Origin: Escherichia phage RB32
Length of the DNA stretch: 64,000 nucleotides
Sequence record: NC_008515.1
Strand: one strand, 5' to 3'
Shown: positions 1 through 64,000 of the stretch, in pieces
How the letters are laid out: each line of letters starts with the position of its first letter
Numbering within the stretch: position 1 is the stretch's first letter
Translations under genes and position numbers: made by a program
Notes under the pieces: model-generated
Seen by the model: the letters and a program-made list of their open reading frames with translations, nothing else
Databases searched by the model: none
Told to the model about the DNA's origin: nothing

Positions 1-2178
1 TTAGGCCGCAAGGGCCTTCATAGTTTTAGCGATTTGGGAAACTTCATCATCACTTAAAGAGTTGCGATAACCGATGAAGTCGGAAACAATACGGAATTTC
101 TTGGTAAACTCAGCAACCATTTTATCACTGTTTTTTGAAGCATTATTTGATAATACATCAAAAAGATTAGTTACTGTCCAGATGTCATGACCAATGGTAT
201 CTTTTCCACCATTAAAATATACACCCTGTAATGAACTAACCATATTAGCGAGTCGTGTATATTCTTCAGAAACTTCATCTACACTGAAGTACTTCATCAT
301 AAAATCTAGCTCAGGATACTTGATAATTTTATCAATATATCGTTTAGCTGAACTTGAATAACCTACATACTTATCATAATCTACATCATCAAAAGCATCT
401 ACATATAAATCACGTAAAGCTTCAAAAATACATTGGCACTGACCGAGTTCTTTTACCTTTTTCTGTAAAAGCGGACGAATAACATAAAATTCATTAATGC
501 CAATAAGATTAGCCATACGAATCAAAATATTCATAGATGGATGACAAAGAGATGTAGTACCATCCATAGAGAAAATATCAGAACGATGCATATACGCTAC
601 ATAACCAGTAATTTCATCTGCTTCTGACGTGAGCGTAAATAATTCCTCTTTTTCCCAGCGCCCGTCTTTAATTTCAAACTTAAATGCTGTAGCAGCTTTA
701 GGACGAGGAGCTTTACTTTTAACTACCTTTGGAATATAGCTTTTAACTAAAGCTTCAATTTCTGACAAATAATGAATGTTAACTTCATCACTTTCAAACA
801 TCGCCATAATGTCAGGAAGCAAATCAATCTGCGATTCTACTTCTGGATTAATAAACAGAAGGCGTTCGTTGTGATGAATATTTAAAGTGTTATTAAATTC
901 ACTATCATCTAACGCATGTGCTAATCCACGGACAATATTAACACGATTTTTAATATTATCAATAACGATATTAATTTTTGTTGTATTAATACCAAACAGA
1001 CGATAACTTGATGCAATGGCTGAAGTTTCATGACTTTGCTTAATGCGTTTCAGTCGAGGGTCAAGATTTACTTCATACACAACTCCTGCATTGCATAACT
1101 TACTGTCAGGTTCAAACATGCTTTGCATCTTTTTATATGACAGATTTTTAGTCGTGAATTTGACTGAATTACTAATCATATAATCTCGAGCAGAATACCC
1201 CATCTTCATCAATTCACGGTATGTGTGACGAGGAGATGTAGATTCTTTAAATCGTTTTACATCTTCATTAAATGCTTTCTCACTAAGCTCTTTAACTCGT
1301 TCAATAATATTTTTACGAGTACGATCATCCAGTGAAAGAGCTTCACGAGATGGAGCAATATCAAGTGAACCCATTGGAAACTTAATGTAATTCACTTCAT
1401 TGCGAATGCTTAGCCAGTTACGGTCTCTAATAACACCATCGATAGGATAAACAATACCACCATAGATAGCATATAATCCACCACGATCAGGCCAGTATCT
1501 TTCTGGATTTACGCCGTAATAATCATCAAAATCCGGAAAATAATCAATTTCGCGGTCAAGACCATTAATGATAGCCAAATCTTTGAATGGTCGCATGATA
1601 TAAGAAACTTCATAAGCAAAGTTTCTAAAGTCTTTTTCTTCAACTGGAACTACGATTTCAATACCAGTTTTATCATCTGGACCCATTTCTTTTACGAATG
1701 TAGGTTTAATCTGTGGTCCATCACCATCCATGTAAGCTACATAACCACGAATTTCACCTTTATGATACGAAGTAATACTAAACGTATCAGTATAACTAAA
1801 CGGAGATTTAGAACCTAAACCAAATCCGCCAATGAAATCGTTAGATTCAGCCTTAGATGAACTGAAGTATGAATTATACAGACCAGGAGAATTATCATCA
1901 CCCTGAATATCAAAATCACTCATACCCGGACCAAAATCTCGACAAACAAATCGCGGATCTAAACGTCCAGGAACTTGTATAATAAATTTTTCAGGATTTC
2001 CATTAAGTGCATGAGCATCAATCATGTTAGTAATCAATTCACGGACTACTGCGCGAATCTTGTTTGTATACAAATCAGATGACAGAATTTTAAATACTTT
2101 AGGAGATGCTGTGATGCTAAATGCTTTTGATTTAGAACCATTACCAAGAATTGTTTCTTTTTCAGTGGTGATAATCAT
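1..2178 (-). CDS. rIIA: rIIA protein (rapid-lysis / exclusion locus)
   Basis: 725-aa ORF starting [14 protein letters not shown]; length and N-terminus match T4 RIIA as recalled; stop codon at window positions 1-3; gene 39 lies upstream as in the T4 map. Confidence 0.9.
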
Positions 2179-2188
2179 AATTTCCTCA

Positions 2189-2392
2189 TTAATTCATATT
2201 ACGCTTAATAACTTCAGCAACTTCTAGTAGTTCATCTTTAGTTGCGGTGTCAGATTGAATTTTATCTCTAATATCTTTAAAGCGGTTTTTAAATTCTTCG
2301 GCTTCTCCCATATCGAAAAAGCGTTGAATGATTCTATATTCTCGATGAACTGCTTTATCAAAAAGTTCTAAATTTACTTTATATGATTTCAT
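2189..2392 (-). CDS. small hypothetical protein (rIIA.1 position)
   Basis: 67-aa ORF between rIIA and gene 39; early-type promoter immediately upstream. Confidence 0.65.
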
Positions 2393-2417
2393 TTCAATAT
2401 CCTCATTTGCCCAATTA

Positions 2418-2447
2418 ATTATACCACATCCTTGTGGTAAAGTAAAC
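2418..2447 (-). promoter_or_regulatory. sigma70-type early promoter (-35 GTTTAC, 18-bp spacer, -10 TATAAT) reading toward rIIA.1
   Basis: minus strand reads GTTTACtttaccacaaggatgtggTATAAT upstream of the 2392 start codon. Confidence 0.5.
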
Positions 2448-4267
2448 TACTGGCTCATCCATTCTTTACGAAGGTCAGCGTTATCTCCCATGAGCATTTC
2501 AAAAAGCTCTTTCCAGTTCTCAGGAAGTTTAACAACATCATATACTGGATTTTGAATCATCTCACGATATTCAGATTTTTCCAAAGAGCCAAGTCCTTTA
2601 ATATAACGGATGCTATGTTTAGGTAGAGCATCTTTGGCACTCTCATATTCAGCGACTGTATAAAACCATTCTTGTTTTTTGCCGACCTGAGCGATGATTA
2701 CAGGAGTTTTGACAAAACGAATTCGTCCTTGCTCAAACAATTCTGGCCAATTACTAAAAAATCCGAGCAGAGAAGGATAAATGCTTCCTAGACCATCATG
2801 GTCAGCATCAGTCATAATAGCAATATTATGATAATTCAAGTTTTCAGCTTTTTCACCAAGAACTAATCCAGTGATTGCGCAAATATCAAATAGTTCTTTG
2901 TTTTTAAGCATATCAGCATATGACATACCCCAACTGTTGAGAACTTTACCACGTAATGGATAACCACCATGAAGTTCTTTATCACGAACATCAATAAGAT
3001 ATCCGATAGCCGAATCACCCTCAGTCAAGAACAATGTAGTATCAGCATCTTTACCACAAAGATTCGCTTTAATATGTTTATGAACCTTAGCTTTAGAAGC
3101 CTTTTTAGCTGCTTTAGTTTCTGCTGCTTTTTCTGCCGCCAATTTACGAGCCAAAGCAGCTTCAATAATCGGCATTAAAATTGCTTCATTATTTAGAATA
3201 GCACGTGAAATCTTTTTAGCATCAAGTTGAATATGACTACGAATTTCGCCAAATGGAGAAGTCAAACGCTCTTTAGTTTGAGAATCAAATCGCATGTTTT
3301 TCATATCACGAACAAACATAACGATAGTCAAACATTCTTTGACACGTGCTTTAGTTACATCAATTTTGAACTTACGTTTGATTTGTGGAATAAGGTCTTC
3401 ACAAATATCATCCATAACACAGTCAATGTGATGGCCACCATTCTTAGTGTGAATGTTATTCACGTAAGTTAATTGACGAAATCCATCCGGTGAACGACCA
3501 ACCGCAATAGAACAATTTTCTTGCTCTTGAACAATAGCATGTTCATCATACTGCCGTGCATATTTCTTAAAATTACCCTGAACCTTTTTACCATTAAAGG
3601 TAAATTGAATATCAGGATAAACAACAGCAAGTGTCTGGAGACGATCTAATGTAATGTCAAGATAAACTTGGGACAACTCATTAGTTTCAAATGACATAAA
3701 ATCAGGAATGAAAGTAACACGAGTTCCTTTCCATTTTCCAGGAATATCTTCCCATGATTTATTTTCCATGCCATTTGAACAACGAACTACAATATTATTT
3801 TGACCATCACCAGTTTCACCGACAAACATCACAGAAAAAATGTTTGTCAAACTAGAACCAACACCGTTCATACCGCCGGTGACGCGTTCTTTATCATCAC
3901 CGAAGTTACCACCTGCTTTTGGAATAGTCCATGCAGCAACAGGACCAGGAATTTCTTCACCGGTAGGTGTTTTAACCATCGCCTGTGGAATACCGCGACC
4001 GTTATCTTCAACTGTTACTTGATTGTTTTTAATAGTAACATTAATTTTATTTGCGAATTTAAACTTAGTACGAATACCTTCATCTACTGAGTTATCGATA
4101 ATTTCATCAATAAGCTTAACAAGACCAGGTACATACTGAACACTTTCCCATTTACCAAACAGAAAGCGCTCATGCATTTCATTAGCTGAAGAGCCAATGT
4201 ACATGCCGCTACGCTTTTTGATATGTTCAATATCGCTCAGAATTTTAATTTCATTCTTAATCATCAC
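2447..4267 (-). CDS. 39: DNA topoisomerase II large (ATPase) subunit, unsplit gp39+gp60 form
   Basis: 606-aa ORF; N-terminus MMIKNEIKILSDIEHIKKRSGMYIGS (GyrB-like ATPase), C-terminal ~150 aa correspond to T4 gp60; continuous frame, no bypass gap. Confidence 0.9.
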   Translation of the reverse strand: MMIKNEIKILSDIEHIKKRSGMYIGSSANEMHERFLFGKWESVQYVPGLVKLIDEIIDNSVDEGIRTKFKFANKINVTIKNNQVTVEDNGRGIPQAMVKTPTGEEIPGPVAAWTIPKAGGNFGDDKERVTGGMNGVGSSLTNIFSVMFVGETGDGQNNIVVRCSNGMENKSWEDIPGKWKGTRVTFIPDFMSFETNELSQVYLDITLDRLQTLAVVYPDIQFTFNGKKVQGNFKKYARQYDEHAIVQEQENCSIAVGRSPDGFRQLTYVNNIHTKNGGHHIDCVMDDICEDLIPQIKRKFKIDVTKARVKECLTIVMFVRDMKNMRFDSQTKERLTSPFGEIRSHIQLDAKKISRAILNNEAILMPIIEAALARKLAAEKAAETKAAKKASKAKVHKHIKANLCGKDADTTLFLTEGDSAIGYLIDVRDKELHGGYPLRGKVLNSWGMSYADMLKNKELFDICAITGLVLGEKAENLNYHNIAIMTDADHDGLGSIYPSLLGFFSNWPELFEQGRIRFVKTPVIIAQVGKKQEWFYTVAEYESAKDALPKHSIRYIKGLGSLEKSEYREMIQNPVYDVVKLPENWKELFEMLMGDNADLRKEWMSQ

Positions 4268-4291
4268 TTATCCTCGTTTGGTTTCGGGAAT

Positions 4292-4319
4292 ATTATACTC
4301 CAATAATCATAAAGCTAAA
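4292..4319 (-). promoter_or_regulatory. putative MotA-dependent middle promoter for gene 39
   Basis: minus strand TTTAGCTTTA (MotA-box-like) + 12 bp + TATAAT, 25 bp upstream of gene 39 start. Confidence 0.4.
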
Positions 4320-4331
4320 GGCCCGAAGGCC
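4320..4331 (-). terminator. GC stem with UUCG tetraloop (GGCC-UUCG-GGCC on the transcript) just after the upstream gene stop
   Basis: plus strand ggcccgaaggcc directly 3' of the stop of ORF 4334..4603; same hairpin type recurs at many gene junctions. Confidence 0.45.
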
Positions 4332-4333
4332 TT

Positions 4334-4603
4334 TTATTTAAAACGAATAGTCGAATCCTTGAAGAATAGTCCAGAACATACTGTTCCTTCTACTTTCTGC
4401 CCAGTAGGTCCAATAGCACGAAATCCAGTATGCTGGAAATCATTTTCAGAGCAACCGAACCAATTATATCCAGTGATTTCAATATTAGTAAAACCGCTTG
4501 AAGACAAAACTTTGGTTGCATTATCAGCATCAGTACATCCTATTAAAGACACTGCTAATACTAATGCTGCAATAGAACGATTAACATATTTCATAATTTT
4601 CAC
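4334..4603 (-). CDS. putative lipoprotein (signal peptide with lipobox-like LIGC)
   Basis: 89-aa ORF, N-terminus MKIMKYVNRSIAALVLAVSLIGC. Confidence 0.6.
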   Translation of the reverse strand: MKIMKYVNRSIAALVLAVSLIGCTDADNATKVLSSSGFTNIEITGYNWFGCSENDFQHTGFRAIGPTGQKVEGTVCSGLFFKDSTIRFK

Positions 4604-4971
4604 TTAAATTTAATGGCTTGAAGAAGACTAATAACTCTCAAGCGACTTCTTTCATCTTTAACTGTAAAGGAAAGAGGGTCACCAGATTTCATAGTGATAG
4701 TGCATCCAAAATCAAAATCTTCTGTAACTTCTTCGAATAGGTCAAATTCTTCATCATAAATTAGAACATTACTCTGAAAACTGTGAAGAATTTTTCCATC
4801 ATTTCCAGATGCTGTACTAATCATTGTAACATTATTACCTTTCATATCTTCAACGATAAATTCGCTTGTAGATATTACATTACTAATAGAACCATTCCTA
4901 TAAATAGCAGAAAATAGATATTTCTTTTCTTCACCTTCGCGAATGCGATATTTCTTACCGATTTTAAACAT
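4600..4971 (-). CDS. hypothetical protein
   Basis: ORF track 4600..4977; first ATG is the third codon (MFKIGKKYRI...), 4-nt overlap with downstream gene. Confidence 0.55.
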   Translation of the reverse strand: MFKIGKKYRIREGEEKKYLFSAIYRNGSISNVISTSEFIVEDMKGNNVTMISTASGNDGKILHSFQSNVLIYDEEFDLFEEVTEDFDFGCTITMKSGDPLSFTVKDERSRLRVISLLQAIKFK

Positions 4972-4973
4972 AA

Positions 4974-5150
4974 TCACCCTTTAAGTAAGTCGTAAAATCC
5001 ACCATTCACATGCTTAGGAGCGGAAACTAACCGAATAGCAATCCGATGACAATCAGGACATACATCAGTATCTCTTTCAGAAATTTTCTTGATTTTTTCG
5101 TATTCTTTTGCACAGTCTTTGGATTGACATTTATAATCATAAAGAGGCAT
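4974..5150 (-). CDS. small zinc-ribbon protein (CxxC...CPxC), below the ORF-track size cutoff
   Basis: 58-codon ORF read by hand: MPLYDYKCQSKDCAKEYEKIKKISERDTDVCPDCHRIAIRLVSAPKHVNGGFYDLLKG; fills an otherwise empty 175-bp gap. Confidence 0.4.
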   Translation of the reverse strand: MPLYDYKCQSKDCAKEYEKIKKISERDTDVCPDCHRIAIRLVSAPKHVNGGFYDLLKG

Positions 5151-5152
5151 AA

Positions 5153-5566
5153 TTATTCCTTAAAGTGAGCTTTCAACATCTGATACAAGGACCATGCTTG
5201 TTCATTATTTTCAATAGTAACTTTCATTACCGGGAATTCAGATGGTTCAGTTACTGGTGCAGGGTCTTCCTGCTCTTCAGCAGCCTGATATGGATTTTCC
5301 ACTTCATTAAAGAACTCGGCTTCGTTGCTAGAAAGCCAGATAAAGTTTTCGTCAATGACTGTACCTCGTGATGAATATCCAACTATGCCAGTAGATGTCA
5401 CAATTTTAGTAGGACGCCCGTAATAGTCAACATCTAAAATTTTAAAAGGTTCCATACCTAAACGCCGCGCATAGATTCCGTTATCAGTATGGTCTTTAAT
5501 AAAATTTTCTTGAGCTTGTTTATTTTTGAATTGATACCATTTATTAACTTCAAATTTAATAGCCAT
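5153..5566 (-). CDS. goF: hypothetical protein at the goF (comC-alpha) position
   Basis: ORF track 5153..5584; likely start [13 protein letters not shown] at 5566 in a TAATG overlap with the cef stop; naming by position and size only. Confidence 0.45.
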
Positions 5567-5781
5567 TAATAAATTTCCTTCCAATAAGTTGTGCCATTTT
5601 CAGTAATTTCACGAAATACACCATAAATTGGTTGTTTATCACCGACTTTCTCATACACATAAACAGAAGTCAAGTGAGTAAACTTGCTAGTATGTTCCTT
5701 TTGAACTACTACCAAATTTGGATCAAATAATACATCTTCAAATTCATCATTAGTGCAATTCTGAACAATTTTACGTTTCAT
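5566..5781 (-). CDS. cef: small protein at the cef position (71 aa)
   Basis: 71-aa ORF, same length as T4 Cef and in the expected map position; sequence identity not verified. Confidence 0.5.
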
Positions 5782-5952
5782 TACAATTTCCTCATTAATT
5801 GAACATTGGAGCGATGCGTTTCAGAAGAGTAGCAGCACCTTTGGCGAATTTTCCATTTTATTCTCCAAGTTGTTTTCTGTATCAGTAGTTGATATTGATA
5901 TAGTACCATAATCAACTACTGATGTATATAGTTTTATGAAAAATTTTAAACT
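5782..5952 (-). promoter_or_regulatory. early-promoter-like region with conserved leader and an 11-codon mini-ORF (possible remnant of a lost gene start)
   Basis: minus strand tggTACTATatcaatatcaact...ttggagaataaaATG, as upstream of imm.1 and the 326-aa ATPase gene, but the ATG opens only MENSPKVLLLF before a stop. Confidence 0.35.
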
Positions 5953-6450
5953 TTATGCACAGCGAGCTTTGCTATAGTGTTTAATCCAACTTTCAGGAAT
6001 GACTTTGTATGTTCCTAAAAATACCGCATTGTACAGCTTAACACCATCTTCTACCCATTGATCGGTAATGTATGCACACATAGCGCGAGTACGATGTTTT
6101 TGAACAACCCCTTCCTCATCTTCGGTAAATTCGAATTCATAAGGAGCAATGAACTTAATAGCCTGACCGAGTTTCCACTTAAAGTCTACACCTACGTGCG
6201 AAGTATCAATCGTTTCAATTCCTTTAGCAGGAACAGCTTTCAAAAACGCAGATTCAAGAAATTTCGCACGAACATAGCCAAACTGAGGTTTAGACTTTCC
6301 ATCTTTAGGAATGATACGCACTTTTACTTCAGAATCTTCATCTTTAACACCATGCTTAAGCTGAATGCTTACAATTTCGACCAATTTTCCTGCTGCTTTA
6401 GAACGGGATTTATCAGATACACGAGCAATTTCACCAATATTAATAATCAT
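5953..6450 (-). CDS. motB: MotB-like protein (modifier of transcription B position)
   Basis: 165-aa ORF at the position of T4 motB (162 aa); C-terminal region shared with the next ORF. Confidence 0.55.
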   Translation of the reverse strand: MIINIGEIARVSDKSRSKAAGKLVEIVSIQLKHGVKDEDSEVKVRIIPKDGKSKPQFGYVRAKFLESAFLKAVPAKGIETIDTSHVGVDFKWKLGQAIKFIAPYEFEFTEDEEGVVQKHRTRAMCAYITDQWVEDGVKLYNAVFLGTYKVIPESWIKHYSKARCA

Positions 6451-6494
6451 AGTTATCTCTCACTTGTTAAAAAGATTTTATACTCCACAGGACC

Positions 6495-6524
6495 ATTATA
6501 CTCTGGTCCCAAGAGTTTGTAAAC
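6495..6524 (-). promoter_or_regulatory. early promoter (-35 TTTACA, -10 TATAAT)
   Basis: minus strand TTTACAaactcttgggaccagagTATAAT upstream of 6450 start. Confidence 0.45.
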
Positions 6525-6526
6525 TA

Positions 6527-7066
6527 TTAATTCAAAATAGCTACCACTGCACTACGAGGTACTACGCTAAAATCACCTGCATGAACAACGTTCAGAAGTT
6601 CAACGCCATCTTCAATCCATTGGTCTGTTACCCAGCCACAGACCGAAATAAATGGAGTCTTGATAGCTACCGCACGAGTCAGAAGGTCAGTAGGATCAAC
6701 TTCTTGGAAGAGGATAATCTCTGCTTCAAAGACTATAGTTTTAATTACTTCATCATTATCTAAGCGGTGTACTCGAATCGCATAAGCTTTATTCTTATTA
6801 TACCAGTTACTTTTTGAAAAGCTTTTAACCACAAACTCGCCTTCACCAAAAACATTAGTCAATGCTTTATAACCCAAATTTAGTTCAGTAGTTTTAATTT
6901 CAGTTTCAACCAGTTTGTAGGTTTTGCCGATTTCAATAGCGGTAGTCATAGTAGGTTCCTTAATTTCCAGTGGTTTAACAGGGCATACATAAGTGCTTAC
7001 AACATCAAAATCAATCAGTTTAGCTACCGGATTTGGTATGTATTCAGGATTATAATTAAATTTCAT
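6527..7066 (-). CDS. MotB paralogue
   Basis: 179-aa ORF; C-terminus CGWVTDQWIEDGVELLNVVHAGDFSVVP resembles CAYITDQWVEDGVKLYNAVFLGTYKVIP of ORF 5953..6450. Confidence 0.55.
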   Translation of the reverse strand: MKFNYNPEYIPNPVAKLIDFDVVSTYVCPVKPLEIKEPTMTTAIEIGKTYKLVETEIKTTELNLGYKALTNVFGEGEFVVKSFSKSNWYNKNKAYAIRVHRLDNDEVIKTIVFEAEIILFQEVDPTDLLTRAVAIKTPFISVCGWVTDQWIEDGVELLNVVHAGDFSVVPRSAVVAILN

Positions 7067-7068
7067 AA

Positions 7069-7608
7069 TTATCTCATTTCAATAAAATCTACGAGTTCGG
7101 CATAGGATTTACGGAACATTACTTGATGCCCACCAATGATAACTTGGTCATCTGGTACTTCGTATACAGCAAGATAAAATCCTTTCGAAGATAATTCTTC
7201 CCGCTCTTCTCGCGTGAACCATCTCATCATATCATACTCACTAGCGAAAGCAAAATGATAAAGAGCTATAAACCATCCTGGAATATGATATTCTACTCCA
7301 ACATAATCTTTCTTGAACTTAGTATTAATTACTATATTAGCGTTTTTAACTAATAGTTTATCTTCGTGTGGTAAAGGAATTCTTTTATTATTATCGCTAT
7401 GATGCATAAAATTAGGTCTGTCATAACCTACGTGTAATAGCCACTCTTCACTCCATGAATCTATTATACTCCTGTACGGCGTTATTTGAACACAAAGATT
7501 TCGACGTATTGTTATAGCATCTTCATAATCAAGAATACTAAACGATGATTCAACACGATAAATTTTCATTTTATTATCCTCAGTAGCTATGGTGTTATAA
7601 TACCACAA
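7069..7608 (-). CDS. hypothetical protein
   Basis: 179-aa ORF, 3-nt spacing to downstream gene, early promoter upstream. Confidence 0.55.
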   Translation of the reverse strand: MWYYNTIATEDNKMKIYRVESSFSILDYEDAITIRRNLCVQITPYRSIIDSWSEEWLLHVGYDRPNFMHHSDNNKRIPLPHEDKLLVKNANIVINTKFKKDYVGVEYHIPGWFIALYHFAFASEYDMMRWFTREEREELSSKGFYLAVYEVPDDQVIIGGHQVMFRKSYAELVDFIEMR

Positions 7609-7626
7609 CTAACCGAGGAAGTAAAT
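7597..7626 (-). promoter_or_regulatory. early promoter (-35 ATTTAC, -10 TATTAT)
   Basis: minus strand ATTTACttcctcggttagttgtggTATTAT. Confidence 0.4.
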
Positions 7627-7632
7627 AACTTT

Positions 7633-8316
7633 TTATCGTTTTGTTGGAAGAGACAGAGGATCGCAATCTTCCTCTGACGGAGCATCTTCAAGACCCATAG
7701 CGTATCGCAAAGCATACTTCATCATCAGGATGTCTTTCGCACAGTCATGAATAGAATTATGCGCAACGAATCCATCTAAAGTTCCCTTTGGAAGGGGACA
7801 CGTTGTCATATCACGAACAAGCAGAAGTGCTTCAATTCTGGTACGAATATCACGCTGATTCCAGAATTTACATGGTTCTAACTTAAATGTATCAAGCTCA
7901 TTCTCGGAAACGCCGTTAAGACGTTGAATATCGCGAATGAGATCGACTAAAATTGGAAAATCAAACGACATTCCACGGCACCAGCCTTGAGATTTCCAAG
8001 GATCGATATTATGTGCATTGATGTAATCATTAAATTTTGCAATACCATCAATGGTGCTTACATCTTCATCTGATGGTGCAATATTTTTTCGAGCTTCAGG
8101 AGATTGATTCTTCCACCATTCGATAGTGCTTTTAGTAAAAAGACGATGTCCTTTTTGGCTTTTTAAATCAAACTTGATTTTAATGCCGCGTGAAACTAAT
8201 TCATCAAATGTTTCAACTACTTCTGGATTAGGGTCAAAGGCAATAACAGCCAAATCAATAACAGCTGCCTTTTCACCGCTTCCCATTGTTTCAAAATCTA
8301 TAATAAAATCAAACAT
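7633..8316 (-). CDS. dexA: exonuclease A (DEDD-type 3'-5' exonuclease)
   Basis: 227-aa ORF MFDFIIDFETMGSGEKAAVIDLAVIAF; matches T4 DexA length and DnaQ-like Exo I motif. Confidence 0.85.
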   Translation of the reverse strand: MFDFIIDFETMGSGEKAAVIDLAVIAFDPNPEVVETFDELVSRGIKIKFDLKSQKGHRLFTKSTIEWWKNQSPEARKNIAPSDEDVSTIDGIAKFNDYINAHNIDPWKSQGWCRGMSFDFPILVDLIRDIQRLNGVSENELDTFKLEPCKFWNQRDIRTRIEALLLVRDMTTCPLPKGTLDGFVAHNSIHDCAKDILMMKYALRYAMGLEDAPSEEDCDPLSLPTKR

Positions 8317-8558
8317 TAAATTTTCCTCGCTAAATCGCGAATTTGGCCTACAGTATAGTCTTGAATATAAACTTTATTAATAGGTTCATCAATAAATTTT
8401 GCCATAGATTCAATATCTTTTTGCATCTCTTCAAGACTGTATATTATCTTTAAAGCTTTTTCGCGAATAGTAATATTTTCAGGACCAGAATTTTTCTCAA
8501 TGACAGCTTTAACATTTGTCATAAGAGATTTAAACTGACACCAACTTAATTCAATCAT
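8316..8558 (-). CDS. hypothetical protein (dexA.1 position)
   Basis: ORF track 8316..8591; internal Met at 8558 limits the overlap with the upstream ORF to 8 nt. Confidence 0.5.
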   Translation of the reverse strand: MIELSWCQFKSLMTNVKAVIEKNSGPENITIREKALKIIYSLEEMQKDIESMAKFIDEPINKVYIQDYTVGQIRDLARKI

Positions 8559-8811
8559 TAATAACCGCCTTATAAAGATGGCTAATTTCACCTAAAATGT
8601 AATCACTGATTGTAACAGTTTTTACTTCACCACAAAAGAATTCTAACGCAATCAAATCTCGTTCAATTTCTTCCAATTGAAGCATTAACTTGCCTGATTC
8701 AGTTTTCACATTTTTGCGATTTTTGCTATAAGCTATTTCATAAATTTCGCTTACTTTATCTTGAAGAAGATAAAACTGATCTTTAGTTATTTCCACGAAT
8801 AGCTTCCTCAA
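8551..8811 (-). CDS. hypothetical protein (dexA.2 position)
   Basis: 86-aa ORF between dda and dexA. Confidence 0.5.
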   Translation of the reverse strand: MRKLFVEITKDQFYLLQDKVSEIYEIAYSKNRKNVKTESGKLMLQLEEIERDLIALEFFCGEVKTVTISDYILGEISHLYKAVIND

Positions 8812-8817
8812 ATTTAA

Positions 8818-10137
8818 TCATACATAAAACACATCATAACGACCACGGGTAACACCAACATAAAGAAGCTGCTGTGCTAGTTCAGCATCTGCATAATGAA
8901 TACAAGGTGTATAAATGAAAGCACGATCTACAGACATGCCCTGAGCTTTATGGAATGTTGACGCAGGAAGTGCTTTCACTTTACTGAACTGTGATTTAGC
9001 ATCCCAAAAATCACTCCACGGAGCTTTTCCGCCTTTGTTCCAATTTTTATAAGTTTCTGCCGTTTTACCTAAAAATAAATTAAACTTATATAGCTCTTCA
9101 TCAGATGAAATTATTTTAATCTTTTCACGATAATATTCATCATCGCCGTAAGTTTCTACTGTTAAATCCCAATGACGAATTAAGTATTCTCCAGAAACAC
9201 CACGAGCTTTAACAAAGGTTGATGTATACTCTGCTTCTATAATACGAACTAATTGTCCGTTATTAAAAATAATTTCTGACACAGGCTTTCCATCAATTTT
9301 ATATGTTTTAATTAATGGTTCCTGCATTACAATAATTTCACCGACAATAAAATCTTTATCAGTTTCAAAAATCTTTTTACGAATAATGCTATTTAACTTG
9401 TCAACAGATTTATTCGTAAATGCCATTACGCGATTTTCAAACAAATCATCTAGTGATTTGACGATTGAAAAATAATTTACCATAAAATCGCGTAAAGCGG
9501 TATCACCAGTAAATCCACGTACTCCATGCCCGTCAACAACTTTATCATAAATCCACTTACCATTACGAACATCAGTAGCTACATCAATAATAGGAGCATT
9601 ACTGCGTTTAACTTCAGTAAGTTCACACTGATAAAAATCTTTGTGTGTAAAGAATGGACTGATATAAGCAGTGTTTTCTCCTGGGTCAACAGGTCTGATT
9701 TGCTTATTATCACCTATTCCAATTATGGTACACCATGGCGGGATAGTTGAAAGCAGAATTTTAAATAGCTTTCTATCATACATTGACACTTCGTCGCAGA
9801 TTAATACCCTGCATTTAGCTAAATCTGGTACTTCCTTCTGTTCAAAAAGAACATTTTCTTCATATGTTACCGGGTTAATTTTAAGAATGCTGTGAATAGT
9901 ACTCTCTTCTTTCCCCGACAGTTTTGAAAGAATCTTTTTAGCTGCATGTGTAGGAGCTGCCAAAATGATACCAGTTTCGCCTGTTGATATTAAAGCTTCA
10001 ATGATGAACTTAGTAAGAGTAGTCTTACCAGTACCAGCAGGTCCATTAATAGTTACATGATGTTTCTTTTCTTTAATAGCCCTCATAACGATGTTAAAGG
10101 CATTTTTCTGGCCTTCTGTCAAATCATCAAATGTCAT
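8818..10137 (-). CDS. dda: Dda DNA helicase (SF1)
   Basis: 439-aa ORF, Walker A GPAGTGKTT; length equals T4 Dda. Confidence 0.9.
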   Translation of the reverse strand: MTFDDLTEGQKNAFNIVMRAIKEKKHHVTINGPAGTGKTTLTKFIIEALISTGETGIILAAPTHAAKKILSKLSGKEESTIHSILKINPVTYEENVLFEQKEVPDLAKCRVLICDEVSMYDRKLFKILLSTIPPWCTIIGIGDNKQIRPVDPGENTAYISPFFTHKDFYQCELTEVKRSNAPIIDVATDVRNGKWIYDKVVDGHGVRGFTGDTALRDFMVNYFSIVKSLDDLFENRVMAFTNKSVDKLNSIIRKKIFETDKDFIVGEIIVMQEPLIKTYKIDGKPVSEIIFNNGQLVRIIEAEYTSTFVKARGVSGEYLIRHWDLTVETYGDDEYYREKIKIISSDEELYKFNLFLGKTAETYKNWNKGGKAPWSDFWDAKSQFSKVKALPASTFHKAQGMSVDRAFIYTPCIHYADAELAQQLLYVGVTRGRYDVFYV

Positions 10138-10445
10138 CGTAAATTCCCTGCAATTGGTATACTAACAATACGCCCAGTATCTAAAATTCGCTGATATAAT
10201 CTTTGTGTGTCTACGTCAGGCTTAACATGTTTAACTTCTATTTTATTAAACCAAAACTTGCGTGGAGTCTCAACTAATCTTGGAATTCCCTTACCTAAAG
10301 CTAGTTGATACTGCTCTTTAAGAGTGGTAAATACTTTATCAGCAATCTTCCATTCAAAAAATACAGCAGGACGATGTTCATCAAGCGGAACTGGCGCCGT
10401 AAATCCGTCTTTGTCTCGGTAAACTATCGCATATACATAAACCAT
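10134..10445 (-). CDS. hypothetical protein (dda.1 position)
   Basis: 103-aa ORF, ATGA overlap with dda. Confidence 0.55.
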   Translation of the reverse strand: MVYVYAIVYRDKDGFTAPVPLDEHRPAVFFEWKIADKVFTTLKEQYQLALGKGIPRLVETPRKFWFNKIEVKHVKPDVDTQRLYQRILDTGRIVSIPIAGNLR

Positions 10446-10446
10446 A

Positions 10447-11193
10447 TTATCCTCGGATAAGTTTAAAAATTGAACAATCTAGCGGGTATCCTCTTTTTAA
10501 TTTGAGTTTATCAATAAATGACAAGTTTTGAAACCGCTCTACACCTTGAATAATTTTATCACACATATCATATTGCATTTCTGCTTCTGACAACTTTTTC
10601 ACAATTTTCCAATCCGAGCCTTTAAGAAGAACGTTCAGTTTAACAACTTCAGCGCCTTCTGCTATGCGAGAACCATCAATACGAGCTTTAAGTGCTATAA
10701 TCGTTAGCTTAACGTCAGAAGTTTGTTTTGATTTAGAAAGCTGAGAAATGTGTTCAATTCGGTTTTCACGTTTTTTCTGTATAGCTTTAATTTGATTATA
10801 AGTCTTTTTGATTTTAGCCCATTTCTTTTCATCTAAATTTAGTTTATGAACTTTTTTCGCAGATGAACGACCAATTCGCAAAGCAAACAAATCACGTTTT
10901 TCAATTAACTCCTCTAAAGTATAATCAGAACGAAATGTATTATACTTTTTCTTTACTGCAATAACATTCCCTTTAATGTATCCAACGTTATTATCAAAAC
11001 GTTCTAATGATAATTTCTCTCCTTCAATACGATTATCAAAAGGTTCTCCCGAGTAAGCACAAACTTTTTGGTCTAAAATGTTCTTAATGTAATTGAAGTC
11101 TAAGTTAAAATCTTTAGAACGTCTTTTTGCAGATGCCTGAGTATGCTCTAAACGACGTTTAATTTTACGAATTTGATTATTAGACAGCTTCAT
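10447..11193 (-). CDS. srd: basic protein at the srd position
   Basis: 248-aa Lys/Arg-rich ORF between dda.1 and modA; assignment by map position and size only. Confidence 0.45.
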   Translation of the reverse strand: MKLSNNQIRKIKRRLEHTQASAKRRSKDFNLDFNYIKNILDQKVCAYSGEPFDNRIEGEKLSLERFDNNVGYIKGNVIAVKKKYNTFRSDYTLEELIEKRDLFALRIGRSSAKKVHKLNLDEKKWAKIKKTYNQIKAIQKKRENRIEHISQLSKSKQTSDVKLTIIALKARIDGSRIAEGAEVVKLNVLLKGSDWKIVKKLSEAEMQYDMCDKIIQGVERFQNLSFIDKLKLKRGYPLDCSIFKLIRG

Positions 11194-11231
11194 ATTTTTC
11201 TCACATCTTACGGACGATTTAATACTTTATT

Positions 11232-11261
11232 ACTATAACATTTTTACCTTAACTTGTAAAC
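11232..11261 (-). promoter_or_regulatory. early promoter (-35 GTTTACA, 17-bp spacer, -10 TATAGT)
   Basis: minus strand GTTTACAagttaaggtaaaaatgtTATAGT upstream of 11193 start. Confidence 0.45.
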
Positions 11262-11318
11262 AACTTTATGTAAAAATGCTTTAAAAATTTCATGGTATAA
11301 TGAATCTAAGTCCTTCCA

Positions 11319-11921
11319 TTATAGATTAAATCCTTCAAAATCAAGAGTATAGATAGTGTATGTTGAATACTTTTTGTACTCATATCTATCTGCAATTCTA
11401 AATACACTTCCAGCTGGTATCATTACTTCTTGTTCATCTGAAACTAATTCCATATTACGATAGCGATGACTATCCGGAAACTTAAAGTTTGGATTGTATT
11501 CTTTACAGCGTAGAGCTTTTATAGCATACTCCTGGAAATTGAATACCATAGGAGCTTTGAATTCAAAAATAACTTGTGTGTTATACTCTAAACCAGAAGC
11601 AAAATGTAGAGCTATATTTTTATCATATGAAGCTGATACGACTTTATCAAATGTAATAATATCAATTCCTTGATTTAATACTTGCTTAGTCTCGACTGGA
11701 ACACCTCTCCAAAGAGGTTTATCGTTTGGAACCAAACGAGATTTGATTATTTCATTTAACCAAGTATGGTCATCTGGTTTGTTGGTAATACAATGAATTA
11801 AAAGTTCAATTTCAGATAAATTAAACCCTTCAGAAAGTAATTCTTCACGAATAGAAGCACGCACCGATGCATCCATTGATTTTATTTTAAAATCTTTTAG
11901 TTGCATTACTGAGTATTTCAT
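11319..11921 (-). CDS. modA: ADP-ribosyltransferase ModA
   Basis: 200-aa ORF, same length and position as T4 ModA; sequence-related to the adjacent 207-aa ORF. Confidence 0.7.
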   Translation of the reverse strand: MKYSVMQLKDFKIKSMDASVRASIREELLSEGFNLSEIELLIHCITNKPDDHTWLNEIIKSRLVPNDKPLWRGVPVETKQVLNQGIDIITFDKVVSASYDKNIALHFASGLEYNTQVIFEFKAPMVFNFQEYAIKALRCKEYNPNFKFPDSHRYRNMELVSDEQEVMIPAGSVFRIADRYEYKKYSTYTIYTLDFEGFNL

Positions 11922-12541
11922 TCAACTACCTCAATATCATAAACTTTAAATGTTCCAAATGAATCGTGTAATTTTTCTTTTGAAATAGAAGTTATTCTAT
12001 ACTTTCCAATTGGAATCATCCATTCTTGTTCACGCACAATCATCATTAAGTTATCAGTACGTTCTGAATCTAATCCATCAGTATCTTCATACGTGTACTT
12101 AAACTCAGTATTAGGAGAAGAAAGTATAATATCGCTGATATGGTCAGAATAATTAAAAGCTTTATCAGTTTTTAAGCGAAATATTATTTCAGTGAAATAC
12201 TCAACATAAGAAAAACCACATGCTGTGTGCAAACTAGTAGTAAATGAATCTACCCTGTTCGTTGAAAACACTTCTCCAACTTGTAAATCTTTAATGAGTT
12301 CTTTTGTCGATTTTGATATACCACGATATAACTGATATGGTGATTTAGTTAAATGCTTTTTAATGATTTTATTCAACTGCCTATGAAGAGCTTCATTCTT
12401 TTTGGCTTCCATACATTGCCAAAGAATTGACTGTTCAAAGTCAGTAAATTTTTCACAGACCTTTTTATACATATCATATTGAAAATCAACGCTTTCAGCT
12501 TTTATAGATAACTGTTCAACATCTGCAAGATTAATAATCAT
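11918..12541 (-). CDS. modB: ADP-ribosyltransferase ModB
   Basis: 207-aa ORF immediately upstream of modA with ATGA overlap; length equals T4 ModB. Confidence 0.7.
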   Translation of the reverse strand: MIINLADVEQLSIKAESVDFQYDMYKKVCEKFTDFEQSILWQCMEAKKNEALHRQLNKIIKKHLTKSPYQLYRGISKSTKELIKDLQVGEVFSTNRVDSFTTSLHTACGFSYVEYFTEIIFRLKTDKAFNYSDHISDIILSSPNTEFKYTYEDTDGLDSERTDNLMMIVREQEWMIPIGKYRITSISKEKLHDSFGTFKVYDIEVVE

Positions 12542-12567
12542 GATAGCCTCCGTATACTTCAGAAGCT

Positions 12568-12597
12568 ATCATATCATTGTTAGAAAGGAAAGTAAAC
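12568..12597 (-). promoter_or_regulatory. early promoter (-35 GTTTAC, -10 TATGAT)
   Basis: minus strand GTTTACtttcctttctaacaatgaTATGAT upstream of modB. Confidence 0.45.
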
Positions 12598-12608
12598 AAC
12601 TTTTTGAA

Positions 12609-12791
12609 TTATTTTGCCCAGGGAGCCCAAGGCGGAGGGTCAAGATGGTATGAAGCTAGTTCTTCTAGAAGAGCATCTGGGGCTTCAATTCCATAATTCT
12701 GTAATACTATACGGTACTCTTTCTTATAATCACTAGAATCATTCTGGTTATTCGTAGAATGATTATCTTCTAACATCTCAAATAAATCCAT
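12609..12791 (-). CDS. hypothetical acidic small protein
   Basis: 60-aa ORF. Confidence 0.5.
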   Translation of the reverse strand: MDLFEMLEDNHSTNNQNDSSDYKKEYRIVLQNYGIEAPDALLEELASYHLDPPPWAPWAK

Positions 12792-12799
12792 ATTAATTC

Positions 12800-13270
12800 C
12801 TAGCGATAAAAACCAAAATGACGATTAGCTTCAGCAATCTTTCTTTCTTCTTCGGACATTCTCCAGCGTAGTCCAACATCAAAATGAGCCCAGACCATCT
12901 TAACAAATGCATTTATATCTTTAATATCTTCAATAATGAATGTTTTACTTTTAAAAGGCTGACTCGCTAATTTAACTTTATCATCTTCAAACAGGTCAAA
13001 AAGACCATATTCGTGAGCTCTTTTATAGCCTTTAATAGTTAAAGCTTCAGAAGAAGAAAATGGTGAATCTGTATTCTGCAAAATATCTTCAGTATGCTTT
13101 ATAATTAGAATAATATTTTCTGGATATTTTCTTTCTTTTATATCTTTAATTAAAATATCCGGATTTTCTGCTAAAGGAATAATTAACGAGCAATTTTTAT
13201 CAAGTGTATTTACTGATTTACCTTCTTTAGACATAAATCCTATTGAATACAGTTTTGCTACTTCAATCAT
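12800..13270 (-). CDS. hypothetical protein (possibly mrh-region)
   Basis: 156-aa ORF. Confidence 0.55.
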
Positions 13271-13415
13271 GTGATTTCCTCTTGCCTACTAATGGACCAT
13301 CAGGAATTTTGTTTTCCTGGATATACTTCTCATTTTCTTCCATCATTTTACTACCGATTTTAAGAAGCAAATCCAACGCTTCATTTGCTTTAACCTTAGC
13401 TTCTTCTAATGTCAT
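13263..13415 (-). CDS. small hypothetical protein, below ORF-track cutoff
   Basis: 50-codon ORF read by hand ([50 protein letters not shown]); overlaps next start; weak RBS. Confidence 0.3.
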
Positions 13416-13423
13416 ATCTTTGT

Positions 13424-13627
13424 TCACGATTTATCCCCATAGATGTCTCTCATCAATTTAAGCGCTGAGCGTTCTAGTTTCTTTTCTTTCTCAGCACTAA
13501 TCATTGATTTCATCCATTCTTCTGATTCGTTCTGCATTTCTTTATTTGCTTGTTCAACCCAACCATCGTCAATGTACATTGAGTTTGGTCTATTGAACCA
13601 TTCAAACATTTTCTTCAGAACTTTCAT
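13424..13627 (-). CDS. hypothetical small protein
   Basis: 67-aa ORF; its first 21 codons lie inside copy 1 of the 91-bp tandem repeat. Confidence 0.5.
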
Positions 13628-13745
13628 TTGTTTTACCTAAAACAACAGTAGGAGCATCGTCAATGTACATTGAGTTTGGTCTATTGAACCATTCAAACAT
13701 TTTCTTCAGAACTTTCATTTGTTTTACCTAAAACAACAGTAGGAG
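13564..13745. repeat. perfect tandem duplication, 2 x 91 bp
   Basis: 13564..13654 is identical to 13655..13745 (catcgtcaatgtacattgagtttggtctattgaacc...aacagtaggag). Confidence 0.85.
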
Positions 13746-14190
13746 CATCATCAAATTCATGAATTTTTAGCAAATTTGGATGTAAACTATTCCATACAGA
13801 AGAAATAAAGTATGATAACGCATCTTCACTCGCAATTATAAATTTGTTTCCTTTGTCTATTTTCCAGTTATATACTGAATCGTACGAATAAAAAGATAAG
13901 GGTTTATCATTATATTGTTCTGCGCTAACATTAATGTATTCGGATTTAGTAAATGCTTCAATTGCTCTAAATGGAATATTTGGTACAGTTTCAATAATAC
14001 CAATCTTTTTAAGTTTTATTTCAGCATCTTCTGGAACTGGCATTGAAACGAAATTTTCTACGAGATACATTGGGTCACAATAACCCTTATCAATCATTAC
14101 GGCTACAGTAATTGGAACATCTTTAGCAAACGACATGCTATTACTGCTAATATACATTTCAAACAAAATCGCTTCCATAATTTTCCTCAA
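13693..14190 (-). CDS. hypothetical protein
   Basis: 165-aa ORF; last 53 nt lie inside copy 2 of the 91-bp tandem repeat. Confidence 0.55.
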
Positions 14191-14531
14191 TCACAAGATG
14201 TAGATGAACAACTAGAATCACAAGAACTTCCGCATGAATCGCCCGTCCATACATGAACAGGAACATTAGTATCATATGAATCAGAACTAGACTGTGTATT
14301 CTGTGTGTTAGATGATGTAGTAGGTGTTGACCAGCGCCAAGGATTTTTATAATATTCTTGGGCTTCTTCATAAGTCATAGTAACTGCTTCTACTGTTCCA
14401 TCTCCCATATAAACATACTCAACTACAGTTAAAGGAAGGTAGTCATTTGAAATAGGAACTACACCTTCCCCAGGAGTCGTAGAGAAAAAATCCGTAAAGA
14501 AACTTTTAAACCAATTAAAGATAAACATCAC
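14187..14531 (-). CDS. hypothetical protein with Ser/Cys-rich low-complexity C-terminus
   Basis: 114-aa ORF ending ...[17 protein letters not shown]. Confidence 0.5.
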
Positions 14532-14740
14532 AAAAATCCTCTTTGAAATTCGACTCTTTGAAATCCACCCCAGTCAGTATATCGCATTTCAGCATTGAAC
14601 TCGACTGAACCATCTGCATGCATCATGAATGAATGCGTGACGACATCACAATCCCAGCTTTTCATACCCCATTTATCAGCGATAGCTTTATCAAGAACCT
14701 TCTGGAGGTCTTCATTTGGTTTAATCCAACGATTTAACAT
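14528..14740 (-). CDS. hypothetical protein
   Basis: 70-aa ORF with early promoter upstream. Confidence 0.55.
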   Translation of the reverse strand: MLNRWIKPNEDLQKVLDKAIADKWGMKSWDCDVVTHSFMMHADGSVEFNAEMRYTDWGGFQRVEFQRGFL

Positions 14741-14766
14741 AGTGTTCTCCTCTATAAGATATTTTT

Positions 14767-14796
14767 ATTATACCACACTCATTTTGACATGTAAAC
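14767..14796 (-). promoter_or_regulatory. early promoter (-35 GTTTACA, -10 TATAAT)
   Basis: minus strand GTTTACAtgtcaaaatgagtgtggTATAAT. Confidence 0.45.
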
Positions 14797-14810
14797 CATA
14801 AAATGAAAAA

Positions 14811-14830
14811 AGGAATCCCGGAGGATTCCT
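14811..14830 (-). terminator. hairpin after the soc stop (AGGAAUCC-UCCG-GGAUUCCU)
   Basis: plus strand aggaatcccggaggattcct followed by T-run on the transcript. Confidence 0.45.
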
Positions 14831-14838
14831 TAAATTAT

Positions 14839-15096
14839 TTAACCACCGACACCAGGTGTCGGTGTAACAGTCCAAAGACCTTCATTAGCAGTGATCCATC
14901 CAGTACGCTGATTTTCTTCATATACTGTAGAATATGCTGCTTTTTCAGAAGGGAATGTCTGATAATGAGCACCAGAAATTTTGTGAACATCAGAATAAAG
15001 AGGGAAAGCTACAGAAATTTCTTTACCCTGAATTGTACCACCATCAACTGCTTGGTCAAATGTTTTGATATTAACATAACCGCGAGTACTAGCCAT
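14839..15096 (-). CDS. soc: small outer capsid protein Soc
   Basis: MASTRGYVNIKTF...VAFPLYSDVHKISGAHYQTFPSEKAAYSTVYEENQRT, near-identical to T4 Soc as recalled; 85 aa. Confidence 0.9.
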   Translation of the reverse strand: MASTRGYVNIKTFDQAVDGGTIQGKEISVAFPLYSDVHKISGAHYQTFPSEKAAYSTVYEENQRTGWITANEGLWTVTPTPGVGG

Positions 15097-15164
15097 GTAA
15101 TTCTCCTTTTATTTAAATTACATGATTATTTATAATAAATTCTCGCGGCTTTTAAGACGAACTG

Positions 15165-15683
15165 TTAATAACCTCGGTCTTGACGAGCAAAGTTTTCAGC
15201 ATTTTTCAGATAATAAAGTTTAAAGATTTCTTCTGCTGTAAGACCAAGACCTTGGAACATGTTCAGAACGAAATGGAGAATATCAATCATTTCAAATTTA
15301 ATTTCCAATTGGTCTTGTGGAGACAAATCAGTAATCAGAGTTTCACGGCGTTCACCATGCTGCGACTTCCAAGGCTTCCATACAGCAGATGCATCTTTTT
15401 CACCATTGCTCATACCACCAAGAGAAGTCAGAAGTTCGCGGAATTCATCATCAATATAATCTTTCTGATTGCGTAGCCAATCAACAACTTCACCTGCAGT
15501 AGCCAAGTCATCAGGATGACGATTATATTCAGGTTTATCTTTAGCTAAACGAACCTGCAAAGATTTCTGCATATCAAGCATAACCTGCAGCGGGTCTTTT
15601 TCATCACCGAGAATATCCCAATATTCATTTTGAGCTTTATCAGCGCCTTCAATCAGTTGTGAACATTCGTTAAAGTAAGCCAT
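15165..15683 (-). CDS. 56: dCTPase/dUTPase (dCTP pyrophosphatase, MazG-like)
   Basis: ORF track 15165..15776; conserved gp56 sequence begins at the internal Met (MAYFNECSQLIEGADKAQNEYWDILG) at 15683, giving 172 aa. Confidence 0.85.
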   Translation of the reverse strand: MAYFNECSQLIEGADKAQNEYWDILGDEKDPLQVMLDMQKSLQVRLAKDKPEYNRHPDDLATAGEVVDWLRNQKDYIDDEFRELLTSLGGMSNGEKDASAVWKPWKSQHGERRETLITDLSPQDQLEIKFEMIDILHFVLNMFQGLGLTAEEIFKLYYLKNAENFARQDRGY

Positions 15684-15754
15684 TATTTTTCCTTTCAATT
15701 CATGGGTTAGTAGATTAATTATACAATAAATATATAAAGCAATAAGGAGGACAT

Positions 15755-15955
15755 ATGGTACAAAAATTAATGGCACTTGTTAATGCCATCAAAGGTAATA
15801 AAAAGCGTATAGCTTTTACTATTTCTGTTATGGTAGGAATTTTACTCTGGAACTTTATTTTATCACCAATTGCAATTGCGCATGGTGTTAATATTCCAGT
15901 AGTTACTCTTGATACATTTGTAGATTTAGCATTTGCTTTAGTTGGGTTAATTTAA
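15755..15955 (+). CDS. small hydrophobic membrane protein on the opposite strand
   Basis: 66-aa ORF preceded by AAGGAGG 5 nt before ATG; two predicted TM segments; stop overlaps the gp61 stop. Confidence 0.5.
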   Translation: MVQKLMALVNAIKGNKKRIAFTISVMVGILLWNFILSPIAIAHGVNIPVVTLDTFVDLAFALVGLI

Positions 15956-16980
15956 ATCTTAGCATATTTAGATAACCGCATTTTAGCCATTAACCCCTGG
16001 GCAATATTATTTTTCATATATTCCATAATTTGTTCAGGGGTTGCACCTTCCTTTCTAATCATATCATTAACATCTTTTGATTTCCAGGGAGATTTATCCC
16101 AAAACATAACCCTTTCTCCTGCATCAACTAATTTAGTCATCCGTTTAATAGTGTCAGGGTGACGAGGTTCATTATCTAAGACCCACACTCGTCTATCTTT
16201 AAATGGAACAATTTCTAGGTCTAATTGACCACCCGTAATAGCTATACCATTTTCAATGAAAAGGGAATCGATAGGTCCTTCTAGAACATATACATCGCCA
16301 TCTTTAACTCGTTCGACTCCATAGATTTTTGTTGCCTCAGGATAAGCTTTGATGGTGATATATTTTTGAGGAGCATCTTTCTTTAATGCACGCCCTTGAA
16401 ACGACTCGGCTTTTCCGTTAGCATTATAAATTGGAATAACAAGACGAGGCTCAGGTATTTCCTTTTTATATGTTCCCGGTGCTATGCTATTAACTAATTT
16501 AGGCCATTCGGTTGTAAACCAAAGATATTTCCATTTATCCTTTGGAATACAACGAGCTTTTACATATTTTATAATTGCATGGTCTTCCGCCAGTTTATCT
16601 AATCTAACGCATGACGGAAGAGATTTAATTATTTTCTTCTCAGGTTGTTTAGGAAGTTCTTTAGGTTTTTCTACTGGACGACTTTTACCTTTTTCTTTTC
16701 TTATTTCAAAGATATACTCACGATATAAATCAGGTTCAAACTCCTTTAAATATATTCCGATTGGTGCATGATAGTTACAGTTATAGCAATGAATATTTCC
16801 TTCATTATTATCACCATAATACCATCCACGAGCTTTATTCTGGTCGGTTTTTGAATCTCCACAAACAGGGCATCTAAACCGTAATTTAAAAGTTGAACTA
16901 TTATTTACTTGTGTGAATTTAGGTAAATGAGCTAATGCACGATACGCAAATTCATTATCAATCCAAGGTATTGATGACAT
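15952..16980 (-). CDS. 61: DNA primase
   Basis: 342-aa ORF, N-terminal zinc ribbon CPVCGDS...CYNCNYH; length equals T4 gp61. Confidence 0.9.
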   Translation of the reverse strand: MSSIPWIDNEFAYRALAHLPKFTQVNNSSTFKLRFRCPVCGDSKTDQNKARGWYYGDNNEGNIHCYNCNYHAPIGIYLKEFEPDLYREYIFEIRKEKGKSRPVEKPKELPKQPEKKIIKSLPSCVRLDKLAEDHAIIKYVKARCIPKDKWKYLWFTTEWPKLVNSIAPGTYKKEIPEPRLVIPIYNANGKAESFQGRALKKDAPQKYITIKAYPEATKIYGVERVKDGDVYVLEGPIDSLFIENGIAITGGQLDLEIVPFKDRRVWVLDNEPRHPDTIKRMTKLVDAGERVMFWDKSPWKSKDVNDMIRKEGATPEQIMEYMKNNIAQGLMAKMRLSKYAKI

Positions 16981-16982
16981 TT

Positions 16983-17147
16983 TTACTCTTCTTTTTCTTT
17001 AGATTCCTCTTTTTTCTTTTTAGGAATCTGTTCAGGACCTTTATTTACTACAGCGCCTGATGTTGTTCCAGTAGAGATATTTTCAGGACTACCACCTGAA
17101 TCTCCAGCGACCATATCTTCTTTGATAAATTCTTTATATGTTTTCAT
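16983..17147 (-). CDS. small Lys/Glu-rich protein with capsid-targeting-like N-terminus, below ORF-track cutoff
   Basis: 54-codon ORF read by hand: MKTYKEFIKEDMVAGDSGGSPENISTGTTSGAVVNKGPEQIPKKKKEESKEKEE; GAGG 7 nt upstream; 2 nt before gp61 ATG. Confidence 0.4.
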   Translation of the reverse strand: MKTYKEFIKEDMVAGDSGGSPENISTGTTSGAVVNKGPEQIPKKKKEESKEKEE

Positions 17148-17192
17148 ATTAACCTCTATTCATAAAAGCATTAAAAATTTGGTCATCAATAG
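17145..17192. repeat. 48-bp direct repeat, copy A (3' end of the 118-aa gene plus RBS/ATG of the next gene)
   Basis: catattaacctctattcataaaagcattaaaaatttggtcatcaatag; copy B at 17503..17550 differs at one position. Confidence 0.8.
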
Positions 17193-17505
17193 ATGGCGCA
17201 GTAATATTTTCTGCATCATTTAGCAAATCATTAATTTCATCAGATAGCATAACACATGTACCTTTATTTCCTGTAATTGTTACTGCGCAATTACGAACGT
17301 TTTCTTTATTAAATTTTAGGTTAATATTTTCGTAATGAAAATCCTTTAATGCTGAATATATTTTTAAAATAAAATTGTCTTTTACTACAATAAACCCAAC
17401 CTCACTATTAAAACGTGGTTCATGGAAACTGTAATAAACCTTTTCATCTATAAAATCGTATGAAATTTTTTCCATTTTTAAATATGAAAATTCAGAACTA
17501 TACAT
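17149..17505 (-). CDS. hypothetical protein; C-terminal 14 aa shared with the upstream gene
   Basis: 118-aa ORF ending SIDDQIFNAFMNRG; flanked by the two 48-bp repeat copies. Confidence 0.55.
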   Translation of the reverse strand: MYSSEFSYLKMEKISYDFIDEKVYYSFHEPRFNSEVGFIVVKDNFILKIYSALKDFHYENINLKFNKENVRNCAVTITGNKGTCVMLSDEINDLLNDAENITAPSIDDQIFNAFMNRG

Positions 17506-17550
17506 ATTAACCTTTATTCATAAAAGCATTAAAAATTTGGTCATCAATAG
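17503..17550. repeat. 48-bp direct repeat, copy B
   Basis: catattaacctttattcataaaagcattaaaaatttggtcatcaatag. Confidence 0.8.
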
Positions 17551-18127
17551 AAACATTTACTTTAGACTGTTTTTCTGATGGTAATTCATATCCACATATT
17601 ACAATTTTGTGATCAATATCAAAATACACAGAAGCAATATGATTAATGATGTTTTCAGTAAAGTCTAAATCAACATCAATATCTTTTTGACCACAGCCCA
17701 AAGGATAAATAATGCGAGTAATTCGATTATCTTTAACAAATATTCCACCGACATACTCTGTGCTGCGTTTAAAGTCTACACGCCGACGAAATGAAAAATA
17801 TTCAGGCTCTCTATGAGCTCGGCTCATAGGACACAACGAGTAACTAGAATAAGAGATGTCAAATCCTACGCCTTCGATATGAGCCAAAGTGTCATGATTA
17901 AACCAATTATAATCGTACGCCAAATCCATTAGATTATAATATGTAAAAGGCACCGGATTAACATCATTAGTCACAAGCATGTAATTAGCAACTGCTATAA
18001 TTTCATTGTTTTTAACGAATACAAACCGTGATTGATGCGAATGACCTGGACCCGCGTTTTCACGATTAATGATATAACACTGAGACTTTTTATATTTGTA
18101 AGAATCATACTTATACATTTGAAACAT
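17507..18127 (-). CDS. hypothetical protein (61.2-like position)
   Basis: 206-aa ORF ending VSIDDQIFNAFMNKG. Confidence 0.55.
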   Translation of the reverse strand: MFQMYKYDSYKYKKSQCYIINRENAGPGHSHQSRFVFVKNNEIIAVANYMLVTNDVNPVPFTYYNLMDLAYDYNWFNHDTLAHIEGVGFDISYSSYSLCPMSRAHREPEYFSFRRRVDFKRSTEYVGGIFVKDNRITRIIYPLGCGQKDIDVDLDFTENIINHIASVYFDIDHKIVICGYELPSEKQSKVNVSIDDQIFNAFMNKG

Positions 18128-18420
18128 TATTCACCTACCACTTCAGCAATGATATTTTTGTTATTAAAGTTTTTATCGCAATACAGAACATAATTATACT
18201 GCATTACACCACCAGACTTAAGCTGTTTTTGCACTTCAGCTTTCATTTCAGGACGATCACGCTTAACGATATTCATAATATCTGCTTCAATTTGAGTTTC
18301 AACCTCAGTCTGATCCGCAGTCATAGACCATTCGCACAAATCTTTATCATAACCTGCCATAGCAGGCTGAGCAGCACAAGAAGCTAAAGCAAAAATTGTG
18401 GCAAAGATAAATTTTTTCAT
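18127..18420 (-). CDS. sp: Spackle periplasmic protein (superinfection exclusion)
   Basis: ORF track 18127..18468; signal peptide begins at internal Met MKKFIFATIFALASCAAQPAMA, giving 97 aa as in T4 Sp. Confidence 0.8.
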   Translation of the reverse strand: MKKFIFATIFALASCAAQPAMAGYDKDLCEWSMTADQTEVETQIEADIMNIVKRDRPEMKAEVQKQLKSGGVMQYNYVLYCDKNFNNKNIIAEVVGE

Positions 18421-18481
18421 GATTAATCTCCTCAGTAGTTTATGTTTATATAGTATCTCAATTTCCAATAAAAGTAAACAG

Positions 18482-18742
18482 TTATTTTAAAACTTTTGCG
18501 TAATCACATGTTACAAACTGTTTCTCTAGCTTAACGATCTTACGAAAATACCTTTTACACTGACGAATCTGTCGCTTCGTAGGACGTACAGCAAACTTAA
18601 TAAATTCCACTCGACCAAATGGAGGACTTTCTTCTGCTGGAATATCTAACACCAATTCCCACGTATCTGCAATAAGTGCTTTGAATTGCGTATTTTTCCT
18701 GACGTTATACGGAGTAGTAGGTTTAAATAAAACAATATGCAT
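18482..18742 (-). CDS. hypothetical protein (61.4 position)
   Basis: ORF track 18482..18784; internal Met at 18742 avoids overlap with dmd. Confidence 0.5.
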   Translation of the reverse strand: MHIVLFKPTTPYNVRKNTQFKALIADTWELVLDIPAEESPPFGRVEFIKFAVRPTKRQIRQCKRYFRKIVKLEKQFVTCDYAKVLK

Positions 18743-18743
18743 A

Positions 18744-18926
18744 TTATCCTCGGCAATCCACTTCGCACACTTTCTTGTCATCAATGAAAGCTTTAACTAA
18801 TGCTTTATTAACTTCAGCATACTGAGTAGTAGCCCATTGAACGTCATCTTTCATCATTGTGGTTTCTTTAGTAAACATGCTTTCATTCTTAAACCACCCC
18901 ATAAAAACTACCTTTACCAATTCCAT
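18744..18926 (-). CDS. dmd: Dmd antitoxin (inhibitor of host RnlA/LsoA mRNA endoribonucleases)
   Basis: 60-aa ORF MELVKVVFMGWFKNESMFTKE...DDKKVCEVDCRG matches T4 Dmd (gene 61.5) as recalled. Confidence 0.85.
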   Translation of the reverse strand: MELVKVVFMGWFKNESMFTKETTMMKDDVQWATTQYAEVNKALVKAFIDDKKVCEVDCRG

Positions 18927-18984
18927 AACAATCTCCTCATTTAACCAACAAGACTACTATACCATAGTCTCGTCAGCTTGTAAA

Positions 18985-20412
18985 CTAAAATTTTAATTCA
19001 TTTGCCAAAGCATCTAACTGAGCTCGAGTCGATTCGTTTCTTTGATAGCGATTCTGTTCAGCCTGAATCTGCTGTGAACCTGCTACCTCACTCACTTCAC
19101 TTGGAGTAGAATCTTGTTCAATTTCTACCCATTTCTGATTTCCTTTTTGAACACCCATCAAAAACTTATTCCATTTGTTCTTATCACCATATCGTGATTT
19201 GATTTGCTTAATAAGTTGTTGTTCAGCAGCTGCTAACTCCTCGGTTTCAATGACCGCAAGCATAAAATCAGCTGTTGCTGGAAGACCGGCAGATTCTGCG
19301 ATATCGCTCATGTTAACATCAGAAGAATCCCAAGCTTGTTTACCAACCTGTGCTGCAGTCCAAAGAACAGTTTCGGTTTCAACAGCCAGAGCACGCAATT
19401 CCTCTGCAATAGCTTTAACAGTTGTGTAACTATTTTCTGAATAAACCCGGATGCGACAAGATTTACAAATACCTAGATAGTCGACAATAATGATTGTTGG
19501 AACAAAATTCTTCTTGAGCTTCAATTCGTTTAAAAGTGATCGAAATGTATTAGCGTCTGCTCCACCAGTAGGATACTGTTTAACGATTAAACGACCGAGA
19601 GTAGATTTCTCACGCCATTTTTCCATTTTTCCTTTATACTCAGCGTAAGAAATATGCCCATCATCAATGTCATCAAGAGAAACATCAAGCATATTAGCAT
19701 CAATACGCTTAGCGCAGACTTCTTCTGCCATTTCCATGGAAATGTAAAGAACATTATGTCCGAGCTGTAAATAATCTGCCGCCAATGAACACAGACCTAA
19801 TGATTTACCAACGTTAACGCCAGCCATTAAAACGTTCAGTGTTCCAGTTTCAGCTCCGCCTTTCGTAATTTTGTTTAGAATTCTGAGTTTAAATGGAACC
19901 TTACGAGCTTTATTCATATAAGATAGCCAACGTGCTTCGTAGTCATCCATCCAATCATGACCAACGTAACTATCAAATGAAATTGATAATGCCTGGCGCA
20001 TGATGTCAGGAATAGCACCTACATCTGGCATTTTCTTATTTCGTTTTTCCGGAGGAAGTTCAGCATTAGTTTGAATTTCGATTATTTTAGACGTAGCATT
20101 AAACATCGCCCTTTGCTGAACATATTTTTCTGTTTCTTTTACTAACCAGCTGTGGTCTTCCGGAGAATCAGCCAGTTTTGAAATAAGTGTTTTTACACCA
20201 GAATATTCTGTTTCAGTAAATGAACTATTTTCTAATGCAACATTTAACGCATTAATAGATGGAACGCTATGATACTCATTGACATGAGATTTAATTAATT
20301 TGAATGTATTTTTAGCTGGACCACTTTCAAAATATTCTGAATCCATATATGGCCAAACTTTTGAAAAATAAGCTTGATCAAATATGAGATGAGAAAGAAT
20401 AATTTCTACCAC
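18985..20412 (-). CDS. 41: replicative DNA helicase (DnaB-like)
   Basis: 475-aa ORF with Walker A GVNVGKS; length equals T4 gp41. Confidence 0.9.
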   Translation of the reverse strand: MVEIILSHLIFDQAYFSKVWPYMDSEYFESGPAKNTFKLIKSHVNEYHSVPSINALNVALENSSFTETEYSGVKTLISKLADSPEDHSWLVKETEKYVQQRAMFNATSKIIEIQTNAELPPEKRNKKMPDVGAIPDIMRQALSISFDSYVGHDWMDDYEARWLSYMNKARKVPFKLRILNKITKGGAETGTLNVLMAGVNVGKSLGLCSLAADYLQLGHNVLYISMEMAEEVCAKRIDANMLDVSLDDIDDGHISYAEYKGKMEKWREKSTLGRLIVKQYPTGGADANTFRSLLNELKLKKNFVPTIIIVDYLGICKSCRIRVYSENSYTTVKAIAEELRALAVETETVLWTAAQVGKQAWDSSDVNMSDIAESAGLPATADFMLAVIETEELAAAEQQLIKQIKSRYGDKNKWNKFLMGVQKGNQKWVEIEQDSTPSEVSEVAGSQQIQAEQNRYQRNESTRAQLDALANELKF

Positions 20413-20421
20413 ACTTACTCC

Positions 20422-20766
20422 TTAAAAGAATTTAAATTTTTTCTTTGACCTTTTATTAAATGCATCTTGTAGTTGCATTGTAATACATTTTTCTACATGA
20501 GGAGCTAACTCAGCTTTTCTTTCTTGGTCAAGAACAGCAAAGTCCATTACAACCTTTCCATCAACCCAATCTAATTTTGTCACATACACAATGTGTGTAG
20601 AACCATCTTCTAGTTTAATGACAATCTCCTGGATAACATTTTCCATGGCAGATTTAATTATCTTAAGAGACTCATTAAAAAGACGCTCTTTTCTTTCTTC
20701 TTCCCCCTCCGAAGAGGGGGATTCATCGATAATTTCTAGATCTAAATCTAAATCATCTTTATTCAT
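20422..20766 (-). CDS. 40: acidic protein at the gene 40 position (head vertex assembly chaperone in T4)
   Basis: ORF track 20422..20784; internal Met at 20766 reduces overlap with uvsX; position between uvsX and 41. Confidence 0.55.
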   Translation of the reverse strand: MNKDDLDLDLEIIDESPSSEGEEERKERLFNESLKIIKSAMENVIQEIVIKLEDGSTHIVYVTKLDWVDGKVVMDFAVLDQERKAELAPHVEKCITMQLQDAFNKRSKKKFKFF

Positions 20767-21940
20767 TAAATTCTTCCATATCACTTAACTGCTCGAGGTC
20801 AGTTTCTAAATCAGCTGCTGATTTACTTTTACTTTCTGGAGATTTAAATTTTTCAACCTTTGAGTTAATCAATTCATCAACTTCAGCTTCAACAATTTCA
20901 TTACTATCAATAGCACCTAACTGATAAGCGCGTTTAATAGCATCTCGGAATGGTTGATGCTTAAATAAAGGACCCCAGAATGTAGTGCAGTTGGTATCTT
21001 TTGCACGCCAAGATTTTTCTTCGCGAATCATCTCGCCGGTTTCTTCGTCAAGAAATTCACGAGCATACCAGCCATTTTTAGGTTTTACTACAAATCCTAA
21101 TTCTAGAGCCATATCTAACAATCCAGAATAAGGATCGATACCACCGTCAAATTTAACATCAATAAAGAATTTACTTTTTTCTTTAACGGTACGAGATTTT
21201 TCTACATTTAGAACAAATTGATACCCTTGAAGATCAGAACCATCTTTAATCTGACGTTTACCGATAATGAATACAGTATCAGCCGAATACATTACGCCTG
21301 TACCACCTGTCATCACGGTTTTACTAAACATTTCAATTGTTTCAATTGTATGGTTAACCGCAACGCATGGAATATTTTTAATGCTAAAATAAGGAGTAAC
21401 AATACGGAATAATGACTTCAGTGATTTAGCACGAGTCATATCTGCCACAGATTTTTCATTCAAGGCATCTTCCGTTTCTTTCTTAGAAGCCATATTACCG
21501 ATTGAGTCGATGAATACAATAACCTTTTCACCACGCTCAATAGCTTCAAGCTGGTTCACCATATCAATTTTCAGTTGTTCAACTGACTGAATTGGCGTAT
21601 GAATTACACGTTCCGGGTCAACTCCCATGGATCGCAAATAAGCTGGAGTAATACCAAATTCGCTATCATAGAATAGACAAACCGCGTCAGGATATTTGTT
21701 CAAATATGCCGCAACCATAGTCAAAGACATATTTGATTTAAAGTGTTTAGAAGGCCCTGCAAAAATAGTTAAACCAGATTGCATACCGCCATCAATCGCA
21801 CCAGAAATAGCAATATTAAGCATTGGGATTTTTGTACGGATTACATCCTTTTCATTAAAGAATTTAGATGTAGTCAGTTCAGCAGTCATTTTAGAAGTGG
21901 AAGCTTTAATCAAACGGGATTTTAAATCTGCAATAGACAT
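20759..21940 (-). CDS. uvsX: UvsX recombinase (RecA-like)
   Basis: 393-aa ORF MSIADLKSRLIKASTSK..., Walker A GPSKHFKS. Confidence 0.9.
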   Translation of the reverse strand: MSIADLKSRLIKASTSKMTAELTTSKFFNEKDVIRTKIPMLNIAISGAIDGGMQSGLTIFAGPSKHFKSNMSLTMVAAYLNKYPDAVCLFYDSEFGITPAYLRSMGVDPERVIHTPIQSVEQLKIDMVNQLEAIERGEKVIVFIDSIGNMASKKETEDALNEKSVADMTRAKSLKSLFRIVTPYFSIKNIPCVAVNHTIETIEMFSKTVMTGGTGVMYSADTVFIIGKRQIKDGSDLQGYQFVLNVEKSRTVKEKSKFFIDVKFDGGIDPYSGLLDMALELGFVVKPKNGWYAREFLDEETGEMIREEKSWRAKDTNCTTFWGPLFKHQPFRDAIKRAYQLGAIDSNEIVEAEVDELINSKVEKFKSPESKSKSAADLETDLEQLSDMEEFNE

Positions 21941-22018
21941 TCATTTTTTTCCATAGGCATCATTATATTTTCCTCACTGGTTAAAGATAGAGTAATTATA
22001 ACACAATAAATTTAGGCA

Positions 22019-22867
22019 TTAATCAACTACTATTGGATGAATAGCATTAAACTTATGAAATGCTTCTGATTTTTCTTTACGCGAAACACACATGCGAAGA
22101 ACCTTTAATGGCTCGTCTTCTTCACCCAACGATTTTCGTTTTTCAATATTCGATGTTTTCCAACGAGCTTGCTCTGGAAACTCTCTATTGATTTGCTCAA
22201 GCGCTCTATTATGTTTAGAATTACTACGAATTGAACTGCACCCGCCAGGAGCTTGTGCTTTTCCAGATACAACTAGATATTTGAACAAGGCCAAATGCGG
22301 ATAACCTTGATTAATTAAATTGAGAAATGCATACATATCTTCACATAAATCAATTTTTCCATACCCAATTTGTTCTGTCGTAAGTTTTCCGAGGTCATAC
22401 CATGTATTCGTGAATCCATATGAGTTTTCACGATAATTACCCCAAGATGAAGTAATTTTAAAAATTGGTAGACGAGCATGACCGTGATAATACCCGCAAT
22501 CCATGGCATCTTCAACATATTGAATCAATTCATAGAACTGTTCACGGGTTAATTGATTGACTTTATCTACACAGCGACGATCATCTCTTTTTCGCATTGA
22601 ACTCATACGAATAGTAGTATCATCGTCAATCATCCAGATTCGTTGACCTGCATACATATCAGTAATTGCTTTACGAGTACCGGCAATTCCATTAACATCA
22701 TCAGGAATAGTTACAATTTTAGCTTTAGACCCATAGGCATCATAATAAGCTTTTTCTTCATGTTCACGCACTACAATATGGGGTTCATAATCAGTCGGAA
22801 ACATATCAAGGGCAGAAACTGCCCCTACACGTTGATAGCTCGGAATTACGAATTGAATCATTTCCAC
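22019..22867 (-). CDS. DNA glycosyltransferase candidate (DxD-type), occupying the slot of T4 beta-glucosyltransferase
   Basis: 282-aa ORF with QRIWMIDDDTTIR (DxD-like); located between uvsX and 42; shorter than T4 beta-gt (351 aa). Confidence 0.5.
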   Translation of the reverse strand: MEMIQFVIPSYQRVGAVSALDMFPTDYEPHIVVREHEEKAYYDAYGSKAKIVTIPDDVNGIAGTRKAITDMYAGQRIWMIDDDTTIRMSSMRKRDDRRCVDKVNQLTREQFYELIQYVEDAMDCGYYHGHARLPIFKITSSWGNYRENSYGFTNTWYDLGKLTTEQIGYGKIDLCEDMYAFLNLINQGYPHLALFKYLVVSGKAQAPGGCSSIRSNSKHNRALEQINREFPEQARWKTSNIEKRKSLGEEDEPLKVLRMCVSRKEKSEAFHKFNAIHPIVVD

Positions 22868-23598
22868 TCACCGTTATAATCTTTTTTCACAATATGAGTT
22901 TCGCCAGTATTCCACCAATGATCAACCAAGTAAAAATGACGAGAATATACATGAAGACTTCCAACATTCCATATAATAGAACCTGCTTTATACTGACGAG
23001 TTGAATCGCCTGCATTCAAATCAGATACTAATTTATCTAATACGTATTTTTGCCATGCATAATCATTACGGAATCCGAAGACCACGTCATTTGAGCGCAT
23101 GTTAACAACCGCATTGATTTTCTTGTCACGAATCAGATACTGTACGGTATTCGTACACATGAAATCTGACATGCCATCTTTATTGTAGTCAAACTGCATA
23201 GATGGACGAGTATAAATCATGATACCACGTCGAGAATCAGGATTTTGACCAAGTTCAGCTAAACACATGTCATATTGAGCATAGTTATCTTCTGACCAGA
23301 TAGCCCAACCATAATTCGAGTTAATTTCACCTTTAGAAGATGCTACCTGCTGCCAAATCTTCGGTGTTTCACCTGGAATATCTTTAACAAACAGACTTTG
23401 AGACTTATACCATTCAAGTTCACGCTGAATGTATTCATCATTAAGAGCGCCAAAAATAAACGGTTCATCTGCTACAAATGATGCGCCAATAATTTCAATA
23501 GTTTTAACACCAGTTTTATCAATTACGAAATCTTTTTCCTTTAATGCAATTCCCAAATGAAGACGGATTTCTTCAACTGTCAAAGAGTCATTAATCAT
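22858..23598 (-). CDS. 42: dCMP hydroxymethylase
   Basis: 246-aa ORF, thymidylate-synthase-like; length and position as T4 gp42. Confidence 0.9.
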   Translation of the reverse strand: MINDSLTVEEIRLHLGIALKEKDFVIDKTGVKTIEIIGASFVADEPFIFGALNDEYIQRELEWYKSQSLFVKDIPGETPKIWQQVASSKGEINSNYGWAIWSEDNYAQYDMCLAELGQNPDSRRGIMIYTRPSMQFDYNKDGMSDFMCTNTVQYLIRDKKINAVVNMRSNDVVFGFRNDYAWQKYVLDKLVSDLNAGDSTRQYKAGSIIWNVGSLHVYSRHFYLVDHWWNTGETHIVKKDYNGEWK

Positions 23599-23605
23599 TT
23601 AAACC

Positions 23606-23755
23606 TCAATTGATACATTCATATTTAAATTGTAACAGTAATAAACCCCACCCTATGATAAGAGTTGGAATCATAGCAGGAACTGTTACGCTATAGTATA
23701 TACTTATTATAACCATCAAGATTAAAAGCAATGCTGTTATAATTTTGCTTTTCAT
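23606..23755 (-). CDS. small hydrophobic peptide, below ORF-track cutoff
   Basis: 49-codon ORF read by hand (MKSKIITALLLILMVIISIYYSVTVPAMIPTLIIGWGLLLLQFKYECIN); ATGA overlap with imm stop. Confidence 0.35.
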   Translation of the reverse strand: MKSKIITALLLILMVIISIYYSVTVPAMIPTLIIGWGLLLLQFKYECIN

Positions 23756-24003
23756 TCCTTCTCTCTGATGATAATTACCTGATTTGGCTGCGCAGACTTT
23801 TTAGTTTCACCTGCAATTGACCAAATAAATGTAATAAACCAACCAATAATTGACCAGTTAAACAGTAAAGATGTGAAAAAGATTCCTACTGTCGATTTTG
23901 ACCCACGCATCAAGGCGATAAACCATGGAAGCATGTATATAATAATAGCCAACACGCCTGAAACTAAAACCATAAAAATTGAACCTGCTACTAAAGTTTC
24001 CAT
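23752..24003 (-). CDS. imm: immunity protein Imm (superinfection exclusion, inner membrane)
   Basis: 83-aa hydrophobic ORF, same length and position as T4 Imm. Confidence 0.8.
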   Translation of the reverse strand: METLVAGSIFMVLVSGVLAIIIYMLPWFIALMRGSKSTVGIFFTSLLFNWSIIGWFITFIWSIAGETKKSAQPNQVIIIREKE

Positions 24004-24010
24004 GTTTTCC

Positions 24011-24403
24011 TCACTTAGTCAAATTTTTTACACATGAATTATAAGAATTCACTACATACTCCATCGGAGCATTTTTACCTGTACGCCATTGGTAATTATT
24101 AGCCCAATTTGCCCAAAGTTCTGCGCAGTAGTTTTCAATTTTTTCTTCGCGTGTAATTACATCCGAATTACGATATGCTTGAGCAGATTCATCTGGACGA
24201 ATAGCTTCGTCAAAATTCGCCTGCATTTGTTCTACTGTTTGCTTTGAAGCTTCTTTATAACACTTGACATTAGGATTATAAAATTTGCTTGAACAGTTTA
24301 CAATTTTTCCTGCATCAGACTGATTTACTACCGGTCCTTGAGCTACACAACCAGTAAGACCTAATGCAATAACCAAAATAGCGATTTTCATTTCATTCTC
24401 CAA
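24011..24403 (-). CDS. putative lipoprotein (imm.1 position)
   Basis: 130-aa ORF, signal peptide with LTGC lipobox. Confidence 0.6.
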   Translation of the reverse strand: MENEMKIAILVIALGLTGCVAQGPVVNQSDAGKIVNCSSKFYNPNVKCYKEASKQTVEQMQANFDEAIRPDESAQAYRNSDVITREEKIENYCAELWANWANNYQWRTGKNAPMEYVVNSYNSCVKNLTK

Positions 24404-24425
24404 ATCCGTATTAGTTGATAGTTGT

Positions 24426-24455
24426 ATAGTACCATGGAAGAACAGTCTTGTAAAC
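24426..24455 (-). promoter_or_regulatory. early promoter (-35 TTTACA, 17-bp spacer, -10 TACTAT) with conserved leader
   Basis: minus strand GTTTACAagactgttcttccatggTACTATacaactatcaact...ggagaatgaaATG. Confidence 0.45.
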
Positions 24456-24542
24456 AGTTTTGTGAAAAATTTTTAGGGAATCCAAAGGGTCCAGAATCAT
24501 CTGTTTTTCATAAGTATAGATTTATATTACTTGTATGAAAAA

Positions 24543-24558
24543 GGGACCTGGAGGTCCC
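24543..24558 (-). terminator. palindromic hairpin after gene 43 stop
   Basis: gggacctggaggtccc immediately 3' of the gp43 stop on the transcript. Confidence 0.45.
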
Positions 24559-24571
24559 TAGATTTATTCTA

Positions 24572-27268
24572 TCAGCCAAACAGGAAGTCTAACGAAGCTT
24601 TTTCTTCATAGTCCATGCCAGCCGATTCACACATACCCGCAAGCGGTTTAACAAACGATTTTTGGAACAAAGTTGAGTGGTCAATCCAAGATAGTACGTC
24701 AGAACGAATTTCTTTTGGAAGTTCTGTACCCGATGGCCAAGCAATGCACTTGTCACCAAATGGATTTCCTTCACGTAATGGAAGAACCATTACTTTATTT
24801 CCATCCAAAATTGGAGCTACACCCAGACCACTAACAGCTCGACGATAAGTTAGCACACCGCGAATATGGAACGGGCATTTAAATCCTGGCCAACCTTTAT
24901 CATCATATTTCGCTATATCGTTCGCAGTTTTTACTTCAGCAATAACTTTATAGTCGAGTTGACGATATTCTTTCTCGAAGTTCTTGTAATATTCTTGGAC
25001 AGACTCTTCGCCTTCCTGAAGAATACGACGAATACTTTCTTCGAGAGCTTCTTGCACTGCTTTTGGTGTTGAACTCTGCTGAGTTTCCATACCCATAATT
25101 TTTAGATGCGGTTCAGCAAATCGTTTATCTTCCATATCATAAACGTTCAGAGCATAACGCTTTTTCGCTTTCCAAAATCCACCAACGCCCTTTGAACCAA
25201 GTGGAGGACAAGAAATAGCTTCACGGTCCATATGCATCAGATGCTCGCGGTTATTCATATAATCGCATAACTCACGATATGCAACATCAATCATAGGTTC
25301 CATCTTTTTCTTACCGAACTGATTCATAAATTCAACCAAATCGTTCTGCTCTTTGAATCGGTCAAGACCAACTTTTTCAATAACTTTATCTACACAAACA
25401 TATACCGAATCAGTATCACCTGCTGCGATGAAATCTTCATCATTAGTTCCGCATACTTTATTCAGATATTCATTAATTTTACGAGCAATCCACTGAATAC
25501 CGACTTGGCCAAAAATTGTGATAGCAGTAGCATTTCGCAAATCATAGTAACGGAAATGAATATTACCAAGAGCACCATAAAGACTGTTAATAAGAATTTT
25601 ACGGTTCAGCTGATTTGTATTAGCAAGTGTAGCAGCTTTTTCACATTCCTCAATCAGACTATTGAGAACAGATTCAGTATAATTCGACAGTTCATTTAAG
25701 AAATCATCATTGAACTTAACATATCGTTCAACTTCTGGTTTAGTTGAACAGGACCCTGCGCCTTTCATAATAATCTTTTTAATAGCTTCGGCATTCATTT
25801 CTTCAGCGAACATTTTCTTTTTCCAGTCTTTACGCTGGAAAAATACTTTAGCGATTTCCTTTGGAATGATACCTTCTTGATGCTTATCATACATCCATCC
25901 ATTCGGAGAACAAGAATATTCATCACTCGGTTTAGGAGCTGTTCCTGCGATATATTCATGAATTGGATGAACTTTAAACTGCCCACGAATAGTCTCAGGA
26001 CTAATGTTAACCTGACGAATAATGCTCGGATACAGAGACGTCAAGTCAAAACTCATAATATATCGACGAGCAATTGGTTTAGGTTCAAATACAAATGCAC
26101 CCGGAAAACTTTGTTTAACGTGTGAACCTTGTTGAGGAATAACCTTATGTTCACCTTTCAATGAGTTAAAAATAATAGCATCCCAAGTTTTAATAGGACT
26201 CATTACACCGGAAAAAGGCATTTTAGCGTAATAAGACATACTTAAAACTAGATCAATAAACCCACGAATTTTATCAATTGCTTGAACTGATTCTACGTCA
26301 ATGATGTTATAACTAATGTATCGTTGATGATTAGTCTCACGAAGTTTATTAATAGGACCGTCGTATGGTAATTTACCCTTTTTGGTTTCATGTTGAGCAA
26401 CTGATTCCAAAGAGAATGACGGCAAATTAGTAAAAGCGAATTTCTTGTACAAATCTAAATAATCAAGAATAGATACGCCATCAATAGAATAAATTTCTTT
26501 GCTACCGTACATATTTTGAATTAGTTTAGATTTTACTCGACCGATTGGAGAGAAGCGTTTCATACTACGTTCACCGAGAACCATTTTAACGCGATTCATG
26601 ATATACGGAACGTCAAATCCCTCAATATTCCAACCAGTAAAAATAGCAGGTCGTTTCTGTTCCCAGAGATTGATATATTCCATGAGCATATCACGCTCAT
26701 TATCGAATGGCATATAAATTACTCGGTCAAGAATTTCTTGAGGAACTTCATCACCACCTTCGCAGTCGAGCTTAGCAGCTAACTTTGCATCCCATTTTGA
26801 TACTGAACCGTACATTGAATTCAACAAATCAAAGACGTAAAAACGATCGTCAATTGAATCATAATGAGTGATAGCATCAATTTCATATTCTGCTTTCATT
26901 GGGTCAGGAAATTTATCACCAGTAACCTCAATGTCGCAGTTAGCTACACGAACAAATTTTCGGTCATAAACAATTTCTGAACCATATGTATCACTGATGT
27001 AAGCGAGTTTAAAATCGTTCATACCGAGAGCTTCGAGACCGATGTCTTCCATTCGCTTCATCCAGTCTCGCGCATCTTTCATTGATGGAAATTTTTGAGG
27101 AGCGCAATTTTTACCATAAATGTCTTTGTATTTTGACTCTTCCTTACAATGTCTAAACATAGTTGGAAGATATTCTACTTCGCGAGTACGTTCCTTTCCA
27201 TTTTCATCAATATAACGTTCAACAATATTATTTCCGACTGTTTCGATAGAGATATAAAATTCTTTCAT
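24572..27268 (-). CDS. 43: DNA polymerase (family B)
   Basis: 898-aa ORF, exo motif FDIE, polymerase motif GDTDS; length equals T4 gp43. Confidence 0.95.
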   Translation of the reverse strand: MKEFYISIETVGNNIVERYIDENGKERTREVEYLPTMFRHCKEESKYKDIYGKNCAPQKFPSMKDARDWMKRMEDIGLEALGMNDFKLAYISDTYGSEIVYDRKFVRVANCDIEVTGDKFPDPMKAEYEIDAITHYDSIDDRFYVFDLLNSMYGSVSKWDAKLAAKLDCEGGDEVPQEILDRVIYMPFDNERDMLMEYINLWEQKRPAIFTGWNIEGFDVPYIMNRVKMVLGERSMKRFSPIGRVKSKLIQNMYGSKEIYSIDGVSILDYLDLYKKFAFTNLPSFSLESVAQHETKKGKLPYDGPINKLRETNHQRYISYNIIDVESVQAIDKIRGFIDLVLSMSYYAKMPFSGVMSPIKTWDAIIFNSLKGEHKVIPQQGSHVKQSFPGAFVFEPKPIARRYIMSFDLTSLYPSIIRQVNISPETIRGQFKVHPIHEYIAGTAPKPSDEYSCSPNGWMYDKHQEGIIPKEIAKVFFQRKDWKKKMFAEEMNAEAIKKIIMKGAGSCSTKPEVERYVKFNDDFLNELSNYTESVLNSLIEECEKAATLANTNQLNRKILINSLYGALGNIHFRYYDLRNATAITIFGQVGIQWIARKINEYLNKVCGTNDEDFIAAGDTDSVYVCVDKVIEKVGLDRFKEQNDLVEFMNQFGKKKMEPMIDVAYRELCDYMNNREHLMHMDREAISCPPLGSKGVGGFWKAKKRYALNVYDMEDKRFAEPHLKIMGMETQQSSTPKAVQEALEESIRRILQEGEESVQEYYKNFEKEYRQLDYKVIAEVKTANDIAKYDDKGWPGFKCPFHIRGVLTYRRAVSGLGVAPILDGNKVMVLPLREGNPFGDKCIAWPSGTELPKEIRSDVLSWIDHSTLFQKSFVKPLAGMCESAGMDYEEKASLDFLFG

Positions 27269-27328
27269 AGATATTCCTTAGTTTATAGCCCGAGTTATTA
27301 GGCTCTTGATATATTATACTCCAAATAA

Positions 27329-27342
27329 GGGGCCGAAGCCCC
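27329..27342 (-). terminator. GC hairpin with UUCG loop between regA-distal ORF and gene 43
   Basis: ggggccgaagcccc. Confidence 0.4.
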
Positions 27343-27346
27343 TTGC

Positions 27347-27568
27347 TTAAATTAATACCAGTTGTCGGTGAAAAATTGTCAATCCATCTGCATTAATTGA
27401 CTTAACGACTGCTGTAAAATGTTTTTGTTCTGGATGAACTAGTTTTTGAAATTCTACTTGAAATTTTAGTTGGAGGTTTTCTGGTAAATCAAAAAGTGTT
27501 TCTGTCGCAGAAAGATTATATTTTTCTTTAAGAGACGTCATGTATTCTTGTGGAGTTATAGCAGTCAT
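27347..27568 (-). CDS. hypothetical small protein between regA and gene 43
   Basis: ORF track 27347..27610; likely start at internal Met 27568 (MTAITPQEYMTSLKEKYN...), 2 nt after regA stop. Confidence 0.4.
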   Translation of the reverse strand: MTAITPQEYMTSLKEKYNLSATETLFDLPENLQLKFQVEFQKLVHPEQKHFTAVVKSINADGLTIFHRQLVLI

Positions 27569-27569
27569 A

Positions 27570-27938
27570 TTAATTACCAATCGTATATTTAGGAACGAGT
27601 TTCCATTCATGTTTTTGTTTAAAAGAAATAACTCGGAAGTTATTAGTTAAATCTTTCATAAAAGTTCTTTGACCAGGAACGATTTCAATCAGTCCCCAAT
27701 CTTCTAACAGCCATGCAATCGAATCACGACGAACTTCATCTTCTTCTGTCATTTCAACTTGGCGACCATCCATACGAAGCATTTCTTTAAAATGAACGAT
27801 ATAGTATAGTCCTTTTTTCTGAAGAATATGACAGGACTGATACAGAACTTTATCTTTATTATTAGCAATTCCCATACGAGTCAAAGTTTCTTTTACTTTC
27901 AGAAAATCTTCAGGTTTTTTAAGAGTAATTTCAATCAT
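27570..27938 (-). CDS. regA: translational repressor RegA
   Basis: 122-aa ORF MIEITLKKPEDFLKVKETLTRMGIANN...; length equals T4 RegA. Confidence 0.9.
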   Translation of the reverse strand: MIEITLKKPEDFLKVKETLTRMGIANNKDKVLYQSCHILQKKGLYYIVHFKEMLRMDGRQVEMTEEDEVRRDSIAWLLEDWGLIEIVPGQRTFMKDLTNNFRVISFKQKHEWKLVPKYTIGN

Positions 27939-27939
27939 T

Positions 27940-28503
27940 TTACCATTCCAATGCTAGTTTTTTGAGTTGTTTCTGTTCTTTTACGTTCTTAGTCACTTCT
28001 TTCAAAAAATCATCCGTGACTAAACCTTTTAGTTCTTTTAATACTAAAGGAAGTTTTCCATTTTTAGTAAGAATTGATTTATAGTTAATTGCATCATTTG
28101 TATTAACTTGATACCGCTTAGCAAGTAACTTAATAATCAATACTTCGGTAGAATCTTCAACCAGTTTTGCCCATTTACCATATCTTTTACCCCGAGGAAC
28201 AGCAGCCATCAGATAATTAAAATGGGCTTCATCACTTAAACCTGATCCAATTAAATTCATAGCATATACAGCTGGCATGCATTCAGGAAATTGTGATAAT
28301 GCATTCTCAACCATGTATTTTGAATAATCTTTTTGAGCAATAGAGCATTTAGTTTTATTATTAATAGCTCCAATTATTTCAAAAAATTCATTTTCAGCTT
28401 TTTCTTTAAAAGAATCAGCAGCGGATTGGACAGCTGTCCAATCTTTTGAATACCAAGCAACTTGATGCTCGTTTAATTGAATATCATCTTCAAATAAGCT
28501 CAT
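27940..28503 (-). CDS. 62: clamp loader small subunit
   Basis: ORF track 27940..28524; start at internal Met gives 187 aa as in T4 gp62; position between regA and 44. Confidence 0.8.
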
Positions 28504-28504
28504 A

Positions 28505-29464
28505 TCACTTCCACTGCATTTCACATGCCAATTGAATGAAAAGATATGCTAAATGCAATTCAGTATTAGCTGCAATACCATGATACTGGTTATTTTCACC
28601 AACAATTTCATACATACGAATAATACTTTGCGGAGTTACGCGTGTATAGATTTCTTCGGCAAGTTTACCTACGAACCACGAATAATCAGCTGCATATTTT
28701 GGTGCTAAAGCTCTGAGCTGTTTAACATCTTTATTTTTGAGAGACTCAAGAACATCATCAATAGCACCACGATCGTTAGTAACCAGTGATAAAATACCAG
28801 CATCCAAAACACCTTTAGATGAATAACTATCGAGCTCGCCAATAGTTTTACGAAAATCAGGAAAATTCTTTTTAACCAAAGCTGCTACAACTTTCATATC
28901 AGCTATAGCAATTCCTTCACGCTTGCAGATTTCAGTCAATCGACGAATCATCTGCTTCATCATTTCAATTTTATCTTCATCGGTCGGTTGACCGAATGTA
29001 ATAACTCGGGAGCGTGACTGAAGCGGTTTAATAATACCATCAATATTGTTAGCAGTAATAATAATACTACAGTTTGAGCTATAAGCTTCCATAAAGGAAC
29101 GAAGATGTCGCTGAGACTCTGCTAACCCTGAGCGGTCAAATTCATCAATAACGATTACTTTTTGACGACCATCAAATGAAGCGGCGCTGGCAAAATTAGT
29201 CAAAGGACCACGAACGAAATCAATTTTACAATCTGATCCATTCACAAACATCATATCAGCATTTACATCATGACACAATGCTTTTGCTACAGTTGTTTTA
29301 CCTGTTCCTGGAGAAGGAGAATGAAGAATAATATGTGGAATCTTACCTTTACTTGTAATAGATTTAAAGGTTTCTTTATCAAAGGCGGGAAGAATACATT
29401 CATCGATAGTAGATGGACGATATTTCTGTTCAAGAATGTGTTCTTTTTCATTTACGGTAATCAT
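28505..29464 (-). CDS. 44: clamp loader large subunit (AAA+)
   Basis: ORF track 28505..29479; Walker [11 protein letters not shown]; start at internal Met gives 319 aa as in T4 gp44. Confidence 0.9.
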
Positions 29465-29498
29465 AATTTCCTCATTCAAGTTTTAGTGTAAATTATAA

Positions 29499-29512
29499 AG
29501 GGCCGAAGCCCT
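29499..29512 (-). terminator. GC hairpin with UUCG loop between genes 45 and 44
   Basis: agggccgaagccct. Confidence 0.4.
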
Positions 29513-29515
29513 TTA

Positions 29516-30202
29516 TTAAAAATCGTGGGTAGAATCAGCTTCAAGAGCTACCACATAATTCGCGTGTTCACCTTCAAATTTAGCAGCACCTTGTTTACCT
29601 TTTGCCCAGAGCAGAAGTTTATAATTTCCTGGTTGCATTTTCATATTTGCCATATTGATAATGAAATTAAATGTATTTTCACCATCATAATCACCAAGAG
29701 TCAAAGAATATTTAACACGGGTCAGAGCAGAATCTTCTACTTTATTAAAACCGTTAATTACGATTTTACCTTCTTTTACCGTGATAGCAATTGTATCAAT
29801 TTGCAGACCACGAGATACACGCAACAGTTGTTGAAGGTCTTCAGCTTTAATTTCAGTAACAACAGATGCTACCGGGAATGGAATTGGTTTATTAGGAGCA
29901 ACTACTGTACTCGGATCGGCTGCTGGCCAAAAAATTGTTGAGCGAGCATCAGCAATTTTAATATTACCATCTTCTGACTGGGAAATTTCTGCATCATCAT
30001 TAACTAGAGACAGAATACCGAGAAAACCGTTCAAATCGTAAATTGCTACATCAAAATCAATAACGTCAGAAATATTTGCTTCCGCATAAGTTGTACCATT
30101 AACTGCGCGAGTCATAATAAATTGACCGGATTTAAGCATAATACCAGAGTTAATAGTAGCGAAATTTTTAAGCAGAGCAGTAGTATCTTTAGACAGTTTC
30201 AT
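29516..30202 (-). CDS. 45: sliding clamp
   Basis: 228-aa ORF; length and position as T4 gp45. Confidence 0.9.
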   Translation of the reverse strand: MKLSKDTTALLKNFATINSGIMLKSGQFIMTRAVNGTTYAEANISDVIDFDVAIYDLNGFLGILSLVNDDAEISQSEDGNIKIADARSTIFWPAADPSTVVAPNKPIPFPVASVVTEIKAEDLQQLLRVSRGLQIDTIAITVKEGKIVINGFNKVEDSALTRVKYSLTLGDYDGENTFNFIINMANMKMQPGNYKLLLWAKGKQGAAKFEGEHANYVVALEADSTHDF

Positions 30203-30257
30203 GTAATTTCCTTCAATTCAAATGAGATTTAATTTTATAACTAATTTAATAAAGCAA

Positions 30258-30647
30258 TTAACGATTAAAATCAGCCGCAATTGTTTCGGCAACAATTTGA
30301 GCAGCAACAATCAGACGTTCATCTGCATTGCCGCAATAATCATCTTCAAGGCGTTCATGACCATGTGCCATAAGAACCTTAGCACCGGCGTTTAGGGATT
30401 CTGTAGTATGTTTGCGCATTAGTTCAATCCATTTATTACTTACTTCACGATCGATAGCTTCATAATACGCATGACGAGCAGGTGCAGATTTAATTTTGTT
30501 CTGAATAACTTCCATTGCGTTATCAGAAAGAGACAAAACCCATGCGCGACGAATTTTATTTTGGTTTTGTGGATTTGATTCAGAACGCACGTGTTTTGGC
30601 TGAATATCTTTTACATCAACAGTATAATTCACAGTAATTTTAGTCAT
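30258..30647 (-). CDS. rpbA: RNA polymerase-binding protein RpbA
   Basis: 129-aa ORF at the 45.1 position; length equals T4 RpbA. Confidence 0.75.
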
Positions 30648-30656
30648 AATACACCT

Positions 30657-30848
30657 TTAGTCATAATAATCAGTAACAGTCCAAGCTTCATTTCTATTGG
30701 ACATTATTTTTGTATATTCTGCTTTAAATGCATTCCTAAGCATAGATTCAGTAACTATATGCTCTTCATTAGAAAAATTATTTCTCAGAATATATCGTTT
30801 TATTTCAGGAATAGTTAATAGATGCTGTCCAGTTGAATATTCTGCCAC
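30657..30848 (-). CDS. hypothetical protein (45.2 position)
   Basis: 63-aa ORF. Confidence 0.55.
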   Translation of the reverse strand: MAEYSTGQHLLTIPEIKRYILRNNFSNEEHIVTESMLRNAFKAEYTKIMSNRNEAWTVTDYYD

Positions 30849-30858
30849 AGTTCCTCCG

Positions 30859-30866
30859 TATAAATA
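30859..30866 (+). promoter_or_regulatory. T4-type late promoter box TATAAATA (gp55-dependent), plus strand
   Basis: exact TATAAATA 34 nt upstream of the HNH gene ATG. Confidence 0.5.
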
Positions 30867-30899
30867 TGTTTATCACTCGCTGTATCAAAAGGATATGTT

Positions 30900-31616
30900 A
30901 TGAATTATAAACTAATTTATGAAAAGTTAATCTCTAATGCTAAATCTCGAAAACTTGATTGCTATACTGAATCTCATCACATTATACCACGCTGTTTAAA
31001 TGGCAGCGATGATGCTTCAAACTTAGTAGATTTAACACCAGAAGAGCACTATGTAGCTCATCAACTTTTAGTAAAAATTTATCCTTCTGAACCAAAATTA
31101 GTCTATGCTGCTAACATGATGACAGTTTCTACGAAATACGCTAAACGCAACAATAAAACTTTCGGTTGGATTCGTCGTAAACTCTGGGAATTAGAAAAGA
31201 ATAAAGAATTCTCCCAGGAGACACGAAAGAAAATGTCTGATGCAGTAGCTAATAAAGCAAGACTAACTTGTCCTCATTGCGGTAAGTCTGGATTAAGCGG
31301 GAATATGAATCGTTGGCATTTTGATAACTGCCCAAATCACCCTAATCCTAAAGTTAGACCACCAATGTCTAAAGAACACAGAAATAATATCTCAAACGGG
31401 CTTAAAGCAATCGTTCTTGAAGAAACATCCTGCGAATTCTGCGGAATGATAGGCAAGAAATGCGTTATCGCAGCGCATAGAAATTTCTGCAAGAAAAATC
31501 CAAATGGACGCAAGAAAACTGAAAAGACTGGTACTTGCGTCCATTGCGGTAAAGTTACCACTTTCGGAAATTTATCAAGGTGGCATAATGATAACTGTAA
31601 ATATAAACCTAGCTAA
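30900..31616 (+). CDS. HNH homing endonuclease (free-standing, mob-like) with three C-terminal zinc-finger-like repeats
   Basis: 238-aa ORF; HNH motif ESHHIIPRCLNGSDDASNLVDLTPEEHYVAHQ; repeats CPHCGK...RWHFDNC, CEFCGM...HRNFC, CVHCGK...RWHNDNC; AGGA RBS. Confidence 0.8.
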   Translation: MNYKLIYEKLISNAKSRKLDCYTESHHIIPRCLNGSDDASNLVDLTPEEHYVAHQLLVKIYPSEPKLVYAANMMTVSTKYAKRNNKTFGWIRRKLWELEKNKEFSQETRKKMSDAVANKARLTCPHCGKSGLSGNMNRWHFDNCPNHPNPKVRPPMSKEHRNNISNGLKAIVLEETSCEFCGMIGKKCVIAAHRNFCKKNPNGRKKTEKTGTCVHCGKVTTFGNLSRWHNDNCKYKPS

Positions 31617-33297
31617 TCTTAGCTAAACTAAATCTACCAACTTTTTCCATCTGAATATGCTGACCATATTCTTGTGGGTCATGGTCTTTATGCGAAATTA
31701 TGAAGAAGTTGGTATCCTTCAAACCATCTAAAATTTTAGCTACATTTTTAATGCCTTCAGCATCAAATGCACCATCATACACTTCATCAAGAAATAAACA
31801 ACTTATTTTAACACCTGAAACTTTTTCAGCAATATCACGCCAAGTAAATAAAAGAGCAATATCAATTCGCGCTTTTTCACCTTGACTAAATGAAGCATAA
31901 CTAAAATCTTCACGACCACGGGATTTAATTGTCTCATTAAATTCTTCATCTAATGTAAACACATAATCTGCTTCCATTATTTTAAGATAATGGTTAATCT
32001 GCTTATTAAATAATGGAATGTACTTTTTAATAATAGCACCTTTAATACCAGAATCTTTGAGCATATCAGTCAAAATTCCTCGGTGGTATTTTTCCATTAC
32101 TAAATTAGTTTTTGTCTTAACAATTTTATCAAGTTCTTCTTGAAGCAGTGCTATTTCATCAGCATGGTCAATAAATTCAGAAGATGCTTTTTCTATAGCC
32201 GCTTTAACTTTTTTAGCTTTATCTACCGTCGTGATTAGAGATTGCTTTTTATTGCGAATATCATTTGCCAACGTCTGCTGGGTTTTAATATTATCTCGGT
32301 ATTCATCAACAAGAACTTTTAAATTATCACGATGTGTTGAAAGCTGTTCAAATGAATGTGTGCATTCAGAAACTTTATCTTTAATTTTAGAAACAACTTT
32401 ATCACCGGAACTTAATTGTGACAAACAGGTTGGACATAATCCACCTTCGTGATACATATTAATGACTTTATTATACGAGTCAATTTTTGATTTAATTAAA
32501 ACTGCTTCTTGACCGATTTTATTAAATGCATCAGTAGGGTCTTCATCCAAAACAATATTAACTAATCTTTCATTAGCTTCTTCTATTTCCGATTTTAGCG
32601 TTCTAGCTTCTTTTGCCAAATCATCATACATATTTTGCAGACGAGTAAGGTTGTCACCCGTTAATTTTTTCTGGCGTTCAACGTTATCATTATATATTTT
32701 AATTTGTTGGATAATACTATCTTTTTTAACATCAAGCACTTGGTTTTGTGAATTTAATTCACGTATTAGTGCTTTATTAAGCTTATCCATTTCAGCTAAT
32801 GTTCCTACCTCAAGCAGGTCTTCCACAAGCTTTCTTCGCGCAGGGGTCGACAAACCCATGAAAGGGGTATACCCTGCTGTACCAAGGACAACAATCTGCT
32901 TGAAACTGGCATATGACATTCCGATAAGCTGTTCAAATTCTGCTTGGAAATCTTTACTGCTGGCAGATTCATTAAGACGTGTACCGTTAATGGTGATTTC
33001 AAAAACGTTCGGTTTTTGTCCTCTTTTGATATAGTACTTTTTCTCATCATATTCCATCCACAGTTCAACTAAAAGTTCTTTCTTATTTGTGCTGTTTATT
33101 AATTGACCTTTCTTTACATCACGAAATGGCTTACCAAAAAGCCCAAATGTGATGGCTTCTAACATAGTAGACTTACCACCGCCATTTCGTCCAGTAATAA
33201 GAGTTTTTTGAACCTTATCTAATTGAATGTCAATAGGATTTCCACCTACTGACATTATATTTTGATACCTAACTCGGTTTAGTTTAAAATTCTTCAC
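31609..33297 (-). CDS. 46: recombination endonuclease subunit (Rad50/SbcC-like)
   Basis: 562-aa ORF, Walker A GRNGGGKST, central coiled coil with CPTC zinc hook. Confidence 0.9.
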   Translation of the reverse strand: MKNFKLNRVRYQNIMSVGGNPIDIQLDKVQKTLITGRNGGGKSTMLEAITFGLFGKPFRDVKKGQLINSTNKKELLVELWMEYDEKKYYIKRGQKPNVFEITINGTRLNESASSKDFQAEFEQLIGMSYASFKQIVVLGTAGYTPFMGLSTPARRKLVEDLLEVGTLAEMDKLNKALIRELNSQNQVLDVKKDSIIQQIKIYNDNVERQKKLTGDNLTRLQNMYDDLAKEARTLKSEIEEANERLVNIVLDEDPTDAFNKIGQEAVLIKSKIDSYNKVINMYHEGGLCPTCLSQLSSGDKVVSKIKDKVSECTHSFEQLSTHRDNLKVLVDEYRDNIKTQQTLANDIRNKKQSLITTVDKAKKVKAAIEKASSEFIDHADEIALLQEELDKIVKTKTNLVMEKYHRGILTDMLKDSGIKGAIIKKYIPLFNKQINHYLKIMEADYVFTLDEEFNETIKSRGREDFSYASFSQGEKARIDIALLFTWRDIAEKVSGVKISCLFLDEVYDGAFDAEGIKNVAKILDGLKDTNFFIISHKDHDPQEYGQHIQMEKVGRFSLAKIS

Positions 33298-33557
33298 AAA
33301 AGATTCCTTTTAATGTATCTTTTAGACCATTCTATCATATCATCATAATCTAAAAAGTATTCATCAAATTCAGCCATGCAAACAACACCTTGTGCTGTTT
33401 TTGATGTAATATAAATTATTCCAACATATCTAGAATCTTCTTCGGTATAATCAATGTTTGCTATGAATTCATCATTAATGTCAAATGTCGAAAACTTCAC
33501 AGTATGCATCCTTAATACAAGATACGGCCATATCTCGCAATGATTTAGGTGTGTCAT
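33294..33557 (-). CDS. hypothetical protein (46.1 position)
   Basis: 87-aa ORF; overlaps the next ORF, true start uncertain. Confidence 0.5.
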   Translation of the reverse strand: MTHLNHCEIWPYLVLRMHTVKFSTFDINDEFIANIDYTEEDSRYVGIIYITSKTAQGVVCMAEFDEYFLDYDDMIEWSKRYIKRNLL

Positions 33558-33744
33558 TATCTAAAATGTTGAAGTTAAAAGATACAGCCCAGTCAGTGCA
33601 GACCGTGACCTTTTTAATACAATTATCTTCAACCTCTAGCGGTTCAAACCAATATTCAATAATTTCTTTATGACCAATATCATCTTTTACTTCGCATTCA
33701 AAATGCTGACTCATCATAACATTTTTAAATTCATCAAAAGTCAT
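33481..33744 (-). CDS. hypothetical protein (46.2 position)
   Basis: 87-aa ORF. Confidence 0.5.
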   Translation of the reverse strand: MTFDEFKNVMMSQHFECEVKDDIGHKEIIEYWFEPLEVEDNCIKKVTVCTDWAVSFNFNILDNDTPKSLRDMAVSCIKDAYCEVFDI

Positions 33745-34760
33745 TGTGTTGCCTCTACATATAGCTGATTTGCATATTGAATAAGTGCTTCACGGTCAGA
33801 ATCAGTGATGTCTGGAATTGCATTAATGTATTCTTCCATCAACGTCTGAAGAGATTGAACTTCAACTTCTTCACTGTCATCTGACTCGACAGAGTTATCA
33901 ATTTTTGACACAACTCGTAATGAATGCACAACTTTTTCTAGTTCAGATTCGAACTTCGTTAGATTTTTGTCTACCTCAATTACTATAACACGTACTGATA
34001 GATTTGTAAAATCTTTATAGTCAATTTTTCCTTTAAATGGATAATGAATTCTACGATGCCAGGTAGTATTGTTTGGAATAAATTCCATTCGTTCTGTTTC
34101 TGTATCAAACATCCAGAACCCGCGAGGGTCATTCTCGTCACCTGCAGTTAGTGTCCATGGTGTCCCAATATATCTGACGTTTGCAGCCTCAGAAATAGTA
34201 TGGAAGTGACCAGACCACACTTCTTTATAAGTCTTAAGGAAATCAGGTTCAAGACCGTGAGATTTCATTCCTTTATAAAAATAAAATCCATTCAGTTCCC
34301 AGTGACCGACGCAAAAAGAAGCAGATGAAGTTTTGATGTGCTCAAGAATTTCACCAGTATTTTCTTCACACATCCAAGGAATTAAATCAATTAAACATCC
34401 GTCAAAATCTACTGTAGTAGGCTTATCATATACTTTAACATTAGGATATTTAGCCAAAAGCTCAGTAGAGGCATTTGGAGTTAAAGTATTTTTAAAGTGC
34501 ATATCATGGTTTCCTACAACAGTATGTAGGGTAATACCAGCATCATCAAGCATTTGAACTATTTCACGAGCGAACTCCATAGTTTTATGCGTGATTGCTT
34601 TTCGCACATCAAAAATATCGCCATATTGAATCCAGGTAGTAATTCCATTTTTCTTAGAATATTCTATGGCTTGTTTAATTCCATCCAACTGAATGGATTG
34701 AACCCACTCATCATCGGCTTTAACGCCTAAATGCCAATCACCTAAATTTAAAATTTTCAT
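33741..34760 (-). CDS. 47: recombination endonuclease subunit (Mre11/SbcD-like phosphoesterase)
   Basis: 339-aa ORF MKILNLGDWHLG..., calcineurin-like motifs; length equals T4 gp47. Confidence 0.9.
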   Translation of the reverse strand: MKILNLGDWHLGVKADDEWVQSIQLDGIKQAIEYSKKNGITTWIQYGDIFDVRKAITHKTMEFAREIVQMLDDAGITLHTVVGNHDMHFKNTLTPNASTELLAKYPNVKVYDKPTTVDFDGCLIDLIPWMCEENTGEILEHIKTSSASFCVGHWELNGFYFYKGMKSHGLEPDFLKTYKEVWSGHFHTISEAANVRYIGTPWTLTAGDENDPRGFWMFDTETERMEFIPNNTTWHRRIHYPFKGKIDYKDFTNLSVRVIVIEVDKNLTKFESELEKVVHSLRVVSKIDNSVESDDSEEVEVQSLQTLMEEYINAIPDITDSDREALIQYANQLYVEATQ

Positions 34761-34897
34761 ATATCAAGAACCGTCATTGAAATGCAAAATAAAATTATTG
34801 AAATAAATCCATCTGGAGTGCTAAAGAACCCAATCCAACATGCTCTAGTGAATAGATAAAATGCAAGAAAAAGTATCACATATCCAAGAAATATCAT
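34757..34897 (-). CDS. possible small membrane peptide (47.1 position), below ORF-track cutoff
   Basis: 46-codon hydrophobic ORF read by hand; its ATG overlaps the -10 of the putative middle promoter, so translation would need read-through transcripts. Confidence 0.25.
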   Translation of the reverse strand: MIFLGYVILFLAFYLFTRACWIGFFSTPDGFISIILFCISMTVLDI

Positions 34898-34923
34898 TAT
34901 ATCAAACTCCGTATAAAGCTAAA
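34896..34923 (-). promoter_or_regulatory. putative MotA-dependent middle promoter
   Basis: minus strand TTTAGCTTTA + 12 bp + TATAAT, same architecture as upstream of gene 39. Confidence 0.4.
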
Positions 34924-34935
34924 GGGCCGAAGCCC
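34924..34935 (-). terminator. GC hairpin with UUCG loop after a-gt stop
   Basis: gggccgaagccc directly after the stop codon. Confidence 0.45.
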
Positions 34936-34936
34936 T

Positions 34937-36139
34937 TTATTTTGTAATAATGTCAAATTGCTCTTTAAAGCAGAAGCTTGAATCTTGATGCTGATACAAA
35001 AATTCATATGCTTTTTCTCGCTCACGGTCATAAAGAGCTCGGTCAGATGACAGTTCTTTAATACGCTCGAATGTTGATTCCATGTCATTTTCATCAAACC
35101 AAATGATACCGCTATCATGCGAGGTCAAAGGAGTATTATCAACACGGAATTTCAAATTATCACCCGTTGATTTCCAGAAAACAGGAATTGTACCGCAAGC
35201 ACCAAGCTCGAGATGAGTATATTCTAAAGAACGTTGTAGATATTTTTTGTCCAACTTACTCAACTGATAACCAAATCCGGATTTACTCATGCGTTCAAGC
35301 ATTTCGCTATTTACATAACGGTCAAGAATTTGCGTTGGCAAATTAGGAGCAATTTTAATTTGGTCTACTTGATGAAGACGATAATACTCGTATGGAATTC
35401 CTTTTTCTTTAATAGGAATGAACGCTGGAGAACGTTCCAGACCTTCCATAATAGTACTTAGTCCTGCAGGTTTAAGATGTTTTTCATGAAAATCAAACAT
35501 CTGATAAAAACCTTTCCATGTAGTCGTACGACCAATCCAACGGTTGATATTCATGTTAATTTCAGAAACATCTTTCCAGTAGGTTGATCTAACCTTCGCA
35601 ATATCCATAGGAGGCTGAAAGTTATATACTGTCGGCGCTTCTTCAATATCATCAAACAAAGAAACTGTTTCAGGATACCATTCTTTCATCAGAACTTTAT
35701 TAAAATCGCCATTATCAGAATGACTAAAAATAACATCAGCTCGACGAACAGTTTCTTCTAATCCCAAATTTCGACGCAAAGAAAGAGAAGAATGGTCATG
35801 TTGATAAACTACAACACGAACCGAAGGTTTAATGTTATCAATAATTTTTTTATAGTTATTAATTGTGTCTTCTTCAACTGAAGTAGCAGGAACTGAATTG
35901 ATAATTAGAATATCACAATCATTTACCAGCTTAAGCGTTTTATCGTATTCTTTTGCCAATAAAACCGGAATTGAAAATGATTTATAATCATGCGCACAGT
36001 TACGAGTAAATGATTTATCTTTAGCATAAACCAAAGTTACTTCATGACCATTTTTAATAAACCAATCACGCTGCTCAAGAGAAAATTTAGTTACACCGCA
36101 ACCTTCAAGACCTCGAGCCATAAAAATACATACTTTCAT
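34937..36139 (-). CDS. a-gt: DNA alpha-glucosyltransferase
   Basis: 400-aa ORF; same length as T4 alpha-gt and in the expected position upstream of gene 47. Confidence 0.85.
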   Translation of the reverse strand: MKVCIFMARGLEGCGVTKFSLEQRDWFIKNGHEVTLVYAKDKSFTRNCAHDYKSFSIPVLLAKEYDKTLKLVNDCDILIINSVPATSVEEDTINNYKKIIDNIKPSVRVVVYQHDHSSLSLRRNLGLEETVRRADVIFSHSDNGDFNKVLMKEWYPETVSLFDDIEEAPTVYNFQPPMDIAKVRSTYWKDVSEINMNINRWIGRTTTWKGFYQMFDFHEKHLKPAGLSTIMEGLERSPAFIPIKEKGIPYEYYRLHQVDQIKIAPNLPTQILDRYVNSEMLERMSKSGFGYQLSKLDKKYLQRSLEYTHLELGACGTIPVFWKSTGDNLKFRVDNTPLTSHDSGIIWFDENDMESTFERIKELSSDRALYDREREKAYEFLYQHQDSSFCFKEQFDIITK

Positions 36140-36192
36140 TTAATATCCTCATTGTTTTGGTTTATTTTACCAAAAATTTATAAAGCAATATA

Positions 36193-36206
36193 GGAGCCGA
36201 AGCTCC
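36193..36206 (-). terminator. GC hairpin with UUCG loop
   Basis: ggagccgaagctcc. Confidence 0.4.
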
Positions 36207-36379
36207 TATCCGCATAATACGCCATACAAAGGCTCGTTAGAGCTTCTAAATTTTATACGCTTATATGTTATAGTTCCTTCTGCTTTAGCTTTATCATGAG
36301 ACTCTTTAAAGCGTCTCATCATTTCTACTTTAGAGGAACGAATTTTATTATAATCTATTTCAGAAGTCTGGGTGTTCAT
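36206..36379 (-). CDS. small hypothetical protein, below ORF-track cutoff
   Basis: 58-codon ORF read by hand (MNTQTSEIDYNKIRSSKVEMMRRFKESHDKAKAEGTITYKRIKFRSSNEPLYGVLCG). Confidence 0.3.
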   Translation of the reverse strand: MNTQTSEIDYNKIRSSKVEMMRRFKESHDKAKAEGTITYKRIKFRSSNEPLYGVLCG

Positions 36380-36382
36380 CTT

Positions 36383-36589
36383 TCACAGTTGCCACCATTT
36401 TTTGACTTGATAAGAATCAACCCACACTTTCATATTAGGGTCTGCTCTTACAATAGGAGGATTAACTTCTTTAATTGAACTATCATGGTATTCTTTTTCA
36501 GAAATTTTCACACAAAGATGACCATTCAAAGATTCAGTAAATCCTGCATTAATTTTAAGACGCTTGAATTTTACGTGTGTAAGCATCAA
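36383..36589 (-). CDS. hypothetical protein
   Basis: 68-aa ORF. Confidence 0.5.
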   Translation of the reverse strand: MMLTHVKFKRLKINAGFTESLNGHLCVKISEKEYHDSSIKEVNPPIVRADPNMKVWVDSYQVKKWWQL

Positions 36590-36872
36590 TCATATCCTCA
36601 ATCTGCGATCTAGTAGTCTTCCAAAGAATACTGATGAGTTCATCGTTATATGGCTGTTTTAGAATATCCCGACTTTTCTTGATAGCATATTCGTATTGAG
36701 CAAAATTATTATTTTCAGCTGCAATCTGAGCGTGCTTATAAAGACGATTCAGTTCGCGTTTGTTTTTAGACAATAACTTATTTGCTTTTCTTTCTGCTTC
36801 AAGACGGTTCTTTTCTTCAATAGAAGAAATAAGCTTTTCCACTTCATCATTAATTTCGGGTTTATCAGTCAT
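36555..36872 (-). CDS. hypothetical protein
   Basis: 105-aa ORF. Confidence 0.5.
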   Translation of the reverse strand: MTDKPEINDEVEKLISSIEEKNRLEAERKANKLLSKNKRELNRLYKHAQIAAENNNFAQYEYAIKKSRDILKQPYNDELISILWKTTRSQIEDMIDAYTRKIQAS

Positions 36873-36873
36873 A

Positions 36874-37092
36874 TTATTTCTCTAATATAAAATAAAAATC
36901 ATCATCTGTTAAATGATACCGATAGTTTAATTCTACACCATTAGATTTAAAAGCGGTATCATACGGATTTTCTGGATCAATATCAATGTCAAGAGCTAAA
37001 ACTTCCCTGAGATACATTTTAAGTAAATAGGGAATAGCTTCAACTTCAGGTATTTCTTCCAAGAATCCGGAGAGGTTAATCGTTAGCCTCAT
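36874..37092 (-). CDS. hypothetical protein
   Basis: 72-aa ORF. Confidence 0.5.
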
Positions 37093-37633
37093 ATAAAAAA
37101 TCCAAACTAGGAGAATCGTCTACAACACTTTTCTTTTCAGCCCCCGGTGTTCTATAGGTTGATTCTTCGTAATGCGTCATTTTATCGTAGATGTCTTGAA
37201 TAAAAGTTTCATCTACTAACGCAACCATATCGTCGTCACGGCTGTCATAGACATTGTGAACGAAGTAACTATATTTCTTTGCAACTTCCTTACGTTCTTT
37301 TTTAATACGTTGGACGAATGCATTAAAACAAGCTTGAGTTATATACGCATGTGGGTTTTTATATTTCGTTTCATCAAAATTATGAAGCCCCTTAATAGAA
37401 GCTTCTATACCATCTGCAATCATTTCTTGTTTCCAAGACTGGGTGTATCCTGAAAAGTTGAAACGTTTAGATAAGCCTTCTGCAATAAGCATAATGGCTA
37501 ATCCGATAGTATCATTCTGACGAACTACTTTATTTGGGTCTTTATTATTTGCTAATTCTGTTTTCCAATCAATAATAGCTTGTAAAAGCTCTTTATTGTT
37601 TACGTAATTATATTTAGGCTTAGTTTCTGACAT
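37076..37633 (-). CDS. 55: late-transcription sigma factor gp55
   Basis: [24 protein letters not shown]...; 185 aa from the MSETK start, as T4 gp55. Confidence 0.9.
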
Positions 37634-37715
37634 TTTCACCTCTTAGCTCAATTCATAGATCTATTATATCATAATATTTGAAGATCTATCTTAAAGCACA
37701 GAGGATGAATCAATT

Positions 37716-37937
37716 TCAAGCATTCATCAGCTTAGCTGCTCCAAGAGCTGCATCTAGTGAATCAAATTGGTCAACATATTCAATCAATTCGCCGTAATTA
37801 GCATATAACCACCATTGGCTAAATTCATACTCAAGGATGAATCCATTTCCTTCAATTTGAGTTAAACCAATGCCATTTGTATTTACTTCATATCCGGCAA
37901 GACGCAAATCGTTAATAAGAGCTTCGTTCATATTCAT
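37716..37937 (-). CDS. hypothetical protein
   Basis: 73-aa ORF. Confidence 0.5.
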   Translation of the reverse strand: MNMNEALINDLRLAGYEVNTNGIGLTQIEGNGFILEYEFSQWWLYANYGELIEYVDQFDSLDAALGAAKLMNA

Positions 37938-38260
37938 ACCTTAGCAATTTTCAGGTCTGTAAATTTTTTCTTGCGTTGATTTTTCATGCGACGAATAGTC
38001 TTATCGGAAATTTCATGCTTTTGATAAGCTTTAGATTCTACACCAAAAGCTTTAACATCAAATTCTGACAAGATATATTGAACCAGCAATTCACGGACAG
38101 TATTGCGTCCAATCTTCTGATCATTTTGTTTCATCGTCTGATGAAGCTCTTTTTCCCATTTATCCAAAATTTGAGGAGTTACAATATCGCCTTTTTCTAG
38201 CAAAGAAACTACTTTATCATATGCGTAAGAATTAATGACGTTTTTAATTTGAATAGTCAC
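37934..38260 (-). CDS. hypothetical protein (probable GTG start)
   Basis: 108-aa ORF; GAGGA RBS 7 nt upstream of GTG. Confidence 0.5.
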   Translation of the reverse strand: MTIQIKNVINSYAYDKVVSLLEKGDIVTPQILDKWEKELHQTMKQNDQKIGRNTVRELLVQYILSEFDVKAFGVESKAYQKHEISDKTIRRMKNQRKKKFTDLKIAKV

Positions 38261-38301
38261 ACATTATCCTCAATTACGTTAAAAATTTTATTATCCAAAA
38301 A

Positions 38302-38313
38302 GGGCCGAAGCCC
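38302..38313 (-). terminator. intrinsic terminator (GGGC-UUCG-GCCC followed by U5)
   Basis: gggccgaagccc directly after stop codon, followed by TTTTTGG on the transcript. Confidence 0.5.
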
Positions 38314-38514
38314 TTAGCTAAACTTTTTGGCACCCTTCCAGCCTTCATACATCATTGCGGCTGATATTAATATTGCTCCTGAGCAACTTGAATATTTGTG
38401 ATTCCAAAACCAGTTTAGAAAAACTTCATCATCAATACCTTGGGCTATCATATTTTCAAAGAACTGACGACGAGCTTCGGCAATTCGCTGCGATAATTTA
38501 GATTCAGGATTCAT
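38314..38514 (-). CDS. hypothetical protein
   Basis: 66-aa ORF. Confidence 0.5.
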   Translation of the reverse strand: MNPESKLSQRIAEARRQFFENMIAQGIDDEVFLNWFWNHKYSSCSGAILISAAMMYEGWKGAKKFS

Positions 38515-38646
38515 TTAAATTTCCCAATTGCCATTTTCATCAATAAATTTAATCCAGTCATTTACTGACCACTTGGTCGTATCGCCTTTTGGAGTAACAT
38601 TTAAAGTGTATAGCCCTTGCTTAAAAAGCATTCGTTTGATATTCAT
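38515..38646 (-). CDS. small hypothetical protein
   Basis: ORF track 38515..38730; internal Met at 38646 (MNIKRMLFKQGLYTLNV...) removes overlap with upstream ORF. Confidence 0.4.
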   Translation of the reverse strand: MNIKRMLFKQGLYTLNVTPKGDTTKWSVNDWIKFIDENGNWEI

Positions 38647-38653
38647 AATTTCC

Positions 38654-38947
38654 TCAGCTATAACGATAACACTCGTTTGATTTACGTTTAGCAACTCGTT
38701 GAGAAGTATTATAATCAAAATCATCGTCAATGTAAACTGATTTTTTCAACTTTCTTACTTCACCGCGTAATTGACGATTTAGCTCATCTTTAACTTCTGA
38801 ATCAATGCCTTTCATTCTACGCCATTTATCTGAGCGAAAAATGTTTTCAACCATATCTTTATGACTTACACCATCAGGAGCTTTACGCTTTCCGAAATAG
38901 TCATAATCACGCACTTTTAAGTCTTTACGACGATACGTTTTACCCAT
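38654..38947 (-). CDS. hypothetical basic protein
   Basis: ORF track 38654..38992; internal Met at 38947. Confidence 0.45.
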   Translation of the reverse strand: MGKTYRRKDLKVRDYDYFGKRKAPDGVSHKDMVENIFRSDKWRRMKGIDSEVKDELNRQLRGEVRKLKKSVYIDDDFDYNTSQRVAKRKSNECYRYS

Positions 38948-39122
38948 GGAGTTTAATTTCCTTAGCAACTGAACTAAATACAGCACGGTCACAAATCATG
39001 TGTTTATGTAACTTAAGTATAAGATAATAAACATCATAACCATTTACGTAAGTAACGCGAACAGCATTACCATTAATAAGATAATACTGTCCCTTTTTAA
39101 TTTCTTTATCAATCATAACCAT
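38940..39122 (-). CDS. hypothetical protein
   Basis: 60-aa ORF with early promoter upstream. Confidence 0.5.
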   Translation of the reverse strand: MVMIDKEIKKGQYYLINGNAVRVTYVNGYDVYYLILKLHKHMICDRAVFSSVAKEIKLHG

Positions 39123-39152
39123 ATCAATTCCTCAAAGGCAATTCATGTGTTA

Positions 39153-39182
39153 ATAATACCGCAGTTTGAGCTCGTTGTAAAC
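39153..39182 (-). promoter_or_regulatory. early promoter (-35 GTTTACA, -10 TATTAT)
   Basis: minus strand GTTTACAacgagctcaaactgcggTATTAT. Confidence 0.45.
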
Positions 39183-39263
39183 AACTTTGCGAAAATTATT
39201 TTAGGGAATGATAAGAAAGGAACGATAGCTTAGAATGGTAATATACAGAATGTGAGAAAGAAA

Positions 39264-39277
39264 GGCCCAGAGGGCCC
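39264..39277 (-). terminator. hairpin after nrdH stop
   Basis: ggcccagagggccc. Confidence 0.4.
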
Positions 39278-39280
39278 GTC

Positions 39281-39589
39281 TTAATCTTCTATGATATCTC
39301 TATCATATCCAAGTGAAATGAGAGTTTCTTTGAAGTGTTTAATGTTCTTTTGTCTAGAATCATTAATGAAAATGACTGGATAACGAATGTTAAGAGATGT
39401 GAATCCAGCGCGTTTAGCAAGAGATACAATCAGTGGACGATCATACTCAATCTTACCGTTATTTGTAAGAACTTTATAGAAAGTAAAAGGAGCATTAAGC
39501 TCCTTTAGAAGTTTTGTAACTGATTGACATCCAGGACAACGACCTACTTCATCTGGAATTCCATAGACTTCAATCTTATTTTGTTTCAC
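39281..39589 (-). CDS. nrdH: glutaredoxin-like protein NrdH
   Basis: 102-aa ORF with CPGC redox motif. Confidence 0.8.
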   Translation of the reverse strand: MKQNKIEVYGIPDEVGRCPGCQSVTKLLKELNAPFTFYKVLTNNGKIEYDRPLIVSLAKRAGFTSLNIRYPVIFINDSRQKNIKHFKETLISLGYDRDIIED

Positions 39590-39591
39590 AA

Positions 39592-39804
39592 CTATTCCTT
39601 ACTAAGAGCAGCATTCAGCTTGTTAGTAATTTTATCCAGACGCTCATTAAACTCACTAGAAGATAAGCCCTTTTCTGGAGAAATCAAACTAATCACGAAA
39701 AATATAGCAATAAAAGGAATAAGGAAAATAGCTCCAACTGCCATAAACAGAAAGAATGTTACAGTTGTAAGAAAATCAGCTAAACCTTTACGAAATTTAT
39801 ACAT
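39592..39804 (-). CDS. small membrane protein
   Basis: 70-aa ORF with two hydrophobic segments. Confidence 0.5.
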   Translation of the reverse strand: MYKFRKGLADFLTTVTFFLFMAVGAIFLIPFIAIFFVISLISPEKGLSSSEFNERLDKITNKLNAALSKE

Positions 39805-39919
39805 ATTTTACCCTTAATTAATTAACCAAGCATTGATAAGCACTAAACTATATTGGGAATAAAATTCTGGACCAAAATGAAAAATCATATCATTTATAGT
39901 ATCCATAATGTAATTCAAT

Positions 39920-40390
39920 TTAATCATGTTTCCACACCCCATCGGTATTTGACCAAAGCCGCTGATTATCTGATCCTCGCCACAGCTTTTTGGTCGGAAG
40001 ATTTTTCTCATACTTCCCATCAATAATAACATCAACATATTTAAGCATTTCTAGTTGTTTAATATCTTCAAACTTATATCCTGTCCACAACCAAATGCTT
40101 TTATTGGGATAAAGATTTTTTACTGTTTGAACAATGCAATGAATAACATCTCGGTTATCAGGATAGAGAGGGTCACCTCCAGTTATAGTCAATCCTTCTA
40201 TATAATCATTATTCAAACATTCAATTAATTGCTCTAGTGTTTCACCAGTGAATGGAATACCATTTCTAGCATTCCATGTTGATTTATTATAACACCCTTC
40301 ACATTTATGCAAACAACCTGTAACGAAAAGAACGGTCCTGCAGCCAGGACCATTAATAAAATCGCAAGGATAAAATCTATCATAATTCAT
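39920..40390 (-). CDS. nrdG: anaerobic ribonucleotide reductase activating enzyme (radical SAM)
   Basis: 156-aa ORF with CLHKCEGC (CxxxCxxC). Confidence 0.9.
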   Translation of the reverse strand: MNYDRFYPCDFINGPGCRTVLFVTGCLHKCEGCYNKSTWNARNGIPFTGETLEQLIECLNNDYIEGLTITGGDPLYPDNRDVIHCIVQTVKNLYPNKSIWLWTGYKFEDIKQLEMLKYVDVIIDGKYEKNLPTKKLWRGSDNQRLWSNTDGVWKHD

Positions 40391-42204
40391 TGGTGTTTAA
40401 CCCTATGCATGATTTCTTTATTTTTGCCGAGATTAAATCCGCGTTCGTTCGGATTTCCCAAATAACCACACGTTCTTCTTATTGTGTTCATCTTTTTAGG
40501 ATCAGTTTCTCCACAAATAGAACAAACAAATCCGTTTTCAGTAGGAGTCATTTCATGGGTACTTCCGCATGTAAAACACTTATCTACTGGCATATTAACA
40601 CCAAAATAATCTAAATGTTGTGCAGCATAATCCCATACAGCCTCAAGACCTTTTAGGTTATTTTTCATATCAGGAAGTTCAACATAAGAAATGTGACCAC
40701 CTGTCGCAATGAAATGATATGGCGCTTCACGAGAAATCTTTTCAAACGGAGTAACATTTTCTTCTACTGAAACGTGGAAACTGTTAGTGTACCAGCCTTT
40801 ATCGGTAACATCTTTTACGCTTCCATATTTTTCTGTATCAAGTTTACAGAAGCGATAACAAAGGTTTTCAGCAGGAGTCGAATACAAACTAAAAGCAAAC
40901 CCAGTTCTTTCAGTCCACTGTTTAAGATGAGCATTCATTTTAGTTAAAATTTCTCGTCCAATATCACGACCGACAAGAATATTCAATTCGTGAATACCAA
41001 TGTATCCTAGGGACACTGAACTTCTACCGTTTTTAAATAACTCAATTATGTCGTCATCAGGTTTAAGACGAACCCCGAATGCACCTTCTTGGTAAAGAAT
41101 AGGAGCAACAGTAGCTTTAACTCCTTTTAAGGAACTAATTCTACACATCAAAGCTTCAAAACACAAATCCATACGTTCATTGAATAATTCAACAAATTTC
41201 TGTTCGTTAAATTGTGTTCCAATATAAGAATCTAATGCAATGCGAGGAAGATTCAGTGTTACAACACCAAGATTATTACGTCCATCAAGAATTTCATTAC
41301 CAGTCGAATCTTTCCATACGCTCAAGAAACTACGGCAACCCATTGGAGAAACAGGAATAGATGAACCGGTGATAGCTTTATTATTCTTAACTGAAATAAT
41401 ATCAGGATACATCCTTTTGCTTGCACACTCTAGAGCAAGCTGCTTAATATCATAGTTCGGATCGTCTTTATAAAGATTAACGCCTTCTTCAACGAACATA
41501 ACAAGTTTAGGAAAAATAGGAGTTATCCCATCACGACCAAGACCTTTAATACGATTTTTCAAAATTGCTTTCTGAATCATTCGTTCAGTCCAGTCAGTTC
41601 CCGTACCAAATGTAATTGTTACAAAAGGAGTCTGTCCGTTTGAACTAAAGAGAGTATTTACTTCATATTCATAAGCTTGGAATGCATCGTATACGTCTTT
41701 TTCTGTTTTAGATTGGGCATAATTCAGTGCATCGGCGATTTGCCATTTTTCTGCGTCCTCGATATGTTTTGCATAGGTGCGTTTAACATAAGGAGAAAGT
41801 ACTTTATCTACATTCGCAAAAGTCGTTCCGCCGTATTGGTGAGAAGCAACCTGTGCGGTAATTTGTGCCATAATTGCAGTAGCAACGCCAATTGATTTAG
41901 GAGTTTCAATCTGCGCATTACCAAGCTTAAATCCGTTCTCAAGCATTCCTTTTAAATCTACTAAACAACAATTAGTAAATGGAAGAGCAGGGGAATAATC
42001 AATATCATGAAAATGAATAATTCCGCTTTCATGCGCTTTCATAATAAAAGACGGGACCTTATTTTTGGCAATGTGTTTAGACACAATACCAGCCATAAGG
42101 TCCCGTTGAGTTGGAAAAACACGAGAATCTTTATTAGCATTCTCGTTTAAAAGGTCTTTATTAGTTTTATGAATCAATCCTTCAATTTCTTTTTCAATTG
42201 TCAT
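40387..42204 (-). CDS. nrdD: anaerobic ribonucleoside-triphosphate reductase (intronless)
   Basis: 605-aa continuous ORF; C-terminal zinc site CFTCGS...CSICG and glycyl-radical motif RRTCGYLG. Confidence 0.9.
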   Translation of the reverse strand: MTIEKEIEGLIHKTNKDLLNENANKDSRVFPTQRDLMAGIVSKHIAKNKVPSFIMKAHESGIIHFHDIDYSPALPFTNCCLVDLKGMLENGFKLGNAQIETPKSIGVATAIMAQITAQVASHQYGGTTFANVDKVLSPYVKRTYAKHIEDAEKWQIADALNYAQSKTEKDVYDAFQAYEYEVNTLFSSNGQTPFVTITFGTGTDWTERMIQKAILKNRIKGLGRDGITPIFPKLVMFVEEGVNLYKDDPNYDIKQLALECASKRMYPDIISVKNNKAITGSSIPVSPMGCRSFLSVWKDSTGNEILDGRNNLGVVTLNLPRIALDSYIGTQFNEQKFVELFNERMDLCFEALMCRISSLKGVKATVAPILYQEGAFGVRLKPDDDIIELFKNGRSSVSLGYIGIHELNILVGRDIGREILTKMNAHLKQWTERTGFAFSLYSTPAENLCYRFCKLDTEKYGSVKDVTDKGWYTNSFHVSVEENVTPFEKISREAPYHFIATGGHISYVELPDMKNNLKGLEAVWDYAAQHLDYFGVNMPVDKCFTCGSTHEMTPTENGFVCSICGETDPKKMNTIRRTCGYLGNPNERGFNLGKNKEIMHRVKHQ

Positions 42205-42674
42205 TTTAAACTCTTTCTAAGCTGCTTCTTAAATGAAGCTATTAATTGTGTTTTGGTGTCAGATTCATTATATTCAAATCCTCTTTGAAGCATCTCGGCC
42301 ATCATTTCCTCTTTTCCTAAACGAGAAAATTCCTTTGATTTATCTCCAACAAAGTTAGGGTGAATATTATTTTGGGTGTAATCGGATTTTAAATAAGTAA
42401 GTAAATTTTCTAACCATTCAAGATAATCAACACCTTGTCCCTTTAAGCCAGAACGATTAAATTTATGCTTCATTTGACCTTCTGCGGCATTGCATAGATT
42501 ACAAAGCAATCCACGTACCTTTCCTGCTTTTGGTCCATTTAATTCATGGTCATGATCAAGATGATTAGCTTGAACATCAGGATTTAGTTCTCGTTGGCAA
42601 ATTAAGCATTTACCGTTTTGTGCATTATAAAATTTCTGTTTTTCTTCTTTGTATAATTTGCCAGTCAATAACAT
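42201..42674 (-). CDS. 49: endonuclease VII (Holliday junction resolvase)
   Basis: 157-aa ORF MLLTGKLYKEEKQKFY...CLICQ...CNLCN matches T4 gp49 as recalled. Confidence 0.9.
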   Translation of the reverse strand: MLLTGKLYKEEKQKFYNAQNGKCLICQRELNPDVQANHLDHDHELNGPKAGKVRGLLCNLCNAAEGQMKHKFNRSGLKGQGVDYLEWLENLLTYLKSDYTQNNIHPNFVGDKSKEFSRLGKEEMMAEMLQRGFEYNESDTKTQLIASFKKQLRKSLK

Positions 42675-42716
42675 AATAAAACCCTTACCTTAAATAGATA
42701 AGGGTATTTATTATTT

Positions 42717-42893
42717 TTAAGTATTGTAAAACATTCGATGCAATCGTTTATACTGTCGAATCATCTTTTTAGTAGGACGAGAATAGGTTCCTACGCAAGT
42801 GGTCATATGAGGGTCCGTAGAATGTCCTTTAATAAAAAGTTTCCAAACCTTACCGCCATTTAACTTTTCAGTATAAACCAATTCGGTTTTCAT
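42717..42893 (-). CDS. small protein whose C-terminal 15 aa duplicate the Pin C-terminus, below ORF-track cutoff
   Basis: 58-codon ORF read by hand (MKTELVYTEKLNGGKVWKLFIKGHSTDPHMTTCVGTYSRPTKKMIRQYKRLHRMFYNT); AGGA RBS. Confidence 0.4.
   Translation of the reverse strand: MKTELVYTEKLNGGKVWKLFIKGHSTDPHMTTCVGTYSRPTKKMIRQYKRLHRMFYNT
42719..42764. repeat. diverged copy of the pin 3' end (R1)
   Basis: 46 bp, 5 mismatches versus 42932..42977. Confidence 0.7.
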
Positions 42894-42904
42894 TAAAATG
42901 TCCT

Positions 42905-42927
42905 GTCAGAAAAAGAATTTTGAGTTT
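42905..42927. repeat. 23-bp exact direct repeat (R2) of pin-internal sequence at 42981..43003
   Basis: gtcagaaaaagaattttgagttt present twice. Confidence 0.8.
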
Positions 42928-42929
42928 TT

Positions 42930-43415
42930 TCAAGTATTATAAAACATTTGATGCAATCGCTTATATTGCCGAATCATTTGGTCAGAAAAAGAATTTTGAG
43001 TTTCAAGCCATTCAATATATTCTGCCGCAGCTTGCATCAGGTTACCTTCATAGCCATCGTTATTTTCTTGCGCAGCTAATTTAGCTAATGCGTATGAAAT
43101 ACGTTCACCTTGAAAAGAGGCTTCAGGCTTCTGAACAACTTGATTAGTTCGCTCTACAACTTCTTCAATTTCGCCATTTTCAACGGATTCAGTATTCCAC
43201 AAGCACCAATACGTAATTGGCTTATCATAGATATTAATAATCTTTCCACCAGAAAGTTCAATTTCAATAATTCCAGTATCAGGCTCTATATCATCTTCAC
43301 ATTCTTTTGTAAGTTCACGAACTTTAAAGACAGTACCTGCACTAAGTTCCGGCCAGTAATTACACAGCCCTGTATCAGCACGATTAATTCTAAACCACTT
43401 ATCTACTGTAATCAT
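42930..43415 (-). CDS. pin: protease inhibitor Pin (position and size)
   Basis: ORF track 42930..43433 (TTG-initiated); first ATG gives MITVDKWFRIN..., 161 aa as T4 Pin. Confidence 0.6.
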   Translation of the reverse strand: MITVDKWFRINRADTGLCNYWPELSAGTVFKVRELTKECEDDIEPDTGIIEIELSGGKIINIYDKPITYWCLWNTESVENGEIEEVVERTNQVVQKPEASFQGERISYALAKLAAQENNDGYEGNLMQAAAEYIEWLETQNSFSDQMIRQYKRLHQMFYNT

Positions 43416-43537
43416 GTCCCATCTCCATATCAATTAAGTCATTTATCGTTGGTTCATTATATACTGTTTCTTCATCAGTGTAAACCGGTTCTTCCGGCTC
43501 TGGCTCTACAGTTTCCCATCTAGCCGCCCACCAGGGT

Positions 43538-43708
43538 TTAACCCCGAAGCTTATTAAGTTCTTCATAATCAATCCAGGATTCTAGTCCTGATGGCAAATC
43601 AGATTCAATTTCCCAAAGAAGTTCTTCAATTTTCTGAAGACGATCTAATTCTTCAGCTGGAATAGTAACCATTGATGGAGTTCTTGATACACTAATATCG
43701 TAAATCAT
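43538..43708 (-). CDS. small acidic hypothetical protein, below ORF-track cutoff
   Basis: 56-codon ORF read by hand (MIYDISVSRTPSMVTIPAEELDRLQKIEELLWEIESDLPSGLESWIDYEELNKLRG). Confidence 0.3.
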   Translation of the reverse strand: MIYDISVSRTPSMVTIPAEELDRLQKIEELLWEIESDLPSGLESWIDYEELNKLRG

Positions 43709-43710
43709 AT

Positions 43711-43926
43711 TTACCCCAGTTTAACCATGCAATCGCCGTATTTCCACTTAGAAATAGACTTTTCGCCATTAGAATAATAAACTTCGAGTTTAGCACGGTT
43801 ATTTTTAATTTGAATAATCTTTGCTGTCATCAAAGTTCCATACCCATAGTAAACTGCAACTTCATCACCTACATATACCGCGCTTCCGCGGTAATCATGG
43901 ATATAATCAGTTCCTTCGAGCATCAT
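43711..43926 (-). CDS. hypothetical protein
   Basis: 71-aa ORF. Confidence 0.5.
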   Translation of the reverse strand: MMLEGTDYIHDYRGSAVYVGDEVAVYYGYGTLMTAKIIQIKNNRAKLEVYYSNGEKSISKWKYGDCMVKLG

Positions 43927-44186
43927 TTAAAGTATTCCCGCAATTGGTCAAATCCACCAATATAACTTCCATCAGGAGCAAATACCTGAGGCATTGTCAA
44001 GCCGATTTGAGTATCACGACCTAGTTTCGTCAGAAGCTCAGCAATTTTCTCATCATCAAAAACACCTTTTTCCGGCATAATGTTGATAAATTCAAACGGC
44101 TGTTTCTTCACGGTCAAAAGACGTTTTGCATTATCACAATACACGCATTTATGAATGTTGCTATCATAACCATATACTTTAAACAT
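43923..44186 (-). CDS. nrdC: thioredoxin/glutaredoxin NrdC
   Basis: 87-aa ORF with CVYC redox motif; length equals T4 NrdC. Confidence 0.85.
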   Translation of the reverse strand: MFKVYGYDSNIHKCVYCDNAKRLLTVKKQPFEFINIMPEKGVFDDEKIAELLTKLGRDTQIGLTMPQVFAPDGSYIGGFDQLREYFK

Positions 44187-44187
44187 A

Positions 44188-44430
44188 TTATTCCTTAATT
44201 CCTAGTACTTGTTTAAAAGTCTCGTCGTAATCAAGACTTTGGCCCGTTTGTTCTTTATATTTGTATATAATATCACTTACTTCTGATAGCATATTTTTAT
44301 ATGAACGAGTTAAAGCAGATTTAAGCACGCTGTATCTATCAGGAAATTTACCATGTTCATTATAATAAGCTATTGTTAATTCACGGACTGCCTTTTCAGC
44401 AGTCTCCATATATTCTTTACGCTTGGTCAT
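44188..44430 (-). CDS. hypothetical protein (nrdC.1 position)
   Basis: ORF track 44188..44571; probable start at internal Met [13 protein letters not shown]. Confidence 0.45.
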
Positions 44431-44731
44431 TTTCTTCTCGGTCAAATCGGTGTTTACAATGACGACATTTATAACGAAGATTACTAGTCTGCCAATGGAC
44501 CAATTGCACCTGTTCAGTTCCACATTCAGGGCAATTAGGAACGTTTTTAGAAGCCCTTTCGCGACGTTCAACCATGACCATTACAGAATCCCAATTAACA
44601 GGAGGGCTATAATCATCACAACCATGAATCTTTCCACGCATTTCCAGATCGTCTTCTTCACCAGCCATAATAATTTTAATTAGACTAGAATTACTTGAAG
44701 CTGCAATGTCTTCTAATAGACGCTTTTTCAT
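44417..44731 (-). CDS. zinc-ribbon protein
   Basis: 104-aa ORF with CPECG...CRHCKH. Confidence 0.5.
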
Positions 44732-45654
44732 TTCAATACCTCAATAGCATTGCGTAAACCATTTGCTTTGGCGGTTAAAGCCTTAAGAACTTTAGTATGC
44801 TCTTCAATTTGTTTTTCAACTTCAATCAAACGAGCATTGAGATATTCGCGTTCTTCTTTCATAGTATCATTCCCATGATTGGATTTTGGTGTAGGTTTAA
44901 ATTCACTAGGGTCCTTTAATTTAATAACAAATTTAGTTTCAAACAGCGAAAGACCATAATTCGTATTATCATCAAAGGATTTGACTACATCCATATCAGA
45001 TAATAACACGCGTAAATTATAAGCCAAAGAACTAATAGTTTCATTGTGTTTATTAGCTTCGCGTGGTTTCATATACGGAAGATTTTTATATATCTCGTGC
45101 GGAGCACAAATGATAATTGACAATTCAAATTGCCCATTCTGGGACGATGGAGTGAATTTAGCCGTAACCCAGTCTTTTACATTCACATTAATAGTACGGT
45201 TATCACCATGACAAAACAGTCTACGAGAATGCTTAAAAAGCATATTCACGTTATTATTGAATTCGTGTGAAAATTCACTAGCAAATTTTTCTTTACTATC
45301 TTTAGAAAACCATTCTTCTAAATAAGTTCTTTTCACGTCGTTAATAATATTAAATGTAACAACACTAGCATTTGATACATTAGTCTCAATGTAGCTTGGA
45401 TACATAAATTTTTTAACATTATTAACAGCTATCACAGAAGATAGTAATCGGGAACGTTTGAACCACTCGAGCAAAGAACCAAGAGAATGTGAATACGCAT
45501 TTTGTGTATCTTTACAAATATGGTTTTCCCATCCAATATAGTCTAAAAAATCACGAAGAATATTATTGATTACTGCTCTGTGCCCGATCTGATAATTACG
45601 GTGTTTAGTAATAAGACTGTCAAAATAATCAATATAATGTTTACGAGTTTTCAT
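44728..45654 (-). CDS. uncharacterised protein with C-terminal coiled coil (tandem family member 1)
   Basis: 308-aa ORF, starts MKTRKHY, ends ...[31 protein letters not shown]. Confidence 0.6.
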   Translation of the reverse strand: MKTRKHYIDYFDSLITKHRNYQIGHRAVINNILRDFLDYIGWENHICKDTQNAYSHSLGSLLEWFKRSRLLSSVIAVNNVKKFMYPSYIETNVSNASVVTFNIINDVKRTYLEEWFSKDSKEKFASEFSHEFNNNVNMLFKHSRRLFCHGDNRTINVNVKDWVTAKFTPSSQNGQFELSIIICAPHEIYKNLPYMKPREANKHNETISSLAYNLRVLLSDMDVVKSFDDNTNYGLSLFETKFVIKLKDPSEFKPTPKSNHGNDTMKEEREYLNARLIEVEKQIEEHTKVLKALTAKANGLRNAIEVLK

Positions 45655-45706
45655 ATTCTTCTCACTTGGTTAATGGTTTATACTCCGAGCCATCCTTGGC
45701 TTTAAA

Positions 45707-46708
45707 TTACTTAATTAACTGTAAAGCTTGTTCAAGACGATCAAGACGATTAACGGATTCTTCCCAAATCTTTTTAGCCTGCTCATATTCTTTCTGCGCT
45801 TTATTAGAAATTTCTAGAACTTCTTTATAAGCTTTTTCTAGTGCAATAACTTCTGGACGAATTTCTATCGGTTCAGGTGAATCATCAAGACATTCCATTA
45901 GTTCCTCAAGGGTAGTTTCTTCTTTAGGAGTATTCACAATTTCATCACATTTTTGTTGGTAAATTTCTTTATCAGTAGGTGAATAAGCACATTTCACTTC
46001 ACGAAGGCTAATTATAATTTTATATCCTTCCCAACCACACATATTTTTGAAAGGATATGTATGAATACTTTTTACAGTTTCCATACAGCCCAAAACCGCC
46101 TCTAATTGATAAGTTATAGTGCTAGCAATTGAGAAAAATTTATTAATGCTCTTTTGGTTAGCTTCTGGTGTAAAAAATCCATAATTCACAAAAATAGATA
46201 CTTTATTTTTATCAAGTTCATATTCTTTTATGATAATCATATCAGAAGCCAAAGGATGAATTTGACGATAATCGCCATAACATAATTTAGAAGCTGATTT
46301 TAGAATTTGTCCTTTGAAAAGTCTGAAATTACTAATCCAACGACGAGTAAAAATATTCTCAGGGTCTTCTTTATTATTGAGATGATAAGAATTAACATCA
46401 CCGAACCAATTATATCCTACTACATCTTTAGTTCGTTTAATTTCTTTCCCAAAATTACCAAGAATATCCCGATTAACCAAATATGAAAGAAGACGAGACT
46501 CTTTAAAGGTTTTCTTGATAACATCTTTATCTACACGGCTAGAAATTTTACGAACTTCATGAATAAATTTGCCGGAAGAAACAATACCTGCATCAACACT
46601 ATTGAGCCATTGATTGATAATAGAAAGAACGCTATTTTGGCCAAACATCGGTATAGCTTTATCATCAATAACGCTATTGAATGATTTGATATATTCGTTA
46701 CGAGTCAT
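45707..46708 (-). CDS. uncharacterised protein with C-terminal coiled coil (tandem family member 2)
   Basis: ORF track 45707..46759 runs through the early promoter; start at MTRNEYIKSF (GAGGAG RBS) gives 333 aa. Confidence 0.6.
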   Translation of the reverse strand: MTRNEYIKSFNSVIDDKAIPMFGQNSVLSIINQWLNSVDAGIVSSGKFIHEVRKISSRVDKDVIKKTFKESRLLSYLVNRDILGNFGKEIKRTKDVVGYNWFGDVNSYHLNNKEDPENIFTRRWISNFRLFKGQILKSASKLCYGDYRQIHPLASDMIIIKEYELDKNKVSIFVNYGFFTPEANQKSINKFFSIASTITYQLEAVLGCMETVKSIHTYPFKNMCGWEGYKIIISLREVKCAYSPTDKEIYQQKCDEIVNTPKEETTLEELMECLDDSPEPIEIRPEVIALEKAYKEVLEISNKAQKEYEQAKKIWEESVNRLDRLEQALQLIK

Positions 46709-46736
46709 ATTAATCTCCTCAGTAGAAAGTAAGAAC

Positions 46737-46766
46737 ATTATACCACATCCTTGTGGCAAAGTAAAC
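46737..46766 (-). promoter_or_regulatory. early promoter (-35 GTTTAC, 18-bp spacer, -10 TATAAT)
   Basis: minus strand GTTTACtttgccacaaggatgtggTATAAT, near-identical to the promoter at 2418..2447. Confidence 0.5.
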
Positions 46767-47788
46767 TAGTTCAGTGCATTTAGTGCATTGTTCAGTTTAG
46801 AACGTTGCTTTGTCAGATTTTGAACCCTTGACTGAGCTTGTTCTAACGCCTTTTCAGCTTCTAGCACTTCATTGGTAGCTTTAACGAGTTCATCATCTAC
46901 TGCCTTAAGAGACTTCTCAATCGCGTCAGCGTGCCATTTTTCTACAGGTTTAAAATTTGAATTTTCAGTAGGAAGAAAACTCACTTTATTAAGTTTACAT
47001 GCATCTATATTGCTTGAGCTATACATCCAAAATTTAGGATCGTTTGATAAGTAATTGGATAAATTTAAGTTATCTTGCACTTCCTGCTTTTTCTCTTGCG
47101 GGACTTCGTCCTTTCTCAAAAAATCGTATTTAAATGAAACGATCATATCAAGTTCATATGTTGTTGTATGTTCCCAATTTCGCTCAAAACGAGGTAAAAT
47201 CTTAGATTGAACAGCAGCAACAACATCCATATACTTAAATGCTTCTGTCAGCTGTGATTTAAGACATTCACAAATTGAAAGAGAATTTTTAGTATTAGGC
47301 TTAAAGCTAATTCGTGCAGTTCTATTATTTTCTTTTAACGGTCTTACTTCCATCTGAAGAGTATAACCATCAAATTTCAGATTCTTTAAGTTAATATCAG
47401 AGCCTTTTAATCGACTAGCAGTAGACAAAATTTGCTTTAATTGTCTACGGAACAGAGCAATAAATCTCCATTCAATACGATAATGATTTGGATTGAAAAA
47501 TCCAGATGATAAATCGACCTTACTTTGACCAACGCCTTGAACAATCAAAGGATTTTTATAATCAATAGTTTTACAGAAATCGGTGAGCTGTTCACGAGCA
47601 GTCATTTGTGTAATATACCCTGCTTTACTAAAATTACGCACCCATTCACTGCTATTCGTATACTTAAAGTGATGAATAACACGATTAACTTTATCAGGGT
47701 CTAAATTATTTTGGCACAAAAATGTCATAACATCACGAGTATAACTGGCATTACGAACCATATCTTCAATTTGAGAACGAGTTTTCAT
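46766..47788 (-). CDS. uncharacterised protein with C-terminal coiled coil (tandem family member 3)
   Basis: 340-aa ORF, starts MKTRSQI, ends ...AEKALEQAQSRVQNLTKQRSKLNNALNALN. Confidence 0.6.
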   Translation of the reverse strand: MKTRSQIEDMVRNASYTRDVMTFLCQNNLDPDKVNRVIHHFKYTNSSEWVRNFSKAGYITQMTAREQLTDFCKTIDYKNPLIVQGVGQSKVDLSSGFFNPNHYRIEWRFIALFRRQLKQILSTASRLKGSDINLKNLKFDGYTLQMEVRPLKENNRTARISFKPNTKNSLSICECLKSQLTEAFKYMDVVAAVQSKILPRFERNWEHTTTYELDMIVSFKYDFLRKDEVPQEKKQEVQDNLNLSNYLSNDPKFWMYSSSNIDACKLNKVSFLPTENSNFKPVEKWHADAIEKSLKAVDDELVKATNEVLEAEKALEQAQSRVQNLTKQRSKLNNALNALN

Positions 47789-47796
47789 AGTGTTCC

Positions 47797-48708
47797 TTAA
47801 GATTTAAGTAAATCAACAATTTTAATTAACTTTTCACGCTCAGATTTAGCTTTACTACTCAGTCCAGATAGTCTGAAAATTTCATCATCATATTGTTGAA
47901 TAGAAATATTCAGCTCTTCAATTTGCTTATTAAAATAATCAATTTGCTCAGAATGTTTTTCGTTACTACGAACTGGTACAGGGTTTGTAGGCAATTTAGT
48001 TAAACTGGATTCATCCGGGCGATAAATTAAAATGCAATTTGAACCAATCGGGCATTTAGCACCAGATGAATATTCTAATGTTCCAGATTCTTTTAAAACT
48101 TCAAAAGCTAAACAGAGATGATGCCCCATATTGACATAATCTGTAGAGTGAGCTCTGATATAATAATCATCGCCGCGAATACTAAATTTAAAGCATTTAA
48201 GGTCTTCTGTATTATTGGTCTTAAAAATCATTTGTTTATCTAGACCTTTAGCTAATCGAGCGCCTAATGCTAATAATCGTCGTTGATTTTCCCACAAATC
48301 TGCGATCATTTGACCAAATGATAATTTCGGCATTAGTCGACCATAAAGGTCATATCCTTTATTATAATTGCGAAGGATTTCACTCGCATTAATACGAGAC
48401 AATGCTCCAATTTTATTAAGGGCTTTCATGATGCGATTAGATAAACTCATTCCAGACCCGTTTGTTCGCTGTAAATGTTTTTCTAATCCAAATCCAATAT
48501 CAACTTTAAATTTATCTAAAATTTCAGCATGAACATCTCTGTCAATAACATTCAAATCCAAAGTTGGGTTAAATCTATGAAAAAATTTATCTGGCTCTCC
48601 ACGACGAAATACAGTCCATTCATTCATCATTTTTTTATTAACTAAAGATTTAATTACTGCATTGACATTATTAATTACGACTGACATATTTTCCTCACTC
48701 AATTTCAA
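47797..48708 (-). CDS. uncharacterised protein with C-terminal coiled coil (tandem family member 4)
   Basis: 303-aa ORF ending ...QIEELNISIQQYDDEIFRLSGLSSKAKSEREKLIKIVDLLKS. Confidence 0.6.
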   Translation of the reverse strand: MKLSEENMSVVINNVNAVIKSLVNKKMMNEWTVFRRGEPDKFFHRFNPTLDLNVIDRDVHAEILDKFKVDIGFGLEKHLQRTNGSGMSLSNRIMKALNKIGALSRINASEILRNYNKGYDLYGRLMPKLSFGQMIADLWENQRRLLALGARLAKGLDKQMIFKTNNTEDLKCFKFSIRGDDYYIRAHSTDYVNMGHHLCLAFEVLKESGTLEYSSGAKCPIGSNCILIYRPDESSLTKLPTNPVPVRSNEKHSEQIDYFNKQIEELNISIQQYDDEIFRLSGLSSKAKSEREKLIKIVDLLKS

Positions 48709-49102
48709 TTTTACTAAATATACAGAATAAGATGGAACAGACTATATAAGCACCACACACAGATTGAACTAATACCATTCCAAAGAACCAAACAATATTA
48801 TCAAACAATGTCTGTTTTACGTCGAAAGGACGTAAACTTACAGTAATATTATCACCTTTTTCTATTGAAGAATACATCTCTGGGGAAATATATTCACTAA
48901 ATCTATAACCGTCTTTGAGTTCATATACAGCAATAAACGATAAACTAGACCCCTTTCCTTGAGTTCCTGTAAGGGTATTAACTACAGTAACATCATAATC
49001 TTTATAATGCATATAATCATTAATTGCGTAATAACCATATGCAATTACTATACATAAACAACATATCAATAAATTCAATCTTTTAATTATCAACTGTTTC
49101 AT
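48695..49102 (-). CDS. membrane protein (N- and C-terminal TM segments)
   Basis: 135-aa ORF, hydrophobic stretches LLICCLCIVIAYGYYAI and VWFFGMVLVQSVCGAYIVCSILFCIF. Confidence 0.55.
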   Translation of the reverse strand: MKQLIIKRLNLLICCLCIVIAYGYYAINDYMHYKDYDVTVVNTLTGTQGKGSSLSFIAVYELKDGYRFSEYISPEMYSSIEKGDNITVSLRPFDVKQTLFDNIVWFFGMVLVQSVCGAYIVCSILFCIFSKIEIE

Positions 49103-49157
49103 AATAATCTCAATTAAAAGGGCTTAGAACCATTATACCATCCTTGGTATAAAGCGG

Positions 49158-49685
49158 TTATGCGAGTACCGTCTTTAACCGTTCTTCAAACTTCCGAAGA
49201 GTATTCTGGCGTTCAGCTCTTTGCTTTTTGTAAGTTTCAATACGCTCTGAAATGAGAGTGTATCGTTCATTTACTGATTCTTTCATAAAATCAGGAATTT
49301 CACGAGAAGCTTTAATCTCATCAAATTTATCAATAACAACTTGCTCTTCAGCAATTAAGTTATCATACATTAAAATATCTTTCTTGATGAACTCAATATC
49401 TTCTTGAGTTACACGAGATAATTTAGATGCTTTATCCTTTTTGTACTGTTCATTAGTATCACGAGACCAGTGTAATGTACGATTTTTATTCGTATTCTTG
49501 TAAATTTCTACAATACCAATCTCATCGATAATAACGATCCAATTCCAACGGGATTTGTAAATTTGTCCTCCATCAACCGTGATTTCACCTCCAATTGAGA
49601 TGTCATTAAAGAACTTGCTTTGTGCTTCAGATTTAAATTTACCATCGTTGTAATTTACCAGGTTGAAAATATCTTTAGCGTTCAT
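49158..49685 (-). CDS. hypothetical protein
   Basis: 175-aa ORF, first gene after early promoter 49714..49743. Confidence 0.55.
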   Translation of the reverse strand: MNAKDIFNLVNYNDGKFKSEAQSKFFNDISIGGEITVDGGQIYKSRWNWIVIIDEIGIVEIYKNTNKNRTLHWSRDTNEQYKKDKASKLSRVTQEDIEFIKKDILMYDNLIAEEQVVIDKFDEIKASREIPDFMKESVNERYTLISERIETYKKQRAERQNTLRKFEERLKTVLA

Positions 49686-49713
49686 TTTGTGTTCCTCCGT
49701 AGTTGATAGTTGT

Positions 49714-49743
49714 ATAGTACCACAGAGGAACAGTCTTGTAAAC
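49714..49743 (-). promoter_or_regulatory. early promoter (-35 TTTACA, -10 TACTAT) with conserved leader
   Basis: minus strand GTTTACAagactgttcctctgtggTACTATacaactatcaact. Confidence 0.45.
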
Positions 49744-49745
49744 CA

Positions 49746-50048
49746 CTAAAAGAAACTTCTTTTACAATTTTTTCCACTGAACCATGCGCTCACTGCTTTC
49801 TTAGTCTCAGGAGCAGTGTTATCCATAAACCATTCAAAGGCAGCCTTTTTATGATTCTGGAGGGCTTCTCGGGCTTTAATCTGCTCACGGTCTATTAACA
49901 CTAACATATGAGCCTTTCTTGTCACCAAGGGCTTCTTATGATTTTTTGAATACTCCCAATCATTTGTCCATCGCATCGTTGTTGCGAATTGAAGTACAGC
50001 TTCTTTAATTTTAGTTTCGTAAATTTCACGAGCCTTTGAGTATAACAT
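49746..50048 (-). CDS. hypothetical protein
   Basis: ORF track 49746..50060; GGAGG 5 nt upstream favours the Met at 50048 (MLYSKAREIY...). Confidence 0.5.
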   Translation of the reverse strand: MLYSKAREIYETKIKEAVLQFATTMRWTNDWEYSKNHKKPLVTRKAHMLVLIDREQIKAREALQNHKKAAFEWFMDNTAPETKKAVSAWFSGKNCKRSFF

Positions 50049-50130
50049 CATTACCTCCATTTACCAGTTTAATTCTAGTCATCTTTTTGATGGCAGTCCA
50101 TATAATCTATTTCTGAACTGCCTTTTTGTC

Positions 50131-50850
50131 TTAGGATTCTTCTAAATGTCTTTTCTGAAAAGTTGATACCATACTACGATACGGTTCATTTGGATATCCG
50201 TGTTTTATAGCTTCCTTTGTAAATTTTCTCCATCCATATTTAGTTTCTTTCCAAAGCTCGAATAATTCATCTTCATACTGCCATATAGTTAAATGAGAAC
50301 GCTTTGCAGCTTTAATTCCATTAATATGCTTTTCTTTTACTGCAGGATTGTTTAGTTTCTTTTTAATAATATTACTAACTTTTCTAACAAAAACTGGGTC
50401 CTTATATCGTTGCGAAGTTTTTATTGAAGTGTTTAATTTAGCTTCCGGCGTGGATGTGACCTCTTTCATCTTTTTCTTCATATGCTGTATATGATTAGGA
50501 TTTTTCCATAAATTTATAGAATGCTTTTTGCATTTTATCCTAGTTTCATCTGCAACCTTTCCTCCTTCACCCCCGTATGACAGGTTAACACAGTTTTTTC
50601 CATATTTCAATTTACCTGCCATGATATATAATATTTCAGCTTGTACCATTTTATCATAATTATCAAAAACTTCTAAAACCGTTTTTGATAATATGTGGTC
50701 ATTTGACACTTTTACACGTTCTATATAATTTCCACTACCAACATACGAATCATTGATGTTATTAGTTATATGTCGACCATAATAGTATTTCTTAATACCT
50801 GTCTTTAAATTTAATATTTCAGTTTTATAGATAGTAAAATATTTTTTCAT
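50131..50850 (-). CDS. GIY-YIG family homing endonuclease (Seg-like)
   Basis: 239-aa ORF; N-terminal FTIYKTEILNLKTGIKKYYYGRH...YVGSG resembles the GIY-(x10-15)-YIG module; basic C-terminal half. Confidence 0.55.
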   Translation of the reverse strand: MKKYFTIYKTEILNLKTGIKKYYYGRHITNNINDSYVGSGNYIERVKVSNDHILSKTVLEVFDNYDKMVQAEILYIMAGKLKYGKNCVNLSYGGEGGKVADETRIKCKKHSINLWKNPNHIQHMKKKMKEVTSTPEAKLNTSIKTSQRYKDPVFVRKVSNIIKKKLNNPAVKEKHINGIKAAKRSHLTIWQYEDELFELWKETKYGWRKFTKEAIKHGYPNEPYRSMVSTFQKRHLEES

Positions 50851-51827
50851 TTTAATAATACCGTTTCAGCGATTTCTTCCCAACCGTTTTTGTCGGTCAT
50901 AATAAAGTCAGCAAGATAAAGAGCAGTACGCAGTGAAACATTGCGTAAACGATTAACATTGACTTTCATCCATGATAATGCTTTATAAGTTTCTTCATCA
51001 GAAAGACCGCGCTTTTGCATCATGTCGGTTGAAAGAATAACATCTTCAACCCTGACCATAATTTCTTCATTAGTGTGAACACCCAAATCCAAATAAACCG
51101 AGCGGGACACTAATGCTTGTAAATGTGGAGCAAGTTTAGTACCACGGTCTAATTCGCGGTCAATGTCAACGTTTGTGATAAAAACAATCGTTCCTTTAAA
51201 TTCAAACTCACGCTCAATGCCTTTTTCTTCTAAGTAAGAAGATGCAGTGCTCCAGCAGACTTTACGGGTCTCTCCAGTGTCCAGAGCAGCTTTCAGAAGA
51301 TTAAGAATGTCCATATCAGAGAAAACATCCACATCATCAATCAAAAGGACAGAATTCTCTTCACGATTATTCCAAAGCTGCTCATAAAGACCAATACCAG
51401 AGATTTTACCATTAATGCTTTTATATTCAATGTATCCAATATCATTTGCTTTATTTAAAGCTTTATCTAAAGAATATGTTTTACCTATACCTGCCGCACC
51501 AGAGATAATTAATGAACGAATGTTTCCGTTAATAATACCATTCGTCATCATTCCCATAACATTAAATCTTTTATTAATGCGGGTTTTCATATCTTCATAT
51601 GATTCTTTAACTTCTTCAACTTTTACACCATCATATGAAATGTCTGATTTGTAAACCCAAACACCGCGACGCTTACCGTCAATTTCAACAAAAACTTTAC
51701 CATCTCCTTGTGCATCTACCGGAGCATTATCTGGGAACCATTCACCTAAGAGCTCAAAAGTTCCAGAGATTTCTTTACCAAAGTAGATACCCTTATTGAT
51801 AGTTACAGTTTTCATTTTATTCTCCAA
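50847..51827 (-). CDS. P-loop ATPase (AAA-like)
   Basis: 326-aa ORF; Walker A GAAGIGKT, Walker B LLIDDVD; ATGA overlap with the GIY-YIG gene. Confidence 0.65.
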   Translation of the reverse strand: MENKMKTVTINKGIYFGKEISGTFELLGEWFPDNAPVDAQGDGKVFVEIDGKRRGVWVYKSDISYDGVKVEEVKESYEDMKTRINKRFNVMGMMTNGIINGNIRSLIISGAAGIGKTYSLDKALNKANDIGYIEYKSINGKISGIGLYEQLWNNREENSVLLIDDVDVFSDMDILNLLKAALDTGETRKVCWSTASSYLEEKGIEREFEFKGTIVFITNVDIDRELDRGTKLAPHLQALVSRSVYLDLGVHTNEEIMVRVEDVILSTDMMQKRGLSDEETYKALSWMKVNVNRLRNVSLRTALYLADFIMTDKNGWEEIAETVLLK

Positions 51828-51849
51828 ATCCGTATCAGTTGATAGTTGT

Positions 51850-51879
51850 ATAGTACCATAAAGCTTTATGCTTGTAAAC
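51850..51879 (-). promoter_or_regulatory. early promoter (-35 TTTACA, -10 TACTAT) with conserved leader
   Basis: minus strand GTTTACAagcataaagctttatggTACTATacaactatcaactgatacggatttggagaataaaATG. Confidence 0.45.
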
Positions 51880-51909
51880 CGTTTTGTGAAAAATTTTTGA
51901 AATAAAAAA

Positions 51910-51927
51910 GGGAGCCCGAAGGCTCCC
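51910..51927 (-). terminator. intrinsic terminator (GGGAGCC-UUCG-GGCUCCC followed by U-run)
   Basis: gggagcccgaaggctccc after the stop of the 337-aa gene; T-run follows on transcript. Confidence 0.5.
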
Positions 51928-51929
51928 TA

Positions 51930-52943
51930 TCATTTATAATAACTTCGGTGGTTTTCAAGATAGACCTTCTCAAGGAAGTCATCCCAGAAACCCATGTCTA
52001 CTTTTTGCTGCATACCGTTCTTAGAAGCTTCAGTAGATGCTGCTTCTACTTGATCGACCACATCTTCCAAAAACTCTTGAACTGTTTTAAATGGATGTTT
52101 ACCCAACTTCACGTCGAGAATAAATGGAGCATCTTGGAGTGGATAAACCAAGTCACCAGTTTTGTAAATTTCCAATAGTTGAAGTCCACCACGACAAGCA
52201 TGACTCAGAGCTTTCCAGTCAATGCCTTCATTGGCTTCGGCCTTACGAGCGCGTTCACCATATTCAGCATCTAATTTGTTCAGTGACTGCTTAAGCTCAA
52301 TAAGAGAAAGAGTTGTCTGATATTTACGACCCAACACAGTGTAGAACGTTTGTGGGCCTGTTTTCTCATGATTATGGAACACCCATTCACAGAATTCGTT
52401 TTCTGGAAGACGATGCTTAATATCTTCAACTTTAGTACGACGCTGCTTAATGGAACCGTCTTCTTGGTAATCAACCCATTGCTCAGGGATTTGATTAACT
52501 ACTTTCAATACATCGCGTAATGCAGCCAAACGAGAACCCTTGACGCCATATTTAGAAGCTTGCTTACGGACATATCCTAAATAGGATTTCATGTTAGTCG
52601 TATAAAAACGAGAACGGTTGTCTTGAATAAACTTCCACACATCAGGCAAATCAGATTTAACCACTAATTCAGGTGGAGTGTGAAGCATATCCAATGCTAC
52701 AGTTTCACCATCTGCTGCTAATTTAAAGAAATATTTAAGACTATATAGTTCATGGTCAATATCATCTTTAGTGTTTTTAGATGATGTGTTGTTGGTATTT
52801 TTACTCATATGCTCTTTAACATTTCCGATAAGAATATCGCGAGCAGGAGGAACAAAAATTTCTTTAAAATCTACATCAGATTCTGGGGTAGAAGTTCCAT
52901 AAAGATGACTACCAAAATAGCTTTTCATTACTGTTTTCATCAT
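51930..52943 (-). CDS. nucleotidyltransferase-fold protein (minimal NTase signature GS-x3-G-x5-SDVD)
   Basis: 337-aa ORF; N-terminus MMKTVMKSYFGSHLYGTSTPESDVDF fits the Pol-beta-superfamily NTase motif. Confidence 0.55.
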   Translation of the reverse strand: MMKTVMKSYFGSHLYGTSTPESDVDFKEIFVPPARDILIGNVKEHMSKNTNNTSSKNTKDDIDHELYSLKYFFKLAADGETVALDMLHTPPELVVKSDLPDVWKFIQDNRSRFYTTNMKSYLGYVRKQASKYGVKGSRLAALRDVLKVVNQIPEQWVDYQEDGSIKQRRTKVEDIKHRLPENEFCEWVFHNHEKTGPQTFYTVLGRKYQTTLSLIELKQSLNKLDAEYGERARKAEANEGIDWKALSHACRGGLQLLEIYKTGDLVYPLQDAPFILDVKLGKHPFKTVQEFLEDVVDQVEAASTEASKNGMQQKVDMGFWDDFLEKVYLENHRSYYK

Positions 52944-53401
52944 TCAGCCTTATATTCAATAACAGGACATACTTTAGCTTTACGAGCTTTTAAAAATTCA
53001 ACGATAATCGATTTCTTGGGTTGAATAGGAGGTAAACCTTTATACGCCCTATCAATATTTTCTACGTGTAAAGCATAATCCTTTTTCCATTTATAATCTT
53101 TATATTTTTCACGCAAATGTACAGGAATAACAAATGAACCAATAATAAGTAAAACAACCAAAAGCGCAAGTATAAATGCTGATGGAAGCAAAGTCCATAA
53201 ACTACCAAAAATAAGCCAACGCTGTAGGCTTTCTGCACAAATAATTGTTAGCCCTACGAGTATAGCACATCCAAAAATAGAAACGAAAAATGTAGGAATG
53301 GCAATAGACCAAAAATATGCGCATAGTGTCTTAGGTCGTTGCCATTCATCGTTAAACATTTTGAATAATTTATAGTGCCAAGAGTTTTCATTAATAATCA
53401 T
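52940..53401 (-). CDS. membrane protein (three predicted TM helices)
   Basis: 153-aa ORF; ATGA overlap with the NTase gene. Confidence 0.55.
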   Translation of the reverse strand: MIINENSWHYKLFKMFNDEWQRPKTLCAYFWSIAIPTFFVSIFGCAILVGLTIICAESLQRWLIFGSLWTLLPSAFILALLVVLLIIGSFVIPVHLREKYKDYKWKKDYALHVENIDRAYKGLPPIQPKKSIIVEFLKARKAKVCPVIEYKAE

Positions 53402-53403
53402 AA

Positions 53404-53925
53404 TTATCCTTTCATTGAAGGCGTAACGGTTGTTAAATACTTAATCATAGCTTCAGCTTCTGATTTTGATAATGAAATTTCTCCATTGTTTTGACGAATA
53501 GAAATAAAATCCGGATGACGGTCACCACCAGCTTTTAAAACACACATATAAGTATCAGTTTCATCTTCAATATTTGAAATGATTGAAGCAGTTCCACATG
53601 AATGCGGTTTTTGATAAATCAATACAGCTTTTCTTCCGCCATTTGACTGTTCATAGGCTTTTAATACATCAAACAAATCAGTTCTTTTATCAATAGCTAA
53701 AATGTTATTTTCATCTTCAATGTTAAATCCTTCGGATACTTCATAAAGCGTTACCCATAAATCACCGATGTCAATAACAGCATTTACTTTTCCACGGCTT
53801 TCAAGAATATGACAAATTTTCTTGATTTCGTCATAGCTCATTTTAATAATATCATCTCCTTGACTAAGAAAGATGTCATTTTTAAATTCAACGCGAATTA
53901 AACCGCTTCCACTTGAAATAAACAT
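53404..53925 (-). CDS. hypothetical protein, paralogue of the next ORF
   Basis: 173-aa ORF ending ...GEISLSKSEAEAMIKYLTTVTPSMKG. Confidence 0.55.
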   Translation of the reverse strand: MFISSGSGLIRVEFKNDIFLSQGDDIIKMSYDEIKKICHILESRGKVNAVIDIGDLWVTLYEVSEGFNIEDENNILAIDKRTDLFDVLKAYEQSNGGRKAVLIYQKPHSCGTASIISNIEDETDTYMCVLKAGGDRHPDFISIRQNNGEISLSKSEAEAMIKYLTTVTPSMKG

Positions 53926-53931
53926 ATTTCC

Positions 53932-54465
53932 TCACTTTGAAATCATAGTTGGAATGACAGAATCAAGATAAGTCTTTAGTGCAATAGCTTCGTCTTTGTT
54001 TAATGTAATGATATGTGATCGAAAATCGTCAATTTGACGAATAGATACTACATCTCCCTCTTCATAGCATTTTGAAACATTTAAAATAGTTTCATCATTC
54101 TGATTACAGGAGTTAGTAATAATAGCATTACAATTTTTGAGCCATTTTAAACTATGTTTTCTTTCATTAGAATAATAAAAATATTTAATCTTAGCTATAA
54201 AACTATCCCAATGGATAACTGATAAACACATTGACTCACTTTTAATATTAAATCCTGGGCATGAAGAATAAAAATGAATTTTGTGCTCATCATTGATGCT
54301 TACTATTTTATCAGTATAAGGATATTCAATTTGGGTTAAATGAATGATTTCACTAGGCGTAAAATATAGCATATCGTCTTCTTGCGTCAAACGATACATG
54401 TTATTTACTTTTTCTATAGCCAATTCACCAAAAAGCGGACTAACTTCTAATACTAATCGTTTCAT
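53932..54465 (-). CDS. hypothetical protein, paralogue of the previous ORF
   Basis: ORF track 53932..54489 (GTG); ATG start MKRLVLEV; ends ...IITLNKDEAIALKTYLDSVIPTMISK. Confidence 0.5.
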   Translation of the reverse strand: MKRLVLEVSPLFGELAIEKVNNMYRLTQEDDMLYFTPSEIIHLTQIEYPYTDKIVSINDEHKIHFYSSCPGFNIKSESMCLSVIHWDSFIAKIKYFYYSNERKHSLKWLKNCNAIITNSCNQNDETILNVSKCYEEGDVVSIRQIDDFRSHIITLNKDEAIALKTYLDSVIPTMISK

Positions 54466-54624
54466 ATTGATTCTCTTCGACTCACTCACAATTACATACT
54501 CCTTTGAATAATATCAATAATGTTGTTCACCAGATTATAAGTAAACATTGGGTAATTATATTGAATCATTACATACACAACAAACAAAACTTTCATTCTC
54601 TTCTCCTTGACAGTTGACAAGATT

Positions 54625-54654
54625 ACTATACCATAACCTTGCCAACTTGTAAAC
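54625..54654 (-). promoter_or_regulatory. early promoter (-35 GTTTACA, -10 TATAGT)
   Basis: minus strand GTTTACAagttggcaaggttatggTATAGT. Confidence 0.45.
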
Positions 54655-54656
54655 CG

Positions 54657-54830
54657 TTAAATGTTGTTTTCAATAAAATTTTGAAGCTTTGTGTGAGCAT
54701 CAACCATGATTTTCATTTCTTCTTTGGCGAAAGCTGTACCTCTTTCCCGAGCAGAATACTCATAGTCAGAAACTGCATTAGCATATTCTTCAATTAGCTT
54801 CATTAAAAACATCTGCTTTTCAGTTTTCAT
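54657..54830 (-). CDS. small hypothetical protein, below ORF-track cutoff
   Basis: 57-codon ORF read by hand (MKTEKQMFLMKLIEEYANAVSDYEYSAREGTAFAKEEMKIMVDAHTKLQNFIENNI). Confidence 0.3.
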   Translation of the reverse strand: MKTEKQMFLMKLIEEYANAVSDYEYSARERGTAFAKEEMKIMVDAHTKLQNFIENNI

Positions 54831-55014
54831 TATTCCACCTAATCATTTCAAGATATTGAACTAACTTAGCTTTAGATTTATCCAAATCCCTTTTAGCTGA
54901 TTCTATACCATCGTATGAATATCCTTCACAATGCTCAACTGCTAATTGGTATGAATCTATTTCAATATCATGCGCTAATTTAATGATTTTTTCAAACTGT
55001 TCGCGTGTTAGCAT
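54820..55014 (-). CDS. small helical protein
   Basis: 64-aa ORF MLTREQFEKIIKLAHDIEID... Confidence 0.5.
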   Translation of the reverse strand: MLTREQFEKIIKLAHDIEIDSYQLAVEHCEGYSYDGIESAKRDLDKSKAKLVQYLEMIRWNNEN

Positions 55015-55016
55015 AA

Positions 55017-55220
55017 TTAAACTCTCGTATTATGATCGATAATTTCATCAAGAAACATATCTAACGCTTCTAAAGCATTATCAACTTTAGCTTCAAGTTC
55101 ATCAATGCCTTTATTTGCAATGCCTGACGAAAACCAAGCAAAGTCACTAAGTTCCTCGTCTGCTTTACGAATTAAAGCTACCAATTCCTTAATTTTATCC
55201 GCTTGTTCGATACTAATCAT
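55017..55220 (-). CDS. small helical protein
   Basis: ORF track 55017..55256; internal Met [24 protein letters not shown]. Confidence 0.45.
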   Translation of the reverse strand: MISIEQADKIKELVALIRKADEELSDFAWFSSGIANKGIDELEAKVDNALEALDMFLDEIIDHNTRV

Positions 55221-55408
55221 TATTCCACCACATATGAAAGAGAGAATATTGCACACGCCATGTGAGTTGCAACTTCATCACACATATTATAACGTTTCTT
55301 AAGAAGTTCTACAAGTTCTTCACTAGTAACTTCATCCATGTCGACGAAAAAATCACCATTAATGATGACGTAGATATTTCCTTCTTGATTAAGTGCTTCA
55401 ATTTTCAT
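55220..55408 (-). CDS. small acidic protein
   Basis: ORF track 55220..55453 runs through the promoter; start at [10 protein letters not shown] with GAGGAG RBS. Confidence 0.5.
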
Positions 55409-55436
55409 GATGTTCTCCTCTTTATCCGATGGTTGT

Positions 55437-55466
55437 ATAGTATCACAGCTCAAATGGAAAGTAAAC
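55437..55466 (-). promoter_or_regulatory. early promoter (-35 GTTTAC, -10 TACTAT)
   Basis: minus strand GTTTACtttccatttgagctgtgaTACTAT. Confidence 0.45.
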
Positions 55467-55481
55467 CGTTTAAATGAAAAA

Positions 55482-55499
55482 AGTCTCCCGAAGGAGACT
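55482..55499 (-). terminator. intrinsic terminator hairpin after the rI.-1 stop
   Basis: agtctcccgaaggagact followed by T-run on transcript. Confidence 0.45.
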
Positions 55500-55503
55500 A
55501 ACG

Positions 55504-55890
55504 TTATTCGAGGGAAAGAAGATATTTACTCTGGTAAAACATTCCAGTAATATCATCTATCGTGCTTTGAATGGCTGGAGGCATTTCTTTGTAAATGCTG
55601 TTAGATTGGTCTAGTATGCGATCAATCATTTTAATTGTGTCGGTAGGAAGTTTACTGGCATCTGGAATTGAAGGTGTGTATTTTCTACCAGAATACCCCA
55701 AATATTGCTCACCAAATTTATCAATCAAATCTGGCAACTCGGAGAAAATAAAATCGTATGCTTTGTGTCTAGCATAATTTTTAGTTTCAAAATGTGCAGA
55801 ATGAAAATAAGCTTGTGCAGCCATTAATAAACCTAAGTATTCATCTGCCTTTGAAGGTTTTCCACTTTGTGAAAAGTCGCTGAATTTCAT
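55504..55890 (-). CDS. hypothetical protein (rI.-1 position)
   Basis: 128-aa ORF immediately downstream of rI with ATGA overlap. Confidence 0.55.
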
Positions 55891-56180
55891 TCAGTCTCCA
55901 ATTTAATGTTCATAATTCTAGCGTATGATTGTGCCATCTCCGCGCCTCGCTCTATACATTCAAAATCAGAAGAGCACGGGTCATTTTTATAGGTCGTTCT
56001 CATAAAACTATAGAATTGTTCAGACGATTCTACGCTTTTATTTTCAAAAAGTGTATAAACGTGCCTAATACCAGATTCCATAAATTTATCAAAATGAGGA
56101 TCGACATTCGCTTCAATCGATGGAGATAAAACAAATGACAATCCTAGCATGGCAAAAAGTGCCGTTGCTTTTAAGGCCAT
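55887..56180 (-). CDS. rI: lysis-inhibition regulator RI (signal-anchor periplasmic protein)
   Basis: 97-aa ORF MALKATALFAMLGLSFVLSPSIEANVDPHFDKF... matches T4 RI as recalled. Confidence 0.85.
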   Translation of the reverse strand: MALKATALFAMLGLSFVLSPSIEANVDPHFDKFMESGIRHVYTLFENKSVESSEQFYSFMRTTYKNDPCSSDFECIERGAEMAQSYARIMNIKLETE

Positions 56181-56192
56181 AAAGGCCTCCTA

Positions 56193-56405
56193 TCATTTTT
56201 GTCCTGTATTTACTTTATGCCGGTGCACGGCCTTAACTTTATCAAGGTATTTTTCAAAATTTCGCAATCTAGTATAGTCTGCCGGAGATTGGTTGAGCGA
56301 TACTTCTCGACGCAAAGCTGAAATGATATTTCCAACTTCCCTACGAATTTCATCTAATTGAAGCACAGTAAGATTGCGAAGTTGCTTTTCAGTTAATTGT
56401 AGCAT
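56193..56405 (-). CDS. hypothetical protein (rI.1 position)
   Basis: 70-aa ORF. Confidence 0.5.
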
Positions 56406-56447
56406 ATATACCCCTTTAGTTAGATAAACCTATTTATAACTTTTGCA

Positions 56448-57029
56448 CTAACCGAGTTTTTTAGTTAATTCATTCCAATGTTTTCTACACAAAGAAACAT
56501 AAATTTCATCACCAATACAGATTTGATTACCTTCTTTAACGGGTGTTCCATCTTCCATTAATCGAGCTGTCATAATAGCTTTTTTACCACAATGACAAAC
56601 TGCCTTTAGTTCAATAAGTTTATCTGCAATCGCCAAAAGTTCTTTAGAACCTTCAAACAATTTTCCAGCGAAATCAGTCCTTAATCCATAAGCCATAACA
56701 GGAACATTATATGTATCAACAATTCGGCTCAATTGATGCACCTGTTCAGTTTTTAAAAACTGGGCTTCATCTACAAATACGCAATGAATATCTTTTTGTG
56801 CTTCAGCCCATTTATAGAACTCGAAAATATCCATATCATCTGTAATAATATTCGCTTCCTGCTTAATTCCAATGCGAGAAACGACTTCACAGACAGAATC
56901 ACGAGTATCAATAGCAGGCTTAAGAACTAATACACTCATTCCACGTTCTTTATAATTGTGTGCAGCAGTCAAAAGAGAAGCAGATTTTCCAGCATTCATT
57001 GCTGCATAAGTAAAAATTAAACTCGCCAT
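56448..57029 (-). CDS. tk: thymidine kinase
   Basis: 193-aa ORF, P-loop NAGKSASLL, zinc site CHCGKKA; length equals T4 Tk. Confidence 0.9.
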   Translation of the reverse strand: MASLIFTYAAMNAGKSASLLTAAHNYKERGMSVLVLKPAIDTRDSVCEVVSRIGIKQEANIITDDMDIFEFYKWAEAQKDIHCVFVDEAQFLKTEQVHQLSRIVDTYNVPVMAYGLRTDFAGKLFEGSKELLAIADKLIELKAVCHCGKKAIMTARLMEDGTPVKEGNQICIGDEIYVSLCRKHWNELTKKLG

Positions 57030-57030
57030 C

Positions 57031-57219
57031 TTAGTCCTTAGTTAAATTTTCTAAATATGTTTCTAAATCATTTTCAGCTTTATCGATAGATTTTACTAAT
57101 TCATAATATGTTTCGGCATCTCCATAATCAGAAGATAATTCAAAAGACAAATCCTTTTCTAAACTAATAATTTCACCAACTAAAAATAATATTTCGTTCT
57201 TTTGTTCGCGAGTAATCAT
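57031..57219 (-). CDS. small acidic helical protein (tk.1 position)
   Basis: 62-aa ORF MITREQKNEILFLVGEIISLEKDL... Confidence 0.5.
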   Translation of the reverse strand: MITREQKNEILFLVGEIISLEKDLSFELSSDYGDAETYYELVKSIDKAENDLETYLENLTKD

Positions 57220-57401
57220 AAGGAATTTATATAATTAATAAGTTCTTGTTCTTTATTATCGAATTCTTTAGAAAGTTCTTCGTACTCGTTTGCACTAAAA
57301 GGACCGCATTCATTACAAACTTTTTCCAATTCACTATTTTTATCCATAACTTCATGGATAAGAGAAAAGAGTTTGTCTTTTTGTTCTTTGCTTAGGCTCA
57401 T
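57216..57401 (-). CDS. small acidic helical protein (tk.2 position), paralogue of tk.1-like ORF
   Basis: 61-aa ORF MSLSKEQKDKLFSLIHEVMDKNSEL... Confidence 0.5.
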   Translation of the reverse strand: MSLSKEQKDKLFSLIHEVMDKNSELEKVCNECGPFSANEYEELSKEFDNKEQELINYINSL

Positions 57402-57571
57402 ATATTAATTTCCAGAAGTTTTAAAATAATTCGCTTTTGCTTAAATATTTCCATAGTTAAATGATCAGTATCTTTTTGACCAATTCCAATAGCAAAACCT
57501 TTATTAGCAACGAGTTCAATTAAATTATCAAGTTCACGTGACACTTCATATTGTAACTCAGAACTATTCAT
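57398..57571 (-). CDS. small hypothetical protein (tk.3 position), below ORF-track cutoff
   Basis: 57-codon ORF read by hand (MNSSELQYEVSRELDNLIELVANKGFAIGIGQKDTDHLTMEIFKQKRIILKLLEINI); ATGA-coupled at both ends. Confidence 0.4.
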   Translation of the reverse strand: MNSSELQYEVSRELDNLIELVANKGFAIGIGQKDTDHLTMEIFKQKRIILKLLEINI

Positions 57572-57795
57572 TTCGGTTTACCTTCTTTAACGAAATCTGG
57601 ATAAGGATAAAATCCCGAATAAAATCCTTCACCTTTATGATTGATGCATCCTTTATTAGAACAATAGCACCAATAATCGAAATCACAAGCCATTTCATCA
57701 TTACATAAAGCAAAAACAACCGGCCATTTACACTTTTCACAATGGGCATTTTTAAGAATACTAGTTTGGCTCATAACCATGTAACCTTTAAGCAA
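57568..57795 (-). CDS. cysteine-rich small protein (probable zinc-binding)
   Basis: 75-aa ORF with CEKCKW...CNDEMACDFDYWCYCSNKGCINH. Confidence 0.5.
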   Translation of the reverse strand: MLKGYMVMSQTSILKNAHCEKCKWPVVFALCNDEMACDFDYWCYCSNKGCINHKGEGFYSGFYPYPDFVKEGKPK

Positions 57796-57998
57796 TATTC
57801 TTCTACATGTTGTTTACGACCTTTCTTATCAATAAAGGTATATTCAACGAATGTTCCAATGTAGTCTTTATCTACATCATGTGGACTATTAATTGGACAT
57901 TTAGTACGACAAATGCGTTCCCATTGACGAATAATTACTGTCTTATTCTTTGGGTCATATGGATGTGGATAATGTATATTCATAATAATGGTTCCCAA
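57771..57998 (-). CDS. hypothetical protein
   Basis: 75-aa ORF. Confidence 0.45.
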   Translation of the reverse strand: MGTIIMNIHYPHPYDPKNKTVIIRQWERICRTKCPINSPHDVDKDYIGTFVEYTFIDKKGRKQHVEEYCLKVTWL

Positions 57999-58447
57999 TC
58001 AACAATCACAATTTCTAATTTAGAGGAATATGTATCTAAAATCCCCTCAATAATATCCCAGTTCCCTTTACCTATGCCTGCACCAATCCTAGGCATATAG
58101 ATTGTAGGTTTAGTCAGTTTATTTTCACCAAACTCATTTAATTCTAACATACAATTCATTAAAGCGGAATACTCAAAATTTGGCCCTGGTTGAAATTGAG
58201 TATAAAGATTAAAGCAATACGCTTTATGAGTCCTAAAGTATTTTTCATAGACTGAGTAAGAACCGAGTTTAGTTACATCACCACATTCAGTCTGTAATTT
58301 ATCAGCTTCCAAAATTTTAGGGAAAGCTTTGGTTAATTGACCCGCTACACCTGAACCCATAGTATGAAAACAATTGCATCCATGCGCAATATTTTTACCT
58401 TCAGCGAAAAGGGCGACAATATCGCCCTTGATATATTTTACAATCAT
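57980..58447 (-). CDS. macro-domain-like protein (ADP-ribose binding/processing fold)
   Basis: 155-aa ORF; N-terminus IVKYIKGDIVALFAEGKNIAHGCNCFHTMGSGVAGQL resembles macrodomain GD[IV]...N.AN....GGGV pattern. Confidence 0.5.
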   Translation of the reverse strand: MIVKYIKGDIVALFAEGKNIAHGCNCFHTMGSGVAGQLTKAFPKILEADKLQTECGDVTKLGSYSVYEKYFRTHKAYCFNLYTQFQPGPNFEYSALMNCMLELNEFGENKLTKPTIYMPRIGAGIGKGNWDIIEGILDTYSSKLEIVIVDWEPLL

Positions 58448-58791
58448 CTAGTACTCAATCCTCGATTATAAGAATCTACCAAACGGTCAACCATTGAATG
58501 ACAAGCGGCTTTATCTTTCTCCTCCGCAACTGAACATTCTAAGGTATTCCACTTTTTAGCATATCGTTTTAATAATGTATCGTTTTTGTATCTGCTTGAT
58601 TTATCTCTTTCTCCGTCTTTATATGCATATATTAATTTCTGTGCAAATTCAGCTTGGCATGCTTTATTTTTCCCACAATAATCTGCCGCAGTGCGGTTTA
58701 CATATTCTCTAATTTCAGTATATGATGTATCTGCTGACGCAGAAGCAGAAAATGAAATTAATCCTATACATAAAACCAAAATTTTAGTCAT
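58444..58791 (-). CDS. secreted/periplasmic protein (cleavable signal peptide)
   Basis: 115-aa ORF, N-terminus MTKILVLCIGLISFSASASA. Confidence 0.55.
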   Translation of the reverse strand: MTKILVLCIGLISFSASASADTSYTEIREYVNRTAADYCGKNKACQAEFAQKLIYAYKDGERDKSSRYKNDTLLKRYAKKWNTLECSVAEEKDKAACHSMVDRLVDSYNRGLSTR

Positions 58792-59329
58792 TTACTATTT
58801 CCAAAAGTTTATTATTTTTAAGGTAATTAGCCTTTTCTAGGACTTCAGAAGCATATTTAGAACCTGCTTTAACATTCCATCCCGAATTATAAGAGGATAT
58901 TGCTTTTCTTATATCGCCCTTATGTATATTTAACCAATAAGAAAGTTCAATGTACGCCCAGGAAGCTGAATTGGATCGTTTATTCAACATTCTTTTTATT
59001 TCAGCATCGGTCATATTATAACCAAGTTCCTTAACTCTTGCTCGCATAGTAGGCAAATAATTTTGGAACATTCCGTAGGCATGATGCTTTGGTTTAGATT
59101 TTAAATTAACTCCGCCAGAGCTTTCTTGCCATAAAATAGCAGCCATTATATGACCTAATCCGCTCTTGTGGATATTTTTATGTGTTTTATATTTTCCATC
59201 CTTAGAAAATTGTTCCCCGAATTGATACGCGTAACGCATGTTATCGAGTTGGACATTACTGAAAGTATGCTCGGAGCTATGTGCCATCATTGAAATGGCC
59301 AATAGACCAGCGAGTAGTGCTTTTCTCAT
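58784..59329 (-). CDS. secreted lytic-transglycosylase-domain protein
   Basis: 181-aa ORF with signal peptide MRKALLAGLLAISMMAHS and SLT-like motifs ILWQESSG, AYGMFQ, SYNSG. Confidence 0.6.
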   Translation of the reverse strand: MRKALLAGLLAISMMAHSSEHTFSNVQLDNMRYAYQFGEQFSKDGKYKTHKNIHKSGLGHIMAAILWQESSGGVNLKSKPKHHAYGMFQNYLPTMRARVKELGYNMTDAEIKRMLNKRSNSASWAYIELSYWLNIHKGDIRKAISSYNSGWNVKAGSKYASEVLEKANYLKNNKLLEIVND

Positions 59330-59336
59330 GCTTACC

Positions 59337-59798
59337 TCATTGAGTTTTAATTACTGCTTTAGAAGCCTTTCCTGGTAAACGACGACTATTGATAATTGCC
59401 ATCCTGCACTGAAGTGACGGGTCTTTGAACTTCGCATTAGGTTTACAAACTGTAAATCCAAGCCAAAGATTTCCATCTGTGATTTCTAAACGTCCAGGAC
59501 GATATTCAACCCCATCAATAAAATCCTCGTCAATGTCAGGACGCGGAGGCATACTCAGGAATTCATTAACTTCTAAAACATGGTCTTTTATTTTATGGAA
59601 TAATTCAAAAACGTATGTCTCATCAATCTCCCGTTGAATTGCGCGATCAAGAAGATGCTGAGAATATTTTAGATGAAACGATGAGACCCCTGCTGCTTTT
59701 GATGCCTCACGAATCTCATTGTTAATTTGACGAAACTCCGACTCAAAGTGACGACGAAGCTTATTTCGACGGATAAAAACTTCTGTATTGATAGTCAT
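59337..59798 (-). CDS. regB: endoribonuclease RegB
   Basis: 153-aa ORF; length and position (between tk/vs region and the IP/e region) as T4 RegB. Confidence 0.75.
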   Translation of the reverse strand: MTINTEVFIRRNKLRRHFESEFRQINNEIREASKAAGVSSFHLKYSQHLLDRAIQREIDETYVFELFHKIKDHVLEVNEFLSMPPRPDIDEDFIDGVEYRPGRLEITDGNLWLGFTVCKPNAKFKDPSLQCRMAIINSRRLPGKASKAVIKTQ

Positions 59799-59825
59799 GT
59801 TATTCTCCTCTTAACTGATAGAAAA

Positions 59826-59855
59826 ATTATACCACAGTCAAGAGGAAAAGTAAAC
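59826..59855 (-). promoter_or_regulatory. early promoter (-35 GTTTAC, 18-bp spacer, -10 TATAAT)
   Basis: minus strand GTTTACttttcctcttgactgtggTATAAT upstream of regB. Confidence 0.5.
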
Positions 59856-59857
59856 AA

Positions 59858-60136
59858 TTATTCTTTAAATCTAATCAATTTATTCATAGACTTTGAAACT
59901 TCTGCACGAACCTCATGTAGATTTTTGAGCTGTTCAAGACGCTGCGTATAGTAAGCAATTTCATCTTCTTCGAGACAGTCCTGTGAATCTTCTTTAAGAT
60001 AACGTGTATAGTCCTGAAAAGCGTTACGAACTACTTCCTGGAAATCATCAAGACTTTGAATTTTCTTAGTAGCAGCAGATACATGACGAGGGGCAGTATA
60101 ATACTCATAACCAAACCCTGCGCTTAATTGAGCCAT
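59858..60136 (-). CDS. hypothetical protein
   Basis: ORF track 59858..60178; internal Met [13 protein letters not shown] gives TAATG-type coupling. Confidence 0.45.
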
Positions 60137-60402
60137 TAGTATTTTTCCTCTGGTTGGAACACTGCACGACAAGCCCACATACTGGCTTCTTTGAGTTTCG
60201 TTTTAGCAATAGTTAACTGATCGAGGCTTTCGGCGTAATTCTTCACGAGTTCATCATCTTCACAATTATCTAGTGCTTCCCAGAATTCATCATACAAAGC
60301 ATCAAAGATAAGTCCTAAACGAACTTCAGCATCTTTGATAGCATTCACTTTACTGATTTTATCGTCAGTATGTGGCTTATAACCTTTAATGTCTTCAATC
60401 AT
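60136..60402 (-). CDS. hypothetical protein
   Basis: ORF track 60136..60438; internal Met at 60402. Confidence 0.45.
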
Positions 60403-60616
60403 ATTTGACTTCCTCACCAGTACATAAATCGTATTCAACTAAACGAATAGGTTCATGAATGCCATATCCCTGAACAGAAATTTCTGTCGTAGGATAAATT
60501 CCGTCAATATCACCCATATTCCACGCTTCATTAAATTGCTGTTCGCCTGAATTACTAAACCACTCGGCGAAAGCATTTAGAACATCTTTAGAACCTTCAA
60601 TAATTATCTTTGCCAT
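60395..60616 (-). CDS. hypothetical protein
   Basis: 73-aa ORF. Confidence 0.5.
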   Translation of the reverse strand: MAKIIIEGSKDVLNAFAEWFSNSGEQQFNEAWNMGDIDGIYPTTEISVQGYGIHEPIRLVEYDLCTGEEVKYD

Positions 60617-60978
60617 TACAAACTCTCGGTGAAGGTACGAGCGATAACGTCGCGCTGCTGTTCCGGAGTCAGAGAGTTAAAGCGAACTGCATAACCGGAT
60701 ACACGGATGGTCAGCTGCGGATATTTTTCCGGATGCTTAACTGCATCTTCCAGAGTTTCACGACGCAGAACGTTAACGTTCAGGTGTTGACCACCTTCAA
60801 TTTTAACTGTAGGCTGTGGCTCAATTTCAATTTCACGGGCATGCAAACCATAGAAAATTTCTGGGTCTACAAAAGAGTCCTCTTTAAAGGTTTTAGAAAC
60901 GATAATTCGTGCTTGAATACCATCTTCAAAATAAATAGTACCTTTATGTGTGCCTTCAAGAATTTGATATGCTTTCAT
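60616..60978 (-). CDS. autonomous glycyl-radical cofactor (GrcA/YfiD-like)
   Basis: 120-aa ORF; C-terminal ...[56 protein letters not shown] carries the RVSGY glycyl-radical motif; 3' half is GC-rich with host-like codons. Confidence 0.8.
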
Positions 60979-60985
60979 ATAAACC

Positions 60986-61315
60986 TCAATTAGAAAATAA
61001 ATTTATCCAAGATTGTTCTTTAATTAAAAATGGCTCAGAATCATATGCCATTAAACTTTGCGTAATTAATCCTTTAAAAGGTCCATCAATAAATTCCATG
61101 GTAAAATATGGAATTTTATTCATTAGCCGTGCATTAGGAGCCGTGCACAAAACTCTGCATCCTTTGAATACACCTTTTTGTAATTTGTATTGCTTGGGAT
61201 AAAATTCGCTCAAAATGTTATTATTTGCTAAAATTTCAAAATGATTCACCAATTTATTTTTAATAGTTTTTGGCGAAAAATAAAGATATTCGAAAAGCTG
61301 AGTGTCTGTCATCAT
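60986..61315 (-). CDS. hypothetical protein (possibly C-terminal part of a frameshifted gene)
   Basis: ORF track 60986..61366; internal Met [10 protein letters not shown]; overlaps upstream ORF in another frame. Confidence 0.4.
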
Positions 61316-61851
61316 TGCATTCCGATTACGAAAAACTGTGGACGAGTAATACCACCAATACAACATTTAATATTACAGCAGCAGTGTACAGTGTCAATAT
61401 GGACACTATAAATCTTATCCATATCAGGAGATTTGACGGGCTCATCAATTATATACAAAATTCGCGAAAGCGATAAACCTCTGAACTTGCTTCCTTTATT
61501 ACCAATAAAACTGCGCACAGAATCAGTAAATAAACGAAAACGTATATCATCATTAGAATAACGCGAAAATTCCTTTTTAATGTTATTTGCAGAAATTTTA
61601 GCGTAAGCTGAAGTATTAGAAAGAACAATAACTGTTCCGCCATCATACAACCAATTAGCAGCAAAGTTAGTCACAGCAATTGATTTACCGGATTGACGTC
61701 CACCATCTAGTCGAAGTGTGCAATACTGTTTAAGTAAGTCTTCAAATGGTGGAATATAATCGTTTTTACAAATTTCTTCTACTCTAGCATCAGAATGGTG
61801 TGTAAAAGCATTCATCAGGGATAGATAAGGACCAGTTAAAAATGTTCTCAT
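61312..61851 (-). CDS. P-loop NTPase-like protein (possibly truncated/frameshifted)
   Basis: ORF track 61312..61899; start MRTFLTGPYLSL; Walker A-like GGRQSGKS, Walker B-like ILYIIDEP; odd Cys-rich C-terminal tail. Confidence 0.4.
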   Translation of the reverse strand: MRTFLTGPYLSLMNAFTHHSDARVEEICKNDYIPPFEDLLKQYCTLRLDGGRQSGKSIAVTNFAANWLYDGGTVIVLSNTSAYAKISANNIKKEFSRYSNDDIRFRLFTDSVRSFIGNKGSKFRGLSLSRILYIIDEPVKSPDMDKIYSVHIDTVHCCCNIKCCIGGITRPQFFVIGMQ

Positions 61852-62004
61852 TTTATTCTCTCTAGGTTTGGGCCATTCCATGGCGCATGAATTGTCCATT
61901 TCTGTATTTACCCATTACCGCACTTGGGCTCGACCTTATTACAGGTTGGCGGGAATCCCTCACAGAATCATGAGGTCCAGCTTGTTCCCATATTTCTTAT
62001 TTGC

Positions 62005-62478
62005 TTATTTGAATGATTTAACGTACTGAATAGAACCTTTACTATTCACGAAAGCGATTTTACCATTTTTATTATACATTGTAGCAGTACGTTGATAGCC
62101 ATAAGTTTGTTTACCAGATTGATAACCAACTAATGCGAAATTATCTTCACCCATTTTATTCTGTTTAGCGCGAATACGTTCATGACCATGTGCCATAAGA
62201 ACCTTAGCATCACCGGTTGCAATGGATCGACGAGTTTTTTCATCTTCAACTGTATTAACAAAGTCGTCAAATGAATCAAATTTAGCATGAGATTTATTAT
62301 ACAGTTTTCCATCTACTGCATAATTATATCCCTGTACATCCATCTCAACTTCTGTACCATCATCCAGTACAGCAGTGATTTTCTGTCCTTTTTTAAATTT
62401 CAAAAGATCAGTAAAAGATTCAGCAATAATTTGAGAATTAATAGCTGCTTCAGTAATAAATTCTTGATATGTTTTCAT
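62005..62478 (-). CDS. internal protein with capsid-targeting sequence (IP-locus protein)
   Basis: 157-aa ORF starting MKTYQEFITEA, the conserved T4 internal-protein CTS; located just upstream of e as the IP locus. Confidence 0.7.
   Translation of the reverse strand: MKTYQEFITEAAINSQIIAESFTDLLKFKKGQKITAVLDDGTEVEMDVQGYNYAVDGKLYNKSHAKFDSFDDFVNTVEDEKTRRSIATGDAKVLMAHGHERIRAKQNKMGEDNFALVGYQSGKQTYGYQRTATMYNKNGKIAFVNSKGSIQYVKSFK
62177..62209. repeat. 33-bp exact repeat shared with rpbA (30352..30384)
   Basis: cgttcatgaccatgtgccataagaaccttagca occurs in both genes, encoding [11 protein letters not shown] in each. Confidence 0.85.
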
Positions 62479-62538
62479 GTGTATCCTTTAAATGTAAATA
62501 TTTTAATTAATAATTTATCTCTTCAAGTAACTGTGAAT

Positions 62539-62568
62539 ATACTATCACAATTCTAGAAGAAAGTAAAC
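62539..62568 (-). promoter_or_regulatory. early promoter (-35 GTTTAC, -10 TAGTAT)
   Basis: minus strand GTTTACtttcttctagaattgtgaTAGTAT upstream of the IP gene. Confidence 0.4.
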
Positions 62569-62572
62569 AACT

Positions 62573-63545
<973 letters not shown>

Positions 63546-63611
63546 TTTAATTTCCTACAATCACTCACAAACTCTTTCATTGATTCATTTTCAATATAAG
63601 ACATGTAGCTA

Positions 63612-63908
63612 TTATATTCTTTTAATTGTATTTTGTAATCTTTTTTTTTTTCTTTGCCAATTTATTTTAAAATTATCATAATGAAAATATAACATGGTAC
63701 CAAAGAATGAAAATAATGAAATAATTTTAGTATAGTGAAGTTCACTCCAAACTTCTATTATATTTACTGTGCCGTCGATGTTTAAAATAAGACAGTCAAT
63801 TAACAATCCAAAAAGACTACCCGCAAGAGCTGCAGCCAACGCCACAGCAAAAATTAAAAATGACTCAGGAAGCGAATATTTGACTTTATTTAGTTTTGGC
63901 TTTTGCAT
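63612..63908 (-). CDS. membrane protein
   Basis: 98-aa ORF with hydrophobic segments FLIFAVALAAALAGSLFGLLI and IISLFSFFGTMLYF. Confidence 0.5.
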   Translation of the reverse strand: MQKPKLNKVKYSLPESFLIFAVALAAALAGSLFGLLIDCLILNIDGTVNIIEVWSELHYTKIISLFSFFGTMLYFHYDNFKINWQRKKKRLQNTIKRI

Positions 63909-64000
63909 CGTGATTCCTTAACAAATTTCATAATTTCATCAAATTCATACGCAGCAAGTTTAAGCTGGTGTTCCTTTTTAATCTTTTTACACTGTGCTTT
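63892..64000 (-). CDS. C-terminal fragment of a gene continuing beyond the window end
   Basis: open frame from the window edge to a stop at 63892 (...KAQCKKIKKEHQLKLAAYEFDEIMKFVKESRCKSQN). Confidence 0.3.

Follow-up and report, generated by a model that had tools for sequence, protein, structure and literature searches.

Free-standing HNH genes of the mob type are a textbook feature of the T-even phages (PMC2988022), and the free-standing endonucleases of T4 generally cut in the conserved gene next to their own (PMC2988022, Table 1). MobE introduces a strand-specific nick about 120 nt inside nrdB, and the sequence flanking the nick is co-converted (PMC2790892). The mobE gene has no promoter of its own; it has the orientation of nrdA and shares a transcript with it, and an internal terminator restricts its expression (PMC2790892). 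Dimers of I-TevIII make a double-strand break, alanine mutants of its residues H26, H27, N39 and H48 have been assayed for cleavage, and its CX2CX12-13HX3C motifs hold one zinc each and are required for DNA binding (PMC1865063). Three T4 intron endonucleases, I-TevIII included, are driven by middle and late promoters; the operator of I-TevI mimics its homing target and the enzyme moonlights as a repressor (PMC2988022). For segD no dedicated promoter can be identified, and its transcripts are presumed to be extremely scarce (PMC2988022). Two mob-like HNH genes had earlier been counted in phages of the RB32 type (PMC2993671, Table 5).

The gene described here lies in a 64,000-nt stretch of the genome of Escherichia phage RB32 (NC_008515.1), referred to below as the window, in which all positions are numbered. 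Very probably it belongs to the T4 mob type, as a free-standing ('intronless') gene for an HNH homing endonuclease that has been inserted, in reversed orientation, where genes 45.2 and 46 meet. Genes of this kind are already known, and this one is an ordinary case of a familiar class of mobile elements in phages; it adds one intact and already annotated mob-type homing endonuclease to the T-even inventory, which in itself amounts to little beyond book-keeping. The 2.1-kb region around the ORF is 100% identical to Enterobacteria phage RB33 (KM607001), in which the ORF, RB33_055, was deposited as 'putative site-specific intron-like DNA endonuclease'. Labels of the homing or mob-like endonuclease type are attached to this ORF in dozens of other records as well, such as the 'mob-like endonuclease' of KIT01, while a literature search found no published characterisation of the protein.

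A probable mobile cassette at the 45.2/46 junction

The gene and its 3' boundary are positioned as follows.

30900..31616, plus strand: homing endonuclease ORF, RB33_055, with ATG start and TAA stop, 238 aa
31609..31616, both strands: stop codons of the endonuclease gene and gene 46, convergent and overlapping by 8 nt

Its neighbours on either side, 45.2 and 46, are minus-strand genes, and the ORF is read in the opposite direction. The window contains 51 ORFs of at least 150 aa, and this is the sole plus-strand one that does not lie over a minus-strand ORF, and a preliminary description of the DNA had singled it out as one of only two convincing plus-strand genes and had put the overlap with the gene 46 stop at exactly the 8 nt seen here. 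No paralogue of the ORF was found within the window.

When a carrier is defined as a record with the gene at 95% nucleotide identity or more, about 57 of the roughly 600 T4-like phage records that contain the region are carriers, and in T4 and most of the others nothing but a 55-bp spacer separates 45.2 from 46. T4 thus has no gene at this position, as the preliminary description supposed, and the sporadic occurrence, as opposed to presence in all T-even genomes, bears out the proposal of a mobile insertion. The gene is presumably mobile to this day.

A comparison of the junction with genomes lacking the ORF had been suggested as a check; an alignment of seven carriers with seven non-carriers reveals sharp edges at 30842/30843 and at about 31802. 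The non-carriers match RB33 up to 30842 save for scattered single-base polymorphisms (the left flank is 97-98% identical), and beyond about 31802 the closest non-carriers are identical again. Between these edges the whole T4 spacer is replaced in the carriers. The left edge, 30842, falls two codons into 45.2, the start of which is rewritten.

30843..30848, minus strand: rewritten gene 45.2 start, GTG-GCA in place of ATG, at the left cassette edge (carrier/non-carrier alignment)

The start of gp45.2 reads V(M)AEYS in RB33 and MEYS in T4. The cassette is about 960 bp long (30843-31802) and comprises the endonuclease gene, the start of 45.2 and the last 64 codons of gene 46; it provides a clean, sharp-edged natural footprint of co-conversion. 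The endonuclease copies are under strong purifying selection, with a pN/pS of 0.04-0.09 among seven Tequatrovirus copies, all of them intact.

A linked tract at the end of gene 46

The right-hand part of the cassette lies within a conserved gene.

31612..31802, minus strand: last 64 codons of gene 46, from LFLDEV to the C-terminus, a co-inherited tract (carrier/non-carrier alignment)

All fixed differences between carriers and non-carriers outside the insert are found within 31623-31800. Amino acid identity to the gp46 of non-carrier Tequatrovirus phages is 61-71% in the tract and 98-99.5% in the 426 aa upstream of it. The RB33-type tract (at least 95% identity) occurs in 57 records, the same count as that of the gene carriers. 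It includes LFLDEV and an ISHKD motif, and its C-terminus is 2 aa longer. From general knowledge of Rad50 and ABC ATPases, we take LFLDEV to be Walker-B-like. The gp46 protein is a Rad50-like ATPase and part of the gp46/47 recombination nuclease (T4 record annotation).

Judging from these alignments, the foreign-looking tract of about 190 bp, to which the gene is always linked, is most likely the place where the cleavage target or an immunity polymorphism is to be sought, and the footprint narrows the candidate target down to the final 190 bp of gene 46. This fits the earlier prediction of a target in the 45.2/46 region. Linkage between tract and gene is the pattern expected of a homing cassette with a co-converted donor flank, or of a resistant target that has been kept; it could equally reflect simple hitch-hiking of gene 46 sequence from a foreign donor, the tract then not being the target. 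Across genera, only a single column in a sample of 11 genomes is fixed between all carriers and all non-carriers; the fixed-difference signal exists only within a genus.

Orthologues in other phage lineages

Diverged relatives of the gene are found in five other lineages, listed here with their amino acid identity to the RB33 protein.

KIT01, Dhakavirus: 65%
MHG19, Yersinia phage (Tevenvirinae): 64%
FL31, Mosigvirus: 58%
EC-F1, Pseudotevenvirus: 49%
Squirrel, Klebsiella phage: 43%

All five are found at the 45.2/46 junction, likewise reversed, and overlap the end of gene 46 by 4-14 nt, save in KIT01 where a 5-nt gap separates the two. In the KIT01 and Squirrel groups, the two lineages surveyed in this respect, carriers and non-carriers coexist. 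The divergence of the endonuclease between genera is about that of the flanking gp46, and greater in Mosigvirus. Recent transfer between genera is not supported, since endonuclease identity tracks that of the flanking gp46 or falls below it. The lineage looks old and faithful to the 45.2/46 locus, as far as these comparisons go, and so long a residence could mean that the gene is retained for another benefit.

The site itself varies between phages. The spacers of T4 and Mosigvirus are unrelated, and the non-carrier Dhakavirus and Klebsiella phages have no spacer, genes 46 and 45.2 abutting or overlapping. In the Slopekvirus VAC66 a different, unrelated HNH gene is situated in the same junction. 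Because diverged orthologues and this unrelated gene are found in one place, the junction looks like a recurrent entry point for genes of this kind.

Domain architecture of the protein

The N-terminal part of the protein corresponds to the nuclease.

30900..31199, plus strand: HNH (beta-beta-alpha-Me) catalytic domain, aa 1-100 (MobE homology and invariant residues)
30975-30980, 31020-31022 and 31047-31049, plus strand: catalytic residues H26/H27, N41 and H50, respectively (I-TevIII alignment)

The HNH motif ESHHIIP...SNLVDLTPEEHYVAH, pointed out in the preliminary description, is intact and its histidines are undisrupted. E24, H26, H27, N41, H50 and H54 are invariant in an alignment of 78 family members, and H26, H27, N41 and H50 align with H26, H27, N39 and H48 of I-TevIII. 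The N-terminal ~140 aa are MobE-like (141 aa aligned with RB3 MobE at 36% identity, E = 2e-23), and a tblastn search of phage genomes aligns the protein over its full length with T4-type mobE loci at 34-35% identity. The profile PHROG 655, 'homing endonuclease', is matched over the full length (E = 6e-69), and a large protein collection holds 2304 homologues. The profile match, the homology to MobE and the retained catalytic residues together uphold the earlier identification as an HNH homing endonuclease, and the conservation of the motif suggests that the protein is an active nuclease.

General domain models respond less strongly. The Pfam HNH model PF01844 scores 16.9 bits (E = 0.0072), under its curated cut-off of 21.4, and the NCBIfam IscB model, matched in its HNH region (E = 3.6e-5), stays far under its own; the Pfam HNH model fits the mob-type subfamily poorly. 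A confident AlphaFold model computed from the family alignment (mean pLDDT 93.7) predicts strands at 24-27 and 42-45 followed by a helix at 47-60; it has a beta-beta-alpha core in the HNH part and three beta-beta-alpha finger units. Fold searches with the full-length model gave no significant global match, only weak local ones to HNH domains and zinc-finger arrays, probably a consequence of the elongated multi-domain chain that the model predicts, and a sequence search for relatives of solved structure found none. As the Pfam and structure searches are weak, it is the conserved motifs and the homology in pairwise and profile comparisons that carry the family assignment.

The C-terminal half is a string of small units.

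31209..31244, plus strand: NUMOD3-like helix 1, aa 104-115, SQETRKKMSDAV (helix 106-117 in the model)
31269..31331, plus strand: zinc finger 1, CX2CX12HX3C, aa 124-144 (matches I-TevIII finger 2)
31365..31400, plus strand: NUMOD3-like helix 2, aa 156-167, MSKEHRNNISNG (helix 158-170 in the model, pattern resembling helix 1)
31431..31490, plus strand: zinc finger 2, CX2CX11HX3C, aa 178-197 (aligns with I-TevIII finger 1)
31536..31598, plus strand: zinc finger 3, CX2CX12HX3C, aa 213-233 (aligns with I-TevIII finger 2)

Three C-terminal repeats of about 40 aa had been proposed from the sequence; the strings quoted for them are exact, but the repeating unit is a CCHC finger of 20-21 aa. The first cysteines of successive fingers are 54 and 35 aa apart, and the spacer of finger 2 has 11 residues where fingers 1 and 3 have 12. 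Fingers 1 and 3 share 56% identity across 27 aa (pairwise E = 3e-10), and the ligands of finger 3, C213, C216, H229 and C233, are invariant among the 78 family members. Each finger is predicted by AlphaFold to fold as beta-beta-alpha with a pLDDT above 90, and none of the Pfam or NCBIfam zinc-finger models reaches its threshold. The kinship with I-TevIII emerges from direct comparison: the last 65 residues, with fingers 2 and 3, are 37% identical to I-TevIII residues 207-266 (E = 8e-8), finger 1 is 50% identical to I-TevIII finger 2 over 28 aa, and PHROG 12324, 'intron-like DNA endonuclease', matches aa 165-235. A homology search thus places the fingers in the same type as those of I-TevIII, which speaks for the earlier suggestion that the repeats are a DNA-recognition module.

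A degenerate NUMOD3-like helix stands ahead of finger 1 (SQETRKKMS) and of finger 2 (SKEHRNNIS). Helix 1 gives a weak match to Pfam NUMOD3 (E = 0.14, under the cut-off) and helix 2 is not detected by Pfam; relatives of the protein have bona fide NUMOD3 repeats in this part, in place of the fingers. The combination of a MobE-like nuclease with three fingers of the I-TevIII type illustrates the domain shuffling that has been proposed for these enzymes (PMC1865063).

Expression signals

The region between genes 45.2 and RB33_055 contains three elements.

30859..30866, plus strand: T4-type late promoter box TATAAATA (exact match)
30867..30889, plus strand: conserved 5' leader TTTATCA-CTCGCTGTATCAAA (aligned orthologous loci)
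30890..30893, plus strand: Shine-Dalgarno AGGA, 6 nt before the ATG (sequence reading)

The late promoter box is exact, as had been noted, and is separated from the ATG by 33 nt, one fewer than the 34 nt given before. The octamer is scarce in the window, with 6 copies where shuffled sequences lead one to expect 11 +/- 3.3, and this under-representation is what makes a box 33 nt before a start codon meaningful. Its TAAATA core is invariant across six orthologous loci from different phage lineages, and the box lies immediately next to the gene 45.2 Shine-Dalgarno sequence of the opposite strand. The AGGA ribosome-binding site that had been noted is present, and AAGGA is conserved in KIT01, MHG19 and FL31. 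Going by the promoter box, the endonuclease gene would be expressed late. No intrinsic terminator was found after the ORF, and a late transcript would hence run antisense into gene 46.

The leader is better conserved than the coding sequence among RB33, KIT01, MHG19 and FL31, and a leader element TTTATCAGTCGCTGTATCAAAT is kept upstream of the ATG. RNA folding of the leader (z = -0.02) and of the 3' overlap region (z = -1.27) is no better than that of shuffled sequences. An operator that mimics the homing site in the manner of I-TevI was considered as an explanation of the leader, which matches TCGCTG[T/A]ATCAAAA in 13 of 14 positions in the non-carrier gene 46 allele of APTC-EC-2A and phiD1, 152 nt from the gene 46 stop and inside the linked tract. 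The idea is not supported and the match is probably due to chance: the whole 27-nt leader element agrees with the non-carrier allele at 16 of 27 positions, no better than shuffles, a local alignment of the leader with the junction region of T4 has a lower score than the mean of the shuffles, and the 13/14 match is absent from the T4-type allele and from non-carriers belonging to the genera of FL31, KIT01 and the Klebsiella phage.

Proposed mechanism and alternative explanations

The features above can be combined into a homing cycle. The gene would be transcribed late in infection from its own TATAAATA promoter. The C-terminal module, in which two NUMOD3-like helices and three CCHC zinc fingers of the I-TevIII type are arranged as beads on a string, would bind a long site in co-infecting relatives that do not have the gene, and the N-terminal HNH domain would cut nearby, nicking one strand as MobE and MobA do, or alternatively making a double-strand break, should the protein form dimers as I-TevIII does. 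The most probable place for the cut would be the final ~190 bp of gene 46. Repair by recombination with the carrier genome would then copy the cassette of about 960 bp (30843-31802) into the recipient, and the variant gene 46 tract would presumably give carriers immunity. The binding of an extended site and the nick or break nearby are proposed by analogy with MobE and I-TevIII, and the candidate target is suggested by the linked tract.

A different target is conceivable for a real homing endonuclease, namely the 46/45.2 junction itself, which the insertion would destroy as happens with intron-encoded enzymes, the 190-bp tract being merely co-converted donor DNA. This is possible, though we consider it doubtful. 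The whole T4 spacer is replaced in carriers, the abutting or overlapping genes of the non-carrier Dhakavirus and Klebsiella phages define an insertion point, and the other HNH gene in the Slopekvirus VAC66 hints at a preferred entry point. However, the spacer is not conserved between genera and yet the endonuclease lineage sits at the same place in them, the characterised free-standing T4 endonucleases cut inside a conserved neighbour (PMC2988022, Table 1; PMC2790892), and the perfect tract-gene linkage across 57 records is more readily understood if a recombinant with a sensitive tract is eliminated. That the protein is instead a resident, effectively domesticated nuclease which no longer homes and is kept for a benefit to the phage, for example the partial exclusion of competing relatives or the stimulation of recombination at the gene 46 locus, seems quite unlikely. 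The strong purifying selection is compatible with such a role, as is an inter-genus divergence like that of the neighbouring genes, suggesting that the gene has long been inherited vertically; moreover, T4 endonucleases contribute to the exclusion of T2 (PMC2993671), and a recent report links SegB to an adaptive role (PMC13096335). Against domestication, only about 10% of the closely related Tequatrovirus genomes are carriers, and the flanks of non-carriers are 98-99.5% identical up to sharp cassette boundaries. Sparse carriers and sharp boundaries point to recent gain or loss by gene conversion, not to a fixed beneficial gene, and in any case exclusion and homing are not mutually exclusive.

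It is highly improbable that the product is a regulator which binds DNA through its zinc fingers and whose HNH-like fold has lost catalysis, or that the ORF is unexpressed. The Pfam HNH score under the curated cut-off and the conserved 5' leader could be read in this way, others could not detect MobE activity in vitro (PMC2790892), and the moonlighting of I-TevI as a repressor provides a precedent (PMC2988022). The four catalytic residues are nevertheless invariant across 78 homologues, the pN/pS of 0.04-0.09 indicates a protein that is made and constrained, and the test for a target-mimicking operator failed. Returning to homing with a target in gene 46, a bolder extension of it would have an old lineage at the 46/45.2 junction that stayed in place while Tevenvirinae and Slopekvirus-like phages diverged, and that repeatedly swapped the last ~64 codons of gp46 between phages. 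We regard this extension as rather unlikely. If it were true, the C-terminus of an essential recombination protein would be an endonuclease-driven mosaic hot spot, and the conserved 5' leader beside the late promoter might be a binding site for autoregulation.

Comparison with known endonucleases

MobE, encoded in T4 and RB3 between nrdA and nrdB, is likewise the product of a free-standing HNH gene in the spacer between conserved genes, is likewise sporadic among the T-even phages and is likewise accompanied by endonuclease-linked polymorphisms in the adjacent conserved gene. The two proteins share the N-terminal HNH pattern MNY...E-x-HHI-P...NLV-LT--EH, whereas the C-terminal half of MobE is without CCHC fingers and this protein has three. 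The genes differ in locus and in (candidate) target gene, and unlike mobE the gene described here is reversed, with a late-promoter box of its own and no predicted terminator.

I-TevIII of RB3 shares the catalytic residues at nearly equal positions (H26, H27, N39/N41 and H48/H50) and the C-terminal CX2CX12-13HX3C fingers, with 37% identity over 65 aa, although its N-terminal domain has only distant similarity to that of this protein. It is encoded in the group I intron of nrdB and has two fingers and a long unrelated linker (aa 60-200), in contrast to the free-standing gene and the three fingers found here. A precedent for a free-standing gene that is antisense to both of its neighbours is segD, between genes 23 and 24 of T4 (PMC2988022). 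The product of segD belongs to the GIY-YIG family and that of the present gene to the HNH family, and the exact, conserved late-promoter box sets the gene at the 45.2/46 junction further apart from segD.

States of the 45.2/46 junction

In T4 the junction between 45.2 and gene 46 is an empty spacer:

L002 (T4 locus):5248-5302, empty 45.2/46 spacer

Within this spacer lie an inverted repeat with 9-bp arms, AGAGATTAT ... ATAATCTCT, as well as the near-late-promoter sequence TATAAATT on the plus strand; in carriers of the endonuclease gene the T4-type spacer is replaced in its entirety. A second HNH gene occupies the same junction in some Klebsiella phages, in VAC66 and also in UGJNEcP4, and is both different from the RB33 gene and shorter:

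L027 (Klebsiella phage VAC66, Slopekvirus):745-1299 (-), 'putative homing endonuclease', 184 aa

The VAC66-type gene lies in the same orientation as the genes that flank it. With this additional occupant, the junction in Klebsiella phages exists in three states: empty, filled by an orthologue of the RB33 gene, or filled by the other HNH gene.

Where the endonuclease gene is absent from Dhakavirus and Klebsiella phages, the gene 46 stop and the 45.2 start overlap (L025:742 and L026:943-946), an arrangement that suggests that the two genes are translationally coupled in these phages. The insertion of the endonuclease gene has parted genes 46 and 45.2, and in RB33 the latter starts with its own ribosome-binding signal, back-to-back with the late-promoter box of the endonuclease gene:

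Window 30843-30858, GTG start of 45.2 with its own GGAGG Shine-Dalgarno sequence

Co-variation with the gene 46 3' tract

A sub-variant of the endonuclease gene is found in RB68 and ESH35 (L014 and L015), where the 237-aa product ends in ...NCKHKH versus ...NCKYKPS and the overlap with gene 46 is 4 nt rather than 8. The C-terminus of gp46 differs correspondingly (SVATIN versus SLAKIS).

Mosaicism of the last 64 codons of gene 46 (window 31612-31802; compared in L002, L006 and L019) is seen even among endonuclease-free genomes. T4-type and APTC-EC-2A-type alleles diverge strongly in this tract while the remainder of gp46 is ~98% identical, and the tract of Mosigvirus FL31 shares 82% amino acid identity with the APTC-EC-2A type. 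Such mosaic tracts may be traces left by earlier invasion followed by loss.

Late-promoter motifs and the topoisomerase gene

Counting both strands, the whole window has just 6 copies of the motif TATAAATA, compared with 11 +/- 3.3 in shuffled sequences, a scarcity that would fit selection against stray late promoters. One of these copies, at 4899 (+), falls within a minus-strand ORF and has no plus-strand gene downstream.

The topoisomerase subunit is encoded by one ORF:

Window 2447-4267 (-), gene 39, topoisomerase subunit, 606 aa

In T4 the topoisomerase gene is split into 39 and 60. Gene 39 of RB33 appears to represent the uninterrupted form; in the corresponding region of T4, mobA is inserted between 60.1 and 39 (PMC2988022, Table 1).

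Follow-up and report, generated by a model that had tools for sequence, protein, structure and literature searches.

The small gene that follows pin in phage RB33 is, with a probability that we put at about 85%, a genuine DUF7279 gene, whose C-terminal tail moved from DUF7279 to Pin by a 137-nt deletion, and RB33 carries the fused and the intact allele in tandem. The window (the whole stretch of DNA analysed, 64,000 nucleotides of Escherichia phage RB32, record NC_008515.1) is 100% identical to RB33, and the names of RB33 are used here. In the GenBank annotation the small gene, here called ORF58, is RB33_080, and pin is RB33_081. All the features of the pin-ORF58 locus described below are on the minus strand.

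The complete pin gene, identified as an open reading frame encoding 161 residues (42930..43415), has two parts. Codons 1–146 (42978..43415) are the native part and encode the PinA Lon-protease-inhibitor core, recognised by Pfam PF10465 and phrog_2167. Codons 147–161 and the TGA stop (42930..42977) match phrog_3272 and agree at 41 of 46 nt with the 3′ end of ORF58; they are a captured copy of the DUF7279 C-terminal helix, and are called B. The pin-ORF58 spacer contains an A-run (42928..42930), the second copy (42905..42927) of a 23-nt repeat, A, whose first copy lies within pin (42981..43003, codons ..TQNSFSD), and the short sequence AGGACATTTTA (42894..42904). ORF58 (42717..42893) encodes a very basic protein of 58 residues, with a predicted mass of 6.9 kDa and a predicted pI of 10.2. 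Its first 43 codons are called X, and codons 44–58, which encode its C-terminal helix, are its native 3′ end, B′ (42719..42764). A conserved hairpin or terminator found by a terminator scan (42681..42705) separates it from gene 49, encoding endonuclease VII, which serves as the downstream anchor (42201..42674, from the reading frame and annotation). Read along the coding strand, the layout in RB33 is pin ending in A, CAA, B and TGA, followed by AAA, A, AGGACATTTTA, ATG with the 43 codons of X, B′ and TAA.

The repeats are as the earlier note on this sequence described them. The 23-bp repeat, GTCAGAAAAAGAATTTTGAGTTT, is exact at 42905–42927 and 42981–43003 and has no further copy in the window (0.00 expected from dinucleotide-preserving shuffles). 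The 46-bp repeat, at 42719–42764 and 42932–42977, has five mismatches, compared with 27–30 of 46 positions equal for the best pair of 46-mers obtained by chance in 30 shuffles of a 3-kb region. ORF58 starts with ATG and ends in ..KKMIRQYKRLHRMFYNT, Pin ends in ..DQMIRQYKRLHQMFYNT, and 14 of the 15 C-terminal residues are identical. The pieces of the second copy are not contiguous: the 23 bp of A are in the spacer between pin and ORF58, and the 46 bp of B′ are the 3′ end of ORF58. The copies of A are 76 nt apart and those of B 213 nt apart, joined at ACTTGAAA followed by AAACTC. This is a tandem segmental duplication, in that an ancestral segment is present twice, in the same orientation and head to tail, but the units represent two alleles, of which only one has a 137-nt deletion. 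The fused and the intact allele thus stand side by side in RB33, as A-B and then A-X-B′.

The junction from B to A to X is found at 94–100% identity in 112 independent phage records, and the reading frame is conserved. A near-identical pin 3′ piece is present in 331 records. The A-run at this apparently illegitimate junction has a length of 5, 6, 6, 6 and 11 in F1, RB33, SG1, a ZN18-like locus and L14 respectively, and to judge from the sequence the exact breakpoint between B and A lies somewhere within it, and cannot be placed more finely. Among the five loci of the RB33 type that were sampled, the 23-bp identity of A is exact in RB33 alone. The divergence of the longer repeat had been taken as a sign of an older event than the other exact short tandem duplication in the genome (91 nt, at 13564–13745). 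This is unsafe as a means of dating, because differing alleles of ORF58 and pin circulate within one layout, as a comparison of SG1 with RB33 shows.

The region from gene 49 to pin was compared across T4-like phages, as the earlier note had proposed, which bears on the direction in which the tail was transferred and shows three layouts of the locus. The motif RPTKxxIRxxKRxHRxFYN is present in the DUF7279 homologues of ST0, phiE142 and S16, all of which are pin-less genomes; in S16 the homologue follows gene 49.1, and the next genes shown there are other small reading frames and a homing endonuclease. The Pfam model of DUF7279 takes in the basic tail, which the gene has in every genus where it was seen; the models of PinA, by contrast, reach no further than about residue 140–146. 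Against RB33 Pin, PF10465 scores 159 bits (cut-off 27) over residues 4–140 and phrog_2167 covers residues 1–146, and a profile match places Pin residues 146–161 on positions 43–58 of phrog_3272. The C-terminal 15 residues of Pin (MIRQYKRLHQMFYNT) are outside both the Pfam and the phrog_2167 models, and are not part of the PinA domain.

The tail is also missing from Pins of 148, 136–138 and 142–144 residues. The 148-residue Pin of the NBG2 type, encoded for example by NBG2 and HY01, ends in ..SFSDRAF, with TAATG as the overlap of the pin stop and the ORF58 start. Elsewhere, Pin ends in ..ERRLS in Mosigvirus, in ..RFADKAF in Gaprivervirus, and in ..SKSF, ..AKSF or ..DRGF in more distant Pins, one of which immediately precedes gene 49 and has no DUF7279 in its vicinity. 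A tail-less Pin is encoded by at least 70 Tequatrovirus genomes and by every other lineage examined. Because Pins outside the T4 lineage end without the tail, the 161-residue Pin of the T4 type is a chimera, with a C-terminal tail that on sequence comparison is native to DUF7279 and foreign to Pin. The earlier note had described a small gene fused onto a duplicated pin tail. Recombination did duplicate the pin 3′ end, but the pin-less genomes and the extents of the profiles reverse the direction, the tail having come from DUF7279. RB33 Pin is 98% identical to the main 161-residue cluster, P0020. In its AlphaFold2 model (mean pLDDT 68.5) the tail is a low-confidence extension (about 46–53) of the last helix, and is uninformative on function.

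ORF58 itself is a real gene, as had been supposed. It matches Pfam PF23945 at 62.7 bits (cut-off 24.5, E = 3e-17), with residues 7–56 covering profile positions 1–53 of 53, and phrog_3272 at E = 3.4e-34, with residues 1–58 on positions 1–58 of 59. A full-length copy was found by tblastn in 411 phage records. Pairwise dN/dS is 0.08–0.31, with dS reaching more than 1, and ORF58 is under purifying selection. The N-terminal 43 residues had been considered an unrelated addition; they are in fact the conserved body of DUF7279, recognisable down to 39–42% identity across genera. The AlphaFold2 model of ORF58 has a β-β-β-α fold (pLDDT 81.6), in which the helix, residues 42–56, is the tail.

Structure and profile searches with ORF58 found only uncharacterised phage proteins. 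In BFVD the sole significant match to the model was the S16 homologue (E = 1e-4, TM 0.75–0.80), the others being uncharacterised proteins, and a Foldseek search of the PDB gave nothing usable (best E = 0.27). When the PDB was searched by sequence, neither Pin nor the DUF7279 profile led to a pertinent structure, and the single match, to a designed helical repeat protein (E = 0.004), was treated as spurious. No PADLOC or NCBIfam model, anti-defence and defence families included, matched the proteins of the locus above threshold, and Rfam gave nothing above threshold, its two weak matches both lying on the gene 49 hairpin. When 1.8 billion representative proteins were searched by profile, nine matched; of these, only the short proteins belong to the family, which therefore appears to be confined to T4-like phages. 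In NBG2, G50, RZ, CLB_P2, ST0, phiE142, p000y, L009–L014 and L016, no other gene lies between DUF7279 and the gene 49 hairpin; L015 is an exception, its DUF7279 gene being followed by a 324-residue reading frame. IMG/VR returned 11 loci, too few to widen the diversity of Tequatrovirus.

The three layouts are the RB33 type (at least 112 phages), the ancestral NBG2 type (about 70) and the T4 type (roughly 150), these being approximate counts from BLAST coverage, with about 20 of roughly 700 Tequatrovirus loci read base by base. The T4 junction, GACCGA directly followed by ATGATT, corresponds to the same two hexamers separated by 137 nt in NBG2, and inspection of the T4-type deletion junction found no microhomology. 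The fused Pins are all of one length and differ by point changes only, from CGA ATG to CAA ATG and then CAA AAG. A one-time fusion is supported by this shared junction, the equal lengths and the restriction of the differences to single points. The form nearest to the parental sequence, CGA ATG, is seen only in the T4-type layout (T4 and T2); RB33-type loci have CAA ATG or CAA AAG. Where RB33 has AGGACATTTTA, NBG2 and G50 read GACCGAGCATTTTAATG, and the RB33 sequence is a leftover of the ancestral pin end (..D-R-A/T-F-stop, with the TAATG overlap). The copy of A next to it is still pin coding sequence in the NBG2 type; in RB33 it no longer codes and is what is left of a pin 3′ end that would have arrived with the intact allele.

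We infer the following history. In the ancestral layout, of the NBG2 type, a pin of 148 codons would have overlapped the start of DUF7279 as TAATG. Through a single 137-nt deletion, pin would then have lost its final two codons and its stop, and DUF7279 its codons 1–43, so that codon 146 of pin ran on in frame into codons 44–58 of DUF7279, which generated the 161-residue T4-type Pin. Later, a copy of the intact allele, starting 23 nt before the old end of pin (A-X-B′), would have been attached behind the fused pin 3′ end (A-B-stop) at the A-run, where homology is 3 nt at most. This second joint most probably arose in a mixed infection, through illegitimate recombination or template switching between two phages, of which one had the fused and the other the intact allele. 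The resulting operon would run from an early promoter through the chimeric pin, the remnant of A with a Shine-Dalgarno sequence, and DUF7279 to the terminator.

The same direction of tail transfer could also have been achieved within one genome, and we regard this as possible but not probable. In an NBG2-type phage, the 213 nt of A-X-B′ would have been duplicated in tandem, after which X was lost from the first of the two copies. The RB33 type would be the intermediate, with the T4 type arising by recombination between B and B′ (a loss of 213 bp) and the NBG2 type regenerable by recombination between the two copies of A (a loss of 76 bp). Both other layouts are thus obtainable from the RB33 type by simple direct-repeat recombination, and DUF7279 function is kept at every step. 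That the two copies of A in RB33 are identical agrees with their having arisen recently within one genome or undergone gene conversion, and the 91-nt duplication is another exact tandem duplication in the same genome. Three events are needed, however, rather than two, and the junction closest to the parental one is seen only in the T4 type. Moreover, the RB33 B differs at five of 46 positions from its own B′ but at only two from that of NBG2, and the copies of A at none of 23, which looks like two parental alleles. Since homologous recombination exchanges alleles, none of these points settles the matter.

The remaining explanations fare less well than the joining of two alleles. Within RB33 alone the pattern is symmetric and can be read either way, and the Pin of T4, the reference protein, does have the tail, so that one could suppose, with the earlier note, that the tail is native to pin and that a duplicated pin 3′ end and 43 unrelated codons made a new small gene. 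This is very unlikely given the tailed DUF7279 homologues of pin-less genomes, the position of the tail inside the Pfam DUF7279 model and beyond both PinA models, its absence from the Pins of four other lineages, and the conservation of the N-terminal 43 residues across genera. It is scarcely credible that ORF58 and the repeats form a self-mobile cassette, of the PeSL type or driven by a homing endonuclease, that duplicates its target. The locus does lie in a hyperplastic region of T4-like genomes, in which gene content between 49.1 and 49 differs greatly among genera, but there is no promoter-like or terminator-like site or stem-loop at 42894–42929 and no inverted repeat within A or B, so the features of a mobile promoter and stem-loop are lacking; equally, profile searches gave ORF58 no nuclease or integrase signature. 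The repeats instead match base for base two allelic forms of one locus, and in other genera DUF7279 occupies the same position without flanking repeats. Finally, the small size of the reading frame is all that might suggest a spurious ORF in AT-rich spacer DNA, or an assembly error in RB33. Both are ruled out by the conservation of the ORF, its dN/dS well below 1, its match to a Pfam family and a junction common to 112 independent records.

Fusion of pin and its neighbour DUF7279 has occurred independently at least three times: as the tail capture of the T4 type, as a tail capture in Mosigvirus (L033, whose Pin runs from ..YLERR into FHRDFYNVY after a deletion at the microhomology ACGTTT), and as a full-length fusion of 191 residues, P0046, in which DUF7279 reads through into Pin and which comes from two samples. 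Four separate junctions are located in or right after the DUF7279 tail of about 50 nt. Pin has a net charge of about −13 to −16, and DUF7279 of +9. Counted by eye in a few haplotypes, fused tails have five nonsynonymous substitutions and one synonymous, against four and ten in DUF7279 tails (Fisher p = 0.05; p = 0.19 for Tequatrovirus-only substitutions), which is suggestive of relaxed or changed constraint on the fused tails. From the opposite charges, the ancestral TAATG coupling and the independent fusions, it could be argued that DUF7279 is a functional partner of Pin, and that the Pin of the T4 type has gained something new from the captured basic, aromatic-rich helix, for instance a change in how it binds Lon or resists it. 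We consider this rather unlikely. If true, it would account for the retention of the intact gene next to the chimeric pin in RB33-type phages, and would mean that the published biochemistry of PinA has all been done on a natural chimera.

The signals that would drive expression of the locus are consensus-level predictions. A sigma-70-type site within 49.1 (43456..43484; TTTACA-17-TATAAT, 11 of 12 positions) is likely to be the early promoter of a pin-ORF58 transcript, and a promoter is annotated at the equivalent position in NBG2. In AGGACATTTTA, the putative Shine-Dalgarno sequence AGGA ends 7 nt before the ORF58 ATG, and this remnant of the ancestral pin end would now provide the Shine-Dalgarno sequence and spacer of ORF58. 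A late-promoter-like AATAAATA is found just upstream of the hairpin between ORF58 and gene 49. The block containing this predicted hairpin or terminator is nearly identical in Tequatrovirus, Mosigvirus and Gaprivervirus loci, and other records annotate a terminator there; RNA folding of the spacer between pin and gene 49 found only this known hairpin.

Several features of the locus have close parallels. ORF58 resembles the other members of DUF7279 / PHROG 3272, such as S16 gp48.1 and ST0 gp031, in length (54–61 residues), motif and predicted β3-α fold. In ST0 and phiE142 the gene is just upstream of gene 49, as in RB33; for S16 the comparison covered sequence and fold. RB33 differs from these loci in the duplicated pin remnant before the gene and in the second copy of the tail fused to pin. 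From the classical rII work, T-even phages are known to form short tandem duplications and deletions where homology is minimal. RB33 is similar in having a head-to-tail junction at 0–3 nt of homology and direct repeats able to recombine out, but its units are different alleles, with and without the 137-nt deletion, and a large natural clade has the arrangement as a fixed trait, in contrast to the unstable variants of the laboratory. Arbiol et al. (2010) are said to have described PeSL cassettes, with modular shuffling at conserved linkers in T4-type genomes. The RB33 region is alike in that breakpoints recur in a short conserved block. This block, however, consists of DUF7279 coding sequence followed by the gene 49 hairpin, and neither here nor on either side of ORF58 is there a cassette of promoter and stem-loop. 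The processes involved are therefore known ones, and no new mechanism or system is indicated at the pin-ORF58 locus.

For Pin itself, the reference is T4 PinA (UniProt P07068, Inhibitor_I24), with which RB33 Pin shares the same 161-residue architecture, tail included. T4 PinA binds Lon and inhibits degradation, as summarised in PMC8835725 (citing Hilliard et al. and Skorupski et al.), and within what that paper and its references cover, Lon inhibition has been biochemically shown for T4 PinA only. Our search of the literature on DUF7279, the PinA tail and pin/49 gene fusion found no description of where the tail came from, and its origin in a neighbouring gene is hitherto undescribed.

The annotation of the locus can thus be corrected: RB33_080 and hundreds of homologues labelled 'hypothetical protein' are one conserved family, and their pin-like ending is their own and does not belong to pin. 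Conversely, the T4 PinA used in the Lon studies has 15 C-terminal residues, 147–161, that derive from another gene, the neighbouring DUF7279, in contrast to the tail-less Pins of at least 70 Tequatrovirus genomes. These natural Pins of 148 residues and the shorter ones are a ready contrast for any role that the tail may have in Lon inhibition. More generally, in T4-like genera the breakpoints of deletions, fusions and cassette insertions recur at the 3′ end of DUF7279 with the gene 49 hairpin, and the locus is a small, well-documented case of how a plastic region of T4-like genomes is remodelled.

Over this region the sequence matches Enterobacteria phage RB33 (KM607001.1, species Tequatrovirus RB32) at 100% identity, and the phage is called RB33 here. 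The minus strand of its record is annotated with nrdD, gene 49 (endonuclease VII), the hypothetical protein RB33_080, pin, 49.1 and nrdC. RB33_080 is the 58-codon open reading frame (ORF58; 42717-42893, minus strand) that an earlier note took to have been fused onto a duplicated pin tail. The repeats and the reading frame described there are all present. A 23-bp exact repeat (A) lies at 42905-42927 and 42981-43003; a third copy is absent from the window, and shuffled sequences are expected to contain none. The copies of a second repeat, of 46 bp (42719-42764 and 42932-42977), match at 41/46 positions, with 5 mismatches, while the best 46-bp match in the shuffled region is at most 30/46. Its copy in the 3' end of pin (42930-43415, minus strand) is called B and that at the 3' end of ORF58 B'; the encoded proteins end in DQMIRQYKRLHQMFYNT and KKMIRQYKRLHRMFYNT, respectively. 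On the coding strand, pin ends with A-CAA-B-TGA and is followed by AAA, the second A, AGGACATTTTA, ATG and 43 codons of ORF58 (X), B' and TAA, then by a hairpin and gene 49. The nrdD gene (40387-42204, minus strand) is uninterrupted and encodes 605 aa, whereas in the T4 record it is joined from two pieces (an intron).

ORF58 is a real and old gene. All four of the defining features tested for the DUF7279 / phrog_3272 family were found in it. The Pfam model DUF7279 (PF23945) scores 62.7 bits (cut-off 24.5), and PHROG 3272 matches with E 3e-34 over the full length including the C-terminal tail, so that the N-terminal 43 residues are not the unrelated sequence they had been thought to be. Full-length copies were found by tblastn in 411 phage records, at identities between about 36% and 100%, and pairwise dN/dS values within DUF7279 are 0.08-0.31, with dS up to above 1; together with the profile match, this bears out the proposal of a gene between the repeats. 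The Mosigvirus phages ST0 and phiE142 have the order 49.1, DUF7279, gene 49, without pin; Gelderlandvirus S16, also without pin, has a homologue ending in ..LTPRLIRRYKRINRLFNF; and in Gaprivervirus and Dhakavirus DUF7279 precedes gene 49 in all loci read except one (L015). The C-terminal motif RPTKxxIRxxKRxHRxFYN is the best-conserved part of DUF7279 across all genera read. AlphaFold2 models ORF58 (pLDDT 81.6) as three β-strands and then a helix formed by residues 42-56; the tail would thus be the helical element of a small, compact domain, and an independent BFVD model of the S16 homologue agrees with it (TM 0.75-0.80).

Pin is a member of the Inhibitor_I24 family, but its last 15 residues lie outside that family. 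The Pfam PinA model spans residues 4-140 and phrog_2167 residues 1-146, and residues 146-161 match the C-terminal end of phrog_3272. In vB_EcoM_NBG2, G50, IME537, NiC89 and sb3, Pin is a 148-aa protein with the ending ..SFSDRAF (slightly different in IME537), and the stop codon of pin shares a base with the start codon of DUF7279 (TAATG). Mosigvirus Pins end ..YLERRLS, the Gaprivervirus Pin ..RFADKAF, and distant Pins of only 41-46% identity ..SKSF, ..AKSF or ..DRGF; one of the latter directly precedes gene 49, with DUF7279 absent nearby. These tail-less ends across lineages indicate ..(D/K)(R/K)x(F) as the native ending of Pin and mark the T4-type end as derived. The direction of transfer given in the earlier note, from Pin to ORF58, is therefore reversed, since tail-less Pins are common and genomes without pin keep the DUF7279 tail motif. 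The AlphaFold model of Pin shows the tail, with low confidence, as a continuation of the last helix. Nonsynonymous and synonymous substitutions number 5 and 1 in the fused tails, as against 4 and 10 in the DUF7279 tails (Fisher's test, p about 0.05; few haplotypes, counted by hand), which hints at relaxed or changed constraint on the fused tail.

The NBG2 sequence reads ..TCTGACCGA GCATTTTAATG.., then DUF7279 codons 2-43, then ..AAAAAG ATGATTCGG..; that of T4 reads ..TCTGACCGA ATGATTCAG... On this comparison T4 Pin consists of native Pin residues 1-146 and DUF7279 residues 44-58, joined by a 137-nt deletion, and no microhomology was seen at the junction. The junction is CGA ATG in T4 and T2, CAA ATG in KMB39 and RB33, and CAA AAG in RB51, ESh28, SG1, L14, F1 and a ZN18-like locus. 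The sampled fused Pins are constant in length and differ at the junction only by single base changes, and all 6 clusters of 161-aa proteins (657 member sequences) have the same fused architecture, which suggests that the fusion took place once and was later modified by point mutations.

RB33 carries both alleles in tandem: the fused one (A-B-stop), and directly after it an intact one (A-X-B') that begins 23 nt short of the former end of pin. The junction reads ACTTGAAA followed by AAACTC, and its A-run varies between phages from 5 to 11 bases, as expected of a non-coding homopolymer. What is left of this former pin end (GAC AGG ACA TTT TAATG) has lost its coding role and keeps an AGGA Shine-Dalgarno sequence 7 nt before the ATG of ORF58. 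A promoter-like site (11/12; 43484-43456) within 49.1 and a terminator hairpin 3' of ORF58 (42705-42681) suggest that pin and ORF58 are probably one early transcript. Rfam hits at 42670-42759 (minus strand) to ohsC_RNA (26.5 bits) and rnk_leader (21.6 bits) fall below the gathering score of 50 for both, and are treated as chance matches due to the gene 49 hairpin. Records with the RB33-type junction number about 112 and belong to several Tequatrovirus species, with Escherichia, Shigella, Yersinia and Salmonella hosts. The contiguous ancestral junction is found in approximately 70 records, and of the approximately 331 with a near-identical pin 3' piece, the remainder, roughly 150, are T4-type.

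The simplest route to the tandem locus has two events. The 137-nt deletion would have produced the T4-type layout; in a mixed infection, a genome with the fused allele would then have been joined illegitimately, just past the stop, to one with the intact allele, 23 nt before the pin end. Alternatively, within a single genome, A-X-B' could have been duplicated in tandem and the first copy have lost X, the T4-type arising later by recombination between B and B'. We consider this the less likely route, though a serious competitor. In favour of two events, the junction state nearest the parental sequences is seen in the T4-type layout only, B of RB33 differs by 2 nt from the B' allele of NBG2 and by 5 nt from its own B', and the second A copy always has an sb3-like allele (AAAATTC) while the first is variable. 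SG1 has an IME537/G50-like ORF58 within the RB33-type layout, so alleles have been exchanged within the layout and repeat divergence cannot be used for dating, as had been attempted in taking the divergence of one repeat for a sign of an event older than the 91-bp duplication. From the geometry, RB33 is predicted to be able to revert to the NBG2-type by a 76-bp loss between the A copies, and to the T4-type by a 213-bp loss between B and B'. A PeSL-type or nuclease-driven cassette was considered and rejected, as the rearrangement is without such features; it is of an ordinary type, a deletion fusion and a tandem junction at minimal homology. Elsewhere in the window an exact 91-nt tandem duplication (13564-13654 / 13655-13745), also noted earlier, shows that recent tandem duplication of a short segment has happened at least once more in this genome.

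The same spot has been broken repeatedly among T4-like phages; at least four independent junctions fall within the tail, of roughly 50 nt, or immediately behind it. In mar005P1-type Mosigvirus phages, pin and a second DUF7279 copy are inserted within the resident DUF7279 tail, bounded by ACTTTTATA, so that two copies flank pin (p000y, L006 906-1680; JK36, L031 606-1380; L017, 911-1677); the flanks of the insert are identical on both sides to pin-less ST0, and EP32a has since lost its second copy. A single assembled contig (L033, Logan SRR20302901, 1501-1926) has a putative independent fusion of pin to the tail, ..YLERR joined to FHRDFYNVY (141 aa), which relative to p000y is a deletion at the 6-nt microhomology ACGTTT. 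In two ENA metagenome samples (L034 and L035, 1501-2076), the DUF7279 copy upstream of pin has lost the stop that separated the two (..FYRGYD-MNISDTRGKWF..), giving a 191-aa full-length DUF7279-Pin read-through fusion. The block 3' of the tail (late-promoter-like sequence, hairpin and gene 49 start) is nearly identical across genera. In the Dhakavirus-like loci L013, L014 and L016 (1029-1504), and in L009, L011 and L012 (about 1056-1501), all that is left of pin is a 57-aa gene corresponding to its C-terminal helical part. In the former three a 100-aa gene with Pin N-domain motifs (WPEL, FWCFW) follows, the Pin halves thus being separate genes in swapped order; in the latter three an unrelated 89-90-aa gene takes its place.

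The PinA protein of T4 is a Lon inhibitor, which binds the protease and prevents degradation (PMC8835725 and papers cited there). For DUF7279, searches of PDB, BFVD, PADLOC, NCBIfam, Rfam and 1.8 billion representative proteins gave no lead to function; our best conjecture is an early protein, small and basic, that binds nucleic acid or a partner of acidic charge. ORF58 is very basic (pI 10.2, net charge +8.7) and Pin strongly acidic, with a pI of 4.3-4.5 and a net charge of -13 to -16. The TAATG overlap of the two genes in the ancestral layout (L002, 755-1377) suggests translational coupling. Opposite charges, coupling and repeated fusion make Pin a candidate partner, albeit a speculative and rather improbable one.

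The window also contains dispersed direct repeats: 49 nt at 17145-17193 / 17503-17551 (98% identical), and 51 nt at 24385-24435 / 51809-51859 / 49673-49723 (96% and 63%). The 51-nt family ends ..GTTGATAGTTGTATAGTACCA, and its minus-strand reading runs into a Shine-Dalgarno sequence and ATG. These could be leader or promoter-proximal segments used in common.

A literature search of incomplete coverage found no description of DUF7279, of the origin of the PinA tail or of this duplication. The pin/ORF58 feature is real and is now explained, by a mechanism that is not new. What is apparently undescribed is the origin of the C-terminus of a well-known protein, PinA, and a rearrangement-prone spot is documented with it.

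Follow-up and report, generated by a model that had tools for sequence, protein, structure and literature searches.

The closest described relative of the genes analysed here is nrdC.5 of phage T4, which lets the phage overcome Dsr1, a SIR2 NADase defence protein of the host, and which when supplied in trans allowed a T4 deletion clone to plate once more on Dsr1 cells (Srikant et al., eLife 2022, PMC9391042). This activity was established for the T4 protein against ECOR17 Dsr1 in a single complementation experiment (PMC9391042), and a 2026 preprint reports that the TPR sensor of Dsr1 is triggered by the major capsid protein (PMC12803255).

DSAD1 of phage SPbeta, which also counters a defence protein of the SIR2-NADase kind, may serve as a working model for the family, although the two phages are unrelated and the target of DSAD1 is DSR2 rather than Dsr1. 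DSAD1 reportedly binds the sensor region of DSR2. Three reports describe DSAD1 as a repressor of DSR2, and DSR2 as being activated by the tail tube protein (PMC10973363, PMC10981675, PMC11263360). Within T4 itself, the dmd-tifA-adfA ‘anti-TA island’ (PMC9391042) is likewise a cluster of early, non-essential genes, each neutralising a host defence and variable among T4-like phages; its genes are mutually unrelated, whereas the nrdC.3-nrdC.6 cluster appears to have arisen by tandem expansion of a single family. Although T4 serves as the reference phage, no role is known for most genes of its nrdC-to-mobD block. The present analysis concerns a window of 64,000 nucleotides of Escherichia phage RB32 (NC_008515.1), to which the sequence of phage RB33 is a 100% match.

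Four consecutive genes and their T4 counterparts

Four consecutive open reading frames, all on the minus strand, lie where the first-pass annotation had placed them, in a block with 96% DNA identity to T4 nrdC.2-nrdC.9 and with the gene order of the T4 feature table (nrdC.2, nrdC.3, nrdC.4, nrdC.5, nrdC.6, nrdC.7). On the strength of this high identity and conserved order, sequence comparison identifies them as the orthologues of T4 nrdC.3 (44728..45654; 308 aa, starting MKTRKHY; 92% identical), nrdC.4 (45707..46708; 333 aa from an ATG with GAGGA 6 nt upstream, starting MTRNEY; 95% identical), nrdC.5 (46766..47788; 340 aa, starting MKTRSQI; 94% identical) and nrdC.6 (47797..48687; 296 aa from an ATG; 97% identical), so that the T4 equivalents about which the earlier annotation was unsure do exist. 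The product of 46766-47788, lying between nrdC.6 and nrdC.4 as in T4, is the orthologue of the anti-Dsr1 protein (PMC9391042), and the other three are probably its diverged paralogues.

Gene lengths of 308, 333 and 340 aa had been proposed correctly, whereas the 303 aa given for nrdC.6 depend on a TTG start at 48708 (ORF 47797-48708) that is probably 7 codons too far upstream; the ATG at 48687, with GAGG 7 nt upstream, is probably the true start. Most gene callers report the resulting 296-aa product, and T4’s own annotation one of 275 aa. The neighbours at 48695-49102 (135 aa, with hydrophobic ends) and 49158-49685 (175 aa) are as previously described. The region had also been called hyperplastic, a term that does not suit these genes especially well, as some 550-740 sequenced phages carry them in a fixed order.

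A shared architecture ending in a heptad tail

Each protein was said to consist of an N-terminal body of about 250 aa and a C-terminal heptad-like tail; this holds for all four, with a disordered linker in between, and the tail sequences quoted for them are present in the proteins. In full, the family build runs from a variable helical N-terminal part through two conserved blocks and a small beta-beta(-beta)-alpha-beta-beta unit to the linker and the tail. Block 1 approximates h-K-x-S-x-h-S-x-x-x-A-x-x-x-L-x-x-F-G and lies on the minus strand at aa 64-83 (45406-45465) of nrdC.3, aa 67-87 (46448-46510) of nrdC.4, aa 52-72 (47573-47635) of nrdC.5 and, in 303-aa numbering, aa 96-116 (48361-48423) of nrdC.6. 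Block 2, approximately F-x-x-x-h-x-x-N...h-L-x-x-G-A-R-L-x-x-G-x-x-R-x-h, follows on the same strand at aa 124-157 (45184-45285), 120-153 (46250-46351), 105-137 (47378-47476) and 131-162 in 303-aa numbering (48223-48318), respectively. The motifs of nrdC.6 are strongly invariant.

The tail is a heptad stretch of 45-55 residues that ends in ...QRxKLxxAhxxLK, and is found, again on the minus strand, at aa 265-308 of nrdC.3 (44731-44862), aa 284-333 of nrdC.4 (45710-45859) and aa 285-340 of nrdC.5 (46769-46936), with a predicted tail hairpin at aa 249-303 of nrdC.6 in 303-aa numbering (47800-47964). Every tail keeps one unbroken register, with hydrophobic residues at 11/13, 12/14, 15/16 and 12/16 of the a/d positions in nrdC.3, nrdC.4, nrdC.5 and nrdC.6; all four thus show the at least four unbroken heptads with hydrophobic a/d positions by which a coiled coil was defined. 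Only 12, 8, 0 and 3 of 5000 shuffles reached the observed heptad scores (p <0.0002 to 0.0024), and the heptad periodicity proposed earlier is significant in all four tails. The AlphaFold2 models of nrdC.5 and nrdC.6 are helical there as well: that of nrdC.5 has a long C-terminal helix (281-339; pLDDT 76-91 across the last 40 residues), and that of nrdC.6 a helical hairpin (243-272 and 278-295).

With a pLDDT of 52.5 the nrdC.5 model is too poor to superpose, so that comparison of folds between paralogues rests on the order of secondary-structure elements, which is equal in this model and that of nrdC.6 (pLDDT 77). When searched against BFVD, the nrdC.6 model matched uncharacterised proteins of about 300-335 aa from other T4-like phages (E 2e-7 to 5e-4); no nrdC.3 or nrdC.4 models were retrieved, and the one nrdC.5-like protein appeared only at E 0.16. 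The family matched no solved structure or known fold, and apart from DUF7235 a Pfam search of the four proteins found no DNA-binding, enzymatic or other domain. Many GenBank records label these proteins as thioredoxins, a designation we reject, as none of the four matched a thioredoxin family in Pfam, and which appears to derive from the gene names nrdC.x.

Evidence for a common origin

Our comparisons support the view that the four genes are diverged tandem paralogues and form a single family of proteins confined to T4-like phages (Straboviridae), as the first-pass annotation had supposed from architecture, size and arrangement, with the evidence differing in kind from member to member. For nrdC.3 and nrdC.4 it is direct: BLASTP aligned 199 colinear residues at E 1.6e-5, a full-length alignment was obtained, HMM cross-hits stood at 6.5e-9 and 2.9e-6, hhalign gave 98%, and PHROGs merges these two alone among the four (PHROG 1435). 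By these measures they are plain paralogues. Profile-profile comparison, which had been proposed as a check, joined nrdC.5 to this pair (hhalign 92-95%, E 3e-8 to 5e-7, about 240 colinear columns) when deep alignments were used, the direct link falling to 32% with a Tequatrovirus-only nrdC.5 alignment. The same comparison gave no direct signal between nrdC.6 and nrdC.3, nrdC.4 or nrdC.5 (0.9-2.5%).

Membership of nrdC.6 is therefore transitive only, and runs through a bridging family (A6) made up of proteins from Klebsiella/Enterobacter-type T4-like phages together with the library matches P0203, P0205 and P0206. This family aligned with nrdC.6 at 98.3% (E 2e-14) over 209 columns that include both core blocks, with nrdC.3/4 at 96.6%, and with nrdC.5 at 96.8% over 262 columns. 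Searched against 1.84 billion library representatives, the nrdC.6 profile found P0203, P0205 and P0206 at whole-library E values between 8e-7 and 4e-5. P0205 taken singly scored 96% to nrdC.5 and 96% to nrdC.6, and it and one further bridge member exceed the Pfam cut-off for DUF7235 through their C-terminal part.

The databases keep these proteins apart. Judged by the 30-bit gathering cut-off for DUF7235 (PF23882), nrdC.5 belongs to the entry along its full length (408.7 bits, E 2.3e-122), nrdC.3 falls below it with a match to the tail only (11.9 bits, E 0.15), and nrdC.4 and nrdC.6 gave no match. Separate sister entries exist for the nrdC.3 type (PF26897, a precomputed assignment on nrdC.3 homologues) and the nrdC.6 type (PF26899). 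On these profile scores nrdC.3, nrdC.4 and nrdC.6 are related to DUF7235 at the superfamily level and are not members of that Pfam entry; the link uniting all four genes is new here.

Distribution and evolution

The E. coli T-even genera carry three to four tandem copies per locus, Klebsiella/Enterobacter-type T4-like phages one syntenic copy, and Yersinia Tegunavirus phages one copy plus a possible second member, in a census whose cut-off of 1e-10 can be escaped by divergent extra copies, as illustrated by phiR1-RT g098 and fHe-Yen9-01 gp111, which look like that second Tegunavirus member. Since other T4-like phages have one syntenic copy against three or four in the E. coli T-evens, the pattern points to a tandem expansion in the ancestor of the latter genera. 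The four genes evolve about 3-6x as fast as their neighbours, yet under purifying selection (dN/dS 0.10-0.30 versus 0.00-0.16), and dN/dS gave no sign of gene-wide positive selection. Orthologues of nrdC.5 are only 22-28% identical between genera; nrdC.6 is 95-98% conserved within Tequatrovirus, more in keeping with a constant partner than with an arms race. The genes are accessory in character and recurrently broken or lost, with split or fused copies in SP18, G8, T2, Kelasse and phiC600P9.

A possible role in counter-defence

The earlier suggestion of an anti-defence role is borne out for one member, as it is T4 nrdC.5, 94% identical to the window protein, that restores infection of a Dsr1-carrying host (PMC9391042); in the literature searched we found nothing published on the function of nrdC.3, nrdC.4 or nrdC.6. 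Because they are paralogous to a gene known to disarm Dsr1, these three are good candidate counter-defence genes, and tying them to a member with demonstrated activity provides three concrete candidates. We hold it somewhat probable that the locus as a whole is explained by a four-gene family in RB32 that arose by tandem expansion in the T-evens and counters defences by binding. Its proteins would be made early, ahead of the late-made capsid protein that is the trigger of Dsr1, and might oligomerise through the predicted C-terminal coiled coil, while the body of about 250 aa would bind a defence protein and block it stoichiometrically; divergence among the paralogues would have fitted them to different targets. 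Both the conserved blocks and the tail give starting points for finding out how Dsr1 is blocked.

A stronger version, which we advance only tentatively, is a ‘specificity array’ in which one inhibitor scaffold, a target-binding body with a coiled-coil oligomerisation tail, was duplicated in the T-evens and each copy turned against another immune sensor of the host. Other TPR sensors of the Dsr1/Avs7 family, which detect the major capsid protein, would be among the candidate targets, and the single-copy form of other T4-like phages would represent an ancestral generalist. The tie of the other three genes to nrdC.5 also suggests a route by which T-evens came to a wider host range, namely duplication and divergence of one inhibitor scaffold instead of the gain of unrelated genes.

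Alternative explanations

Two alternatives dispute the family itself. Were it an artefact, its profile scores inflated by coiled-coil or low-complexity composition, one would point to the charged heptad tails of all members and to several weak matches confined to them, such as that of nrdC.3 to DUF7235 (E 0.15). Controls largely refute this extremely improbable reading: reversed sequences scored <=4.1%, unrelated neighbours, nrdC.8 with a heptad tail of its own among them, <=0.8%, and once the 70-aa tails had been cut away the bridge kept 92.7% to nrdC.6 and 91.2% to nrdC.3/4, the nrdC.5-bridge link going down to 43%; specific motifs outside the tail also lie within the aligned regions. Very unlikely, too, is the proposal that nrdC.6 is not homologous and came by convergence to resemble nrdC.3/4/5 in size, position and coiled-coil tail. 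Its negative direct comparisons, and the lack of nrdC.3 and nrdC.4 models among its BFVD matches, are what one would then expect, but the bridge reaches nrdC.6 at 98.3% across 209 columns and both core blocks and the others at about 97%, the link to nrdC.6 persists without the tails, P0205 both matches the nrdC.6 profile significantly library-wide and passes DUF7235, and the order of secondary structure is equal in the nrdC.5 and nrdC.6 models.

A third alternative accepts the family and disputes its function, assigning it a general role in host takeover or regulation, with the nucleic-acid or transcription machinery of host or phage, or the handling of capsid protein, as examples of what it might act on. 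In that case nrdC.5 would rescue infection from Dsr1 indirectly, and the paralogues would be no defence-specific inhibitors. We judge this unlikely, even though many T4-like genera that differ in host keep one syntenic copy, nrdC.6 is highly conserved with strongly invariant motifs, selection is purifying throughout, and the anti-Dsr1 evidence is one complementation (PMC9391042). Against it, Pfam detects no DNA-binding, enzymatic or other domain and no solved fold matches the family; the genes are dispensable for T4 on laboratory hosts and lost in evolved clones (PMC9391042), natural phages repeatedly carry broken copies, and nrdC.5 diverges strongly between genera.

Promoter-like sites

Each block of genes had been described as headed by an early promoter. 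Promoter matches across the region were no more frequent than in shuffles (44 observed versus 42.3 expected), and what backs individual sites is for that reason their placement; in this respect two suitably placed sigma-70-like sites, both consensus matches only and both on the minus strand, agree with the description. The one at 46737..46765 (TTTACT, 17-nt spacer, TG, TATAAT) lies upstream of nrdC.4, 29 nt from its start codon, a position suited to an early promoter for nrdC.4 and nrdC.3. The other, at 49714..49742 (TTTACA, 17-nt spacer, TG, TACTAT), is upstream of nrdC.8 and as a putative promoter would head the block of nrdC.8, nrdC.7, nrdC.6 and nrdC.5.

Identity and starts of the four genes

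The first-pass annotation had described four consecutive same-strand ORFs at 44728-48708 and had left open whether T4 possesses equivalents. All four were found on the minus strand, and a sequence comparison of the 5.4-kb stretch around them gave a 100% match to phage RB33 (KM607001) and a 96% match to T4. Together with the T4 feature table, this identifies the T4 equivalents as nrdC.3 (927 nt), nrdC.4 (1002 nt), nrdC.5 (1023 nt) and nrdC.6. In that table nrdC.2 borders the block at one end, and nrdC.7, nrdC.8 and nrdC.9 border it at the other. The start of nrdC.4 is the ATG at 46708, with GAGGA upstream. The 303-aa nrdC.6 product previously read from the TTG at 48708 probably begins 7 codons too far upstream; judged from sequence, the true start is most likely the ATG at 48687, because GAGG lies 7 nt upstream of it and most gene callers report the resulting 296-aa product. 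An early promoter had also been proposed at the head of each block, and minus-strand promoter-like sites do lie upstream of nrdC.4 (46765-46737) and nrdC.8 (49742-49714), but their region-wide count does not rise above that of shuffled sequence and gives no regional enrichment.

Probable common origin of nrdC.3, nrdC.4, nrdC.5 and nrdC.6

The shared ancestry proposed from architecture and tandem arrangement is borne out most directly for nrdC.3 and nrdC.4, which match by BLASTP (E 1.6e-5 over 199 colinear residues), cross-hit each other's orthologues in HMM searches, align end to end with the invariant motifs FKxSRLL and GDxR, and are both already placed in phrog_1435 by PHROGs. It also holds for nrdC.5, which aligns with nrdC.3/4 by hhalign at 92-95% match probability (E 3e-8 to 5e-7, ~240 colinear columns), a link that requires an alignment including the Gaprivervirus, Dhakavirus and Mosigvirus orthologues (22-28% identical) and that reaches only 32% with a Tequatrovirus-only nrdC.5 alignment. 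A non-colinear nrdC.3/nrdC.5 match obtained from shallow alignments gave way to the colinear one after the alignments were deepened. Searches of Pfam, PHROGs and PDB sequences with the four proteins were informative only for DUF families and returned no solved relative.

For nrdC.6 the proposal stands through intermediates only: direct profile comparison gave no signal to nrdC.3, nrdC.4 or nrdC.5, but all are joined through a bridge family of proteins from Klebsiella/Enterobacter-type T4-like phages. These emerged from clustering 519 ORFs from 95 loci, 68 of which were further T4-like loci gathered by using the widely conserved neighbour nrdC.11 as anchor; a scan of viral contigs with the nrdC.3/4 alignment yielded only 14 loci, mostly of phages already in the set. 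The bridge family has eight members of ~326 aa, in loci whose nrdC.11 is 64-70% identical, and matched nrdC.5 at 98.0% and both nrdC.3/4 and nrdC.6 at 96.3%, over ~220-230 colinear columns each; when rebuilt it gave 98.3% to nrdC.6 (E 2e-14), 96.6% to nrdC.3/4 and 96.8% to nrdC.5. When the nrdC.6 profile was searched exhaustively with HMMER against 1.84 billion representative proteins, only 14 matched, and the three farthest of these (P0203, P0205 and P0206; E 8e-7 to 4e-5) were all bridge proteins. P0205 itself matches nrdC.5 and nrdC.6 at 96% each, and it and one other bridge member pass the Pfam DUF7235 cut-off. Trimming the last 70 residues leaves the bridge at 92.7% to nrdC.6 and 91.2% to nrdC.3/4, and lowers its score to nrdC.5 to 43%. 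Unrelated neighbours used as controls (nrdC.10, nrdC.11 and other clusters) reached at most 0.8%, and reversed alignments at most 4.1%. On these profile comparisons, the placement of all four genes in one family is supported, with the caveats noted for nrdC.5 and nrdC.6.

The joint alignment contains two conserved core blocks (KxSxhSxxxAxxxLxxFG and FxxxhxxN...hLxxGARLxxGxxRxh), a QLxxAL helix, a PVE motif immediately ahead of the tail, and a common C-terminal ending, ...QRxKLxxAhxxLK. The AlphaFold2 model of nrdC.6 (pLDDT 77, pTM 0.65) and the weak model of nrdC.5 (pLDDT 52.5, built from homologues all at least 78% identical and kept out of the fold search) share the same order of elements: N-terminal helices, the long helix of the second block, 2-3 strands, a helix, two strands, a disordered linker and one or more C-terminal helices. 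A BFVD search with the nrdC.6 model ranked its own family first, followed by uncharacterised ~300-335-aa proteins (E 2e-7 to 5e-4) of T4-like phages of Pectobacterium, Enterobacter, Acinetobacter, Klebsiella, Citrobacter and Yersinia. It retrieved no nrdC.3 or nrdC.4 models and a single nrdC.5-like protein, only at E 0.16.

The heptad-like C-terminal tails held up in all four proteins, each fitting a single uninterrupted register with hydrophobic residues at 11/13, 12/14, 15/16 and 12/16 a/d positions (nrdC.3 to nrdC.6, respectively), a filling reached by at most 12 of 5000 shuffles. In the models, residues 281-339 of nrdC.5 form a long C-terminal helix and residues 243-295 of nrdC.6 a helical hairpin, each preceded by a low-confidence linker. 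We also considered nrdC.8 (175 aa, with a heptad tail) as a truncated family member and rejected it (hhalign at most 0.6%).

Distribution and copy number

Tequatrovirus carries nrdC.6, nrdC.5, nrdC.4 and nrdC.3; Gaprivervirus and Dhakavirus carry nrdC.6, an nrdC.5-like gene and nrdC.4; and Mosigvirus carries nrdC.6, an nrdC.5-like gene and nrdC.3. Klebsiella/Enterobacter-type T4-like loci have a single member in the same place, and the Yersinia Tegunavirus phages phiR1-RT and fHe-Yen9-01 have one plus a possible second divergent member, by a census whose strict cut-off can let divergent copies escape. Since the T-even genera hold several copies and other T4-like loci one, the pattern is what a tandem expansion within the lineage of E. 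coli T-even phages would give. The Tequatrovirus pair of nrdC.3 and nrdC.4 may have been gained by recombination, because nrdC.3 occurs alone in Mosigvirus and nrdC.4 alone in Dhakavirus and Gaprivervirus.

The possible second Tegunavirus member lies between nrdC.11 and nrdC.10 and encodes 313-328 aa (phiR1-RT g098, L027:11224-12210; fHe-Yen9-01 gp111, L096:16382-17323). It has a structural match to the nrdC.6 model (BFVD E 2.7e-4) and a weak hit to the nrdC.5 HMM, and seems to be another, displaced member of the family that escaped the strict cut-off of the census. The 313-aa fHe-Yen9-01 protein in the BFVD results was considered as an nrdC.3 orthologue but is instead this divergent gp111 upstream of nrdC.10. 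At the equivalent place in Acinetobacter phage Acj61 are three genes encoding 268-330 aa, one of them equal in length to the 304-aa Acj61 protein matched by the nrdC.6 model in BFVD.

Selection and gene breakage

Constraint on the four genes is relaxed: dN/dS against RB33 is 0.13-0.30 for nrdC.3, 0.18-0.30 for nrdC.4, 0.12-0.26 for nrdC.5 and 0.10-0.19 for nrdC.6, compared with 0.00-0.16 for nrdD, gene 49, nrdC, nrdC.8, nrdC.10 and nrdC.11. No positive selection was found at the whole-gene level in nrdC.3-nrdC.6 (dN/dS 0.10-0.30). Allele replacement is seen in one phage, whose nrdC.3 is 61% identical between flanking genes at 93-99%. Natural isolates seem to have inactivated members of the family repeatedly: the nrdC.5-like gene of SP18 (L004:5956-6860) is present as two ORFs, nrdC.4 is in two pieces in phage G8 (H132, locus L030) and T2 (H167), and nrdC.5 is likewise divided in two in Kelasse and phiC600P9 (H62, H63). 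Such recurring broken, split and fused copies fit conditionally useful accessory genes.

P0034, a 299-aa protein on a 167-kb contig, is a natural chimera. Its residues 1-129 correspond to nrdC.5 residues 146-272 (90% identity) and are followed by a C-terminal half of nrdC.3 type (residues 134-308, 57% identity), implying that a deletion took out nrdC.4 and joined the two paralogues at a short common 'NKV' stretch. In P0091 (Shigella phage Sf25, 378 aa), a copy of nrdC.6, ~82 residues are duplicated in tandem within the protein (IRAHSTDY...QIEEL twice).

Function of NrdC.5 and its paralogues

The anti-defence role anticipated for these genes has already been published for T4 nrdC.5. A T4 clone with deletions cannot infect ECOR17 unless the host dsr1 is deleted, plasmid-borne dsr1 shields MG1655 from this clone, and expression of T4 nrdC.5 restores plating (Srikant et al., eLife 2022; PMC9391042). 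The SIR2 NADase Dsr1 carries a TPR sensor, which a 2026 preprint (PMC12803255) reports to be triggered by the phage major capsid protein. We propose that NrdC.5 would be made early, may oligomerise via its tail, and could bind Dsr1 ahead of the appearance of the late capsid protein, taking as a working analogy how DSAD1 blocks DSR2. By paralogy, nrdC.3, nrdC.4 and nrdC.6 can be hypothesised to have counter-defence or host-interaction roles with other targets. The strong conservation of nrdC.6 would suit an unchanging partner no less than counter-defence.

In the literature searched on these genes, only four papers name any of nrdC.3-nrdC.6 and none of them describes the paralogy, nor did a follow-up on the NrdC.5 mechanism turn up. 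The genes themselves have been known for a long time, and for one of them a role is published; the new elements are the link between all four, their single-copy relatives and the T-even expansion, which were likewise not found in the searched literature and which domain databases show only in part. In kind the result is unsurprising, yet it makes nrdC.3, nrdC.4 and nrdC.6 specific, cheaply testable candidates.

Neighbouring genes and annotation

Many deposited T4-like genomes label nrdC.1-nrdC.11 genes (window counterpart 44728-49685) as 'thioredoxin', and others as 'tail sheath stabilizer', 'Mur ligase domain' or 'replication protein'. Pfam finds no thioredoxin or other such labelled domain in the four proteins, and the 'thioredoxin' label seems to be inherited from the nrdC.x gene names.

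Adjoining the four genes, nrdC.2 (44417-44731, 104 aa) has weak, sub-threshold zinc-ribbon matches and varies more among close relatives than any other gene of the block; its 62-97% identity and a dS near saturation in some pairs suggest allele replacement. Between nrdC.9 and nrdC.10 lies an extra minus-strand ORF (50131-50850, 239 aa) that overlaps the nrdC.10 stop by 4 nt and has no Pfam match. According to its feature table, T4 has no gene there; in T6 the equivalent carries the annotation 'DNA endonuclease', and a Klebsiella phage gene of similar size is annotated 'homing endonuclease'. The ORF is probably a mobile endonuclease insertion. The window nrdD (40387-42204) is a single uninterrupted 605-aa ORF, whereas T4 nrdD is annotated as two joined pieces around the I-TevII-encoding intron, which RB33 therefore lacks. 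nrdC.10 (50847-51827) has only sub-threshold AAA and STAND-NTPase-like matches. nrdC.11 (51930-52943) is assigned by Pfam (E 2.5e-11) to the RlaP-type nucleotidyltransferases and occurs in 1516 phage records across T4-like genera; a strong terminator-like hairpin follows it at 51909-51928.
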